Part shown: positions 1 through 7,239 of the stretch, in pieces | How positions within the stretch are numbered: position 1 is the stretch's first letter | Layout: the number at the start of each line of letters is the position of its first letter | The notes under the pieces: generated by a model | The model's database searches: none | Told to the model about the DNA's origin: nothing | Seen by the model: the letters and a program-made list of their open reading frames with translations, nothing else | Translations under genes and position numbers: made by a program | From: a virus | Lineage: Duplodnaviria; Heunggongvirae; Uroviricota; Caudoviricetes | Virus record (IMG/VR): IMGVR_UViG_2778261535_000001 | Coordinates: 1-7,239 of that record | Reading direction: 5' to 3' (one strand) | Length of the DNA: 7,239 bases

Positions 1-828
1 ATTAACGTCCCATGCAGGTCGCTTGCTTGTAACTAGTTCGCCATTAACAGGAATGACTTTTCCTTCGACCAACCATTTCCCGTTAATATAGGTATTCCTG
101 AAAAACGTTCTGGAGGTAAAATAAGTTTTACCCTGCATATCAATAATTCTAGATGAAATAGCAGCCTCAAGTGATTCAAAAGCTAAAGAATCATTTGTAA
201 CACCATCACCTACAGCACCAAAATCTTTAGGGCTAACTGTGTCACGCATCTTATCCTGGAACGTTCTGTATACTGCTCCAGAACCATACTGAATAAACCA
301 ACCAAAACCACCAACAACTCCAGCGATTGCAGCATCGACATAATTACGCATTGAGCGATTATTTACAGCATCCTGCTCAAGTGATGGATCTGCAAGGTTA
401 GAAATTTTGTTTTGCTTTGCATCGTAATATTTTGCAAGCAAAGATGGTTTCATCAATGCGCGTCTGAACCACCCAAAACATTGCTGGATCAGCATCGTCA
501 GGTAGTCAAAGGCATCTTCATGCACTTCGGGGAAAAACTTTCCCTGATTGCGGAGGTCTGTCTCCTGCACTACATCAAGCACACGATCTATCGTAATTAG
601 CCAGCCAACAGCAAGCGGCGACGGAAGAACCACAGAACCGCCACTATAAGTGCCCGCCCCTGTTACCGTATAACCGGTATCCAGAACCAATTCTGTTACG
701 TTCCCGTTCAAGTCAGACACCTGAACAACCAGGTCGGATTTTTTGAAAATACGGAAGGTATACGGAAATGATGTCGTAACGCCGTTACCGGTGTATTCGT
801 TGTGGTCAACTTCGGTTGAGACCGTCAT
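1..828 (-). CDS. Tailspike / tail fibre protein, N-terminal 276 codons (gene continues beyond window start)
   Basis: Not in the ORF track because no stop lies in the window; hand translation of the minus strand from ATG 828..826 is open for 276 codons down to position 1. RBS GGAGA sits 6-7 nt upstream (plus 836..840). N-terminus MTVSTEVDHNEYTGNGVTTSFPYTFRIFKKSDLVVQV fits the pattern of the T7 gp17-type particle-binding domain (Y-x2-[DN]G-x4-F-x3-F ... VV). A DAVNNRSMRNYVD motif follows, then SPKDFGAVGDGVTNDSLAFESLEAAI, typical of the first rung of a pectate-lyase-like beta-helix receptor-binding or depolymerase domain. Confidence 0.75.
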   Translation of the reverse strand, partial: MTVSTEVDHNEYTGNGVTTSFPYTFRIFKKSDLVVQVSDLNGNVTELVLDTGYTVTGAGTYSGGSVVLPSPLAVGWLITIDRVLDVVQETDLRNQGKFFPEVHEDAFDYLTMLIQQCFGWFRRALMKPSLLAKYYDAKQNKISNLADPSLEQDAVNNRSMRNYVDAAIAGVVGGFGWFIQYGSGAVYRTFQDKMRDTVSPKDFGAVGDGVTNDSLAFESLEAAISSRIIDMQGKTYFTSRTFFRNTYINGKWLVEGKVIPVNGELVTSKRPAWDVN

Positions 829-931
829 GTTAAATCTCCAGATAGTCGCAGCACCCGTTGCGCCGCATATCTGGTTATTCTATTACCTGAAAAACCACAT
901 ATGGATAGAAAGACTGTAAATACGAATAGAT

Positions 932-948
932 ATTACCTTTCAGGTAAT
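932..948. promoter_or_regulatory. Operator-like 17-bp palindrome, site A (ATTACCTTTCAGGTAAT)
   Basis: Perfect 7-bp inverted arms ATTACCT / AGGTAAT around a 3-bp centre. Lies in the divergent intergenic region between the tailspike start (828) and the small + gene (1024). Near-identical copies at 2051..2067 and 2144..2160; an isolated left half-site ATTACCT at 882..888. Confidence 0.5.
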
Positions 949-985
949 TTGCAAAACGTGCTGGATAGCAAACAAATTATTTGAT

Positions 986-1003
986 ACTGTATAAATATAC
1001 AGT
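986..1003. promoter_or_regulatory. LexA (SOS) box overlapping a candidate promoter
   Basis: ACTGTATAAATATACAGT contains a perfect CTGT-N8-ACAG core (987..1002) with an AT-rich centre, matching the enterobacterial LexA consensus TACTGTATATATATACAGTA. A -35-like TTGATA (981..986) abuts it and a weak -10 TATTGC (1004..1009) follows at 17-nt spacing. The box is about 20 nt upstream of the start codon at 1024. Confidence 0.7.
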
Positions 1004-1023
1004 TATTGCATGGAGAAGATAAG

Positions 1024-1281
1024 ATGCAGCAGTATCACTATCCACTGGAAGACGGATTTACCGAAAGGATTCACACGCCGGGAGGCGTCAGATCACTGGT
1101 GGAGGGATCGCACTTGATGAAATTACTCCGGGATCTCGATAAGGATGGATTTAATGTCGATGGCCCACTTGCCGAACTGACTGCACTGATTAACTACGTC
1201 ACCAGCTCACAGATGTCTATGCAGGATCTGCAAACACATCTCGACTATTGTGCCGAACAACTACGAAAACAAACCACATAA
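1024..1281 (+). CDS. Small antirepressor-like protein (85 aa), stand-alone paralogue of the Ant C-terminal domain
   Basis: ATG at 1024 with RBS GGAG (1012..1015) 8 nt upstream; the ORF track's TTG at 1006 is judged a less likely start. Stop TAA at 1279..1281. Residues ~17-80 (HTPGGVRSLVEGSHLMKLLRDLDKDGFNVDGPLAELTALINYV...DLQTHLDY) align with the C-terminus of the 2429..3139 protein (HSPSGVLGLTESSLLMNLLNQLQEDGHDVSGAAAELTTMFCYI...DIQTHAEY) at roughly 40-45% identity by eye. Confidence 0.65.
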   Translation: MQQYHYPLEDGFTERIHTPGGVRSLVEGSHLMKLLRDLDKDGFNVDGPLAELTALINYVTSSQMSMQDLQTHLDYCAEQLRKQTT

Positions 1282-1303
1282 AGAAAAGGCCGCAAGAGCG
1301 GCC
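1275..1303. terminator. Bidirectional intrinsic terminator between convergent genes
   Basis: Perfect hairpin GGCCGC-AAGA-GCGGCC at 1288..1303. On the minus strand it is followed by TTTTCTTTATG (complement of 1275..1287); on the plus strand by the moderately T-rich TATCGTTTCGCTTTG. It sits between the + stop (1281) and the - stop (1303..1305). Confidence 0.55.
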
Positions 1304-2031
1304 TATCGTTTCGCTTTGTGCTCGTCCCAGCACGTTTTGCACCATGCCATTAAGCCATCCGCATTTTGATTATTAGGGTAAAAACTGGTTCGTTTTCTGC
1401 GGACATTACAAATTGGGCACCACTTCATATGGCGTGTATTCTTTGGGCCATCGAGACACCTTGCACACCACTTAGTCAATCCATCTGGATTTTTTGACGA
1501 TTTCCTGAATTTTTCATATGGAAGGTTTATTCTGCATCGCAAACACTGCTTGCGGGCACTTGAAACTTCGTTAGCTGATTCTTCTTTTGACGGCGATACA
1601 GAAGGTATTCTTGCTGGCTCTGATACTGCCTGAGGTGCTTTTTTAGGTGACTGAGACGATATGTCATCACCAGGGAATCTGTCATGATATGCCGGACGCG
1701 TTGACACTCCAGGTGGAAGCTCTGCTGTAAATGGCTTTGGCTGAATCAGCGCCCTCTCTTTTGCTGACTCCTGCTGTTTATAATATGTCTGGATTACCGA
1801 TATATCATAAGCAGGATGTACAGAAATATCCGGCGCATTACCTCCAGTTTTTTGAAACTGAGTGGAGGTGTGGTCTATCACCTGTGTACGATTAATCGTT
1901 ATTTCTCCATCTTCGGTCTTTATCGTTTTGCGATGATTAACGACTGTGCGATCAGAGACCTTAGTCCTGTTCTGGTTGATAACGTAAATAATCACCGTAA
2001 CAACACCAACAACTATCCAGAAAACTTCCAT
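1303..2031 (-). CDS. Membrane-anchored protein with two tandem C4 zinc ribbons (242 aa), function unknown
   Basis: ATG at 2031 with RBS GAGGAAAA upstream; stop TAG at 1303..1305. One N-terminal hydrophobic helix (FWIVVGVVTVIIYVI) followed by a cluster of basic residues, which by the positive-inside rule puts the C-terminus in the cytoplasm. A long Ser/Pro/Lys/Glu-rich low-complexity linker follows. The basic C-terminal ~80 aa carry two repeats of C-x2-C-x22-C-x2-C, each with DGLxxWCxxC (CLRC...NPDGLTKWCARC and CPIC...NADGLMAWCKTC). The gene looks AT-richer than its neighbours by eye. Confidence 0.7.
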   Translation of the reverse strand: MEVFWIVVGVVTVIIYVINQNRTKVSDRTVVNHRKTIKTEDGEITINRTQVIDHTSTQFQKTGGNAPDISVHPAYDISVIQTYYKQQESAKERALIQPKPFTAELPPGVSTRPAYHDRFPGDDISSQSPKKAPQAVSEPARIPSVSPSKEESANEVSSARKQCLRCRINLPYEKFRKSSKNPDGLTKWCARCLDGPKNTRHMKWCPICNVRRKRTSFYPNNQNADGLMAWCKTCWDEHKAKR

Positions 2032-2050
2032 TGCTTTTCCTCACAATAAC

Positions 2051-2067
2051 ATTACCTTAAAGGTAAT
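2051..2067. promoter_or_regulatory. Operator-like 17-bp palindrome, site B (ATTACCTTAAAGGTAAT)
   Basis: Same ATTACCT / AGGTAAT arms as site A. Lies 20-36 nt upstream of the start codon of the minus-strand zinc-ribbon gene. A degenerate fourth site with only the right arm (CTTTCAGGTGAT) is at about 2074..2085. Confidence 0.5.
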
Positions 2068-2143
2068 ATCTTGCTTTCAGGTGATCAAGCGTTAAACGCA
2101 ATCAACCAAATACGGTTGATTTTAATATTTATCCGCGTTTATC

Positions 2144-2160
2144 ATTACCTTTGAGGTAAA
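2144..2160. promoter_or_regulatory. Operator-like 17-bp palindrome, site C (ATTACCTTTGAGGTAAA)
   Basis: Arms ATTACCT / AGGTAAA (one mismatch). Directly abuts the -35-like TTTACA at 2161..2166 of the candidate plus-strand promoter for the ant leader. Centre-to-centre distance from site B is 93 bp. Confidence 0.5.
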
Positions 2161-2189
2161 TTTACATCGCACTCCTCTTGTGCCATAGT
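2161..2189 (+). promoter_or_regulatory. Candidate sigma70 promoter for the leader/ant transcript
   Basis: TTTACA (2161..2166), 17-nt spacer, CATAGT (2184..2189). Identified by eye only; the -10 is weak. Confidence 0.3.
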
Positions 2190-2193
2190 AATC

Positions 2194-2272
2194 GGGCACT
2201 GGCAAAATCCAGTGCCGGGATTGGCGTCCCGAGTTACTAAGTGGCGCATACCACGCCAGACGTGGTTTTTTT
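2194..2272 (+). ncRNA. Candidate structured leader or small RNA upstream of the antirepressor gene
   Basis: Perfect 8-bp hairpin GGCACTGG-CAAAAT-CCAGTGCC (2195..2216), a second small hairpin GGGA-TTGGCG-TCCC (2217..2230), then an intrinsic terminator. No credible ORF. The region also contains an approximately 19-bp imperfect direct copy (2236..2254) of the ant translation-initiation region (2409..2427). Confidence 0.3.
2250..2272 (+). terminator. Intrinsic terminator/attenuator within the ant leader
   Basis: GC-rich hairpin ACCACG-CCAGA-CGTGGT followed by a run of seven T (2266..2272). It is strand-specific: on the minus strand the U-tract would precede the stem. It lies 156 nt upstream of the ant start codon. 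Confidence 0.5.
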
Positions 2273-2428
2273 ATGCGTTAAGCACAGCTATATCCGAATT
2301 ATGGTGGGCTGGGCAGGGGTCCGAAAGGACGCCGGTACCACTTAGGCCGGTACGCCAACCTTGTCCAGTTCACCACCAGTAATTGGCGTTGCGGTGGTGA
2401 TTAAAATCACTAAGTGGAGATAACCACC

Positions 2429-3139
2429 ATGGCTAATGCTCAAACTGCCATCTTCAAATTTGAATCTGTTAACCCTATCCGTTCCATCATTATCGATGGC
2501 CAACCATGGTTTGTAGCCCAAGACGTTTGTAGTGCGCTGCGTATCCAAAACGTCACCCAAGCACTTGAAAAACTGGATGATGATGAAAGGTCTATGTTCA
2601 ACATAGGGCATGAACATCGTGCAATTTTTGACAGCCGAGTAAAAGAGATCAACATCATCTCCGAGTCAGGCCTCTACACACTGATCCTCCGCTGCCGCGA
2701 TGCAGTAACACCAGGCACTATCCCCTACCGCTTTCGTAAATGGGTTACAGGTGAGGTTCTTCCTCAGATCCGCCGCACCGGAAGTTACATTAAAAACTCG
2801 CTCCCGCAGGAAGAACGCATAAAGATGGTTGCCGACCAGGTAGCCAACGCCACAGCATCAGCAGTGATGCAGGCAATGAAGGTAGAGAACAAAACCTACA
2901 GCGCCCCACTGAAGCCCGGCTACCGCAGCCTGATTCATTCGCCGTCTGGTGTTCTCGGCCTGACGGAGAGCTCACTGCTGATGAATCTGCTGAACCAGTT
3001 ACAGGAAGACGGGCACGACGTATCGGGCGCGGCGGCGGAACTGACCACCATGTTCTGCTACATCGTCGGTGTGAGTAAATGCCTGCGTGATATCCAGACC
3101 CACGCGGAATACATCAACGACAAGGCAGGGTTCTTCTGA
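2429..3139 (+). CDS. BRO-N domain antirepressor (Ant-like), 236 aa
   Basis: ATG at 2429 with RBS GGAG (2416..2419) 9 nt upstream; the ORF track's GTG at 2414 is judged less likely. Stop TGA at 3137..3139. N-terminal half carries the hallmark BRO-N motifs (FKFESVNPIRSIIIDGQPWFVAQDVCSAL, ALEKLDDDE, ISESGLYTLIL, FRKWVTGEVLPQIRRTGSY). The C-terminal ~80 aa are homologous to the 85-aa protein at 1024..1281. Confidence 0.88.
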   Translation: MANAQTAIFKFESVNPIRSIIIDGQPWFVAQDVCSALRIQNVTQALEKLDDDERSMFNIGHEHRAIFDSRVKEINIISESGLYTLILRCRDAVTPGTIPYRFRKWVTGEVLPQIRRTGSYIKNSLPQEERIKMVADQVANATASAVMQAMKVENKTYSAPLKPGYRSLIHSPSGVLGLTESSLLMNLLNQLQEDGHDVSGAAAELTTMFCYIVGVSKCLRDIQTHAEYINDKAGFF

Positions 3140-3156
3140 CGGGCGGCGGTGGCATT

Positions 3157-3185
3157 CGTTAAAAACAAGGCCGCGAAAGCGGCCT
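3157..3185 (-). terminator. Intrinsic terminator for the minus-strand virion-gene transcript (also caps the + ant transcript)
   Basis: Perfect hairpin AGGCCGC-GAAA-GCGGCCT (3168..3185) with a GNRA-type loop. On the minus strand it is followed by TTGTTTTTAAC. Its stem is almost identical to the hairpin at 1288..1303. Confidence 0.55.
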
Positions 3186-3204
3186 GTGACATGTCACGCT
3201 CACG

Positions 3205-3345
3205 TTATGACAAGCCTATGTACCCTGCTACACCAGATAATATCAAAATAACTGCAACAGCAAATTCGCCATCGTCAATGATACATTTACGGTTCATAAC
3301 GCCAAGTGCAACAAGCGCAAACACAACAAGAATAAAAGCAATCAT
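3205..3345 (-). CDS. Small hydrophobic protein, 46 aa, two predicted transmembrane helices (not in ORF track)
   Basis: Minus-strand ATG at 3345 preceded by AAGGAT, which overlaps the TAA stop (3355..3357) of the upstream 824-aa gene; stop TAA at 3205..3207. Hand translation MIAFILVVFALVALGVMNRKCIIDDGEFAVAVILILSGVAGYIGLS shows two hydrophobic segments split by a charged turn (NRKCIIDDGE). The terminator follows immediately. Confidence 0.4.
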   Translation of the reverse strand: MIAFILVVFALVALGVMNRKCIIDDGEFAVAVILILSGVAGYIGLS

Positions 3346-3354
3346 TTCTCATCC

Positions 3355-5829
3355 TTATTGCGGAGTGACATCCTGTGGTCGCCACCAGTATGTCTGGTTA
3401 AACTCTTTCTTCGAACGTTGCTCCATTTTACGCAAATAACCTGGTGAAAAATACTCCTGCATCTGGTTAAAGATCATGTGATCGAGAGCCGCCTTTAAGT
3501 ACCAGAGATTCGCACCTGGCATCAGACCTTTCCCCAGCTTAACCAGATCACCACCAGTCTGCTCATTCTTCCCTTCCACAGCATTTAACGGTATGCCCTG
3601 AGCAATCTTCACTACGTCATCAACCAGACCAGCTACCGGGCCAAGCATCGACGCCAGCGCGCCGCTTCCGTACCTAGTGTGATCTGACAATAAAAAGTCA
3701 CCGTAAAGGCCAAGACCACCACCTTTCAGTAGAGCACCAAGCCAAAATTTAGCAGCATCTTCTCCTGTCATCTCGCGAGGATTACGACCAGACGCAAGGT
3801 CGTTAAGTTGCTGCGACAAAGCGCCAAGAATGGTCGTACTGGCAATAAACGTCGCAATATATGCCGCACGCCCACCAGCAGACGGCATACCCATAGCGCG
3901 TGACCAGTGACGCATAACCACCGAGATAGGGAACGATTTAAACAGGAAAACACTTCTCGTTAATTCACCTTTCCATGTTCCACGCTGAATACCAGAACCG
4001 GTTATCAGTTGCTCACGTGCTCCCGGTGTAATAACAGCCATATCAACTTCTTCAGTTACGGCACCGAGCAGTTTACGCATTGCCTCAAATTTCACGCGTT
4101 CAGGCTCACCAAGATGTTTAACTGCTGAATCAGGGATACGCATAATGCTTTCCGGTGTCAGCATCGTATTATTACCGTTCCCCCAGTCCTCCTGTTGCGC
4201 CAGCTTCCATACGCTCCAGTCTGTGTCAGTAATCCCTTTGCTTTTCAGGATACGAAAATCAGAGTCATCGAGGCTACGAAGGTCTGGTGTCCGTGACACT
4301 ACTTCTCCCAGGCTTCCCATCATGGTTACGCCATAGGCGCGCTTGTGCGCATCTGACCATGCTGTAAGCCCACTGGCACGCATTACCGCCGTTGCCGCCC
4401 AACGAGACACTGACGGCCCCATATTATCCATCGCCCAGCGGTTAACGCTGCCAAGTAGAGATTCCATCGCCAGACCAGCGCGGCGCGCCCGCGCAAGTTC
4501 TGTACGGTTCGTTGGGTCCATAGCTTCAAGCTGGTTGCGGAATAACTGGTTCATTGGAAGGTTGGTCACCTTCGCAGACAGATACATGGTTCCAAGATCA
4601 GAGAACGATGATAGCAACGCGGATCCGAGTCTGCTGGCAACCAGCCAGTTGCGGATATTGTCAGACCATCGCGCGATGTGCGGATTCGCTACAGGCTGTG
4701 TCTTTCCGGAAATAAAGTTGTACAGATTCTCTGTGTTGTTCGCCAGCCGCTCGACTTTACCGGTTTTACTCGGGTTAGCTGTTGCCGTTTCTGCCTTCAC
4801 CTGATCAAGAAGAGAGCGGAAAACATGATCTGGGTTTGGGCCATATGTTTCCACCAGTGCAATATCTTTACTGATACCTTCCAGGTGACCGACCATGATT
4901 TCCCATAGAGAGCGATCGCCATAAAGTTGCTGATATTGCAGATAGGAATCTGCATCTTTGAAATGTATCTGTCGTGATGCATTACCACGGTTAGCACGTG
5001 CGCCGGAAATTCGCATTCCGGTATCAGTAAGCTTATTCAGCCCACCAGTAGCGATCGTGTTATAAGCCTCTCCAAGAAATGCAGACAACTCGGCATCGTT
5101 CATCAGTTGTCCATCGGCTCGGATATAATATTTGCGATCCAGCTTACCTATAACATCGCTAACCCACTTATCCTTTGATACCGCCCCAACCTTTTCCATA
5201 GAATGATGTTGAGGGATCCCCCAGTTTTCGAGATAGCCAATGTCCCCACCAGCATCATTAAACCGGCGGCGCAGCAGCTCTGTAACTTCTCTCCACGCCT
5301 TAGCACCTTTTCTTGCTTTAGCATTGCCAGTATTTTGCCCCCGCATTTCATATACCAGGTCACGTACGCCCGCTTCATCTTCAAACAGACCAAAAAAGCG
5401 AGGATCAACTGCTTCGAATGCCTCCTGCAATTGACTCAATGCATAATCACGAGTGGCTTTTGTTCTGGACTCAACAGAGAGGAAATTCGATTTACCGTCT
5501 GCATTAAAAGCAATAGTACGGTTAAGAGCGCCAAGTTTCCCATCAGCCCCTTGATAGCTATTGATAAATTTATCCAATCTCTGACGTGCGGCTATAGTGA
5601 GGGCCACACGACGTTTCTTTAATGCCGCTTCTCGCTGTAATTCTTCAGATGCCAATTGTGCTGCACGATACAACCGCTCTGATTCGGAAAGTTGTCGCCA
5701 CGACATCGGGTCATCACGAGCAATGGAGCGCATATTTCGATAAATGCGGTCTTCAATGTTCTGTATTTCTCGCGCCGTTAACGTGCGCTGCGCCGCCTGC
5801 TGGACCGCTTGTATACATTCCTGTCTCAT
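3355..5829 (-). CDS. Large virion-associated protein, 824 aa (putative internal virion / DNA-ejection protein)
   Basis: Long ORF with ATG at 5829 and RBS GAGAGG 9 nt upstream; it starts 5 nt after the stop of the upstream gene, so the two are translationally coupled. It lies just upstream of the tailspike region, where podoviruses such as P22 and T7 encode ejection or core proteins. Gly-rich C-terminal segment. No motif I can assign with certainty; the function is by position and size only. Confidence 0.45.
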   Translation of the reverse strand: MRQECIQAVQQAAQRTLTAREIQNIEDRIYRNMRSIARDDPMSWRQLSESERLYRAAQLASEELQREAALKKRRVALTIAARQRLDKFINSYQGADGKLGALNRTIAFNADGKSNFLSVESRTKATRDYALSQLQEAFEAVDPRFFGLFEDEAGVRDLVYEMRGQNTGNAKARKGAKAWREVTELLRRRFNDAGGDIGYLENWGIPQHHSMEKVGAVSKDKWVSDVIGKLDRKYYIRADGQLMNDAELSAFLGEAYNTIATGGLNKLTDTGMRISGARANRGNASRQIHFKDADSYLQYQQLYGDRSLWEIMVGHLEGISKDIALVETYGPNPDHVFRSLLDQVKAETATANPSKTGKVERLANNTENLYNFISGKTQPVANPHIARWSDNIRNWLVASRLGSALLSSFSDLGTMYLSAKVTNLPMNQLFRNQLEAMDPTNRTELARARRAGLAMESLLGSVNRWAMDNMGPSVSRWAATAVMRASGLTAWSDAHKRAYGVTMMGSLGEVVSRTPDLRSLDDSDFRILKSKGITDTDWSVWKLAQQEDWGNGNNTMLTPESIMRIPDSAVKHLGEPERVKFEAMRKLLGAVTEEVDMAVITPGAREQLITGSGIQRGTWKGELTRSVFLFKSFPISVVMRHWSRAMGMPSAGGRAAYIATFIASTTILGALSQQLNDLASGRNPREMTGEDAAKFWLGALLKGGGLGLYGDFLLSDHTRYGSGALASMLGPVAGLVDDVVKIAQGIPLNAVEGKNEQTGGDLVKLGKGLMPGANLWYLKAALDHMIFNQMQEYFSPGYLRKMEQRSKKEFNQTYWWRPQDVTPQ

Positions 5830-5834
5830 TTAAT

Positions 5835-7239
5835 TTAACCTCTCAAGAAACACGCCACAGCGACATCAAACAGGCTGGAATCCTGTATTGCCTGCTCACT
5901 TTCCTTGTTCGCTTCATCCAGTACTTCACGAGCTCTGCGCGATTGTGAATTACCATCATCATCCAGCACGGTGATTATCATGTCAGGTGATTCAAGCAGC
6001 GAGTCTTCAGCTATGCGCAGATCAATATCTCCTGCCTGATCTGCCATCATTTTTTGTCCTGCCTGTTGCAATATTTTATCAGGCTCAAAAGGAGCTACTT
6101 CGTCTGGCGTCCTGACCTCTGCTGTTTTATAGAATGAAACAGCCTGAGCATTAAGTTCACTTTCTACCTGCTGTCGCCGTGCCAGTTCTGCTCGAGCTTC
6201 AAAAAACTGACCGCCAGGCTCATGCGGTGCCAACGCGTTACGGGAAAATTCTAGGCGTTCTTGTGCCTGCCGGATTAGTTGGTCAATATCGCGAAGTCTG
6301 ACCTGTTTATCTGATCGAGCACGAGATAAAGCCTTACCGCTACCGGTTGGCTCTTCTGCAAGAATTTGTGCGCGCTGTTCAGTGAGATTTTCAATAATTC
6401 GTTGGCTATTAGCGATTTCAGACTGGTAAACCTGTCTATCGCCACGCGGCAAAAGCTGCGCGGCCTGTTCTTCAAGCAACCGATTTTCTATAGCGCGCGC
6501 CGTTACTCCATCATCTACAGATGACAGAGCCTCATTAACTGCCTGAGACAGCAGACTCTTGCGCCCAGGAATTTCACTGAAAGATGCAGACTCAACAATG
6601 CTGGCAACGTCTACAGGTCTCCCCTGGCTAACATCAGACATGGCTTTTCGCAGAGCCTGAATGTGCGAATTACGCGAAAGCACGTTGATCGGCACGCCGG
6701 GAGCAATATCAATTTCAGCATGATGAGCGGCATTCGCCGCCAGTGCAGCATCGATATCAACTGGTGAAAAATTTGGTGCGCTTGTAGACTCGCCGCGAGA
6801 GTTAATAAATCTGCCGACACCACCAAACGCCACCCCAAGAACAGCATCAATAGCAATTGCCTGTCGATCCAACACATCATACTGGTTAGCCATTTCGCTA
6901 TAGCCACCATCACGAAGCGTTTTTGCAGTAAGCCCACGCTGTGCCATACCGAACGCAATATTTGTACCTGCGGCATAGGCAATATCTGGCGTTGCACGTA
7001 CTGCTGTTGCTGCGGCGCGTCGCACTGAACTTTCACCCGTCCGCGCAAGCTGAGCCGCCACACCTTCCGCCAGCGCACCACCAGCACGTAACCCGAAGCT
7101 CATAGGGATCAGTGTTCCGGCACCAGCAGTAATACCCTGCACTAATCCCGCTTCCTGCGCCGTCCTGAAATCAACACCCTGTGCTGTCAGCCGTTCAAAC
7201 TCAGAAAAACCCTGTAGCGAAGTTACCGCCGCAGCACCT
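5835..7239 (-). CDS. Large virion-associated protein, C-terminal 467 aa (5' end beyond window; putative internal virion / ejection protein)
   Basis: The frame stays open from the window edge (7238) to the TAA at 5835..5837; the track's start at 7142 is only an internal GVG-context GTG codon. Ala/Gly-rich N-proximal part, then a charged region predicted to be coiled-coil (QLIRQAQERLEFSRN...ARAELARRQQVESELNAQ). Co-oriented and coupled with the 824-aa gene. Confidence 0.45.
   Translation of the reverse strand, partial: GAAAVTSLQGFSEFERLTAQGVDFRTAQEAGLVQGITAGAGTLIPMSFGLRAGGALAEGVAAQLARTGESSVRRAAATAVRATPDIAYAAGTNIAFGMAQRGLTAKTLRDGGYSEMANQYDVLDRQAIAIDAVLGVAFGGVGRFINSRGESTSAPNFSPVDIDAALAANAAHHAEIDIAPGVPINVLSRNSHIQALRKAMSDVSQGRPVDVASIVESASFSEIPGRKSLLSQAVNEALSSVDDGVTARAIENRLLEEQAAQLLPRGDRQVYQSEIANSQRIIENLTEQRAQILAEEPTGSGKALSRARSDKQVRLRDIDQLIRQAQERLEFSRNALAPHEPGGQFFEARAELARRQQVESELNAQAVSFYKTAEVRTPDEVAPFEPDKILQQAGQKMMADQAGDIDLRIAEDSLLESPDMIITVLDDDGNSQSRRAREVLDEANKESEQAIQDSSLFDVAVACFLRG

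What the first reader, a model, noticed from the sequence alone, without database searches (positions are those of the whole stretch)
829..3354. Immunity-I-like accessory island inserted between the ejection-protein genes and the tailspike gene, with its own terminators on both sides
In P22 the immI region (mnt, arc, ant), with sieA beside it, sits between gene 16 and the tailspike gene 9. Here the equivalent position holds a different solution: a BRO-N Ant transcribed against the virion genes, no ribbon-helix-helix repressor genes, a LexA-gated mini-antirepressor, and a membrane zinc-ribbon protein. The terminator at 3157..3185 would stop the minus-strand virion transcript before the island, so the tailspike gene needs its own promoter in 829..1005, where operator site A lies. 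This means tailspike expression may be under control of the same palindrome-binding repressor, which is unusual for a structural gene.
Basis: partly seen in the sequence, partly recalled or inferred. Interest (0 to 1): 0.55.

Follow-up and report, generated by a model that had tools for sequence, protein, structure and literature searches.

The report
Antirepressor region of an epsilon15-like prophage
This is the standard induction-control region of an epsilon15/phiV10-like prophage, holding a known SOS-triggered antirepressor and a second antirepressor held in check by small antisense RNAs; it is real and well organised but largely ordinary for this phage group.

Summary
The sequence features are real, but the "unusual inserted island" reading is only partly right.

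**Source.** The window comes from a Uetakevirus (epsilon15/phiV10-like) prophage.

**Core versus cargo.**
- Positions 829..1304 are conserved genus core, not an insert. They hold a late-type tailspike promoter motif, a repressor operator, a LexA box and an 85-aa antirepressor.
- The antirepressor is 88% identical over 84 aligned residues to the characterised SPC32H Ant (PDB 5D50).
- The variable cargo is 1305..3167. It lies between two copies of a terminator hairpin that is single in epsilon15, SPN1S and 66FD.

The Bro-N antirepressor is preceded by an isrK-like RNA and a C4 antisense RNA, both above Rfam gathering scores.
- Two exposed C4 segments pair with two target sets. The second set covers the Ant ribosome-binding site.
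- The pairings co-vary three ways across six related loci.
- This makes it a P1/P7- or Gifsy-1-type module, not a P22-type one.

**Palindromes.** They are copies of a dispersed operator, ATTACC-N5-GGTAAT. The epsilon15 record already annotates it as a repressor site, including the copy before the tailspike gene.

**Tailspike promoter.** A separate promoter is supported. The motif CATAT-N2-GGTT-N6-GTA occurs exactly three times per genome, before the portal, tailspike and lysis blocks. The design is genus-wide, so the tailspike is not a special case.

**Verdict.** A new member of a known kind, of low to moderate interest.

The parts
1..828 (-). N-terminal part of the tailspike gene (ATG at 828..826); it runs off the window
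   Evidence: PHROG tail and tailspike families, E down to 1e-148. Matches the phiV10 p25 and epsilon15 gp20 N-termini.
877..903 (-). Late-class promoter motif CATATGTGGTTTTTCAGGTA (903..884), followed by the -10-like TAGAAT (882..877)
   Evidence: Conserved in 10 genomes. The motif CATAT-N2-GGTT-N6-GTA occurs exactly 3 times per genome in SPC32H, epsilon15 and phiV10, before the portal, tailspike and lysis blocks; 0 hits in 300 shuffles.
932..948 (.). Operator A, ATTACCTTTCAGGTAAT (repressor Rep operator)
   Evidence: The homologous epsilon15 site 19895..19911 is annotated 'protein_bind repressor'. Invariant arms in 10 genomes.
959..968 (.). Invariant block TGCTGGATAG between operator A and the LexA box; function unknown
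   Evidence: Conserved in the alignment. It lies on the LexA-box side of operator A. The IHF site that the epsilon15 record annotates at 19910..19932 is on the opposite (tailspike) side of the operator, so that annotation does not cover this block.
985..1004 (+). LexA box overlapping the promoter of the small antirepressor gene
   Evidence: 2 mismatches, 0 expected. Conserved in all 10 relatives. The SPC32N variant carries CTGT>CTTT here.
1024..1281 (+). Small antirepressor Ant (85 aa), orthologue of SPC32H Ant, epsilon15 gp19 and phiV10 p24
   Evidence: PDB 5D50_E, E=1.3e-47. phrog_450. Present in 35 phage records, essentially all epsilon15-like; one, TL-2011b, has a different backbone.
1287..1304 (-). 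Hairpin T1, AGGCCGCTCTTGCGGCCT plus a U-tract on the minus strand; left copy of the duplicated terminator
1303..2031 (-). 242-aa membrane-anchored double zinc-ribbon protein (phrog_6762); cargo gene of unknown function
   Evidence: No Pfam, NCBIfam, PADLOC or fold match.
2051..2067 (.). Operator B, ATTACCTTAAAGGTAAT, 20 nt upstream of the 242-aa ORF start
2144..2160 (.). Operator C, ATTACCTTTGAGGTAAA, abutting the -35 of the isrK/ant promoter
   Evidence: Conserved upstream of isrK in all 6 loci that carry the module.
2161..2189 (+). Promoter-like site TTTACA-17-(TG)CATAGT; its predicted start coincides with isrK position 1 (2196)
2196..2272 (+). isrK-like RNA / c4-a1b1 leader. It contains target a1 (2221..2227), target b1 (2237..2244) and an intrinsic terminator (2250..2272).
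   Evidence: Rfam RF01394, 67.2 bits (GA 50). RF03163, 44.3 bits (GA 46.7). Complementarity.
2297..2380 (+). C4-type antisense RNA, with exposed b' CCACUUAG (2338..2345) and a' ACGCCAA (2352..2358)
   Evidence: Rfam RF01695, 66 bits (GA 45). Fold and complementarity. Three-way covariation.
2383..2419 (+). Targets a2 (2383..2389) and b2 (2410..2417); b2 overlaps the Ant Shine-Dalgarno GGAG (2416..2419)
2429..3139 (+). Bro-N::Ant fusion antirepressor (236 aa). It has an N-terminal Bro-N domain and a C-terminal domain homologous to the small Ant.
   Evidence: PF02498, E=1e-19. Residues 155-231 match 5D50_E at E=1.7e-13. phrog_130 and phrog_450.
3158..3185 (-). Hairpin T2, AGGCCGCTTTCGCGGCCT plus UUGUUUUU; terminator of the late virion operon and right copy of the duplicated hairpin
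   Evidence: Annotated as a terminator in phiV10 and epsilon15.
3205..3345 (-). 46-aa membrane protein, last gene of the virion operon (phiV10 p21 homologue)
   Evidence: phrog_7892, E=5e-33.
3355..5829 (-). 824-aa virion structural protein (phiV10 p20 homologue)
   Evidence: phrog_684.

Best explanation
The region is the antirepressor and induction-control region of a Uetakevirus (epsilon15/phiV10-like) prophage. It has a conserved core plus a cargo cassette.

**Core (829..1304)**
- A divergent control region holds a late-class tailspike promoter, one operator of the phage repressor Rep, and a LexA box.
- The LexA box gates an 85-aa antirepressor of the SPC32H Ant type.
- On DNA damage LexA is cleaved and Ant is made. 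Ant binds Rep and breaks up its DNA-binding tetramer.

**Cargo (1305..3167)**
- It sits between two copies of the late-operon terminator hairpin.
- It carries a Rep-operator-linked 242-aa membrane zinc-ribbon gene.
- It also carries a P1/Gifsy-type module: a Rep-operator-flanked promoter, then an isrK-like leader RNA (a1/b1 decoy sites plus a leaky terminator), then a C4 antisense RNA, then a2/b2 sites masking the ribosome-binding site, then a Bro-N::Ant fusion.
- C4 pairs with a2/b2 and blocks Ant translation. The isrK-like RNA carries the same sites and can titrate C4.
- The second antirepressor is therefore made only after Rep is lifted and the RNA balance tips. It could act as a second-stage lock on induction or as a weapon against related prophages.

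**Tailspike**
- The gene is cut off from the virion operon by minus-strand terminators.
- It is transcribed from its own late promoter, one of three such promoters per genome, each just downstream of a Rep operator.

**Shown versus inferred**
- Shown here: homologies, motif statistics, conservation and covariation.
- Taken from literature: the LexA-Ant-Rep mechanism, C4 repression of Ant synthesis in P1, and IsrK activation of antirepressor translation in Gifsy-1.
- Inferred: the relay order, Rep action at operators A to C, and promoter activity.
For: **Identity of the window**
- 97-98% DNA identity to Uetakeviruses HEMP4, phiv142-3 and phiV10, with matching gene order.

**Small Ant**
- It matches PDB 5D50_E 'Anti-repressor protein' at E=1.3e-47.
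- The gene is annotated ant in SPC32H.
- The LexA box is significant and conserved in 10 genomes.
- SPC32H and SPC32N differ at only 2 nt, one of them in this box.
- Literature for the mechanism: LexA self-cleavage leads to an antirepressor that inhibits the repressor by protein-protein interaction, citing Kim and Ryu 2013 for SPC32H (PMC7380047). The Ant tetramer breaks the Rep tetramer (PMC9638917). Ant binds Rep's tetramerisation domain (PMC9986798).

**Operators**
- 3 in the window against 0.01 expected, and 9 in phiV10 against 0.04 expected.
- They flank the rep gene and precede each transcription unit.
- The epsilon15 record annotates them as repressor sites.

**RNA module**
- isrK and C4 score above Rfam gathering thresholds.
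- Both are present in every relative that has a Bro-N Ant and absent from those without one.
- The exposed C4 segments CCACUUAG and ACGCCAA are complementary to two target sets. The second set overlaps the Ant Shine-Dalgarno sequence.
- a1/a'/a2 and b1/b'/b2 change together, giving 4 specificity combinations in 6 loci.
- Operator C and the promoter are conserved in those 6 loci.

**Ant fusion**
- Bro-N domain plus a C-terminal domain homologous to the small Ant.
- Overexpression of a Bro-N antirepressor cut the prophage titre about 1000-fold in the related phage ZX5, that is, it favoured the lytic cycle (PMC9782041).

**Cargo borders**
- Hairpin duplication with ancestral flanks.

**Tailspike promoter**
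- Conserved motif, found exactly three times per genome on the late strand, with 0 hits in shuffles.
- Two minus-strand terminators lie upstream of it.
Against: - No transcript, binding or expression data exist for this sequence.
- The rep gene lies outside the window, so the Rep-operator pairing rests on relatives and on annotation.
- Operators A and the ones before the other late units sit about 28-41 nt upstream of the late motif, roughly -60 to -90. That is an unusual position for simple occlusion, so they may work through looping or IHF, or even as activator sites.
- The late motif is not a canonical sigma-70 promoter. The consensus scan found no minus-strand promoter in 829..1005.
- No icd/orf45-type coupled ORF precedes Ant, so neither the P1 nor the Gifsy-1 mechanism can be transferred in detail.
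- The phiV10 copy of the Bro-N Ant is frameshifted, so the second antirepressor is dispensable at least there.
- The role of the 242-aa protein is unknown.
Confidence: 0.75

Rival explanations
1. The tailspike gene has no promoter of its own. It is expressed by antiterminated read-through of the late virion transcript across both hairpins and the antisense strand of the ant genes, much as P22 late transcription reads through immI into gene 9. On this view the conserved motif at 877..903 serves another purpose.
For: - The virion genes, tailspike and lysis genes all lie on one strand.
- A small zinc-finger-like 'transcriptional regulator' gene, followed by a terminator, sits just before the terminase genes. 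Such a regulator could be an antiterminator.
- No canonical sigma-70 promoter was found on the minus strand of 829..1005.
Against: - Two good minus-strand intrinsic terminators lie upstream.
- The same 20-nt motif occurs only before the portal, tailspike and lysis blocks in three genomes, with 0 expected by chance.
- It is conserved in 10 genomes from four host genera.
- Read-through would collide with the + strand ant and isrK transcription.
Confidence: 0.2
2. The palindromes in front of the late units, including operator A, are positive control sites. Derepression alone would not be sufficient, and the sites would recruit an activator of late promoters, such as a Cro-like protein or late regulator with the same specificity, rather than mediate repression by Rep.
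For: In SPC32H, epsilon15 and the window the full palindrome lies 28-41 nt upstream of the late motif. That is around -60 to -90, a classic activator position.
Against: - The same palindrome flanks the rep gene at the OL and OR positions.
- It abuts the -35 of the isrK promoter.
- The epsilon15 annotators call it a repressor site.
- Rep is a looping-type tetramer that binds palindromic sites (PMC9638917; PMC9986798).
Confidence: 0.15
3. The Bro-N::Ant protein does not act in the phage's own induction. It is either a trans-acting weapon that induces or disarms heteroimmune resident prophages on infection (as P22 or P1 Ant can), or a Bro-N DNA-binding host-takeover protein.
For: - The module is cargo. 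It is absent from epsilon15, SPN1S, 66FD and BUCT711 and frameshifted in phiV10.
- It travels with other morons such as the YafO toxin, DUF4760 and DUF2335.
- C4 specificity classes differ between phages reported to have identical Rep (PMC9782041). That is the P1/P7 heteroimmunity pattern.
Against: - Its C-terminal domain is a paralogue of the Rep-binding small Ant of the same phage.
- Its promoter carries the phage's own operator.
- The two roles are not mutually exclusive.
Confidence: 0.25
4. One reading: a P22-type immI equivalent controlled only by proteins (LexA and a palindrome-binding repressor), inserted as one island at 829..3354.
For: The position between the virion/injection genes and the tailspike is the same as in P22. 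TL-2011b has a true P22-type arc-ant-sar module next door.
Against: - No RHH genes and no sar RNA in the window.
- isrK and C4 RNAs are present, with covarying targets.
- 829..1304 is conserved core, not an insert.
Confidence: 0.05

Closest known systems
SPC32H Rep / Ant / LexA antirepression system (Kim and Ryu 2013, J Virol 87:11775; Kim et al. 2016, PNAS 113:E2480; PDB 5D50, 5D4Z)
   Same: - The 85-aa protein is 88% identical over 84 aligned residues to SPC32H Ant.
- It has the same LexA box, the same operator and the same position between the small membrane-protein gene and the tailspike gene.
   Different: - The window carries a second antirepressor, a Bro-N fusion of the same Ant domain, under RNA control. 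It also carries a 242-aa gene inserted behind the small ant. SPC32H has neither.
- I could not read the primary papers. The mechanism is taken from citing papers.
P1/P7 immI operon (c4 antisense RNA - icd - ant, promoter under C1 operator Op51)
   Same: - C4-family RNA above the Rfam threshold.
- Two target sets (a1b1 upstream, a2b2 downstream), with the downstream set masking a ribosome-binding site.
- A repressor operator at the promoter.
- Specificity variants as in P1 versus P7.
- A main repressor with many dispersed operators (PMC8546580).
- The a/b target nomenclature and the details of P1/P7 heteroimmunity come from my own knowledge of Citron and Schuster 1990/1992.
   Different: - There is no icd-like coupled ORF, so b2 masks the Ant Shine-Dalgarno sequence directly.
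- The operator is a palindrome for an HTH tetramer, not the asymmetric C1 site.
- The Ant is a Bro-N::SPC32H-Ant fusion; homology to P1 Ant1/2 was not tested.
- The host phage is an integrated podovirus, not a plasmid myovirus.
Gifsy-1 isrK - orf45/STnc1160 - anrP locus (Hershko-Shalev et al. 2016, PMC4825925)
   Same: - An isrK-family RNA with its own leaky terminator is followed by an ~80-nt processed RNA region complementary to it, then an antirepressor gene.
- Like the window, Gifsy prophages also use LexA-controlled antirepressors (PMC7380047).
   Different: - In Gifsy-1, translation goes through orf45 by coupling. Here no ORF ends at the Ant start.
- The genomic position differs: next to antQ in a lambdoid prophage, versus next to the tailspike in a podovirus.
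P22 immI (mnt, arc, ant, sar RNA) between gene 16 and gene 9
   Same: - Same position relative to the injection/virion genes and the tailspike.
- An antirepressor under antisense-RNA control.
- TL-2011b carries both module types side by side.
   Different: - No Mnt or Arc RHH repressors and no sar RNA.
- Ant is transcribed against the virion genes.
- The antisense RNA is of the C4 family.
Published Uetakevirus genomes (epsilon15 NC_004775, phiV10 NC_007804, phiv142-3, Tyrion) and TL-2011b
   Same: - Same gene order.
- The epsilon15 record already annotates the repressor site and an IHF site before the tailspike, and the terminator after gp18.
- phiV10 annotates the Bro-N protein and the isrK terminator.
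- TL-2011b and about 100 E. coli prophages have the 242-aa gene and both hairpins.
   Different: - This copy has an intact Bro-N::Ant (frameshifted in phiV10).
- It has no moron after Ant, and a particular C4 specificity (a = GCG, b = AGUGG).
- None of the annotated records fetched marks the isrK or C4 RNAs.

Membership tests
SPC32H-type LexA-controlled antirepressor (small Ant) | Sequence homology to SPC32H Ant over its full length | tested here: met
   PDB 5D50_E, E=1.3e-47, residues 2-85 against 3-86. tblastn gives 88% identity to the SPC32H ant gene.
SPC32H-type LexA-controlled antirepressor (small Ant) | LexA box at the promoter | tested here: met
   985..1004, 2 mismatches to consensus, 0 expected. 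Conserved in 10 genomes. The SPC32N variant is mutated in this box.
SPC32H-type LexA-controlled antirepressor (small Ant) | Cognate Rep repressor (double-HTH tetramer) encoded by the same phage | tested here: inconclusive
   The rep gene is outside the window. The closest relatives carry it: phiV10 p40 has HTH_3, and SPC32H has rep.
SPC32H-type LexA-controlled antirepressor (small Ant) | Ant binds Rep and releases it from DNA | not testable with these tools
   Known only from literature on SPC32H.
P1/P7-type immI (c4-ant) | C4-family antisense RNA upstream of ant on the same strand | tested here: met
   RF01695, 66 bits against gathering 45, full-length match at 2297..2380. Also found in 5 relatives.
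P1/P7-type immI (c4-ant) | Two target sets (a1b1 upstream, a2b2 downstream) complementary to exposed C4 segments | tested here: met
   UUGGCGU and CUAAGUGG are each present twice and pair with ACGCCAA and CCACUUAG. Three-way covariation in 6 loci. RF03163 scores 44.3 bits, just under its gathering score of 46.7.
P1/P7-type immI (c4-ant) | Downstream target overlaps the ribosome-binding site of the first ORF of the ant operon | tested here: met
   b2 at 2410..2417 overlaps GGAG at 2416..2419, with the ATG at 2429. The same register is seen in 5 relatives.
P1/P7-type immI (c4-ant) | Small icd-type ORF translationally coupled to ant | tested here: not met
   No ORF ends at the Ant start. The only upstream ORFs (2212..2382 and 2241..2345) overlap the RNAs and stop at least 47 nt before the ATG.
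P1/P7-type immI (c4-ant) | Promoter controlled by an operator of the main repressor | tested here: inconclusive
   Operator C abuts the -35 and is conserved in 6 loci. Binding and repression were not tested.
P1/P7-type immI (c4-ant) | C4 released from the precursor transcript by processing (RNase P) | not testable with these tools
   No RNA data.
Gifsy-1 isrK-orf45-anrP | isrK-family RNA ending at an intrinsic terminator, followed by an antirepressor gene | tested here: met
   RF01394, 67.2 bits against gathering 50, at 2196..2272. Terminator hairpin plus U7.
Gifsy-1 isrK-orf45-anrP | orf45 whose stop overlaps the antirepressor start (coupling) | tested here: not met
   the defining feature is described.
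P22-type immI | Mnt and Arc ribbon-helix-helix repressors | tested here: not met
   No RHH family in any of 16 ORFs scanned at permissive E-values.
P22-type immI | sar antisense RNA | tested here: not met
   No RF00262 hit in the window at E<=1. The model does detect sar in TL-2011b.
P22-type immI | Location between the injection/virion genes and the tailspike gene | tested here: met
Bro-N domain proteins | Pfam PF02498 above the gathering score | tested here: met
   71.3 bits against 25.6, residues 22-117 of the GTG-start ORF.

The most novel reading that the evidence does not exclude
Uetakevirus prophages may run a two-tier antirepressor relay.
- A LexA-gated mini-Ant fires first.
- It lifts Rep from the isrK promoter. 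The isrK-like decoy RNA then titrates C4 and releases translation of a Bro-N::Ant fusion carrying the same Rep-binding domain. That locks induction in.
- The covarying C4/target classes (at least four combinations among six loci) would create P1/P7-style immI heteroimmunity groups among phages reported to share an identical Rep.
- Rep would directly gate three separate late promoters (portal, tailspike, lysis) through upstream operators, by looping rather than through a cascade.
Probability: 0.35. Interest if true: 0.45.

Novelty: new member of a known kind. Interest (0 to 1): 0.25.

Why it matters
**Annotation**
- The 85-aa 'hypothetical protein' found in hundreds of E. coli prophages is the SPC32H-type SOS-triggered antirepressor.
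- The 'intergenic' 230 bases before the Bro-N gene encode two regulatory RNAs that none of the annotated records I fetched marks.

**Biology**
- The module is common. Island DNA occurs in 552 of 5426 complete E. coli genomes.
- It offers a compact system in which LexA, a looping repressor, a decoy RNA and an antisense RNA converge on one switch.
- The natural C4 specificity variants are ready-made compensatory mutants for testing antisense control and heteroimmunity.
- The thrice-repeated late motif gives a concrete handle on how these podoviruses time tailspike, head and lysis expression.

None of this overturns current understanding.

Tried and rejected
- **242-aa protein.** Pfam gave only a sub-threshold Stc1 zinc-ribbon hit. 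NCBIfam and PADLOC gave nothing. Its 33 homologues are all 'hypothetical'. The AlphaFold model was mediocre (pLDDT 68.5) and Foldseek against the PDB gave nothing below E=1. Function is left unknown; the analogy to SieA is unsupported.
- **Primary papers.** Kim and Ryu 2013, Kim et al. 2016, Kropinski et al. 2007 and Lobocka et al. 2004 are not held. I relied on citing papers and database annotation instead.
- **Canonical sigma-70 promoters.** I tried to fit them by eye for the tailspike, the small ant and the 242-aa gene. No convincing -35/-10 pairs emerged apart from the isrK promoter, so I report the conserved late motif rather than a promoter call.
- **Late regulator (phiV10 p55 / epsilon15 gp49).** No Pfam hit, and the only PHROG label is 'transcriptional regulator'. 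Activator versus antiterminator remains open.
- **GGTAAT half-site as a Rep half-operator.** I considered whether the GGTAAT next to the tailspike -10 is one. It is absent from the lysis-block copy of the motif, so it is more likely part of the promoter motif.
- **Exact source of the window.** Not found. The best E. coli complete-genome match to the island is 96.6% and the best phage match is HEMP4 at 98.2%.

Full report
**What the window is.** Megablast places the 7.2-kb window in the Uetakevirus group of temperate podoviruses. Identities are 98% to HEMP4, 97% to phiv142-3 and phiV10, and about 80% to Enterobacter phage Tyrion and the Salmonella epsilon15/SPN1S group. Gene order matches the annotated records. 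On the minus strand lie two large virion-protein genes, a 46-aa membrane-protein gene and, further on, the tailspike gene. Between them, on the plus strand, lie a small gene (epsilon15 gp19 / phiV10 p24) and a Bro-N gene (phiV10 p23).

**Check of the observation.**
- The tailspike starts at 828 (-).
- An 85-aa ORF lies at 1024..1281 (+), behind a near-consensus LexA box at 985..1004 (2 mismatches, none expected by chance).
- A 242-aa ORF lies at 1303..2031 (-), with an N-terminal transmembrane helix and eight invariant cysteines in two CxxC...CxxC ribbons.
- A Bro-N protein lies at 2429..3139 (+) (PF02498, E=1e-19).
- Three copies of ATTACC-N5-GGTAAT lie at 932, 2051 and 2144 (3 found, 0.01 expected).
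- A GC-rich hairpin lies at 3168..3185 with its U-tract on the minus strand.
- No ribbon-helix-helix domain was found in any of 16 ORFs scanned.

**Core versus cargo.** The borders and the word "inserted" do not hold.
- An alignment of the tailspike / small-gene intergenic region from ten genomes of Escherichia, Salmonella, Enterobacter and Klebsiella phages shows that the LexA box, operator A, a TGCTGGATAG block and a tailspike-proximal block are all conserved.
- The small gene is found in 35 phage records. Essentially all are epsilon15-like; one, TL-2011b, has a different backbone.
- Epsilon15, SPN1S/SPC32H and 66FD have only the small gene between the virion operon and the tailspike. A single hairpin AGGCCGC-N4-GCGGCCT sits between the two convergent stops.
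- In the window this hairpin occurs twice, at 1287..1304 and 3168..3185. The left copy keeps the ancestral left flank (AAACCACATAA...) and the right copy keeps the ancestral right flank (...GTGACATGTCAC).
- The real cargo is therefore 1305..3167, and 829..1304 is genus core.
- The cargo slot is a moron hot spot. Relatives carry a YafO toxin, DUF4760, DUF2335 or small membrane proteins there.
- Island DNA matches 552 of 5426 complete E. coli genomes, 100 of them over at least 80% of its length.

**The small gene.** It is 88% identical over 84 aligned residues to the antirepressor chain of PDB 5D50 from Salmonella phage SPC32H (E=1.3e-47). It is annotated ant in that phage at the same position.
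- According to papers I could read, SPC32H is one of the phages in which LexA self-cleavage leads to synthesis of an antirepressor that inhibits the repressor by protein-protein interaction (PMC7380047, citing Kim and Ryu 2013).
- Rep binds palindromic DNA as a tetramer, and tetrameric Ant splits it into dimers (PMC9638917).
- Ant contacts Rep's p53-like tetramerisation and looping domain (PMC9986798).
- The deposited genomes of SPC32H and its sibling SPC32N differ at only two bases. One changes CTGT to CTTT in this LexA box.
- From memory, SPC32N is the clear-plaque variant with derepressed ant. I could not read the paper to confirm this.
- "LexA-gated mini-antirepressor" is therefore correct, and already characterised.

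**The palindromes.** ATTACC-N5-GGTAAT is a dispersed operator.
- phiV10 has 9 copies with at most one mismatch, against 0.04 expected. SPC32H has 12.
- They flank the rep gene at the positions of OL and OR. They also precede the terminase genes, the portal block, the tailspike, the lysis block and early genes.
- The epsilon15 RefSeq record annotates these sites as 'protein_bind: repressor'. That includes 19895..19911 between gp19 and the tailspike gene, with an IHF site next to it.
- Operator A is therefore a known annotated feature. A repressor site before a structural gene is the rule in this genus, much as P1's C1 has 22 dispersed operators (PMC8546580).
- Binding of Rep to these sites was not tested here, and the rep gene lies outside the window.

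An Rfam scan finds two RNAs upstream of the Bro-N gene on the plus strand.
- An isrK-family RNA lies at 2196..2272 (67 bits, gathering 50). It overlaps a c4-a1b1 match of 44.3 bits (gathering 46.7).
- A C4 antisense RNA lies at 2297..2380 (66 bits, gathering 45).
- A promoter-like site, TTTACA-17-(TG)CATAGT at 2161..2189, predicts a start exactly at isrK position 1 and abuts operator C.
- The isrK-like RNA ends in a hairpin plus U7.
- C4 folds into the family structure, leaving CCACUUAG (hairpin loop) and ACGCCAA (bulge) unpaired.
- UUGGCGU and CUAAGUGG are complementary to them and occur twice. One set is inside the isrK-like RNA (2221, 2237). The other is just downstream of C4 (2383, 2410), where CUAAGUGG overlaps the Ant Shine-Dalgarno GGAG at 2416..2419, ahead of the ATG at 2429.

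**Covariation.** Both RNAs are present in all five relatives that carry a Bro-N Ant and in none of the four that lack it. Across the six loci the elements change together.

| Element | Target sequence | C4 partner | Loci |
|---|---|---|---|
| a | UUGGCGU | ACGCCAA | window, phiV10, E. coli EF5-18-41, TL-2011b |
| a | UUGGUCU | AGACCAA | phiv142-3, Tyrion |
| b | CUAAGUGG | CCACUUAG | window, phiv142-3, E. coli EF5-18-41 |
| b | CUAAAAGG | CCUUUUAG | phiV10, TL-2011b |
| b | CUACAAAGG | CCUUUGUAG | Tyrion |

- In each case both target copies and the C4 partner change together. The one exception is Tyrion's upstream b copy, which matches only partly.
- This gives four combinations in six loci. 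It is strong comparative evidence that the pairings are functional.
- It reproduces the logic of P1/P7 immI, in which c4 RNA represses Ant synthesis (PMC8546580). The a/b nomenclature is from my own knowledge of Citron and Schuster.
- It also matches the Gifsy-1 isrK locus. There the isrK terminator is leaky, an ~80-nt RNA (STnc1160) complementary to IsrK is processed from the read-through transcript, and IsrK supplied in trans activates translation of the downstream antirepressor AnrP 140-fold (PMC4825925).
- Unlike P1 (icd) and Gifsy-1 (orf45), no coupled upstream ORF ends at the Ant start here. The antisense target masks the Ant ribosome-binding site directly.

**The Bro-N protein.** It is a fusion. 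Residues 155-231 are homologous to the small Ant and to 5D50_E (E=1.7e-13; phrog_450 on both).
- The Tyrion copy is 71% identical over its full length. The phiV10 copy is split by a frameshift into p23 and p22.
- In the related phage ZX5, overexpressing the Bro-N antirepressor reduced the prophage titre about 1000-fold, from about 10^9 to 10^6 PFU/mL (PMC9782041).

**Tailspike expression.**
- Both hairpins have good U-tracts only on the minus strand: UUGUUUUU after 3168 and UUUUCUUU after 1287. Minus-strand transcripts from the virion operon and from the 242-aa gene should therefore stop before the tailspike.
- Upstream of the tailspike, all ten genomes keep CATAT-N2-GGTT-N6-GTA followed by TAGAAT, or TACAAT in 66FD. 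In the window this is 903..884 and 882..877 on the minus strand.
- In SPC32H, epsilon15 and phiV10 the motif occurs exactly three times per genome, always on the late strand. The sites are before the portal block, before the tailspike and before the lysis block. It gave zero hits in 300 shuffles.
- In SPC32H each copy lies 28-41 nt downstream of a full operator, and in the window the gap is 28 nt.
- I therefore agree that the tailspike has its own promoter in 829..1005. It is one of a set of three late-class promoters with the same layout, so the tailspike is not singled out.
- The motif is not a canonical sigma-70 promoter, which suggests dependence on an activator. The small zinc-finger-like regulator encoded just before the terminase genes is a candidate, but it has no informative family match.
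- Read-through by antitermination remains a rival explanation at about 0.2.

**Most likely mechanism.**
- *Shown here:* homologies, motif statistics, conservation, RNA complementarity and covariation.
- *From literature on close homologues:* DNA damage leads to LexA cleavage, then Ant synthesis, then disassembly of the Rep tetramer. C4-type RNA blocks ant translation. IsrK counteracts that block.
- *Inferred:* in the lysogen Rep sits on operators A, B and C (B and C are 93 bp apart, suitable for a looping tetramer) and LexA sits on the small-ant promoter. SOS releases the small Ant, and Rep leaves its operators. The isrK promoter then fires and yields the short decoy RNA and, by read-through, C4 plus ant mRNA. 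When decoy exceeds C4, the Bro-N::Ant fusion is translated and removes the remaining Rep, or the Rep of related prophages. Late promoters, including the tailspike's, then become available.
- In phiV10, phiv142-3 and Tyrion there is no hairpin after the small ant. LexA-controlled transcription could therefore run directly into the isrK-C4-ant unit. In the window the left hairpin and the 242-aa gene separate the two.

**The 242-aa gene.** It belongs to a family confined to Enterobacterales prophages, with 33 hits, all hypothetical. In the phage collection it also occurs in TL-2011b, Yersinia YeP4-6 and an Aeromonas phage.
- Operator B lies 20 nt upstream of its start, so it is probably Rep-controlled.
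- No family, defence-system or fold match was found.
- The positive-inside rule suggests the zinc ribbons face the cytoplasm.
- I assign no function.

**Comparison with known systems, and novelty.**
- The core is a member of the SPC32H LexA-Ant-Rep system. Sequence, LexA box and synteny were tested and met. The Rep gene is off-window and binding is untestable.
- The cargo works like P1/P7 immI and Gifsy-1 isrK-anrP. The RNA families, targets and RBS masking were tested and met. The coupled leader ORF was tested and not met, so it is a variant of those modules rather than a strict member.
- It is not a P22-type immI. It has no Mnt or Arc and no sar, although it occupies the same slot. TL-2011b carries both types side by side.
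- All components belong to described families, and the layout exists in published genomes, so this is a new member of a known kind.
- Possibly unreported details are the C4 specificity classes in Uetakeviruses, the thrice-repeated late motif and the hairpin duplication that brackets the cargo.
- Interest is 0.25.

Noticed in passing
window 950..964 and 1327..1341: A perfect 15-nt inverted repeat, TGCAAAACGTGCTGG / CCAGCACGTTTTGCA. One arm abuts operator A in the small-ant promoter region. The other lies inside the 3' end of the 242-aa ORF, where it encodes C-K-T-C-W of the last zinc ribbon. My rough estimate of the chance expectation in 2.6 kb is about 0.003. It may be a recombination scar or coincidence.
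   Followed up: no
L007 (TL-2011b NC_019445) 3333..7800: TL-2011b has a different virion-gene backbone. It carries the whole epsilon15-type module (small Ant, 242-aa gene, isrK, C4, Bro-N Ant, YafO toxin) directly next to a P22-type Arc-like repressor, Ant and sar RNA. Homology to the window ends just past the right hairpin (window 3198). This suggests the module moves together with the tailspike N-terminus.
   Followed up: partly
L014/L013 (SPC32H/SPC32N) positions 19960 and 20147: The two deposited genomes differ at only two bases. One is a G>T change inside the LexA box upstream of ant. The other is a C>T change (Thr>Ile at codon 5) in the tailspike gene.
   Followed up: partly
L001 (phiV10) 3896..4566: phiV10 p23 (Bro-N) and p22 (29 aa) are two frames of one gene. 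It is colinear with the intact 236-aa protein of the window (75% and 98% identity). The cause is a frameshift in phiV10 or a sequencing error.
   Followed up: partly
L003 (phiV10) 86..120: Two adjacent operator-like sites lie inside the annotated start of the phiV10 small terminase gene (41..715). In epsilon15 and SPC32H the single site lies 20 nt upstream of the ATG, after a terminator hairpin. The phiV10 start is probably annotated too far upstream.
   Followed up: no
L002 3646..3662, L006 3884..3900, L007 5505..5521: Further operator copies sit downstream of the Bro-N Ant, in front of the moron genes (YafO-family toxin and small ORFs). Even the accessory genes in this slot appear to be wired to the phage repressor.
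   Followed up: no
L008 (Tyrion) 1814..2065; L009 (SPN1S) 3743..3994: The small Ant gene is mis-annotated in some records. Tyrion gp21 is called as 55 aa (start too late). SPN1S_0021 is called as 127 aa (start too early, running over the LexA box).
   Followed up: no
L005 (epsilon15) 2918..2947 and 19895..19932: In the epsilon15 record an IHF site is annotated beside the repressor operator at both the portal-block and the tailspike late promoters. This fits repression or activation by DNA bending or looping rather than simple occlusion.
   Followed up: no
window 5835..7239 (-): The ORF list gives a 435-aa ORF, but the reading frame stays open to the window's end. It is colinear with the 600-aa phiV10 p19, so the gene simply runs off the window.
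   Followed up: yes

Follow-up and report, generated by a model that had tools for sequence, protein, structure and literature searches.

Palindromic sites in the antirepressor region of an ε15/phiV10-like prophage as probable operators of the master repressor Rep

Genes and palindromes of the antirepressor region

The DNA analysed here (the window) is a stretch of 7,239 nucleotides from an ε15/phiV10-like (Uetakevirus) E. coli prophage, a podovirus type that integrates at guaA. It begins with the N-terminal part of a tailspike gene (1..828, minus strand), with an ε15 gp20-type head-binding domain. A small antirepressor, Ant, of 85 aa is encoded at 1024..1281 on the plus strand and is a homologue of the crystallised SPC32H Ant (5d50_E, E = 1.3e-47, 84 residues aligned). 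At the promoter of this gene lies a LexA box, TACTGTATAAATATACAGTT (985..1004; 0 expected by chance), which is invariant in an alignment of seven phages. An accessory open reading frame (ORF) of 242 aa on the minus strand (1303..2031) encodes a transmembrane protein with a double zinc ribbon, for which Pfam gave only a sub-threshold Stc1 match. On the plus strand, a leader RNA then carries c4-a1b1 targets (2183-2235; 44.3 bits, just under the gathering score of 46.7), an isrK-like element with a terminator (2196-2272; 67.2 bits, gathering score 50) and a C4 antisense RNA (2297-2380; 66 bits, gathering score 45), followed by the gene for a Bro-N antirepressor of 236 aa (2429..3139, plus strand; Bro-N, 1e-19). 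In its C-terminal part (residues 155-228) this antirepressor is paralogous to the small Ant (42% identity over 74 aa, E = 1e-15).

The window was searched for ATTACCTNNNAGGTAAT with up to 3 mismatches, using 200 dinucleotide shuffles as the background. Exactly three matches were found where 0.24 were expected by chance, and none of the 200 shuffles reached three, which establishes that the three 17-bp palindromes of the original prediction (ATTACCT-N3-AGGTAAT, at 932, 2051 and 2144) are real. Site A (932..948; ATTACCTTTCAGGTAAT, 0 mismatches) stands between the tailspike and small-Ant promoters, in the gap from the tailspike start (828, minus strand) to the small ORF at 1024. Site B (2051..2067; ATTACCTTAAAGGTAAT, 0 mismatches), with the start codon of the zinc-ribbon ORF 19 nt downstream, and site C (2144..2160; ATTACCTTTGAGGTAAA, 1 mismatch), which overlaps the −10/+1 region of the predicted c4/antirepressor-leader promoter, share the gap between the start of the zinc-ribbon ORF (2031, minus strand) and the antirepressor leader. 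According to the ORF list of the window, all three sites are non-coding and lie between ORFs, in line with their predicted absence from coding sequence. None of them fits the LexA pattern CTGT-N8-ACAG, and the LexA box at 985-1004 is a separate control element outside the palindrome family.

The additional half-sites that had been predicted fared unequally. At 882..888 there is an exact ATTACCT within a block that is invariant in the seven-phage alignment; here, on the minus strand, AGGTAAT is fused to a −10-like hexamer, TAGAAT (878-883), before the tailspike gene, and this conserved lone half-site may have a function of its own. The other half-site, placed at about 2074-2085, comes down to AGGTGAT at 2079-2085, the right arm of a degenerate half-operator (2069..2085) that lies 18 bp from site B and has 5 mismatches in the 12 core positions of the full 17-mer. 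A tandem offset of 17-18 bp such as that between this element and site B recurs at the TerS and OR sites; as a candidate half-operator the element is weak. Isolated ATTACC hexamers turn up six times in coding parts of the window as well, and for that reason little weight can be given to a single half-site.

The motif and its promoters in related prophages

A search for further copies, as the original prediction had proposed, was run on seven related genomes. The core ATTACC-N5-GGTAAT occurred 14-18 times in each of them, against an expectation of about 1.5, and 8-13 sites per genome had at most one mismatch, compared with an expectation of 0.07-0.12. Nearly all copies were intergenic, flanking the repressor gene and marking almost every operon start. 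In a complete E. coli prophage with the architecture of the window, 13 of the 17 sites fell in the 7.7% of the DNA that is non-coding (P = 6e-12). In this prophage the Rep gene has sites on either side, and further sites stand ahead of int, the replication-distal operon, TerS, the head operon, the tailspike, the lysis/oac genes and the two antirepressor modules. Thus the regulon that had been proposed to join the two control regions of the window finds support, the motif flanking the Rep gene and marking operon starts in all relatives, but it reaches well beyond three sites and takes in the whole genome: each prophage counts about 11 operator loci and 13-17 sites in all. Prophages of this ε15/phiV10-like group were present in 553 of 5,426 complete E. 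coli genomes (about 10%), and for such prophages the motif could serve as an annotation rule that locates promoters and operon boundaries.

Comparison with the operators of related prophages, likewise proposed at the outset, led to the same place: seven of these 17-mers already carry the label 'protein_bind: repressor / lysogeny' in the RefSeq record of ε15, and their consensus is that of sites A, B and C. Site A is orthologous to one of them (ε15 19895-19911, 'protein_bind: repressor') and to SPC32H 20012-20028, and in the seven-phage alignment its arms are invariant and its centre variable. Site B is present at the same distance from site C (93 bp) in TL-2011b and the SCU-116 prophage. The full-text literature that was searched yielded nothing useful on the motif or the word 'operator' in this phage group, and the ZX5 paper only speculates about operators (PMC9782041).

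The 7-bp arms of the original description are perfect or near-perfect in the window, but the core conserved across the family is the 6-bp arm ATTACC, in which T2, A4, C5 and C6 are invariant; the seventh base, T, is only a preference of the E. coli group (41/68 half-sites). The 5 central bases vary across the family while the arms stay invariant, a pattern that marks a protein site and not an RNA stem. This bears directly on whether the palindromes could be RNA or DNA hairpins (terminators or processing sites), or a dispersed repeat with no protein partner: although each can form a stem of 6-7 bp with a 3-nt loop, such a stem is weak, at −4.2 to −5.3 kcal/mol, and lacks a T-run, the arms never co-vary across the family but are simply invariant, positions 7/11 often cannot pair, and the sites are found on promoters or upstream of them, not where genes end, so that we give this explanation practically no credence. 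Examined as intrinsic terminators, the palindromes lack the GC-rich stem followed by a T-run.

Site C overlaps a predicted sigma-70 promoter of the c4/isrK/Bro-N-ant operon (2116..2145, plus strand; −35 TTGATT, 18-nt spacer, −10 TATCAT), the −10 of which ends at operator base 2, as it also does in phiV10, Tyrion and BUCT711. The seven genomes contain 14 operator pairs with a common layout, in which Op1 is followed by 18 nt, TTGACA or TTGATT, 17 nt, and a −10 whose last two bases begin Op2. Site C shares the register of these 14 paired-operator promoters, scoring 9/12, a value reached by 0.2% of random positions. No canonical register was found at sites A and B, where the scores of 6-7/12 are within the random range, and this leaves the target promoters of A and B uncertain. 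Neighbouring operators were spaced at 62 bp in 13 cases and at 93 bp in 3, which corresponds to two and three units of 31 bp.

Candidate proteins for reading the sites

From the sequence evidence above and below, sites A, B and C are very probably operators for the master repressor Rep, of the SPC32H/ε15 type, which is encoded outside the window. Every complete relative has rep, at about 27 kb from this region. The relatives that supply the link to Rep are 94-97% identical to the window, and prophage L005, which is 96.6% identical to it over this region, carries rep. Rep has about 195 aa and carries its HTH domain at the N-terminus. The phiV10-type HTH protein gave a full-length match to the SPC32H Rep (5d50_A, 6.6e-42), and Pfam detected on Rep only HTH domains and no RecA-cleavable peptidase domain. 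The original proposal of repressor operators whose protein is encoded elsewhere is therefore well borne out by the motif flanking the Rep gene in relatives, the ε15 annotation and the overlap of site C with a promoter −10. Its dimeric repressor is another matter, because PMC9638917 (citing Kim 2016) describes the homologous repressor as binding palindromic DNA as a tetramer, and the 62/93-bp pairing is in keeping with this. The tetramer is reported to form through a p53-like looping/tetramerisation domain (PMC9986798). For exactly this motif, the experimental standing of Rep comes from database annotation and secondary descriptions.

The HTH segment NLVNRW is invariant among Reps that are only 42-78% identical overall, and because it matches the invariant half-site we counted it in favour of a shared specificity. 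Within the genus, all four Rep classes go with one and the same motif, which makes covariation there uninformative, and distant repressors were compared instead. In the Pseudomonas phage PseuP_224, a Rep-like N-domain is fused in cI to an unrelated peptidase C-domain, and the gene has perfect ATTACC-N4-GGTAAT sites on both sides. The C-terminal domain of this cI reads as an S24 peptidase by inspection, not by profile. IMG/VR contigs also contain repressors whose N-domain is about 35% identical, and 2-3 sites stand immediately ahead of such a gene. In distant repressors that share the motif, the residues of the putative recognition helix follow another pattern, so that specificity can be inferred from the helix sequence only softly.

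A Cro-like protein, gp39, is encoded divergently from rep and might be the main reader, in which case the sites would serve lytic-phase down-regulation and not lysogenic repression. This protein is at least as conserved as Rep (58-84% identity across the genus, with an invariant HTH-like segment AGTTSHYIQ.HLTG), its homologue adjoins distant repressors of the Rep-N type that share the motif, and it co-occurs with the motif in most lineages. In lambdoid switches, moreover, operators are common to Cro and CI, and we counted this for gp39. On the other side, PseuP_224 and Mcat9 combine a Rep-like N-domain and half-site repeats with no detectable gp39 homologue, ε15 labels the sites as repressor sites, and the paired 62/93-bp geometry suits a tetramer that binds DNA through two heads, the form described for Rep. 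Taken together, these points make gp39 improbable as the main reader; the sites are likely to be shared by Rep and gp39, and gp39 is not likely to be their sole reader.

The sites also precede late units (TerS, the head genes, the tailspike and the lysis genes), and gp49/p55, a conserved 'transcriptional regulator' of the genus, could in principle act on them as a late activator, as could another conserved regulator or a host factor, with the sites being activator sites for late operons. Against this, the sites are most crowded on either side of rep, where they overlap the −10 of strong consensus promoters (TTGACA-17-nnnnAT), a geometry of repressors and not of activators, and most of the distant loci with the motif lack a gp49 homologue. 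We therefore consider activation by such a factor very unlikely.

The original prediction had further named the membrane-tethered zinc-ribbon protein (1303-2031, minus strand) as a possible binder. Site B does lie immediately ahead of the gene for this protein, and zinc ribbons are capable of binding nucleic acid; nevertheless, the gene is missing from five of the seven genomes (phiV10, ε15, SPC32H, BUCT711 and Tyrion), each of which has 14-18 copies of the motif, and in TL-2011b the corresponding region carries only a misc_feature 'similar to hypothetical protein' and no CDS. The sites, besides, cluster around rep and not around the zinc-ribbon gene, and this protein can be set aside with near certainty as the reader of the palindromes.

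Proposed immunity circuit and comparison with known systems

With Rep as the probable reader, the following circuit can be proposed. Rep would recognise the half-site ATTACC in the arrangement ATTACC-N5-GGTAAT. Rep bound at site C would block RNA polymerase, because this site lies across both the −10 and the start point of the promoter for the c4-RNA leader and the Bro-N antirepressor. Site B, 93 bp away on the same helix face and just upstream of the divergent zinc-ribbon gene, is probably bridged to site C by a single Rep tetramer with two DNA-reading heads, and the small loop would enclose both back-to-back promoters; the canonical 62-bp operator pairs may be bridged by Rep in the same way. 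Both the 62-bp and the 93-bp pairing fit bridging by a tetrameric Rep. Site A, between the tailspike promoter and the LexA-controlled small-Ant promoter, most likely silences the late tailspike promoter or anchors a loop, and the assignment of promoters to A and B is, like the loops and the binding of Rep itself, what we infer from the occurrence, distribution, conservation and promoter overlap of the sites and from the homology of Ant and Rep to the crystallised proteins. Upon SOS induction, LexA would leave its box, Ant would be made and would bind the C-terminal domain of Rep, and Rep would then leave all operators at once.

The difference between SPC32H and SPC32N falls in the LexA box, and this mutation leaves the A-type operator of SPC32N intact. 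SPC32N was considered as an argument that site A does not repress the ant promoter, but it is not decisive, as constitutive Ant would inactivate Rep anyway.

In such a circuit, a single repressor would keep essentially all transcription units silent, among them the genes of both its antagonists, and immunity would be coherent: of the two Ant paralogues, one is LexA-controlled and the other c4-RNA-controlled, and each gene has a putative Rep operator beside it. A bolder reading, which we offer tentatively and think may well prove wrong, takes 31 bp as the unit of operator spacing, with two units (62 bp) at canonical promoters and three (93 bp) between B and C, so that one Rep tetramer would clamp each promoter, or at B-C two back-to-back promoters, in a micro-loop. 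On this reading the operator, invariant throughout the genus although the Reps are only about 42% identical overall, would make all these prophages mutually immune at the level of DNA recognition, and immunity specificity and induction would be decided at the interface of the Rep C-domain with Ant and by the two Ant paralogues. The principle itself is already known: ε15 carries an annotation of the motif, and the Rep-Ant pair has a crystal structure. What is added here, modest but open to testing, is the constant 62/93-bp spacing of the operators and an operator sequence that does not change across the genus.

The closest known systems are the putative repressor operators of ε15 and the SPC32H Rep-Ant switch (PDB 5D50, 5D4Z), which have the same 17-bp ATTACC-N5-GGTAAT palindrome, a site in the same position between the small ant and the tailspike, a matching LexA-box-controlled small Ant, and the same Rep family with its invariant HTH segment. 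They differ in that their Rep is only about 42% identical to that of the phage type of the window, in that they lack the extra module in which sites B and C are seated (the zinc-ribbon gene, the c4-RNA leader and Bro-N-Ant), and in the preference of the E. coli group for the seventh arm base (ATTACCT).

Phages P1 and P7 resemble the window in two respects: the operators of C1, their primary repressor, are scattered over the genome and not confined to OL/OR, and immI is an antirepressor operon with a C4-family antisense RNA, a1/b1-like leader targets and a primary-repressor operator at its promoter, the place taken here by site C. C1 is, however, unrelated to Rep, and the phage of the window is a podovirus integrating at guaA. 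The P1 C1 operator, which is asymmetric (ATTGCTCTAATAAATTT), had no match in the window at up to 3 mismatches.

As for CI of lambda and P22, its operators too are 17-bp sites of two-fold symmetry, placed on either side of the repressor gene and across the −10/−35 of divergent early promoters; both systems have a divergent Cro-like gene, and cooperative binding to separated sites is presumably a property of Rep as well. Unlike CI, Rep is inactivated by an antirepressor and lacks a RecA-cleavable peptidase domain; its putative operators also stand at late, lysis, int and antirepressor units, and they form pairs at a fixed 62-bp spacing that enclose a promoter.

Three palindromes in the window and their spread across the phage group

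A scan of the window with ATTACCTNNNAGGTAAT at up to three mismatches returned exactly three matches, namely sites A (932-948) and B (2051-2067), which are perfect, and site C (2144-2160), which carries one mismatch. Shuffled versions of the window are expected to contain 0.24 such matches, and three were reached in 0 of 200 shuffles. As all three sites lie between ORFs, the motif scan, the shuffles and the ORF map bear out the original prediction of three near-identical palindromes, none in coding sequence. The window is part of an ε15/phiV10-like (Uetakevirus) temperate podovirus, its closest relatives being Escherichia phage TL-2011b (94% identity) and E. coli prophages (96-97%). It contains, in this order, the tailspike gene start (828 to 1, minus strand), site A, a LexA box (985-1004) at the small-Ant promoter, an 85-aa ORF (1024-1281) matching SPC32H Ant, an antirepressor of known crystal structure (5d50_E, E = 1.3e-47), a convergent 242-aa transmembrane/zinc-ribbon ORF (1303-2031, minus strand), sites B and C, a leader 3' of site C, a Bro-N antirepressor gene (2429-3139) and, to the right of it, the virion genes. 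Site A is located between the tailspike and Ant promoters; site B lies 93 bp from site C, and the zinc-ribbon start codon begins 19 nt downstream of B. A GC-rich hairpin (AGGCCGCTCTTGCGGCCT) was also observed at 1287-1304, where the small-Ant and zinc-ribbon genes converge; it gives a terminator-like match on the minus strand only, and its place would suggest a role in terminating both genes.

A search for further copies in whole genomes of relatives yielded 18, 15 and 19 matches in TL-2011b, phiV10 and ε15, respectively (1.1-1.5 expected), mostly intergenic. With at most one mismatch, the core ATTACC-N5-GGTAAT occurs at 8-13 sites per genome in seven genomes, against about 0.1 expected. A complete E. 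coli prophage, L005 (L-numbers denote compared genomes or contigs), shares the gene order of the window; 13 of its 17 sites fall in non-coding sequence, which makes up 7.7% of the prophage (P = 6e-12). The sites flank the HTH repressor gene on both sides, follow the Cro-like gene and the Bro-N ant gene, precede int, the replication-distal operon and the head operon, and lie at the TerS start; they also occupy the tailspike/Ant gap (A), the zinc-ribbon/ant-leader gap (B and C) and the stretch that separates the lysis genes from the acyltransferase gene. The ε15 RefSeq record contains seven "protein_bind: repressor / lysogeny" features that are exactly these 17-mers, and the one at 19895-19911, between gp19 (Ant) and the tailspike gene, is the orthologue of site A. 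Sites B and C are new instances. In addition, a tandem site pair, 18 bp apart (L002 86-120; L005 29195-29229; L003 11-45), stands upstream of TerS in ε15 and inside the annotated TerS 5' end in phiV10-type records, which suggests that the TerS start in the latter is annotated too far upstream.

Rep as the candidate reader of the sites

SPC32H, an ε15-like phage, carries the same sites, and its Rep (5d50_A) is homologous over the full length to the HTH protein of phiV10-type phages (6.6e-42). Rep is reported to bind palindromic DNA in tetrameric form, each of its DNA-binding pairs arising across dimers, and tetrameric Ant is reported to strip it from DNA (PMC9638917); its tetramerisation domain is described as a p53-like DNA-looping fold (PMC9986798). 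The four Rep classes share 42-78% identity overall, with NLVNRW invariant in the N-terminal HTH, matching a half-site that is invariant at T2, A4, C5 and C6. Distant phages provide an independent link between the Rep N-domain and the motif. The cI protein of Pseudomonas phage PseuP_224 joins a Rep-like N-domain to an unrelated C-terminal domain, which by inspection alone we take to be a LexA-type (S24) peptidase, and perfect ATTACC-N4-GGTAAT sites flank cI on both sides (L009 2421-2436, 3322-3337), with a 4-bp centre instead of the 5-bp centre of the ε15/phiV10 group. Likewise, repressors with about 35% N-domain identity on IMG/VR contigs of uncultured viruses have two or three motif copies directly upstream of their genes (L027 5505-5595; L063 6139-6194). 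Overall, these comparisons point to a broad family of repressor DNA-binding domains with a conserved ATTACC/GGTAAT half-site, and by sequence and position A, B and C are members of the putative ε15/SPC32H Rep operator set.

Rep is probably not the only reader, as the small Cro-like gp39, encoded divergently from rep, putatively shares its operators. It is conserved as strongly as Rep and usually co-occurs with the motif, and lambda Cro shares operators with its repressor; no gp39 homologue was found in PseuP_224. The zinc-ribbon protein, which combines a transmembrane helix at its N-terminus with two zinc ribbons of the form CxxC...CxxC and had been proposed as a possible binder, is excluded because its gene is missing from five site-carrying genomes (phiV10, ε15, SPC32H, Tyrion and BUCT711); this accessory gene is restricted to certain E. 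coli members (TL-2011b, with a misc_feature as its only annotation, and the SCU-116 prophage). Among the remaining rivals, a late activator or another regulator was rejected given the repressor geometry on consensus −10 elements, an RNA hairpin or terminator given the weak stems (−4 to −5 kcal/mol), the absent T-run and arms that are invariant rather than co-varying, a LexA box given its different pattern, and the P1 C1 operator because it is absent.

Spacing of the probable operators and predicted promoters

All seven genomes share a single layout for the operator pairs that lie downstream of rep and those that precede the replication-distal operon: Op1, 18 nt, TTGACA/TTGATT, 17 nt, and a −10 element whose last two bases are bases 1-2 of Op2, with 62 bp from Op1 to Op2. 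Site C stands in the Op2 register of a promoter TTGATT-18-TATCAT (2116-2145), a register kept in phiV10, Tyrion and BUCT711 with a score reached by only 0.2% of random positions, and would therefore occlude the −10/+1 region of the predicted promoter for the c4 leader and the Bro-N antirepressor. Register scoring found no canonical promoter register at sites A and B, so their exact targets can only be inferred. Across genomes, neighbouring sites are 62 bp apart in 13 cases, 93 bp in 3 and 17-18 bp in 8. The first two spacings are two and three times 31 bp, a length of about three helical turns; paired sites would therefore share one helix face, which is what bridging by a tetramer would require. 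At the replication-distal promoter of seven genomes (Op2 at L005 31405-31421; L001 8288; L002 35131; L003 35968; L006 36033; L007 4209; L008 37326), 2-3 nt separate the right arm of Op2 (GAGGTAAA) from the ATG of the gene that follows, and thus operator DNA also encodes the Shine-Dalgarno sequence of that gene.

Antirepressor modules and the tailspike control region

Judged from sequence, A, B and C would work like the Rep operators of ε15 and SPC32H, which are without the accessory module where B and C sit. As in P1, primary-repressor operators are dispersed and an antirepressor operon is under a C4-family RNA; unlike in P1, Rep is unrelated to C1 and its operator to the C1 operator. P1-type immI RNA elements were observed in the Bro-N antirepressor leader (2183-2380) of this ε15-like podovirus, comprising a1/b1-like targets (44.3 bits, just below the gathering score), an isrK-like element (67.2 bits) ending in a terminator (2250-2272), and a C4 antisense RNA (66 bits). 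The matches for isrK and c4-a1b1 overlap, suggesting that they are one element. Towards its C-terminus, the Bro-N antirepressor (residues 155-228) is paralogous to the small Ant that LexA controls (42% identity, E = 1e-15), so the phage carries two Ant-type domains under differing controls, LexA and c4 RNA. What may be added to the known systems is the fixed 62/93-bp geometry, an operator invariant genus-wide despite Rep divergence, and the presence of an Ant-type domain in both antirepressor genes with a Rep operator beside each.

Seven phages that otherwise diverge share an invariant block at 877-905 of the window, whose minus-strand sequence is AT.CATAT..GGTT.....GGTAATAGAAT. Here a single operator half-site runs into a −10-like hexamer (TAGAAT) that lacks a consensus −35. 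The block may represent a tailspike promoter that depends on an activator, and ε15 has an annotated IHF site nearby. Finally, two positions distinguish SPC32H from SPC32N in the 601-bp ant-tailspike stretch compared (19600-20200). One of these, at 19960 (L006/L131), is a G to T change in the LexA box (CTGT to CTTT), and the Rep operator beside this box is unchanged.

Follow-up and report, generated by a model that had tools for sequence, protein, structure and literature searches.

A probable LexA-controlled antirepressor gene, the orthologue of SPC32H ant, in an epsilon15-like prophage of Escherichia coli

A small gene of an epsilon15-like (Uetakevirus) prophage of E. coli, encoding a protein of 85 amino acids, is very probably the LexA-repressed SOS antirepressor gene ant, whose product would inactivate the prophage repressor Rep. 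It was found in a stretch of viral DNA of 7,239 bp (the whole of the sequence analyzed, called here the window), which matches, at 95-99% identity, the late-region/tailspike junction in E. coli phages and prophages of the epsilon15-like genus Uetakevirus, such as TL-2011b, phiV10 and ZX5. The initial annotation had proposed that the locus links prophage induction to the SOS response without RecA-mediated cleavage of the repressor. This core reading is supported, because the gene is orthologous to the ant of the Ant/Rep system of phage SPC32H, which has been characterized both experimentally and structurally; the Rep proteins concerned also carry no S24 peptidase domain. The LexA-controlled Ant system as such is already known, since it was published in 2013 (J Virol 87:11775) and crystallized in 2016 (PNAS 113:E2480; PDB 5D50 and 5D4Z). 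The features of the window that surround the gene are as follows.

1-828, minus strand: tailspike gene, N-terminal 276 codons
932-948, no strand assigned: palindrome ATTACCTTTCAGGTAAT, probable Rep operator, 37 nt upstream of the LexA box
962-990, plus strand: candidate ant promoter, with -35 TGGATA at 962-967, a 17-nt spacer and -10 TACTGT at 985-990
985-1004, no strand assigned: LexA (SOS) box TACTGTATAAATATACAGTT, with the core CTGT-N8-ACAG at 987-1002
1012-1015, plus strand: ribosome-binding site GGAG, 8 nt before the ATG and kept in eight of eight relatives
1024-1281, plus strand: ant, 85-aa antirepressor orthologous to SPC32H Ant, from ATG 1024 to TAA 1281
1287-1304, no strand assigned: GC-rich hairpin, bidirectional terminator for ant and the 242-aa gene
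2051-2067 and 2144-2160, no strand assigned: two operator-like palindromes, lying where the 242-aa gene and the isrK/C4/BRO-N unit diverge
3205-3345, minus strand: gene for a 46-aa membrane protein
3355-5829, minus strand: gene for an 824-aa virion protein
5835 to the end of the window, minus strand: gene for another virion protein, partial

On the evidence of its sequence and genomic position, the 85-aa protein is the syntenic orthologue of SPC32H Ant. Searching the PDB with it returned one matching sequence, chain E of entry 5D50 (“Anti-repressor protein,” 86 aa; E=1.3e-47), with residues 2-85 aligned to residues 3-86 and 74 of the 84 positions identical (88%). The protein also matches phrog_450 (E=1.4e-47), as does the BRO-N protein encoded further along the window. 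In Pfam and NCBIfam no family rose above the cut-off for the 85-aa protein, the only signals being sub-threshold noise (DUF724 and UpsF). The SPC32H genome (KC911856) has an annotated ant in the same position and orientation as in the window, and in KC911856, AY150271 and JQ011317 alike the locus lies on the opposite strand, between the tailspike and internal virion protein genes. In SPC32H as here, ant points away from the tailspike gene and toward the virion protein genes, and the two phages also share the placement of the box, the ribosome-binding site and the start codon. The gene is monocistronic, being the only one between the LexA box and the terminator. A TTG start at position 1006, which would give a protein of 91 aa, was set aside; both the SPC32H annotation and the PDB chain start elsewhere.

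When 50,697 phage records were searched by tblastn with the 85-aa protein, matches were confined to 35 records, which belong to phages of E. coli, Salmonella, Enterobacter and Klebsiella and all encode Rep. A word-indexed protein search gave 132 proteins, all of them close stand-alone homologues and none a fusion; among the 120 listed, lengths run from 53 to 142 aa. Among 5,426 complete E. coli genomes the ant locus was seen in 529, its product being labelled “hypothetical protein” throughout, a label that sets the E. coli copy apart from the SPC32H gene. Every sequence-testable mark of the SPC32H-type Ant family (homology, synteny, LexA box and Rep) was thus found. The main value of the analysis accordingly lies in the annotation of a common E. 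coli locus rather than in any new mechanism.

The control element was examined in the same manner. The initial annotation had pointed to a perfect CTGT-N8-ACAG LexA core directly upstream of the 85-aa gene, and this core is indeed found at 987-1002, as a single occurrence within the 7,239-bp window. The core by itself is weak evidence: at least one copy occurs in 20 of 200 shuffled sequences (10%). The complete 20-mer is more discriminating. TACTGTATAAATATACAGTT agrees with the E. coli SOS box consensus TACTGTATATATATACAGTA at 18 of 20 positions, with two mismatches, and none of the 200 shuffles contained a match to the consensus with three mismatches or fewer. Scoring with a LexA position weight matrix, which the initial annotation had suggested, leads to the same result. 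With an approximate matrix made from 21 published E. coli SOS boxes, TACTGTATAAATATACAGTT scores 27.2 bits, higher than all 21 training sites, while the runner-up in the window reaches 7.6 bits and the best site in 300 shuffles 17.2 bits. The box ends at 1004, leaving a gap of 19 nt before the ATG at 1024. A role for it in expression of the divergent tailspike gene was rejected, because it lies 157 nt from the tailspike start codon as against 19 nt from that of ant, and because the genetics of SPC32H link it to ant.

Comparison with relatives points in the same direction. The regions upstream of ant were aligned for eight Uetakevirus genomes, from phages of E. coli, Salmonella, Enterobacter and Klebsiella, and the box of the window coincides exactly with that of SPC32H. 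The box arms, TACTGTAT and ATACAGT, are invariant in six of the eight regions (the E. coli, Salmonella and Enterobacter phages), while the 4-nt center varies among these six (AAAT, TTTA, GTTT, AAGC, ATAT), reading AAAT here and GTTT in SPC32H. Fixed arms around a free center are the pattern expected of a LexA site. The left arm reads ATGT, not CTGT, in the two phages of Klebsiella. Within the aligned region one base change, C>A at the equivalent of window position 1000, separates SPC32H from its sister phage SPC32N, a clear-plaque variant, and this change destroys the right ACAG arm of the box. The two phages are said to differ by only two nucleotides genome-wide, and the LexA-box mutation reportedly results in constitutive Ant and a virulent-like phage.

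These observations bear on the idea that LexA does not use the palindrome at all, the sequence being a chance or relic A+T-rich element and ant being governed by the Rep operator alone or by antisense late-gene transcription. In favor of this are the frequency of the bare core in shuffled DNA, the presence of a Rep-operator-like palindrome in the same intergenic region, and a consensus scan that called no promoter. It must however be set against a 20-mer that outscores each of the 21 E. coli SOS boxes in the matrix, against arms conserved around a variable center in phages of three host genera, and against the single-base change in the box that separates SPC32N from SPC32H. LexA control has also been assigned in published work: PMC7380047 counts Kim & Ryu 2013 among the cases in which self-cleavage of LexA lets an antirepressor be made, one that inhibits the repressor through protein-protein interaction. 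We consider it extremely improbable that the palindrome is a bystander, and the reading as a LexA box is retained.

A candidate promoter was picked out by conservation. TGGATA/TACTGT is the only sigma70-like pair kept in six phages of E. coli, Salmonella and Enterobacter, and from this we infer that it is the promoter of ant and that it overlaps the LexA box. With its -10 at 985-990, the hexamer TACTGT would itself constitute the left arm of the box. The same arrangement is found at p95 of coliphage 186, whose annotated -10, TACTGT, forms the left arm of a LexA box; the distance from the end of that box to the tum start codon is 18 nt, compared with 19 nt to the ATG here. A strict scan for consensus promoters between 960 and 1020 found no sigma70 site. 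The candidate promoter of the initial annotation was not confirmed, given this empty scan and the failure of relatives to keep the pair TTGATA (981-986)/TATTGC. The latter was not adopted because its -10 lacks the final T, because transcription would start after the ribosome-binding site, and because it is not conserved.

A second palindrome lies close to the box. The motif ATTACCT-N3-AGGTAAT occurs three times in the window (932-948, 2051-2067 and 2144-2160), and none of 200 shuffles reaches four matches. In the GenBank record of epsilon15 the equivalent element upstream of gp19 is annotated “protein_bind: repressor,” similar palindromes flank rep and a cro-like gene in a related E. coli prophage, and an ATTACC-N5-GGTAAT palindrome upstream of ant is a further point shared with SPC32H. 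The palindromes are therefore best described as probable Rep operators. Since one of them is so near the LexA box, ant may be under the dual control of Rep and LexA.

As rep is absent from the 7.2-kb window, the partner repressor has to be deduced from relatives. A prophage of E. coli SY033, inserted between guaA and yfgI and 97.5% identical to the window, encodes a Rep homologue, and near-identical E. coli prophages thus resemble SPC32H in this respect too. The SY033 protein, an HTH protein of 194 aa, shows 43% identity to SPC32H Rep and matches chain A of PDB 5D50 (“Repressor”) with E=3.5e-42. No Peptidase_S24 domain was found in the Rep of either the SY033 prophage or SPC32H, which have HTH domains only, and this composition fits a repressor that would not be cleavable with the help of RecA. 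A tblastn search placed Rep in 37 phage records, and the 35 records with Ant all fall within that set. The Ant-positive records span four Rep sequence types. Between the E. coli and Salmonella groups, Rep identity is 49% over residues 1-91 and 40% over residues 92-198, as against 88% for Ant. The C-terminal part of Rep is reportedly the Ant-binding domain. With Ant 88% identical to its SPC32H counterpart but Rep only 43%, we infer, rather than carry over directly from SPC32H, that this Ant binds its own Rep, and binding to the cognate E. coli Rep is plausible.

This divergence leaves room for another reading, in which ant is SOS-induced but not directed against the resident Rep: its product would act in trans on other repressors, in a crosstalk like that of the Gifsy prophages, or have some other role, and the BRO-N protein would be the working antirepressor. 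Besides the contrast between the two identities, it can be noted that overexpression of the ZX5 BRO-N protein alone brought prophage counts down from 1e9 to 1e6 PFU/mL (PMC9782041), and that antirepressors can act on non-cognate repressors, as described in PMC3121763 (Lemire et al. 2011). However, Ant and Rep occur together in all 35 records across the four Rep types, and the E. coli and Salmonella groups share conserved operator palindromes and a conserved N-terminal domain of Rep. Only in phages with this Rep family, moreover, is the Ant-like domain found joined to BRO-N, which points to the domain as the Rep-targeting part. We regard a target other than the resident Rep as quite unlikely, and inactivation of Rep by Ant remains the preferred explanation.

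A model of induction can be proposed by analogy with SPC32H. In the lysogen, host LexA would sit on the box at 985-1004, and since the box covers the -10 and start region of the ant promoter, ant should be silent. After DNA damage, activated RecA would promote the self-cleavage of LexA, and ant would be transcribed. In SPC32H, Rep occupies DNA as a tetramer, which is broken up when an Ant tetramer binds two Rep dimers, according to the account in PMC9638917, citing Kim et al. 2016. If this holds in E. coli, Ant (a tetramer in the SPC32H structure) would bind Rep and convert the DNA-binding tetramer into dimers with poor DNA binding. The loss of Rep would then derepress the lytic promoters that carry ATTACC-N5-GGTAAT operators, leading to prophage induction. 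Rep itself, which has no LexA-like autocleavage domain, would play no self-cleaving part in this. Such prophages are therefore predicted to be induced by SOS-triggering antibiotics through antirepression and not through repressor cleavage. The prophages concerned include relatives of phiV10, which modifies the O157 antigen, and of TL-2011b, from an O103:H25 outbreak strain.

The logic of the locus had initially been likened to that of Tum of coliphage 186 and of the Gifsy antirepressors. The functional side of this comparison holds, as all are LexA-controlled antirepressors, but kinship with Tum does not. Tum, like the Ant proposed here, is LexA-repressed and blocks a repressor (CI) that is non-cleavable. 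It differs in its size (146 aa), its DinI-like C-terminal half and its origin in a P2-like myovirus. In a single BLASTP comparison, Tum and the 85-aa protein showed no detectable similarity (16.5 bits, E=0.07), and no DinI-type Pfam match was found in the 85-aa protein. The Gifsy proteins GfoA, GftA and GfhA are likewise small, LexA-controlled and encoded far from the immunity region, and inactivate non-cleavable repressors by binding them. Yet the Gifsy antirepressor is the second gene of a dinI-antirepressor-irsA operon, as described in PMC3121763, whereas ant stands alone and the window contains no homologue of dinI or irsA, and the Gifsy targets are different repressors, the DicA-like GfoR/GtgR. 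Tum is thus only a functional analogue, and so, judging from the operon layout, are probably the Gifsy antirepressors. The closest known system is SPC32H Ant, which the initial annotation had not named.

Where the window departs most clearly from SPC32H, apart from its E. coli host and its diverged Rep, is in a 1.9-kb insertion after ant that contains a C4-controlled BRO-N gene with a fused Ant domain. Its features are as follows.

1279-1304 (left copy) and 3160-3185 (right copy), no strand assigned: terminator repeat, 26-nt direct repeat with 85% identity
1303-2031, minus strand: 242-aa gene, first in the inserted module, phrog_6762, absent from SPC32H
2183-2272, plus strand: c4-a1b1 target/isrK-like RNA with terminator (Rfam)
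2297-2380, plus strand: C4-type antisense RNA (Rfam RF01695, 66 bits, gathering score 45)
2383-2419, plus strand: a2/b2 targets of the C4 RNA, with b2 (2410-2417) overlapping the BRO-N Shine-Dalgarno GGAG (2416-2419)
2429-3139, plus strand: gene for the 236-aa BRO-N::Ant-domain protein, with Pfam Bro-N at residues 17-112 (E=1e-19)
2891-3121, plus strand: Ant-like domain of the BRO-N protein (residues 155-231), matching the whole Ant chain 5D50_E (E=1.7e-13)
3168-3185: terminator of the BRO-N gene

The sequence to the right of position 3185 matches the SPC32H sequence that follows the ant terminator, which marks the end of the insertion; the segment inserted relative to SPC32H therefore comprises the 242-aa gene, the RNA module and the gene for the BRO-N protein. 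Residues 155-228 of the BRO-N protein are 42% identical to the 85-aa protein (E=1e-15), in agreement with the initial annotation, which had described the small product as a stand-alone version of the C-terminal domain of its BRO-N neighbor. The ANT/KilAC domain of P22-type Ant (Pfam PF03374) was found in neither the 236-aa nor the 85-aa protein, Bro-N being the only Pfam domain above the cut-off, in the former. Judging from these matches, the shared C-terminal domain is the SPC32H-Ant fold and not Pfam ANT/KilAC.

The RNA module recalls the c4-icd-ant region of the P1/P7 immI system and the isrK region of Gifsy-1, and the likeness concerns the BRO-N gene only: the a1b1/isrK element, the C4 RNA, the a2b2 targets at the ribosome-binding site and the antirepressor gene follow one another. 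The first element scores 67.2 bits with the Rfam isrK model (2196-2272; gathering score 50) and 44.3 bits with c4-a1b1 (gathering score 46.7). The C4 loops CCACTTAG and ACGCCAA show exact complementarity of 7-8 nt both to upstream sites, at 2237-2244 and 2221-2227, and to downstream ones, at 2410-2417 and 2383-2389. Unlike P1 immI, the window has no icd-like leader ORF between the end of C4 (2380) and the ATG at 2429, since b2 overlaps the Shine-Dalgarno sequence of the antirepressor gene itself. A further difference from immI is that the antirepressor here is a BRO-N protein with a C-terminal domain like SPC32H Ant, encoded in the late region of a podovirus. No LexA core was found upstream of the BRO-N gene in the window-wide scan.

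How the two copies of the domain arose can be judged from their distribution. The initial annotation had supposed that the small effector came from a BRO-N Ant scaffold by excision. That both proteins share the domain at 42% identity would be compatible with such an excision, as would the occurrence of the same C-terminal domain in several PHROG “anti-repressor” families (phrog_1760 and phrog_130). But the small ant is found at a fixed syntenic position in 35 of 35 records, in all the members of the genus examined, including the Salmonella members that have no BRO-N fusion. Full-length matches to the fusion are limited to 18 phage records, from E. coli, Enterobacter and Klebsiella, all with Ant and Rep; elsewhere, as in N15 and other phages, the match is restricted to the Bro-N part. 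Here, moreover, the fusion gene lies inside the insertion, with duplicated copies of the terminator at its bounds. A small ant that is universal and a fusion that is both restricted and inserted argue against excision from BRO-N, which we hold to be unlikely. More economically, a generic BRO-N gene may have acquired a copy of the resident Ant domain.

The pairing of a LexA-controlled Ant with a C4-controlled BRO-N::Ant-domain paralogue is the possible remaining novelty of the locus. We suggest tentatively, as something possible rather than probable, that the two form a two-input antirepression switch acting on one repressor, with the ancestral small Ant released by cleavage of LexA on DNA damage and the BRO-N::Ant protein, with its diverged copy of the domain, held back by C4 and the Rep operators. 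In such a switch, the BRO-N::Ant protein could provide an input for anti-immunity or superinfection, or could amplify the response when Rep begins to fail. The combination was apparently built by domain duplication and by insertion at the ant terminator. Nowhere in the literature searched was a podovirus described that combines an SPC32H-type Ant with a P1 immI-type module. For E. coli members of the group, one functional paper was found, on ZX5 (PMC9782041); it tested the BRO-N protein, and LexA and the small gene go unmentioned in it; the protein concerned, ZX5 ORF4, is 80% identical to the BRO-N protein of the window.

The remaining gene of the insertion encodes the 242-aa protein, which has a hydrophobic helix at its N-terminus and Cys-rich zinc-ribbon repeats toward its C-terminus, and shows weak matches to endonuclease VII/Lar-like proteins and to Stc1.

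The palindrome ATTACCT-N3-AGGTAAT recurs in intergenic control regions of the window, and also at positions 11819, 12531 and 12916 of L006, a related E. coli prophage, and at position 40532 of L005. The same element carries a repressor-binding site annotation in the epsilon15 record, and the palindromes are probably operators for the phage repressor Rep. If so, ant (the 85-aa antirepressor gene) and the BRO-N unit would also be under Rep control. The features discussed here are as follows.

Features of the window (coordinates, strand where assigned, description)
1-828, minus strand: N-terminal part of the tailspike, the gene being cut by the window edge
880-910 (columns 50-80 of alignment A3, the ant upstream regions of Uetakevirus phages): invariant block TTCTATTACC...AACC..ATATG.AT in the tailspike-ant intergenic region
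932-948, 2051-2067 and 2144-2160: ATTACCT-N3-AGGTAAT palindromes
950-964 and 1327-1341: perfect 15-nt inverted repeat, TGCAAAACGTGCTGG / CCAGCACGTTTTGCA, flanking the ant cassette on both sides
1279-1304 and 3160-3185: 26-nt direct repeat, 85% identical, of a GC-hairpin terminator
1303-2031, minus strand: gene for a 242-aa protein (phrog_6762)
2196-2272: isrK-like RNA, including its terminator, upstream of the BRO-N gene
2297-2380: C4 antisense RNA, upstream of the BRO-N gene
2410-2417: b2 target site, overlapping the Shine-Dalgarno sequence of the BRO-N gene

When SPC32H is taken as the reference, the 26-nt terminator repeats coincide with both borders of a 1.9-kb insertion, which suggests that recombination at the ant 3' end or at the terminator gave rise to it. 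The insertion contains the 242-aa gene, isrK/C4 and the BRO-N gene. For the 15-nt inverted repeat, a rough estimate gives ~0.003 occurrences by chance in this 2.6-kb region. Its left arm shares bases with GCTGGATAG, a motif conserved upstream of ant, and its right arm encodes CKTCW within the 242-aa ORF.

The Salmonella relatives lack the 242-aa gene, which points away from the C4/BRO-N unit as one half of a divergent pair. The protein it encodes has a hydrophobic helix at the N-terminus and Cys-rich zinc-ribbon repeats at the C-terminus, and its matches (endonuclease VII, Lar-like and Stc1) are all weak. Upstream of the BRO-N gene, positions 2183-2428 hold an antisense RNA module that resembles P1 immI in its layout and has its a/b target sites in duplicate, but unlike immI it has no icd-like leader ORF.

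When the E. coli phages are compared with those of Salmonella, Ant (1024-1281) is 88% identical, far more conserved than its presumed target Rep (L006:11891-12475), which is only 43% identical (49% in the N-terminal part and 40% in the C-terminal part). Either a small conserved patch forms the Ant-Rep interface, or Ant tolerates diverse Reps (crosstalk). Among complete E. coli genomes, 529 of 5,426 carry the ant locus with its LexA box, and there ant is annotated as a "hypothetical protein." The only functional work found on an E. coli member, the study of ZX5 (PMC9782041), tested the BRO-N protein and mentions neither LexA nor the small ant.

Upstream of ant, the 880-910 block is invariant in all eight phages aligned, and comprises an operator half-site and a conserved motif that may be an IHF site or the promoter of the tailspike gene. 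In epsilon15, an IHF site is annotated directly downstream of the equivalent block, adjoining the repressor palindrome. The tailspike has an N-terminal head-binding part that is conserved with the Uetakevirus phages and, from around residue 200 onwards, continues as an endosialidase-like N-terminal extension, which hints at K1-capsule specificity, and the tailspikes of relatives are annotated with an endosialidase beta-propeller.

Follow-up and report, generated by a model that had tools for sequence, protein, structure and literature searches.

Two antirepressor genes that end in one small domain in a phiV10-type prophage of Escherichia coli

We found that the region analyzed here is the antirepressor locus of a phiV10/epsilon15-type (Uetakevirus) temperate E. 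coli phage. This prophage carries two antirepressor genes that end in one small helical domain (Ant-C), their effector part; DNA damage turns one gene on, and an antisense RNA keeps the other off. Our overall reading of the window (the whole 7,239-nucleotide stretch of DNA that was analyzed) is that its two Ant-C antirepressors are wired to LexA and to C4/IsrK RNAs, respectively, and that it contains a 1,881-bp block bounded by hairpins (Table 1); we regard this reading as probable. Both antirepressors are of known kinds, and what is new is limited to the relationship between them and is modest. The advance is incremental, with no new principle: it adds a modestly new link to otherwise ordinary biology.

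Table 1. Features of the antirepressor locus, numbered from the first nucleotide of the window
Feature	Position	Strand	Remarks
TTACC-N5-GGTAA palindrome, likely Rep operator	933..947	.	between tailspike start and small ant promoter
LexA (SOS) box CTGTATAAATATACAG	987..1002	+	perfect; 37 nt 5' of small-gene ATG
Small antirepressor gene, 85 aa, SPC32H Ant type	1024..1281	+	Shine-Dalgarno GGAGAAG at 1012-1018
Hairpin 1, AGGCCGC-AAGA-GCGGCCT	1287..1304	.	core 1288-1303, stem -13.3 kcal/mol
242-aa cargo gene	1303..2031	-	phrog_6762 at E 2e-143
TTACC-N5-GGTAA palindrome	2052..2066	.	adjoins start of 242-aa gene
TTACC-N5-GGTAA palindrome	2145..2159	.	abuts -35 of leader promoter
Leader promoter	TTTACA 2161-2166, CATAGT 2184-2189	+	-35 abutted by palindrome 2145-2159
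IsrK-like leader RNA	2196..2272	+	Rfam isrK RF01394, 67.2 bits (gathering 50)
a1/b1 decoy sites in leader	2221-2227, 2237-2244	+	complementary to C4 loops
Intrinsic terminator of leader	stem 2250-2266, then T7 run	+	within IsrK-like RNA
C4 antisense RNA	2297..2380	+	Rfam RF01695, 66 bits (gathering 45)
a2 target of C4, TTGGCGT	2383-2389	+	exact complement of C4 2352-2358
b2 target of C4, CTAAGTGG	2410-2417	+	exact complement of C4 2338-2345
Large antirepressor gene, 236 aa	2429..3139	+	ATG 2429; Bro-N + SPC32H-Ant-like C-terminal domain
Bro-N domain of large protein	aa 17-112 (2477-2764)	+	PF02498, 71.3 bits vs cut-off 25.6
SPC32H-Ant-like C-terminal domain (Ant-C) of large protein	aa 155-231 (2891-3121)	+	5D50_E match
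Hairpin 2, AGGCCGC-GAAA-GCGGCCT	3168..3185	.	core 3169-3184, stem -14.1 kcal/mol
GTGACATGTCAC palindrome	3186..3197	.	beside junction hairpin in nearly all relatives
46-aa membrane protein gene	3205..3345	-	phrog_7892; = phiV10 p21, SPC32H_019

The domain shared by the two proteins

The two proteins are homologous at their C-terminal ends. BLASTP aligned residues 2-75 of the small protein with residues 155-228 of the large one without gaps, 31 of the 74 positions being identical (42%, E 1e-15), and the Smith-Waterman score of 161 compares with 26.8 ± 4.4 (maximum 63) for 2000 shuffles (z = 30). The first-pass annotation, made from the letters alone, had put this identity at 40-45% by eye, and its estimate was borne out; the motifs that it had named, DLQTH/DIQTH and AELT, were found in both proteins. 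The shared domain is that of the SPC32H Ant family, given that both proteins match chain E of PDB entry 5D50 (E 1.3e-47 for residues 2-85 of the small protein against chain residues 3-86; E 1.7e-13 for residues 155-231 of the large protein). Both also match phrog_450 (E 1.4e-47 for the small protein and 6.4e-36 for the Ant-C of the large one), and the small gene is approximately 88% identical to SPC32H Ant over its full length (tblastn). Scanning the small protein against Pfam, NCBIfam, and PADLOC returned no family; the Ant-C family is small and has neither a Pfam nor an NCBIfam model.

The SPC32H antirepression switch of Ant, Rep, and LexA was reportedly described by Kim & Ryu in 2013 (J Virol) and by Kim et al. 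in 2016 (PNAS); its Ant, which is under LexA control, is said to bind the repressor Rep and to take the DNA-binding tetramer apart. We take PDB entries 5D50 and 5D4Z to represent this switch, 5D50 being Ant with Rep. The small gene of SPC32H has the position that it has in the window, with the tailspike gene on one side and the virion-protein operon on the other; the LexA box and the junction hairpin are shared as well. However, SPC32H has one antirepressor only, whereas the window adds a larger second one with a paralogous copy of the domain.

Through these matches, a “hypothetical” protein family of 85-86 aa that is very common and that PHROG 450 records as of unknown function gains both a function and a solved structure to serve as its template. 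In addition, several classes of large antirepressors (“Bro-N / AntA / Rha / ORF6N / P22-type”) have an unannotated C-terminal part, for which Ant-C serves as a template.

Control by LexA and by antisense RNA

The small gene is SOS-gated, as had been proposed: the perfect LexA box in front of it is the sole CTGT-N8-ACAG in the window and is conserved in relatives. Among the 32 related loci with at least 78 nt of upstream sequence, 28 carry the perfect box 37-40 nt 5' of the ATG, and the other four carry ATGT-N8-ACAG. As to whether the small version always comes with a LexA box, a question raised earlier, the box is intact in 28 loci and has one mismatch in four. With this arrangement, host LexA would repress the small gene through the promoter box, and DNA damage would lead to LexA cleavage and thereby to the production of Ant. 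By likeness to the SPC32H protein, for which alone this activity is known, Ant would then bind the prophage repressor Rep and dismantle its DNA-binding tetramer.

The large gene is a P1-ImmI-type antirepressor gene, and the attenuated leader attributed to it in the first-pass annotation is indeed present. Specifically, an IsrK-like RNA with an intrinsic terminator is followed by a C4 antisense RNA, and both RNAs precede the large Ant in each of the 15 related loci that were scanned; the Rfam c4-a1b1 match at 2183-2235 scores 44.3 bits, slightly under its gathering score of 46.7. One segment of C4 (2338-2345) pairs with both 2410-2417 and 2237-2244, another (2352-2358) with both 2383-2389 and 2221-2227, and the b2 site overlaps the GGAG Shine-Dalgarno sequence of the large gene. 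The promoter that would drive the leader lies directly beside a likely Rep operator, the TTACC-N5-GGTAA palindrome, whose 8-10 copies per genome in phiV10 and SPC32H, clustered around rep, suggest this role. Most leader transcripts would end at the IsrK-like terminator, and read-through would produce the C4 RNA; its two loops would prevent translation by pairing with sites at the ant Shine-Dalgarno sequence and directly 5' of it. Since C4 would block translation in this way, the large gene is expected to be silent in the lysogen and to act mainly on infection or once C4 control is overcome.

The ImmI region of P1 and P7 consists of the c4 antisense RNA, icd, and ant. Like the window, it has a C4-family RNA processed from the ant transcript, a1/b1 sites upstream and a2/b2 sites downstream with b2 on the ribosome-binding site, and a likely primary-repressor operator at the leader promoter. 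Unlike P1/P7, the window has no icd-like ORF in the 48 nt between the end of C4 (2380) and the ant ATG (2429), C4 targets the ant Shine-Dalgarno sequence directly, and the antirepressor combines Bro-N with Ant-C. Moreover, the window phage, unlike P1, is a podovirus, and its Rep is of a different family from P1 C1. The ImmI region of P22 comprises mnt, arc, and ant with the sar RNA. Together with the modular KilA-N/Bro-N regulators of DNA viruses, it resembles the window in joining a KilA-N-class N-terminal domain to a variable C-terminal domain; where P22 has P22_AR_N, Mnt/Arc, and sar, however, the large gene of the window has Bro-N and C4 RNA.

A further parallel comes from the Gifsy prophages, for which we draw on excerpts of the papers on the Gifsy-1 isrK-orf45-anrP locus (Hershko-Shalev 2016, PMC4825925) and on LexA-controlled Gifsy antirepressors (Lemire 2011, PMC3121763). 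According to these excerpts, Gifsy-1, like the window, has an isrK-type leader with a terminator, so that an antirepressor-like gene is reached only by read-through, and a LexA-gated small antirepressor and an RNA-gated larger one occur in one prophage. Unlike Gifsy-1, the window has no equivalent of orf45: no such ORF, in frame and with a start/stop overlapping ant, was found on the plus strand from 2272 to 2429. The Gifsy repressors GfoR/GtgR are not of the Rep family, and the same excerpts describe no common effector domain for the two Gifsy antirepressors.

The two hairpins and the block between them

Each antirepressor gene is followed by a hairpin with the stem GGCCGC-N4-GCGGCC, as had been noticed earlier, the cores starting 6 nt after the stop codon of the small gene and 28 nt after that of the large one. 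Nucleotide alignment of the two 3' regions supports this likeness: the sole similarity at the DNA level is between 1279-1304 and 3160-3185, with 22 of 26 identities (85%) and a local score of 32, where the highest of 500 shuffles was 27. Nor is the hairpin generic to the genome, since the complete phiV10 and SPC32H genomes hold one copy each, at the junction. Hairpin 2 is the junction terminator common to SPC32H, phiV10, and Tyrion; the virion-protein operon, whose last gene is the 46-aa gene, converges on it. The 242-aa gene, which only some relatives carry, overlaps hairpin 1 with its stop codon. Its product combines a membrane helix at the N terminus with two zinc-ribbon motifs at the C terminus; these zinc-ribbon-type tails match endonuclease VII and Lar-like families, and PADLOC, Pfam, and NCBIfam scans returned no family for the protein.

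Because the T-runs of both hairpins are on the minus strand (TTTTCTTTAT after hairpin 1 and TGTTTTTAA after hairpin 2, both qualifying as intrinsic terminators), the hairpins are primarily terminators of the convergent 242-aa and 46-aa genes, and their U-tracts would serve these minus-strand genes. On the plus strand, ATCGTTTCGCTTTG after hairpin 1 is marginal and GTGACATG after hairpin 2 falls short of the U-tract criterion. The idea that hairpin 1 belongs to the 242-aa gene alone was ruled out, given that an AAGA-loop hairpin also stands after the small gene next to other cargo (L036, L101) or the 46-aa gene (L026).

The two hairpins are copies of one junction terminator, located where the ant region meets the virion-protein operon, and the window differs from a single-hairpin layout by an extra block of 1,881 bp with a hairpin copy at either end. 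The block, which comprises the 242-aa gene, the putative operators, the leader, and the large ant, is present or absent among close relatives. In some relatives, a single hairpin separates the small gene from the 46-aa gene, and the small Ants of these relatives are 98-100% identical; in the related locus L026, the left flank and AAGA loop of hairpin 1 are joined to the right flank of hairpin 2. From these layouts, we infer that the hairpins, as direct repeats of 18-26 nt, mark the ends of a block that was gained or lost.

An alternative, anticipated in part by the first-pass annotation, is that the repressor-binding domain and a terminator of its own formed a single cassette that was duplicated whole, the second copy later gaining Bro-N and the leader. 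The hairpin lies within 12 nt 3' of the small gene in SPC32H and 66FD and, with GTGACATGTCAC, within 9-12 nt of the Ant-C of the large gene in Tyrion and L112; therefore, the domain-hairpin pairing recurs for both paralogues. However, the codon-aligned coding DNA of the two genes is 48.6% identical (32% at third positions) vs 85% for the hairpin block, so the domain and the hairpin can be of one age only if the hairpin is under strong constraint or has recently been homogenized. Both T-runs are, moreover, on the opposite strand, six relatives (phiV10, phiv142-3, Tyrion, L029, L042, and L112) lack a hairpin 3' of the small gene, and hairpin 1 also terminates the 242-aa gene in the window and in TL-2011b. 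We consider this alternative quite improbable; of the earlier cassette claim, the shared domain and its shuffling stand, and the duplication of domain and terminator as a unit is not supported in the form given there. It is very improbable that the likeness of the hairpins reflects coincidence or convergence of independent, generic GC-rich terminators with the same 6-bp stem. The motif AAGGCCGC-N4-GCGGCCT does occur in at least 120 IMG/VR viral loci (31 related to this locus and 89 unrelated among the matches listed), about two-thirds of the hairpins found in these loci have terminator-like A-/T-rich flanks, and a minus-strand terminator needs the A-run that stands left of both hairpins in order to function. 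Coincidence is nonetheless at odds with the single copy, at the junction, in each of the complete phiV10 and SPC32H genomes and with an invariant stem and variable loops across relatives. It is also at odds with the exact combination of flanks of hairpins 1 and 2 in L026 and in L098, L015, and L025, the last three of which have the left flank of hairpin 1, a GAAA loop, and the right flank of hairpin 2.

Partners and probable target of the Ant-C domain

In fused proteins, Ant-C is always C-terminal, with five KilA-N-type partners (Bro-N, AntA, Phage_pRha, ORF6N, and P22_AR_N). These fused forms were found by exhaustive profile search; word-indexed protein searches gave only short close relatives. 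In addition, a natural chimera at the small-ant position joins a small-type 5' half to a large-type 3' half, as assigned by BLASTN of each half. Taken together, the five partners and the chimera of the two paralogues demonstrate that the suspected shuffling is real. TL-2011b has three genes with an Ant-C domain; that of its P22_AR_N-type Ant (with Arc and sar RNA) is 92% identical to the window's.

The immunity region lies outside the window. All 32 phage records with an Ant-C domain also encode a 5D50_A-family Rep. In relatives of the window, Rep is a full-length homologue of 5D50_A, and the Rep-encoding records include HEMP4 and phiv142-3, both with 97-98% matches to the window. The small and large forms occur together in 19 of the 32 records, the small form alone in 13, and the large form alone in none. 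Between the E. coli lineage and SPC32H, the Reps share only 42% identity and the small Ants 88%, a disparity that simple one-to-one co-evolution does not explain.

Homology, Rep co-occurrence, and the natural chimera suggest that the Ant-C of the large protein binds the same Rep as the small Ant. Since the two domains within one genome are only 42% identical, the large protein's Ant-C could instead have a different partner or only oligomerize, serving as a tetramerization module for the Bro-N effector or targeting the repressors of heteroimmune prophages. An excerpt of PMC9638917 gives SPC32H Ant itself as a tetramer, so part of the conserved Ant surface serves self-association; the excerpt of PMC3121763 documents Salmonella antirepressors with effects on non-cognate repressors, and the three Ant-C genes of TL-2011b point the same way. 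However, we consider this reading unlikely, because every phage record with the large form also has the small form and a Rep-family gene, and the chimera at the small-ant position argues that the halves are functionally compatible. Moreover, ZX5 ORF4, whose C-terminal domain is 97.7% identical to that of the large protein, pushed its own phage toward lysis; according to an excerpt of PMC9782041, the over-expressed ZX5 Bro-N anti-repressor lowered lysogeny, cutting the prophage titre about 1000-fold.

Tentatively, and with slightly less than even confidence, we read Ant-C as a portable, Rep-specific “warhead” that is plugged onto varied N-terminal domains and circuits, such that inputs converge on one repressor, while hairpin repeats and paralogous domains act as recombination points at which inputs are added, removed, or hybridized. 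The N-terminal domains at issue are none, Bro-N, AntA, Rha, ORF6N, and P22_AR_N; the circuits are LexA, C4/IsrK RNA, and Mnt/Arc/sar.

If the shared domain binds the same Rep in both proteins, DNA damage and an RNA-based immunity circuit would be integrated on one repressor, which bears on predicting the induction of phiV10-like prophages in pathogenic E. coli (O157, APEC). Parts of the locus were found in 551 of 5426 complete E. coli genomes (~10%).

Two antirepressor genes sharing a C-terminal domain

The products of the small (85-aa) and large (236-aa, Bro-N) antirepressor genes align without gaps over 74 residues at 42% identity (E 1e-15; z = 30 against 2000 shuffles), which bears out the homology that the first-pass annotation had put at about 40-45% by eye. 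The shared domain, Ant-C, belongs to the family of the small helical domain of Ant from Salmonella phage SPC32H and makes up the whole small protein and residues 155-231 of the large one. At the DNA level, alignment of the two 3' regions yields a single 26-nt block, which includes the hairpin (22/26 identities), and the codon-aligned coding regions are 48.6% identical, with 32% identity at third positions. The domain duplication is old. Both genes are of known kinds; their relationship and the domain's annotation appear to be undescribed in the literature searched.

By megablast, the window is placed among the phiV10/epsilon15-type podoviruses of E. coli (genus Uetakevirus), with HEMP4, phiv142-3 and phiV10 matching it at 97-98% identity. 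Of 5426 complete E. coli genomes, 551 contain parts of this common locus, 77 of them with coverage of at least 80% of the region.

Features of the window around the two antirepressor genes
Feature	Position	Strand	Remark
Tailspike N-terminus	1-828	-	
TTACC-N5-GGTAA palindromes	933-947, 2052-2066, 2145-2159		
LexA box	987-1002		perfect; upstream of small antirepressor gene
Small antirepressor gene (85 aa)	1024-1281	+	
Hairpin 1	1287-1304		AAGA loop
242-aa gene	1303-2031	-	
Non-coding leader	2040-2428		
isrK-like RNA	2196-2272		Rfam; intrinsic terminator at its end
a1/b1 element			Rfam, slightly under threshold; upstream of large gene
C4 antisense RNA	2297-2380		Rfam
C4 targets	2383-2389, 2410-2417		
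Large antirepressor gene (Bro-N)	2429-3139	+	
Hairpin 2	3168-3185		GAAA loop
GTGACATGTCAC palindrome	3186-3197		12 bp, perfect
46-aa membrane protein	3205-3345	-	
Two large virion-protein genes		-	

Probable separate control of the two genes

The small gene product is 88% identical to the antirepressor chain of PDB 5D50 (E 1.3e-47), the Rep-Ant complex of SPC32H, and ant of that phage occupies the same genomic position as the small gene of the window. According to secondary sources, SPC32H Ant is made once LexA is cleaved and inhibits the repressor through protein-protein contact, an Ant tetramer binding two Rep dimers and thereby breaking the DNA-binding Rep tetramer. Across related loci, the distance from LexA box to start codon is fixed (37-40 nt), and the box is perfect in 28 of the 32 loci with enough upstream sequence, with one mismatch in 4 more. 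Thus, the mini version flagged at first pass does recur, and essentially always with its box.

The leader of the large gene follows the same logic as the ImmI (c4-icd-ant) region of P1/P7, although an icd-like ORF is absent from the window. Two loop sequences of the C4 RNA are exactly complementary to the two targets in the table, the second of which overlaps the Shine-Dalgarno sequence of the large gene, and the loops are also complementary to decoy sites upstream. Both the isrK-like and the C4 RNA are present in all 15 scanned related loci with a large Ant. In phage ZX5, over-expression of a Bro-N anti-repressor lowered lysogeny (PMC9782041); its C-terminal domain is 97.7% identical to that of the window. 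In the phiV10 reference (L001, NC_007804.2, 2390-3069), a frameshift within Ant-C divides the Bro-N antirepressor between p23 (194 aa) and p22 (29 aa); this reflects either an error in the sequence or the inactivation of the second antirepressor in nature.

A TTACC-N5-GGTAA palindrome abuts the leader promoter of the large gene, and others lie upstream of the small and the 242-aa genes. The motif occurs 8-10 times per genome in phiV10 and SPC32H (0.04 expected), with clusters flanking rep and at several promoter regions, those of the two antirepressor genes among them. From this distribution, it is likely to be the operator of Rep, the prophage repressor; if so, both antirepressors would be under Rep control too.

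Altogether, homology and genomic context speak well for two differently regulated effectors that probably act on one target, a predicted one in the case of the large protein, a putative antirepressor.

Origin of the hairpin pair

Both hairpins were found where the first-pass annotation had placed them. Their T-runs are strong on the minus strand and poor on the plus strand; therefore, the hairpins serve primarily to terminate the convergent 242-aa and 46-aa genes, and they may work in both directions. The stem occurs in many unrelated viral contigs among the IMG/VR matches listed, but within the phiV10 and SPC32H genomes it is unique to this junction.

In SPC32H, 66FD and several E. coli contigs, the small gene is followed by one hairpin, GTGACATGTCAC and the 46-aa gene. 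One such locus (L026) matches hairpin 1 of the window exactly in left flank and AAGA loop and continues into the right flank of hairpin 2, and three others (L098, L015, L025) have the same arrangement except for a GAAA loop; recombination within one or the other stem arm would produce these two loop variants. In phiV10, phiv142-3 and Tyrion, no hairpin follows the small gene, and in L036 and L101 an AAGA hairpin is followed by other cargo. These layouts indicate that the window differs from the single-hairpin layout by an additional 1,881-bp block, with a copy of the junction hairpin at each end. In the form proposed, the idea of one duplicated cassette of domain plus terminator finds no support: the domain duplication is old, and the hairpin pair goes back to a later event in which the block was gained or lost at the junction terminator.

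The 242-aa gene is present in some relatives only, starts next to a likely Rep operator and looks like a moron. Its product (phrog_6762) combines a membrane helix at the N-terminus with two C-terminal zinc ribbons (CxxC...CxxC), and its tail resembles endonuclease VII and Lar-like families; searches of defence systems, Pfam and NCBIfam gave no assignment.

Two repeats were also observed. In nearly all relatives, GTGACATGTCAC immediately adjoins the junction hairpin; it recurs 2-3 times per phage genome (L127, phiV10: 2262, 19493; L128, SPC32H: 2145, 19634, 38629), far above chance for a 12-mer, and at least two of these sites lie next to terminators where convergent genes meet. The small gene and hairpin 1 are bracketed by a perfect 15-nt inverted repeat (950-964, TGCAAAACGTGCTGG; 1327-1341, CCAGCACGTTTTGCA). 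Its second arm is the part of the 242-aa gene that codes for the CKTCW zinc-knuckle, and each arm occurs in relatives without the other; the repeat may be fortuitous or may serve in RNA-RNA pairing.

Distribution of the Ant-C domain

Among 1.84 billion representative proteins searched exhaustively with a profile, no more than 63 clusters contained Ant-C, for which no Pfam or NCBIfam model was found. Some members consist of the domain alone (80-95 aa); in the others, which are larger, it forms the extreme C-terminus, behind Bro-N, AntA, Phage_pRha, ORF6N or P22_AR_N. The domain is carried by 32 of 50,697 phage records (small and large genes together in 19, small alone in 13, large alone in none), all 32 of which encode a 5D50_A-family Rep. 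The small antirepressors of phiV10 and SPC32H are 88% identical, while their Reps (L127 32087-32671; L128 33739-34335) are about 42% identical, or 55% over the first 60 residues; the effector is far better conserved than its presumed target.

TL-2011b (NC_019445.1) has three Ant-C genes (3333-3587, 4738-5433 and 6609-7553): a small LexA-box gene, a Bro-N gene behind a C4 RNA, and a P22_AR_N-type Ant, this third gene being a P22-type Ant that adjoins an Arc-like repressor and sar RNA. P0139 (L129 3001-3255) is a natural chimera at the small-gene position. The promoter is of the small type, and so is the 5' half, which matches small-gene loci at the DNA level; the 3' half shows DNA-level matches to the C-terminal domains of large Ants, and downstream are a 48-aa gene and a YafO toxin gene, as seen after large Ants. 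Such a hybrid is what recombination between the two paralogous domains is expected to yield.

In Raoultella/Klebsiella, P0130 (L130-L132 3001-3288) is a stand-alone 95-aa domain of the large-Ant type that retains the linker residues preceding the domain in Bro-N fusions, with about 1 kb of uncalled DNA upstream; these proteins may be remnants of large antirepressors after loss of the N-terminal domain.

Follow-up and report, generated by a model that had tools for sequence, protein, structure and literature searches.

A probable immI-type RNA immunity module upstream of the antirepressor gene of an epsilon15/phiV10-like Escherichia coli prophage

The region preceding the antirepressor gene ant in the window, i.e. 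the whole 7,239-nt stretch of DNA analysed here, which derives from an epsilon15/phiV10-like E. coli prophage, is in all probability an immI-type RNA immunity module, homologous to the c4 systems of phages P1 and P7, to P4 CI/seqA, to the N15 anti-immunity locus and to IsrK/STnc1160 of Gifsy-1. The homology, the RNA structures, the complementarities and the covariation across phages are all observed. A first-pass annotation had proposed that the antirepressor is controlled by RNA, which was right in spirit; an isrK element and a C4 element precede ant. It had pictured the region as an attenuator or switch within the leader itself, and for the attenuator there is a precedent at the homologous P4 t1; the C4 RNA gene at 2297-2380 had been missed, and since this element is in P1 cut from the transcript and acts in trans, we are not dealing simply with a cis-folding leader.

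Knowledge of the c4 immunity module in P1 goes back to 1990; the P1 c4 RNA is excised from its transcript and acts in trans. The module type is thus long known and covered by Rfam, and its recognition here adds little new to phage biology; it does explain an unannotated 270-nt gap 5' of the antirepressor gene in a common E. coli prophage family. Specifically, no RNA annotation was found at this locus in the RefSeq and GenBank records of close relatives, and in several public records long protein-coding genes are annotated straight over both RNA genes. The association of isrK and c4 with a BRO-N gene is already in print for the APSE phages of Hamiltonella (bioRxiv 10.1101/2020.03.17.996009), which share this three-part arrangement and differ in host and phage group. 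The elements of the module are the following.

2144-2160, no strand assigned: operator-like 17-bp palindrome ATTACCTTTGAGGTAAA, abutting the -35 hexamer (repeat and inverted-repeat scan)
2161-2189, plus strand: sigma-70 promoter-like site, TTTACA, 17-nt spacer, CATAGT, with an upstream TG (promoter scan)
2196-2272, plus strand: IsrK-like leader, a 77-nt terminated small RNA (Rfam isrK, RF01394)
2221-2227, plus strand: target site a1, UUGGCGU, in the loop of hairpin 2, complementary to a'; equivalent to P1 a1 at 48255-48261
2237-2244, plus strand: target site b1, CUAAGUGG, complementary to b'; equivalent to P1 b1 at 48269-48276
2250-2272, plus strand: intrinsic terminator with a 6-bp stem, a 5-nt loop and seven U
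2273-2280, plus strand: 3' strand of a lower stem, pairing with 2242-2249 across the U-tract in predicted folds
2297-2380, plus strand: C4 antisense RNA gene (Rfam C4, RF01695)
2338-2345, plus strand: b' recognition loop, CCACUUAG (string search and folding)
2352-2358, plus strand: a' single-stranded recognition segment, ACGCCAA (string search and folding)
2383-2389, plus strand: target site a2, UUGGCGU, 3 nt past the Rfam C4 match; equivalent to P1 a2 at 48423-48429
2394-2430, plus strand: predicted hairpin, GUGGUG (2394-2399) with CACCAU (2425-2430) (folding)
2410-2417, plus strand: target site b2, CUAAGUGG, overlapping the Shine-Dalgarno sequence GGAG at 2416-2419
2429-3139, plus strand: ant, the putative regulated gene, annotated as a 236-aa Bro-N antirepressor (RefSeq CDS here)

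The stretch 2196-2272 matches the Rfam isrK model over model positions 1-77 (67.2 bits against a cut-off of 50, E 3.7e-13), and it displays the isrK architecture, with a pair of hairpins at the 5' end, then an unpaired spacer and an intrinsic terminator, and with a promoter directly upstream. Its parts are hairpin 1 (2195-2216), hairpin 2 (2216-2231, with a1 in the loop), a single-stranded b1 and the terminator; the predicted fold reaches -29.7 kcal/mol (z -2.9), and its helices covary. The earlier suggestion of a free-standing small RNA at 2194-2272 accords with this match, IsrK being a known free-standing, terminated small RNA. The 8-bp hairpin was recovered by an exact-string search (GGCACTGG at 2195 and CCAGTGCC at 2209, separated by a 6-nt loop), and string search and terminator scan agree on the terminator, ACCACG-CCAGA-CGTGGT followed by seven T, at 2250-2272. 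This terminator occupies a position homologous to those of the IsrK terminator and of P4 t1, and is present in all related loci. The c4-a1b1 motif (RF03163) scored 44.3 bits, against a cut-off of 46.7 (E 7e-9), on a stretch that also falls inside the isrK match; P1 itself scores 51.0 bits on this model.

The second element, 2297-2380, matches the C4 model over its full length (66.0 bits against a cut-off of 45, E 1.5e-11, model positions 1-87). It has the C4 shape, that is, a 17-bp closing stem, a hairpin 1 with a GAAA loop, a hairpin 2 exposing b' in its loop and a single-stranded a', and the 84-nt cloverleaf-like fold has a predicted energy of -43.6 kcal/mol (z -5.0), with minimum-energy and centroid folds in agreement. 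In the alignment of relatives, 100% of the cells of the closing stem are paired and seven of its pairs show compensatory changes. The mature C4 is predicted at about 2303-2377 by alignment with P1 c4, whose annotated ends align with the context in which UAU is followed by GGUGGG and, on the 3' side, with a terminal CCACC.

All the motifs listed in the first-pass annotation were recovered, a single one of them with a one-base shift. The 8-mer that had drawn attention at 2338 (CCACTTAG) was confirmed, and is the b' loop of C4. Its complement, CTAAGTGG, occurs at 2237 and 2410 and nowhere else in the whole 7.2-kb window; among 5000 mononucleotide shuffles of 2161-2440, 19 contained some 8-mer in two copies along with its reverse complement. 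The complementarity to the Shine-Dalgarno region stands as the key contact (b'/b2), and the upstream copy, earlier called a decoy, is the second target site, b1. The two 19-nt stretches at 2236 and 2409 described as an imperfect repeat are indeed identical at 15 of 19 positions, but the tail beyond the 9-nt b site is not conserved. In addition, a second triple had been overlooked, UUGGCGU at 2221 and 2383 and ACGCCAA at 2352, and the conserved second contact is that of a' with a1 and a2. It replaces the pairing put forward between GGCGTCC and GGACGCC: the former is present at 2223 and the latter at 2327-2333 rather than 2326-2332, but this second arm is buried in two C4 helices, the stems of hairpin 1 and hairpin 2, and relatives carry GGUGCGCC and similar sequences in its place. 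The pairing of a' with a2 extends over 7 bp and that of b' with b2 over 8 bp, running into GGAG, with duplex energies of about -11.8 kcal/mol for a and -12.6 kcal/mol for b. All four target sites are perfectly complementary, a1 and b1 being exact copies of a2 and b2.

Across phages, a tandem of isrK followed by C4 was found in 16-18 loci, including P1, P4 and N15, and in 15 of the 15 phage loci fetched, as well as in N15 and P4, the two elements lie in this order on one strand, 5' of an ORF. When C4 was folded separately in 16 loci a common shape emerged. On 15 sequences the canonical structure attains 96.2% pairing, compared to 38-49% in slid controls, and includes 25 pairs with compensatory changes, which none of 500 shuffles reached; the helices of the leader and the stems of C4 covary among the loci. 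In a cross-locus matrix, b' matches its own leader over a median of 8 nt and its own downstream ribosome-binding site over a median of 9 nt, whereas non-cognate pairs average 4.2 nt (leader) and 4.7 nt (ribosome-binding site), with only 0.8% and 1.7% of them attaining the cognate median. The scaffold retains an identity of 0.81-0.96, compared to 0.45 in the b' loop, and the loci comprise at least 12 variants of b and 4 of a. The b' loop, b1 and b2 thus change together between phages on a near-constant scaffold, and the overlap of b2 with the Shine-Dalgarno sequence is kept in most loci. For instance, the b site reads CUAAGUGG in this prophage and CUAAAAGG in TL-2011b.

The candidate promoter at 2161-2189 was recovered by the promoter scan, with a predicted transcription start at about 2196. 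The gap between the end of the -10 element and the first hairpin is 7 nt, as in annotated P1c4 (-10 at 48218-48223, hairpin from 48230), and the other phage loci have a promoter-like site at an equal offset. The operator-like palindrome is present in three copies in the window (932-948, 2051-2067 and 2144-2160), compared to 0.04 expected, a count reached in none of 200 shuffles; the sequence of these putative operators is ATTACCTTTNAGGTAAT.

The product of ant matches Pfam Bro-N (1e-19) and PHROG 130, 'anti-repressor Ant' (9.9e-57), and its ORF is intact; on this annotation Ant is a putative antirepressor. For a Bro-N antirepressor of a Uetakevirus, a 39%-identical relative, overexpression is known to promote lysis (PMC9782041). 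The first-pass annotation had seen no ORF in the leader, which is correct in essence: the two that are found mechanically, of 56 aa (2212-2382) and 34 aa (2241-2345), cross the terminator and are broken by indels in relatives. A search between 2380 and 2429 found no coupling ORF of the icd or orf45 type, and the frame opening at AUG 2301 has 14 codons and ends with UAG at 2343-2345, inside b'. We therefore discarded an orf45- or icd-like coding reading, given the short frame and the indels that break the frames in relatives. Membership in the RNA families is unaffected in this operon variant devoid of icd and orf45.

Around the start codon, the predicted hairpin 2394-2430 encloses b2 and the Shine-Dalgarno sequence and holds the first two start-codon bases, A and U, in its stem; 95.6% of its cells are paired across loci, with one-sided changes only, so that it is not proven by covariation. 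In relatives a2 sits in a small covarying hairpin (four of five pairs compensatory), which is weak here (2380-2383/2388-2391). In an alternative proposed by RNAalifold, the two C4 strands take other partners, the 5' strand in the start-codon region and the 3' strand in GGUGGUGA; as the strands involved are nearly invariant, this alternative is inseparable from the canonical fold. When mature C4 and the 5' region of ant were co-folded at minimum energy, no pairs formed between the two molecules, a result that is uninformative because the method cannot represent contacts between loops and single strands without opening helices.

By analogy with the relatives, a promoter under operator control (2161-2189) would drive transcription from near 2196, and many transcripts would end at the terminator (2250-2272), giving rise to a 77-nt IsrK-like RNA bearing a1 and b1. 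Read-through transcripts would carry C4 (2297-2380), to be cut to about 75 nt (2303-2377) as in P1, with RNase P presumably acting at the 5' end. Acting in trans, C4 would then pair through a' and b' with a2 and b2 on the ant mRNA, covering the first bases of the Shine-Dalgarno sequence, so that translation of ant would be blocked and the prophage repressor would not be inactivated. In addition, binding of C4 to a1 and b1 on the nascent leader would probably increase termination at 2272, an autoregulation like that at P4 t1, and the terminated leader may titrate C4, in keeping with the activating role of IsrK in Gifsy-1. Processing, trans action, translational block and effect on termination are thus all read across from the relatives, and the P1, P4 and N15 mechanisms are taken from record annotation, the discussion of the IsrK paper, a 2025 review or general knowledge.

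The layout of P1 immI is closely reproduced: operator, promoter, a hairpin leader with a1 in a loop and with b1, a terminator-like hairpin, c4, a2, b2 at the ribosome-binding site and the regulated gene. The site lengths (7 nt for a, 8 nt for b) and the C4 fold are alike, and in both cases the target operon encodes an antirepressor. The spacings differ by little, with 16 nt here and 14 in P1 between a1 and b1, 27 and 29 between a2 and b2, and 11 and 10 between b2 and the start codon, which in P1 is that of icd (b2 at 48452-48459). In P1, b2 is carried by the icd ribosome-binding site, whereas here, as there is no icd gene, it lies on the ant Shine-Dalgarno sequence itself. Furthermore, the Bro-N protein Ant bears no relation to the Ant1/2 arrangement of P1, a 17-bp palindrome takes the place of a C1 site as the operator, and the recognition sequences are UUGGCGU and CUAAGUGG, compared to UUGACAG and GUUAGUG in P1. 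Here the leader ends in a clean intrinsic terminator, whereas the P1 leader is a weak isrK (35 bits, compared to 67) with a terminator-like hairpin. The first-pass annotation had instead drawn the comparison with sar of P22, with which the locus shares RNA control of an antirepressor and a similar position between the tailspike and the ejection/virion protein genes. This comparison did not hold: the Rfam search gave no sar match at E values up to 1, and sar is read from the strand opposite to ant, over its ribosome-binding site, whereas here all conserved elements lie on the ant strand. A sar-like opposite-strand RNA was rejected accordingly, the minus-strand 'terminator' at 2428-2413 being the complement of the small hairpin at the ribosome-binding site.

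The outcomes in the characterised relatives differ, with translational repression in P1, termination in P4 and N15, and activation by the short leader in Gifsy-1. It is possible, though we consider it doubtful, that the P4/N15 logic dominates here, C4 acting mainly on transcription (by enhancing termination at 2272 via a1/b1, and by causing premature termination, perhaps Rho-dependent, after a2/b2), with translational occlusion being secondary. P4 (CI RNA, seqA, seqC and t1) and N15 both carry the isrK-C4 tandem with complementary a and b sites on both sides, and N15 resembles our locus also in regulating an antirepressor operon and in having a leader terminator annotated in its record. For P4 t1, which follows seqA, a requirement for both CI RNA and seqA was reportedly found by Briani and colleagues in 2000. 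With a1 and b1 blocked in silico, the terminator formed with a probability of 0.96 instead of 0.69 here, and of 0.97 instead of 0.89 in P4; the rise here also supports the immI-type module described above. The thermodynamic effect is, however, modest, and control blocks raised the probability somewhat too (to 0.75 here). Pairing of CI RNA with seqA and seqC is known to cause termination in P4 (PMC4825925). The P4 targets are replication genes and its output is transcription termination, and its leader-to-CI gap is of about 107 nt, compared to 24 nt here; N15, for its part, has small ORFs (genes 32 and 31) before ant. A conserved antiterminator containing b1 is also missing: UGGCG (2242-2246) pairs with CGCCA (2254-2258) with a probability of 0.90 in the nascent RNA of the window, but the terminator 5' arm is not paired with b1 across loci, which leaves a mere hint. 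Finally, the overlap of b2 with the Shine-Dalgarno sequence in most loci points to translational control.

According to a further reading, which we regard as unlikely to be the dominant one, the logic would be that of Gifsy-1 IsrK/STnc1160/orf45-anrP (RF01394), where the short RNA activates: the read-through mRNA would be self-silenced, and the short leader 2196-2272 would act in trans as an activator, pairing with the a'/b' region and freeing the ant ribosome-binding site. The leader matches isrK end to end, terminator included and above the cut-off, a C4-type element follows about 24 nt downstream and then an antirepressor gene, and partial read-through is expected; for Gifsy-1 it has been reported that the terminator is read through, that a processed RNA, STnc1160, arises downstream, and that the locus is homologous to P4 seqA/CI (PMC4825925). 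There, IsrK provided in trans lifts anrP translation more than 100-fold, and compensatory mutants demonstrate the a1/a' pairing (PMC4825925). The location of the ant start codon inside a predicted hairpin and the exact copying of a2/b2 by a1/b1, which makes the leader a perfect competitor for them, fit as well. However, the Gifsy-1 mechanism needs translation of orf45, from the C4 5' strand, coupled to that of anrP, whereas the equivalent frame here stops within b' after 14 codons, and the placing of b2 directly on the ant Shine-Dalgarno sequence, as at P1 icd, fits repression by C4. Only for the IsrK of Gifsy-1 is it known that the RNA binds Hfq and activates in trans the read-through mRNA of its own locus (PMC4825925). 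The Gifsy-1 type of control is compatible with the immI-type module described above.

A purely cis-acting switch, in which the 8-mer pairs within its own transcript and no separate RNA exists, appears improbable. All partners do share a single transcript, conformers formed in cis play a part in Gifsy-1 (PMC4825925), and the RNAalifold alternative comprises long-range pairings in the precursor; but the element scores as C4, which is annotated separately in P1 as a 77-nt RNA, and it adopts a stable and closed fold, cloverleaf-like in shape, whose acceptor-like stem is conserved. In Salmonella, STnc1160 exists as a stable, processed RNA, and immunity specificity acting in trans would be expected to leave just the pattern seen, a near-invariant scaffold bearing hypervariable recognition loops. 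That the region is a non-functional remnant or a chance resemblance, for which only the absence of annotation in records speaks, is scarcely credible given Rfam E-values of 1e-11 to 1e-13, four perfectly complementary target sites, an intact ant ORF, and a region that 48 E. coli records share at 99% identity or more and that is matched in 472 of 5426 complete genomes.

Returning to the immI-type module, we tentatively suggest that one 230-nt leader might join the logics of P1, P4 and Gifsy-1. On such a combined reading, the terminated IsrK-like RNA would titrate C4 as a perfect mimic of its target, C4 would in turn boost termination of the IsrK-like leader, and ant expression would reflect how many transcripts terminate relative to those that read through. 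An RNA heteroimmunity code, with at least 12 specificities among enterobacterial prophages, would be written in the hypervariable a and b sites, and two elements that are conserved here and lie outside the Rfam models, the lower stem and the GGUGG/CCACC strands that recur around C4 and the start codon, would be extra parts of the switch. The compact variant, without icd or orf45, would lend itself to telling apart the roles of the duplicated target sites in translation, in termination and as decoys.

The lower stem bridging the U-tract requires read-through of the terminator in order to form. It was considered as a mask of b1 in read-through RNA and rejected in this role, as it overlaps b1 by 3 nt here and is merely adjacent to it in most loci. 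The stem is part of the minimum-energy fold in 15 of 15 loci, and the energy gain is -6.97 kcal/mol for cognate strands, compared to -5.28 kcal/mol for non-cognate ones (55 of 20000 permutations).

A search of the window against Rfam returned three co-linear matches, all on the + strand:

2183-2235 (+): c4-a1b1 (RF03163), 44.3 bits (cut-off 46.7), E 7e-9
2196-2272 (+): isrK (RF01394), 67.2 bits (cut-off 50), E 3.7e-13
2297-2380 (+): C4 antisense RNA (RF01695), 66.0 bits (cut-off 45), E 1.5e-11

The locus adds a new, so far unannotated, member to a well-known family and represents its compact form, which lacks the icd/orf45 coupling ORF; none of the RefSeq or GenBank records examined carries an RNA annotation at the leader.

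Exact-string searches placed the arms of the 8-bp hairpin described in the first-pass annotation at 2195-2202 and 2209-2216, the 19-mers of its imperfect direct repeat at 2236 and 2409 (15/19 identical), the complementary 8-mer CCACTTAG at 2338 and GGCGTCC at 2223, all as proposed. The terminator (2250-2272, seven U) was recovered by exact search and by a consensus scan, which also returned the proposed promoter-like site at 2161-2189. GGACGCC is present too, its true position (2327-2333) being one base from that originally assigned. CTAAGTGG occurs only twice in the 7.2-kb window, at 2237 and 2410. Of 5000 shuffled versions of the leader, 19 contained an 8-mer twice along with its own reverse complement; the observed motif set is far beyond chance.

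The 8-mer lies in the loop of the second internal C4 hairpin, the b' recognition loop, and the two copies of CTAAGTGG are its target sites b1 and b2. A second triple had been overlooked, in which a' (ACGCCAA, 2352-2358) faces UUGGCGU at a1 (2221) and a2 (2383). Folded alone, the C4 segment forms a 17-bp closing stem and two hairpins, leaving a' single-stranded (-43.6 kcal/mol, z -5.0), and the leader forms two hairpins and the terminator (z -2.9); a 250-nt precursor retains both folds. The earlier interpretation survives in part: RNA control of the antirepressor gene ant (2429-3139, +) with the 8-mer as key contact, a decoy-like upstream copy and a possible small RNA all stand, whereas the C4 RNA gene had been missed and the wrong second pairing named, since GGCGTCC/GGACGCC has no part in the covarying design: GGACGCC is buried within two C4 helices, and relatives carry other sequences at its place.

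The window belongs to an epsilon15/phiV10-like (Uetakevirus) E. coli prophage. For most of its length it shares 97-98% identity with phages HEMP4, phiv142-3 and phiV10. E. coli chromosomes carry the leader at 99% identity, and of 5426 complete genomes 472 contain a match to it. We compared 15 related loci (TL-2011b, EC.W1-9, O157 typing phage 9, Tyrion, a Yersinia phage, Salmonella 118970_sal3, VT2-Sakai, phi419, IdasGreatGrand, Ayreon, SfV, three Stx or lambdoid prophages and Aaphi23), and in addition those of P1, N15 and P4. In all of them isrK is followed by C4 on the same strand, upstream of an ORF.

In the 15-sequence alignment of the leader loci, 96.2% of the cells of the canonical structure are paired, compared to 38-49% with partners slid, and 25 pairs show compensatory changes; none of 500 shuffles reached the observed values. 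More telling than this structural covariation is the intermolecular match of b': across loci, it matches its own leader over a median of 8 nt and its own downstream ribosome-binding site over 9 nt, while non-cognate matches average 4.2 and 4.7 nt, and only 0.8% (leader) and 1.7% (ribosome-binding site) of non-cognate pairs match as long as the cognate median. The loci carry at least 12 b variants and 4 a variants, with identities of 0.81-0.96 in the C4 stems, 0.45 in the b' loop and 0.36-0.46 in the b1 and b2 zones. This pattern is the design of P1/P7 heteroimmunity, a constant scaffold with variable recognition loops and targets tracking them.

Two further elements lie upstream of the leader:

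2116-2145 (+): second promoter-like site, TTGATT/18-nt spacer/TATCAT (consensus scan)
932-948, 2051-2067 and 2144-2160: three copies of the 17-bp palindrome ATTACCTTTNAGGTAAT (0.04 expected by chance)

The palindromes look like operators of one repressor, encoded outside the window. One copy borders on the -35 element of the leader promoter, and one lies just upstream of a divergent 242-aa ORF. The site at 2116-2145 directly precedes the operator, giving a tandem-promoter layout.

In GenBank, the immI region of phage P1 is annotated in detail, with a1 (7 nt), b1 (8 nt) and c4 following the C1 operator Oc4 and promoters P2c4 and P1c4, and with a2 (7 nt), b2 (8 nt), icd and ant1/ant2 following the 77-nt c4 RNA. 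The window shares this order and the target-site lengths, and its two promoter-like sites recall P2c4/P1c4. The spacings are also close (window and P1, respectively): 16 and 14 from a1 to b1, 27 and 29 from a2 to b2, 11 and 10 from the b2 end to the start codon, and 7 in both from the -10 hexamer to the first hairpin. The P1 leader scores 51 bits as c4-a1b1 and a sub-threshold 35 bits as isrK, the latter match taking in a terminator-like hairpin. By alignment to the annotated P1 c4 ends, the mature C4 RNA is predicted at about 2303-2377. The window departs from P1 chiefly in lacking icd: the frame from the invariant AUG at 2301 ends after 14 codons, within b', and b2 therefore falls on the Shine-Dalgarno of ant itself (GGAG, 2416-2419).

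P4 and N15 carry the same isrK-C4 tandem, and their a and b sites match as well. Briani et al., in 2000, reportedly found that CI RNA enhances termination at P4 t1, just past seqA, and that seqA is required. In P1, pairing of c4 RNA around the ribosome-binding site stops antirepressor synthesis and is also the basis of P1/P7 heteroimmunity (review PMC12197685; P1 record notes). In Gifsy-1, some transcripts pass the IsrK terminator, the read-through mRNA being translationally silent and activated by short IsrK supplied in trans; leader G28/G31 (a1 position) pair with C162/C159 (a' position), and a processed RNA, STnc1160, maps to the position of C4 (PMC4825925). The same authors regard IsrK as a structural homolog of P4 seqA and suggest that STnc1160 might modulate termination at the IsrK terminator, as does P4 CI RNA (PMC4825925).

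Because of these precedents in P1, Gifsy-1 and P4/N15, we propose three actions. Most confidently, C4 would repress ant translation at a2/b2. By contacting a1/b1, it would also increase termination at 2272, resulting in C4 autoregulation and less ant transcription, and the terminated leader could compete for C4. In the nascent RNA, UGGCG (2242-2246) pairs with CGCCA (2254-2258) with a probability of 0.90, and terminator probability rises from 0.69 to 0.96 when a1 and b1 are blocked in silico (control block, 0.75), which hints at the a1/b1 termination effect. A b1-containing antiterminator was not conserved across the loci compared.

Several structures lie outside the Rfam models. A conserved lower stem (2242-2249 with 2273-2280), not included in the isrK model, spans the U-tract and can form only in read-through transcripts. 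The minimum-energy folds of all 15 read-through forms contain it, with sequences differing among loci, and cognate 3' flanks add more stability to it than non-cognate ones do (-6.97 and -5.28 kcal/mol; 55 of 20000 permutations). Site a2 sits within a small hairpin, weak in the window, with four of five pairs compensatory in relatives. A predicted helix (2394-2399 with 2425-2430) encloses b2 and the Shine-Dalgarno, and its pairs involve the start-codon A and U; across loci, 95.6% of its cells are paired, with one-sided changes only. Four strands are near-invariant, UAUGGUGG (2300-2307), UCACCACC (2370-2378), GGUGGUGA (2393-2400) and ACCACCAUG (2423-2431). The start-codon helix strands repeat those of the C4 stem, and alternative pairing is therefore possible: either the C4 stem and a start-codon hairpin form side by side, or the strands of C4 bind those downstream. 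Such an exchange may constitute a precursor-level switch.

Profile matches identify the product of 2429-3139 as a Bro-N protein of a PHROG antirepressor family. In the related phage vB_EcoP_ZX5, overexpression of a Bro-N antirepressor 39% identical to that of phiV10 pushed the phage toward lysis (PMC9782041), and for APSE phages the link between c4, isrK and a Bro-N gene has been reported before.

Prophage PPyecE_EH1910 has two complete isrK-C4 modules in tandem (147-335 and 803-991 of the fetched locus), which differ in a/b specificity (UCGCAG/GUCAACGG and UUGGCGU/GUUAUCGG) and both precede an ORF beginning MATVP. In the public records of four loci, long protein-coding genes run over both the isrK terminator and the C4 RNA (L013, 438-1274, which is SfV orf37 'immunity region'; L010, 452-1288; L007, 531-1673; L012, 573-1595); mis-annotation or N-terminal over-extension is the probable cause.

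The ant module is flanked by the following features:

1-828 (-): tail spike, N-terminal part; weak match to endosialidase N-terminal extension
1024-1281 (+): 85-aa ORF, phrog_450, stand-alone paralog of the Ant C-terminal domain
1303-2031 (-): 242-aa ORF, phrog_6762, divergent from the leader
1287-1304 and 3168-3185 (-): strong GC-rich terminator hairpins, AGGCCGC...GCGGCCT (consensus scan)

The 85-aa ORF, preceded by an operator copy, is 42% identical to Ant residues 155-228 over 74 aa (E 1e-15), and its product might compete with Ant or act as its partner. In the 242-aa ORF, a hydrophobic segment at the N-terminus is combined with CxxC motifs at the C-terminus, which show weak similarity to Stc1, endonuclease VII and HNH zinc ribbons. 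The two terminators stand between convergent genes on both sides of the ant module, which they would insulate from the neighbouring structural genes. RefSeq labels the homolog of the tail spike an endosialidase beta-propeller protein, and a spike of endosialidase type suggests a K1-capsule-specific phage.

Follow-up and report, generated by a model that had tools for sequence, protein, structure and literature searches.

Genes and features of the locus

The window, by which we mean the whole 7.2 kb stretch of DNA analysed, derives from an epsilon15/phiV10-like temperate podovirus of the genus Uetakevirus and is probably an E. coli prophage. Across most of its length it shares 97-98% identity with phages HEMP4, phiv142-3 and phiV10. 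Towards the end of the late virion operon, a gp16-like gene lies upstream of the gene for an 824-aa gp17-like virion protein, the most hydrophobic, glycine-rich segments of which are C-terminal (residues 655-743). Synteny with relatives, in which SLT-domain proteins are encoded upstream, places the gp17-like gene as the final gene of the internal-virion/ejection-protein block, and the gp15-gp17 block as a whole corresponds to the internal-virion/ejection proteins of podoviruses, which have been reviewed (PMC8954989). Accessory genes, an antirepressor among them, are found between this block and the tailspike gene. An ORF of 46 codons following the gp17-like gene is the subject of this analysis. 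The features of the region are listed here.

upstream of the 824-aa gene, minus strand: gp16-like gene, late virion operon end
5829..3355, minus strand: gene for the 824-aa virion protein, gp17-like (PhiV10p20, PHROG 684); stop codon TAA at 3357-3355
3346..3357, minus strand: junction with the upstream gene; TAA at 3357-3355, Shine-Dalgarno AAGGA at 3356-3352 and a 6-nt spacer to the ATG
3345..3205, minus strand: gene for a predicted 46-aa membrane hairpin; ATG at 3345-3343, TAA at 3207-3205
3186..3197, no strand: perfect 12-bp palindrome GTGACATGTCAC, the right boundary of a variable slot
3158..3185, minus strand: intrinsic terminator that ends the late virion operon; stem-loop AGGCCGC-TTTC-GCGGCCT at 3185-3168, followed by TGTTTTTAAC
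2414..3139, plus strand: Bro-N antirepressor-like gene, convergent with the 46-codon ORF

A preliminary description of this DNA had given the ORF a ribosome binding site overlapping the upstream stop codon, and this is what is found: the Shine-Dalgarno sequence shares nucleotides with the TAA of the 824-aa gene and lies 6 nt 5' of the ATG. The terminator, said to follow the ORF immediately, is present, but it is not directly adjacent, since GTGACATGTCAC intervenes between the stop codon of the ORF and the terminator stem. The hairpin has 7 pairs, 6 of them G-C, with TGTTTTT next. The same terminator is annotated in phiV10, and a terminator is annotated in epsilon15 too.

The 46-codon ORF as a coding gene

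With 65 ORFs of 30 aa or more in the window, an ORF of 46 codons is by itself within chance; it is conservation that makes this one real. Pooling 14 distinct nucleotide versions gives a dN/dS of 0.23, and the variable columns at codon positions 1, 2 and 3 number 18, 10 and 35, respectively. Conservation had been proposed earlier as a check on the ORF, and the check bears it out: the ORF is kept in relatives, and three pairs show an excess of synonymous changes (binomial P 3e-3 to 9e-5). The start, Shine-Dalgarno, length and stop are retained in two genomic contexts and in homologues with as little as about 45% identity. The farthest homologues, at that identity, keep a length of 45-48 aa, and across diverged loci the Shine-Dalgarno persists in the varying forms AAGGA, GTGAGG and AGGGA. 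Some gene callers predict a 55-aa form starting at an upstream ATG; in the E. coli type this ATG lies in another frame, and the conserved product is therefore the 46-aa form.

It is hardly credible that the sequence is a chance ORF, or the shadow of a frame on the other strand, with no functional gene. The antisense frame is indeed open across the ORF and has a similar dN/dS (0.21), but the open antisense stretch ranges from 14 to 198 codons between loci and has no conserved start, whereas the sense ORF keeps all its landmarks at the distances given above. Because its boundaries are inconsistent between loci, the 96-aa antisense ORF (3149..3439, plus strand) was rejected as a shadow frame. Judged by its pattern of substitution, the ORF at 3345..3205 is a genuine protein-coding gene under coding constraint.

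Predicted structure and expression

The predicted product is MIAFILVVFALVALGVMNRKCIIDDGEFAVAVILILSGVAGYIGLS. Its two hydrophobic segments, residues 1-17 (mean Kyte-Doolittle 3.04) and 28-46 (2.19), are separated by the charged turn NRKCIIDDGE, and AlphaFold2, run with the family alignment, models helices at residues 2-19 and 25-45 as a helical hairpin with a mean pLDDT of 92. This agrees with the two hydrophobic segments and charged turn noted earlier, and, taken with the dN/dS and the synonymous excess, it supports the reading of the ORF as the gene for a two-helix membrane protein at the end of a virion operon. The predicted 46-residue hairpin would be inserted in the cytoplasmic membrane. 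The C-terminus (...GYIGLS) falls right at the end of helix 2, without a charged tail. Conservation within the family is strongest in the turn and helix 2, the conserved residues being N18 R19 K20, I22 I23, D25 G26 E27 F28 and S37 G38 x A40 G41 Y42 x G44; the small-residue pattern of helix 2 is one typical of tight helix packing, which the protein may share.

The gene appears to close the late virion operon as its last cistron, and we infer from the junction that it is expressed late, through coupling. With so close a link to a late gene, expression would be expected late in the lytic cycle and not from the prophage. A consensus scan of the minus strand from 3345 to 5900 revealed no sigma-70-like promoter upstream, although a weak or factor-dependent promoter may escape a scan of this kind; expression of the gene in the prophage is therefore unsupported. 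Two candidate signals within the ORF, a promoter-like site (3305..3278) and a weak terminator-like hairpin (3274..3255), occur at chance frequency in scans and were set aside. Synonymous divergence dips over the last approximately 35 codons of gp17 (0.23-0.27, vs a mean of 0.46). This was all that a search of synonymous sites for a promoter inside the 3' end of gp17 revealed, and such a promoter was rejected: the dip is mild, other parts of the gene go lower, and recombination beside the cassette described below would fit it as well as an embedded signal would.

Public annotation and homologues

The ORF had been called unannotated, which holds just for the ORF track on which the preliminary description drew. 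The gene is already in public records as PhiV10p21, SPN1S_0020, WP_000559990.1 (in RefSeq E. coli genomes) and PHROG 7892, as a hypothetical protein, and in phiV10 and in 65FD/66FD it carries the label "putative integral membrane protein". The protein is 98% identical to PhiV10p21 and 85% identical to SPN1S_0020, and its residues 1-46 align to profile positions 1-46 of 46 of phrog_7892 (E 5.5e-33). PhiV10p21, SPN1S_0020 and WP_000559990.1 are the same gene, in the same place after the gp17-like gene and with the same terminator, and differ in nothing material.

When 5.8 billion proteins were searched, 42 clusters matched, drawn from E. coli, Salmonella, Citrobacter and Hafnia, and none fell below 74% identity. 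A profile run exhaustively against 1.84 billion representatives gave 5 clusters at the 50% level, all of this same family, and no distant relatives with known function. One distant family member sits in a different setting, behind another virion protein, of 1129 aa, and a Tyrion-gp19-like TM protein of 92 aa. Neither the 46-aa protein nor the alternative cargos described below matched any Pfam, NCBIfam or PADLOC family above threshold. Matches to DUF5367 (best E 0.005, below the cut-off) were judged hydrophobic noise. A profile search of the PDB returned a single designed helical repeat protein, no stretch of which matched; we attribute this hit to compositional bias. A Foldseek search of viral models returned the protein's own orthologue alone, a helical hairpin being too generic for fold search. 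Literature searches on locus tags, accessions or function of the 46-aa family found nothing. The gene itself is thus known already; what is new here is the architecture of the slot that it occupies, the evidence that it is mobile and under selection, and an exclusion hypothesis that can be put to the test.

An exchangeable slot after gp17

We compared the region following gp17 in 80 viral contigs (prophages) whose gp17-like protein is at least 94% identical to that of the window. In these 80 loci homology ends just past ...CAATAAGGA and returns at GTGACATGTCAC and the terminator. The junction at 3346..3357 is the left boundary at which cassette homology breaks, and the other cassettes likewise begin 9-10 nt after the gp17 stop. 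Between the gp17 stop and the palindrome and terminator, five differing cargos are found, as listed.

46-aa hairpin: 25/80 loci, 4 of them disrupted (3 C-terminal frameshifts, 1 truncated)
57-aa two-TM hairpin (GTG start) plus 98-aa multi-pass membrane protein: 36/80 loci
137-aa lipoprotein: 11/80 loci
small TM ORF plus 126-aa lipoprotein (ZX5 type): 7/80 loci
126-aa lipoprotein only: 1/80 loci

A lipoprotein without a hairpin therefore occupies the slot in 12 prophages. Virtually identical gp17 proteins (~100% in the locus scan) precede differing, unrelated cargos. The distal end of the slot is marked by GTGACATGTCAC in 80/80 loci, whatever the cargo (73 exact, 7 with one mismatch), and the palindrome also follows the differing cargos of epsilon15, Tyrion, BUCT711 and ZX5. 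Its internal TGA is the stop codon of several cargos.

Base composition and divergence set the cargos apart from their flanks. The GC content of the 46-aa gene is 38.3%, compared with 49.5% for gp17 and 50.6% for the upstream gene; cargos in general have 38-39% GC against approximately 50% for the flanks, the 98-aa gene being an exception at 46%. Between the E. coli and Salmonella copies, the ORF has a synonymous divergence of 0.29, compared with 0.73 for the gp17 beside it, which argues that the cassette moved more recently than the flanks diverged. The slot flanks are found in 476 of 5,426 complete E. coli genomes (~9%), yet the 46-aa cassette is present in only 54 of the 476.

A moron is reportedly (Juhala and colleagues, in 2000) an extra gene in a late operon. 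The 46-aa gene has the patchy presence among close relatives of such a gene (25/80 loci; 54/476 E. coli genomes) and its deviant base composition (38.3% against 49.5%/50.6% GC). As to an own promoter and terminator, the terminator is present, and the consensus scan gave no sigma-70-like site. The 46-aa gene is best read as an exchangeable accessory cassette (moron-like and superinfection-exclusion-like) outside the conserved virion machinery. At least five non-homologous envelope-protein cargos, mostly AT-rich, are swapped by recombination between the 3' end of gp17 and the palindrome with its terminator. The possibility of an exchangeable accessory cassette, which fits the context best, was absent from the earlier proposals.

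Isolated phages also carry small TM ORFs at this position. In each isolated, plaque-forming Uetakevirus examined, such an ORF begins 0-12 nt after the gp17 stop; these ORFs are epsilon15 gp18, the 46-aa gene, the 57-aa gene, the 41-aa ORF of ZX5 and Tyrion gp19. Slots lacking a hairpin were seen in predicted prophages only. Epsilon15 gp18 (64 aa, two-TM) has the same position, overlaps the gp17 stop and is followed by the same palindrome and terminator. The 57-aa two-TM hairpin of phiv142-3, HEMP4 and BUCT711 occupies the same slot, as does gp19 of Enterobacter phage Tyrion (103 aa, two-TM), each again with the same palindrome and terminator. Comparison of the 46-aa hairpin with the 57-aa hairpin and with epsilon15 gp18 by hhalign gave probabilities below 1%, with no detectable homology, and we regard epsilon15 gp18, the 57-aa ORF and Tyrion gp19 as positional analogues and not demonstrable homologues. 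No small ORF was found after the gp17 homologues of BcepC6B, Ab31, YA3 and YeP6; there, the next gene is directly a tail-fibre gene (BcepC6B, Ab31), or reverse-strand genes follow (YA3, YeP6).

Lysis, toxicity and surface modification as possible roles

The preliminary description had offered three roles for the protein: an ejection-channel accessory, a holin- or pinholin-like protein, or a membrane-active toxin-like peptide. The observation itself was confirmed, and its interpretation is partly supported.

As a small two-TM phage protein presumably expressed late, the product could be a holin, antiholin or pinholin-like modulator of lysis timing, and the 98-aa alternative cargo gave a sub-threshold match to a holin family (E 0.027, below the cut-off). 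We consider such a role very improbable. A complete lysis cassette (membrane protein, holin, endolysin, Rz/Rz1) is located elsewhere in phiV10, SPN1S and epsilon15; in phiV10 these genes (p27-p30a) lie approximately 5.3 kb away, beyond the tailspike gene. The class II holins and pinholins, such as S68 of phage 21, resemble the 46-aa protein in being small, late-made phage proteins with two TM helices, but they have a charged C-terminal domain and are located in the lysis cassette, and the 46-aa protein has neither property. No match to a holin family was obtained for 43 family members at E values up to 1. With the lysis cassette elsewhere, no charged tail and no holin match, the protein is not the holin of the known lysis cassette; the slot, moreover, takes lipoproteins too.

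In its size and hydrophobicity the protein also resembles small membrane toxins, and it might be a type I toxin-like or abortive-infection peptide that depolarises the membrane when made. Antisense read-through from the convergent Bro-N gene is conceivable for such a system, since on the plus strand the Bro-N side has no T-run after the shared hairpin; an antisense promoter-like site was not found in the consensus scan. Typical type I toxins are single-helix peptides, unlike the two helices and conserved charged turn seen here. The gene is, furthermore, coupled to a strongly expressed late structural gene, and the protein matched no profile of Hok/Gef, Ldr, TisB or other toxin families. A toxin is distinctly improbable.

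Inhibition of a host envelope enzyme, which would alter the surface receptor by lysogenic conversion, has a precedent in the same genus: by annotation, epsilon15 has a small two-TM protein for this purpose, the 66-aa inhibitor of the alpha-polymerase (Wzy); Iap of Pseudomonas phage D3 would be a second parallel. The receptors of these phages are O-antigen or capsule, and further conversion genes are found in their genomes. Nevertheless, an inhibitor of this type is improbable. The 46-aa protein has no similarity to the epsilon15 inhibitor (hhalign probability 0.06%), and its gene lies outside the conversion module, which sits beyond the tailspike gene. Wzy proteins are serotype-specific, whereas identity within the family stays at 74% or more in hosts whose tailspikes are annotated differently and whose surface polysaccharides, by inference, differ. 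In the prophages that carry the family the tailspike annotations are O157 tail fiber, endosialidase and Salmonella tail spike, which speaks for a target that is conserved and not serotype-specific.

A possible link to the ejection proteins

A further reading ties the protein to the ejection proteins as a helper in the lytic cycle, which would shield the producer's inner membrane from the gp17-like protein or handle gp17 before packaging; the unrelated hairpins of other Uetakeviruses would then be functional equivalents. The small TM ORF 0-12 nt after the gp17 stop in all isolated Uetakeviruses examined, the Shine-Dalgarno that overlaps this stop, the C-terminal position of the hydrophobic, glycine-rich segments of gp17, and the mild dip in synonymous divergence over its last codons are all consistent with such a helper. 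It is nonetheless unlikely. Virtually identical gp17 proteins are paired with hairpins of no detectable homology (hhalign <1%), 12 prophages have a lipoprotein only in the slot, and 4 of the 25 copies of the 46-aa gene are frameshifted or truncated; the gp17 homologues of BcepC6B, Ab31, YA3 and YeP6 have no such neighbour, and the cassette has a foreign GC content and a divergence history unlike that of gp17. The unrelated cargos beside identical gp17, the lipoprotein-only slots and the distant relatives that lack the ORF together make an obligatory, specific partner of gp17 unlikely, and with it the ejection-channel accessory proposed earlier in that strict form.

A variant of this idea would make the hairpins after gp17 fast-evolving self-immunity factors, co-translated with a membrane-active ejection protein and also excluding incoming phages, within a docking site bounded by the palindrome. 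In that case the palindrome could mark the boundary for cassette exchange, as an element for recombination or for protein binding. We regard this variant as quite unlikely.

Possible exclusion of incoming phages

Our preferred reading, which we hold tentatively and short of calling it probable, is that the 46-aa gene encodes an accessory inner-membrane protein, in a slot like that of sieA, that acts against DNA delivery by incoming related phages. The hairpin would sit in the inner membrane of the infected or lysogenic cell and counter the DNA delivery of these phages. Its contacts would run through the conserved turn and the small-residue-rich helix 2, and its target would be the conduit formed by ejection proteins or a conserved host membrane protein. 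Such a function is suggested, by analogy, by where the gene lies, its patchy occurrence, its base composition and the predicted location of its product.

[quoted passage not shown] Mutations that escape SieA map to the ejection proteins gp16 and gp20 (PMC10883804). As the 46-aa gene has the place of sieA in P22-like phages, a role against DNA delivery would seem the likeliest. Like sieA, it lies in a temperate podovirus between the last ejection-protein gene and the antirepressor/tailspike region; it is also patchy among close relatives, shares its slot with several unrelated types and encodes a protein with a predicted inner-membrane location. SieA is a protein of 162-164 aa with three predicted TM helices and the motif FxRYPxEAxxFNK, expressed from its own promoter (PMC10883804). 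The 46-aa protein differs in having two helices, in lacking this motif and in the absence of a promoter-like site upstream of its gene. Membership of the SieA family was rejected, the published description (length, TM count, motif) setting the 46-aa protein apart.

Small membrane proteins of other phages offer further comparisons. HK97 gp15 is encoded by a moron, an extra gene of deviant composition inside the late operon among the virion genes, and studies of small membrane-anchored exclusion proteins are reportedly those of Cumby and colleagues in 2012 (HK97 gp15) and of Lu and Henning in 1989. According to PMC11436027, T4 Imm and HK97 gp15 are small inner-membrane proteins that block phage DNA entry. 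The 46-aa protein is likewise small, phage-encoded and predicted to be membrane-bound, but HK97 gp15 has its own promoter and none was found for the 46-aa gene. The inner-membrane proteins and lipoproteins that are interchangeable in the slot recall T4 Imm, HK97 gp15 and the lipoproteins Cor and Llp, as these are presented in the same paper (PMC11436027). No T4 Imm-type match, or match to any PADLOC, Pfam or NCBIfam family, was obtained above threshold.

The tight late coupling of the gene, the lack of a sigma-70-like site in the upstream scan, the small TM ORF present in every isolated Uetakevirus examined and the restriction of hairpin-free slots to predicted prophages weigh against exclusion, which in its classical form, by a lysogen, requires the prophage to express the gene. 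The ubiquity of this ORF in isolated Uetakeviruses could instead reflect a lytic function that is needed but fast-evolving.

If the protein does act in exclusion, it would be among the smallest known phage-encoded blockers of DNA entry and would provide a first functional handle on the delivery of epsilon15-like DNA across the inner membrane. The slot would then be a natural panel of hairpins, a multi-pass protein and lipoproteins set against one conserved ejection apparatus. Relatives of phiV10 and SPN1S serve in detection and biocontrol, and exclusion genes borne by prophages would alter host range there. If it does not, the gene is an ordinary small membrane gene, already annotated as hypothetical.

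Other occurrences of the palindrome

We found no report of the palindrome sequence in the literature, and loci L099 and L100 lack it, as do more distant relatives. It could be a recombination boundary, a protein-binding site or an RNA element. In complete genomes, further copies mark the ends of other transcription units, being found after the terL terminator in phiV10, epsilon15 and SPN1S. SPN1S has two more, one at the stop of the last early-right gene and one, with a single mismatch, at that of the Rz-like gene.

The slot and its conserved right boundary

The variable stretch between the gp17 stop codon and the terminator, here termed the slot, carries exchangeable genes for envelope proteins ("cargos"). 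Its right boundary is the palindrome GTGACATGTCAC in 80 of the 80 loci whose gp17 is at least 94% identical to the window's protein, with one mismatch in 7 of them. The half-sites, TGTGA and TCACA, lie 4 bp apart, and the TGA within the palindrome often ends the reading frame of the cargo. We did not find this palindrome in the searchable literature.

Copies of the palindrome
Window, 3186-3197: perfect 12-bp palindrome at the right end of the slot
phiV10 (L089): 2262 and 19493
epsilon15 (L097/L007): 2142 and 7518
SPN1S (L098): 2174, 19662 and 38653; 26722 with one mismatch

Ends of Uetakevirus transcription units repeatedly carry the palindrome, mostly adjoining a terminator.

Alternative cargos

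Small membrane ORFs and lipoproteins after gp17
L009, 5485-5658: conserved 57-aa two-TM hairpin ORF, MFLIILSVIISGGLLFIDRYKYFLNPQTQAICWFIFVVQGVVLVASLIEGRPLIFTG
L014, 5485-5647: ZX5-type small ORF; same sequence in ZX5 (L004)
L066: 137-aa lipoprotein
L083, L014 and ZX5: 126-aa lipoprotein

The 57-aa hairpin ORF, common to L009, phiv142-3, HEMP4 and BUCT711, begins with a GTG codon 10 nt past the gp17 stop, and a Klebsiella phage version is 79% identical. The records examined either leave it without annotation or merge it into a mis-started 118-aa CDS (Orf12 of phiv142-3). The ZX5-type small ORF codes for 41 amino acids that include a single TM helix; past an A5 run, another TM helix is encoded in the +1 frame. 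This ORF may be a frameshifted two-TM hairpin; its 8 copies are all identical.

The two lipoproteins are mutually unrelated alternative cargos of the one slot, their genes beginning right after the gp17 stop or after a small ORF. Both have lipobox signal peptides (LISAC, LVGC), and neither matched a family in Pfam, NCBIfam or PADLOC. The 137-aa type was seen only in prophages and in no isolated phage record.

Neighboring genes

Features flanking the slot
Window, 2414-3139, plus strand: convergent Bro-N gene
Window, about 4414-4458, minus strand: codons 458-472 of the gp17-like gene, synonymous-divergence minimum
Window, 1303-2031, minus strand: 242-aa ORF, full-length match to PHROG 6762

No T-run follows the shared hairpin on the Bro-N gene's own strand (window 3140-3200, plus strand); Bro-N transcription may thus continue, in antisense, into the 46-aa membrane-hairpin ORF and the gp17-like gene. 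Within the latter, synonymous divergence among 10 diverged homologues falls to 0.14 at codons 458-472, the lowest in the 824-codon gene (mean 0.46); an embedded element or a hotspot of recombination could account for this.

The zinc-ribbon-like C-terminal region of the 242-aa ORF gave weak matches to endonuclease VII, HNH and Lar-like families. The window and E. coli VR50 (WP_000451763.1) both carry this ORF and phiV10 lacks it, which adds it to the variable genes of the accessory region between gp17 and the tailspike gene.
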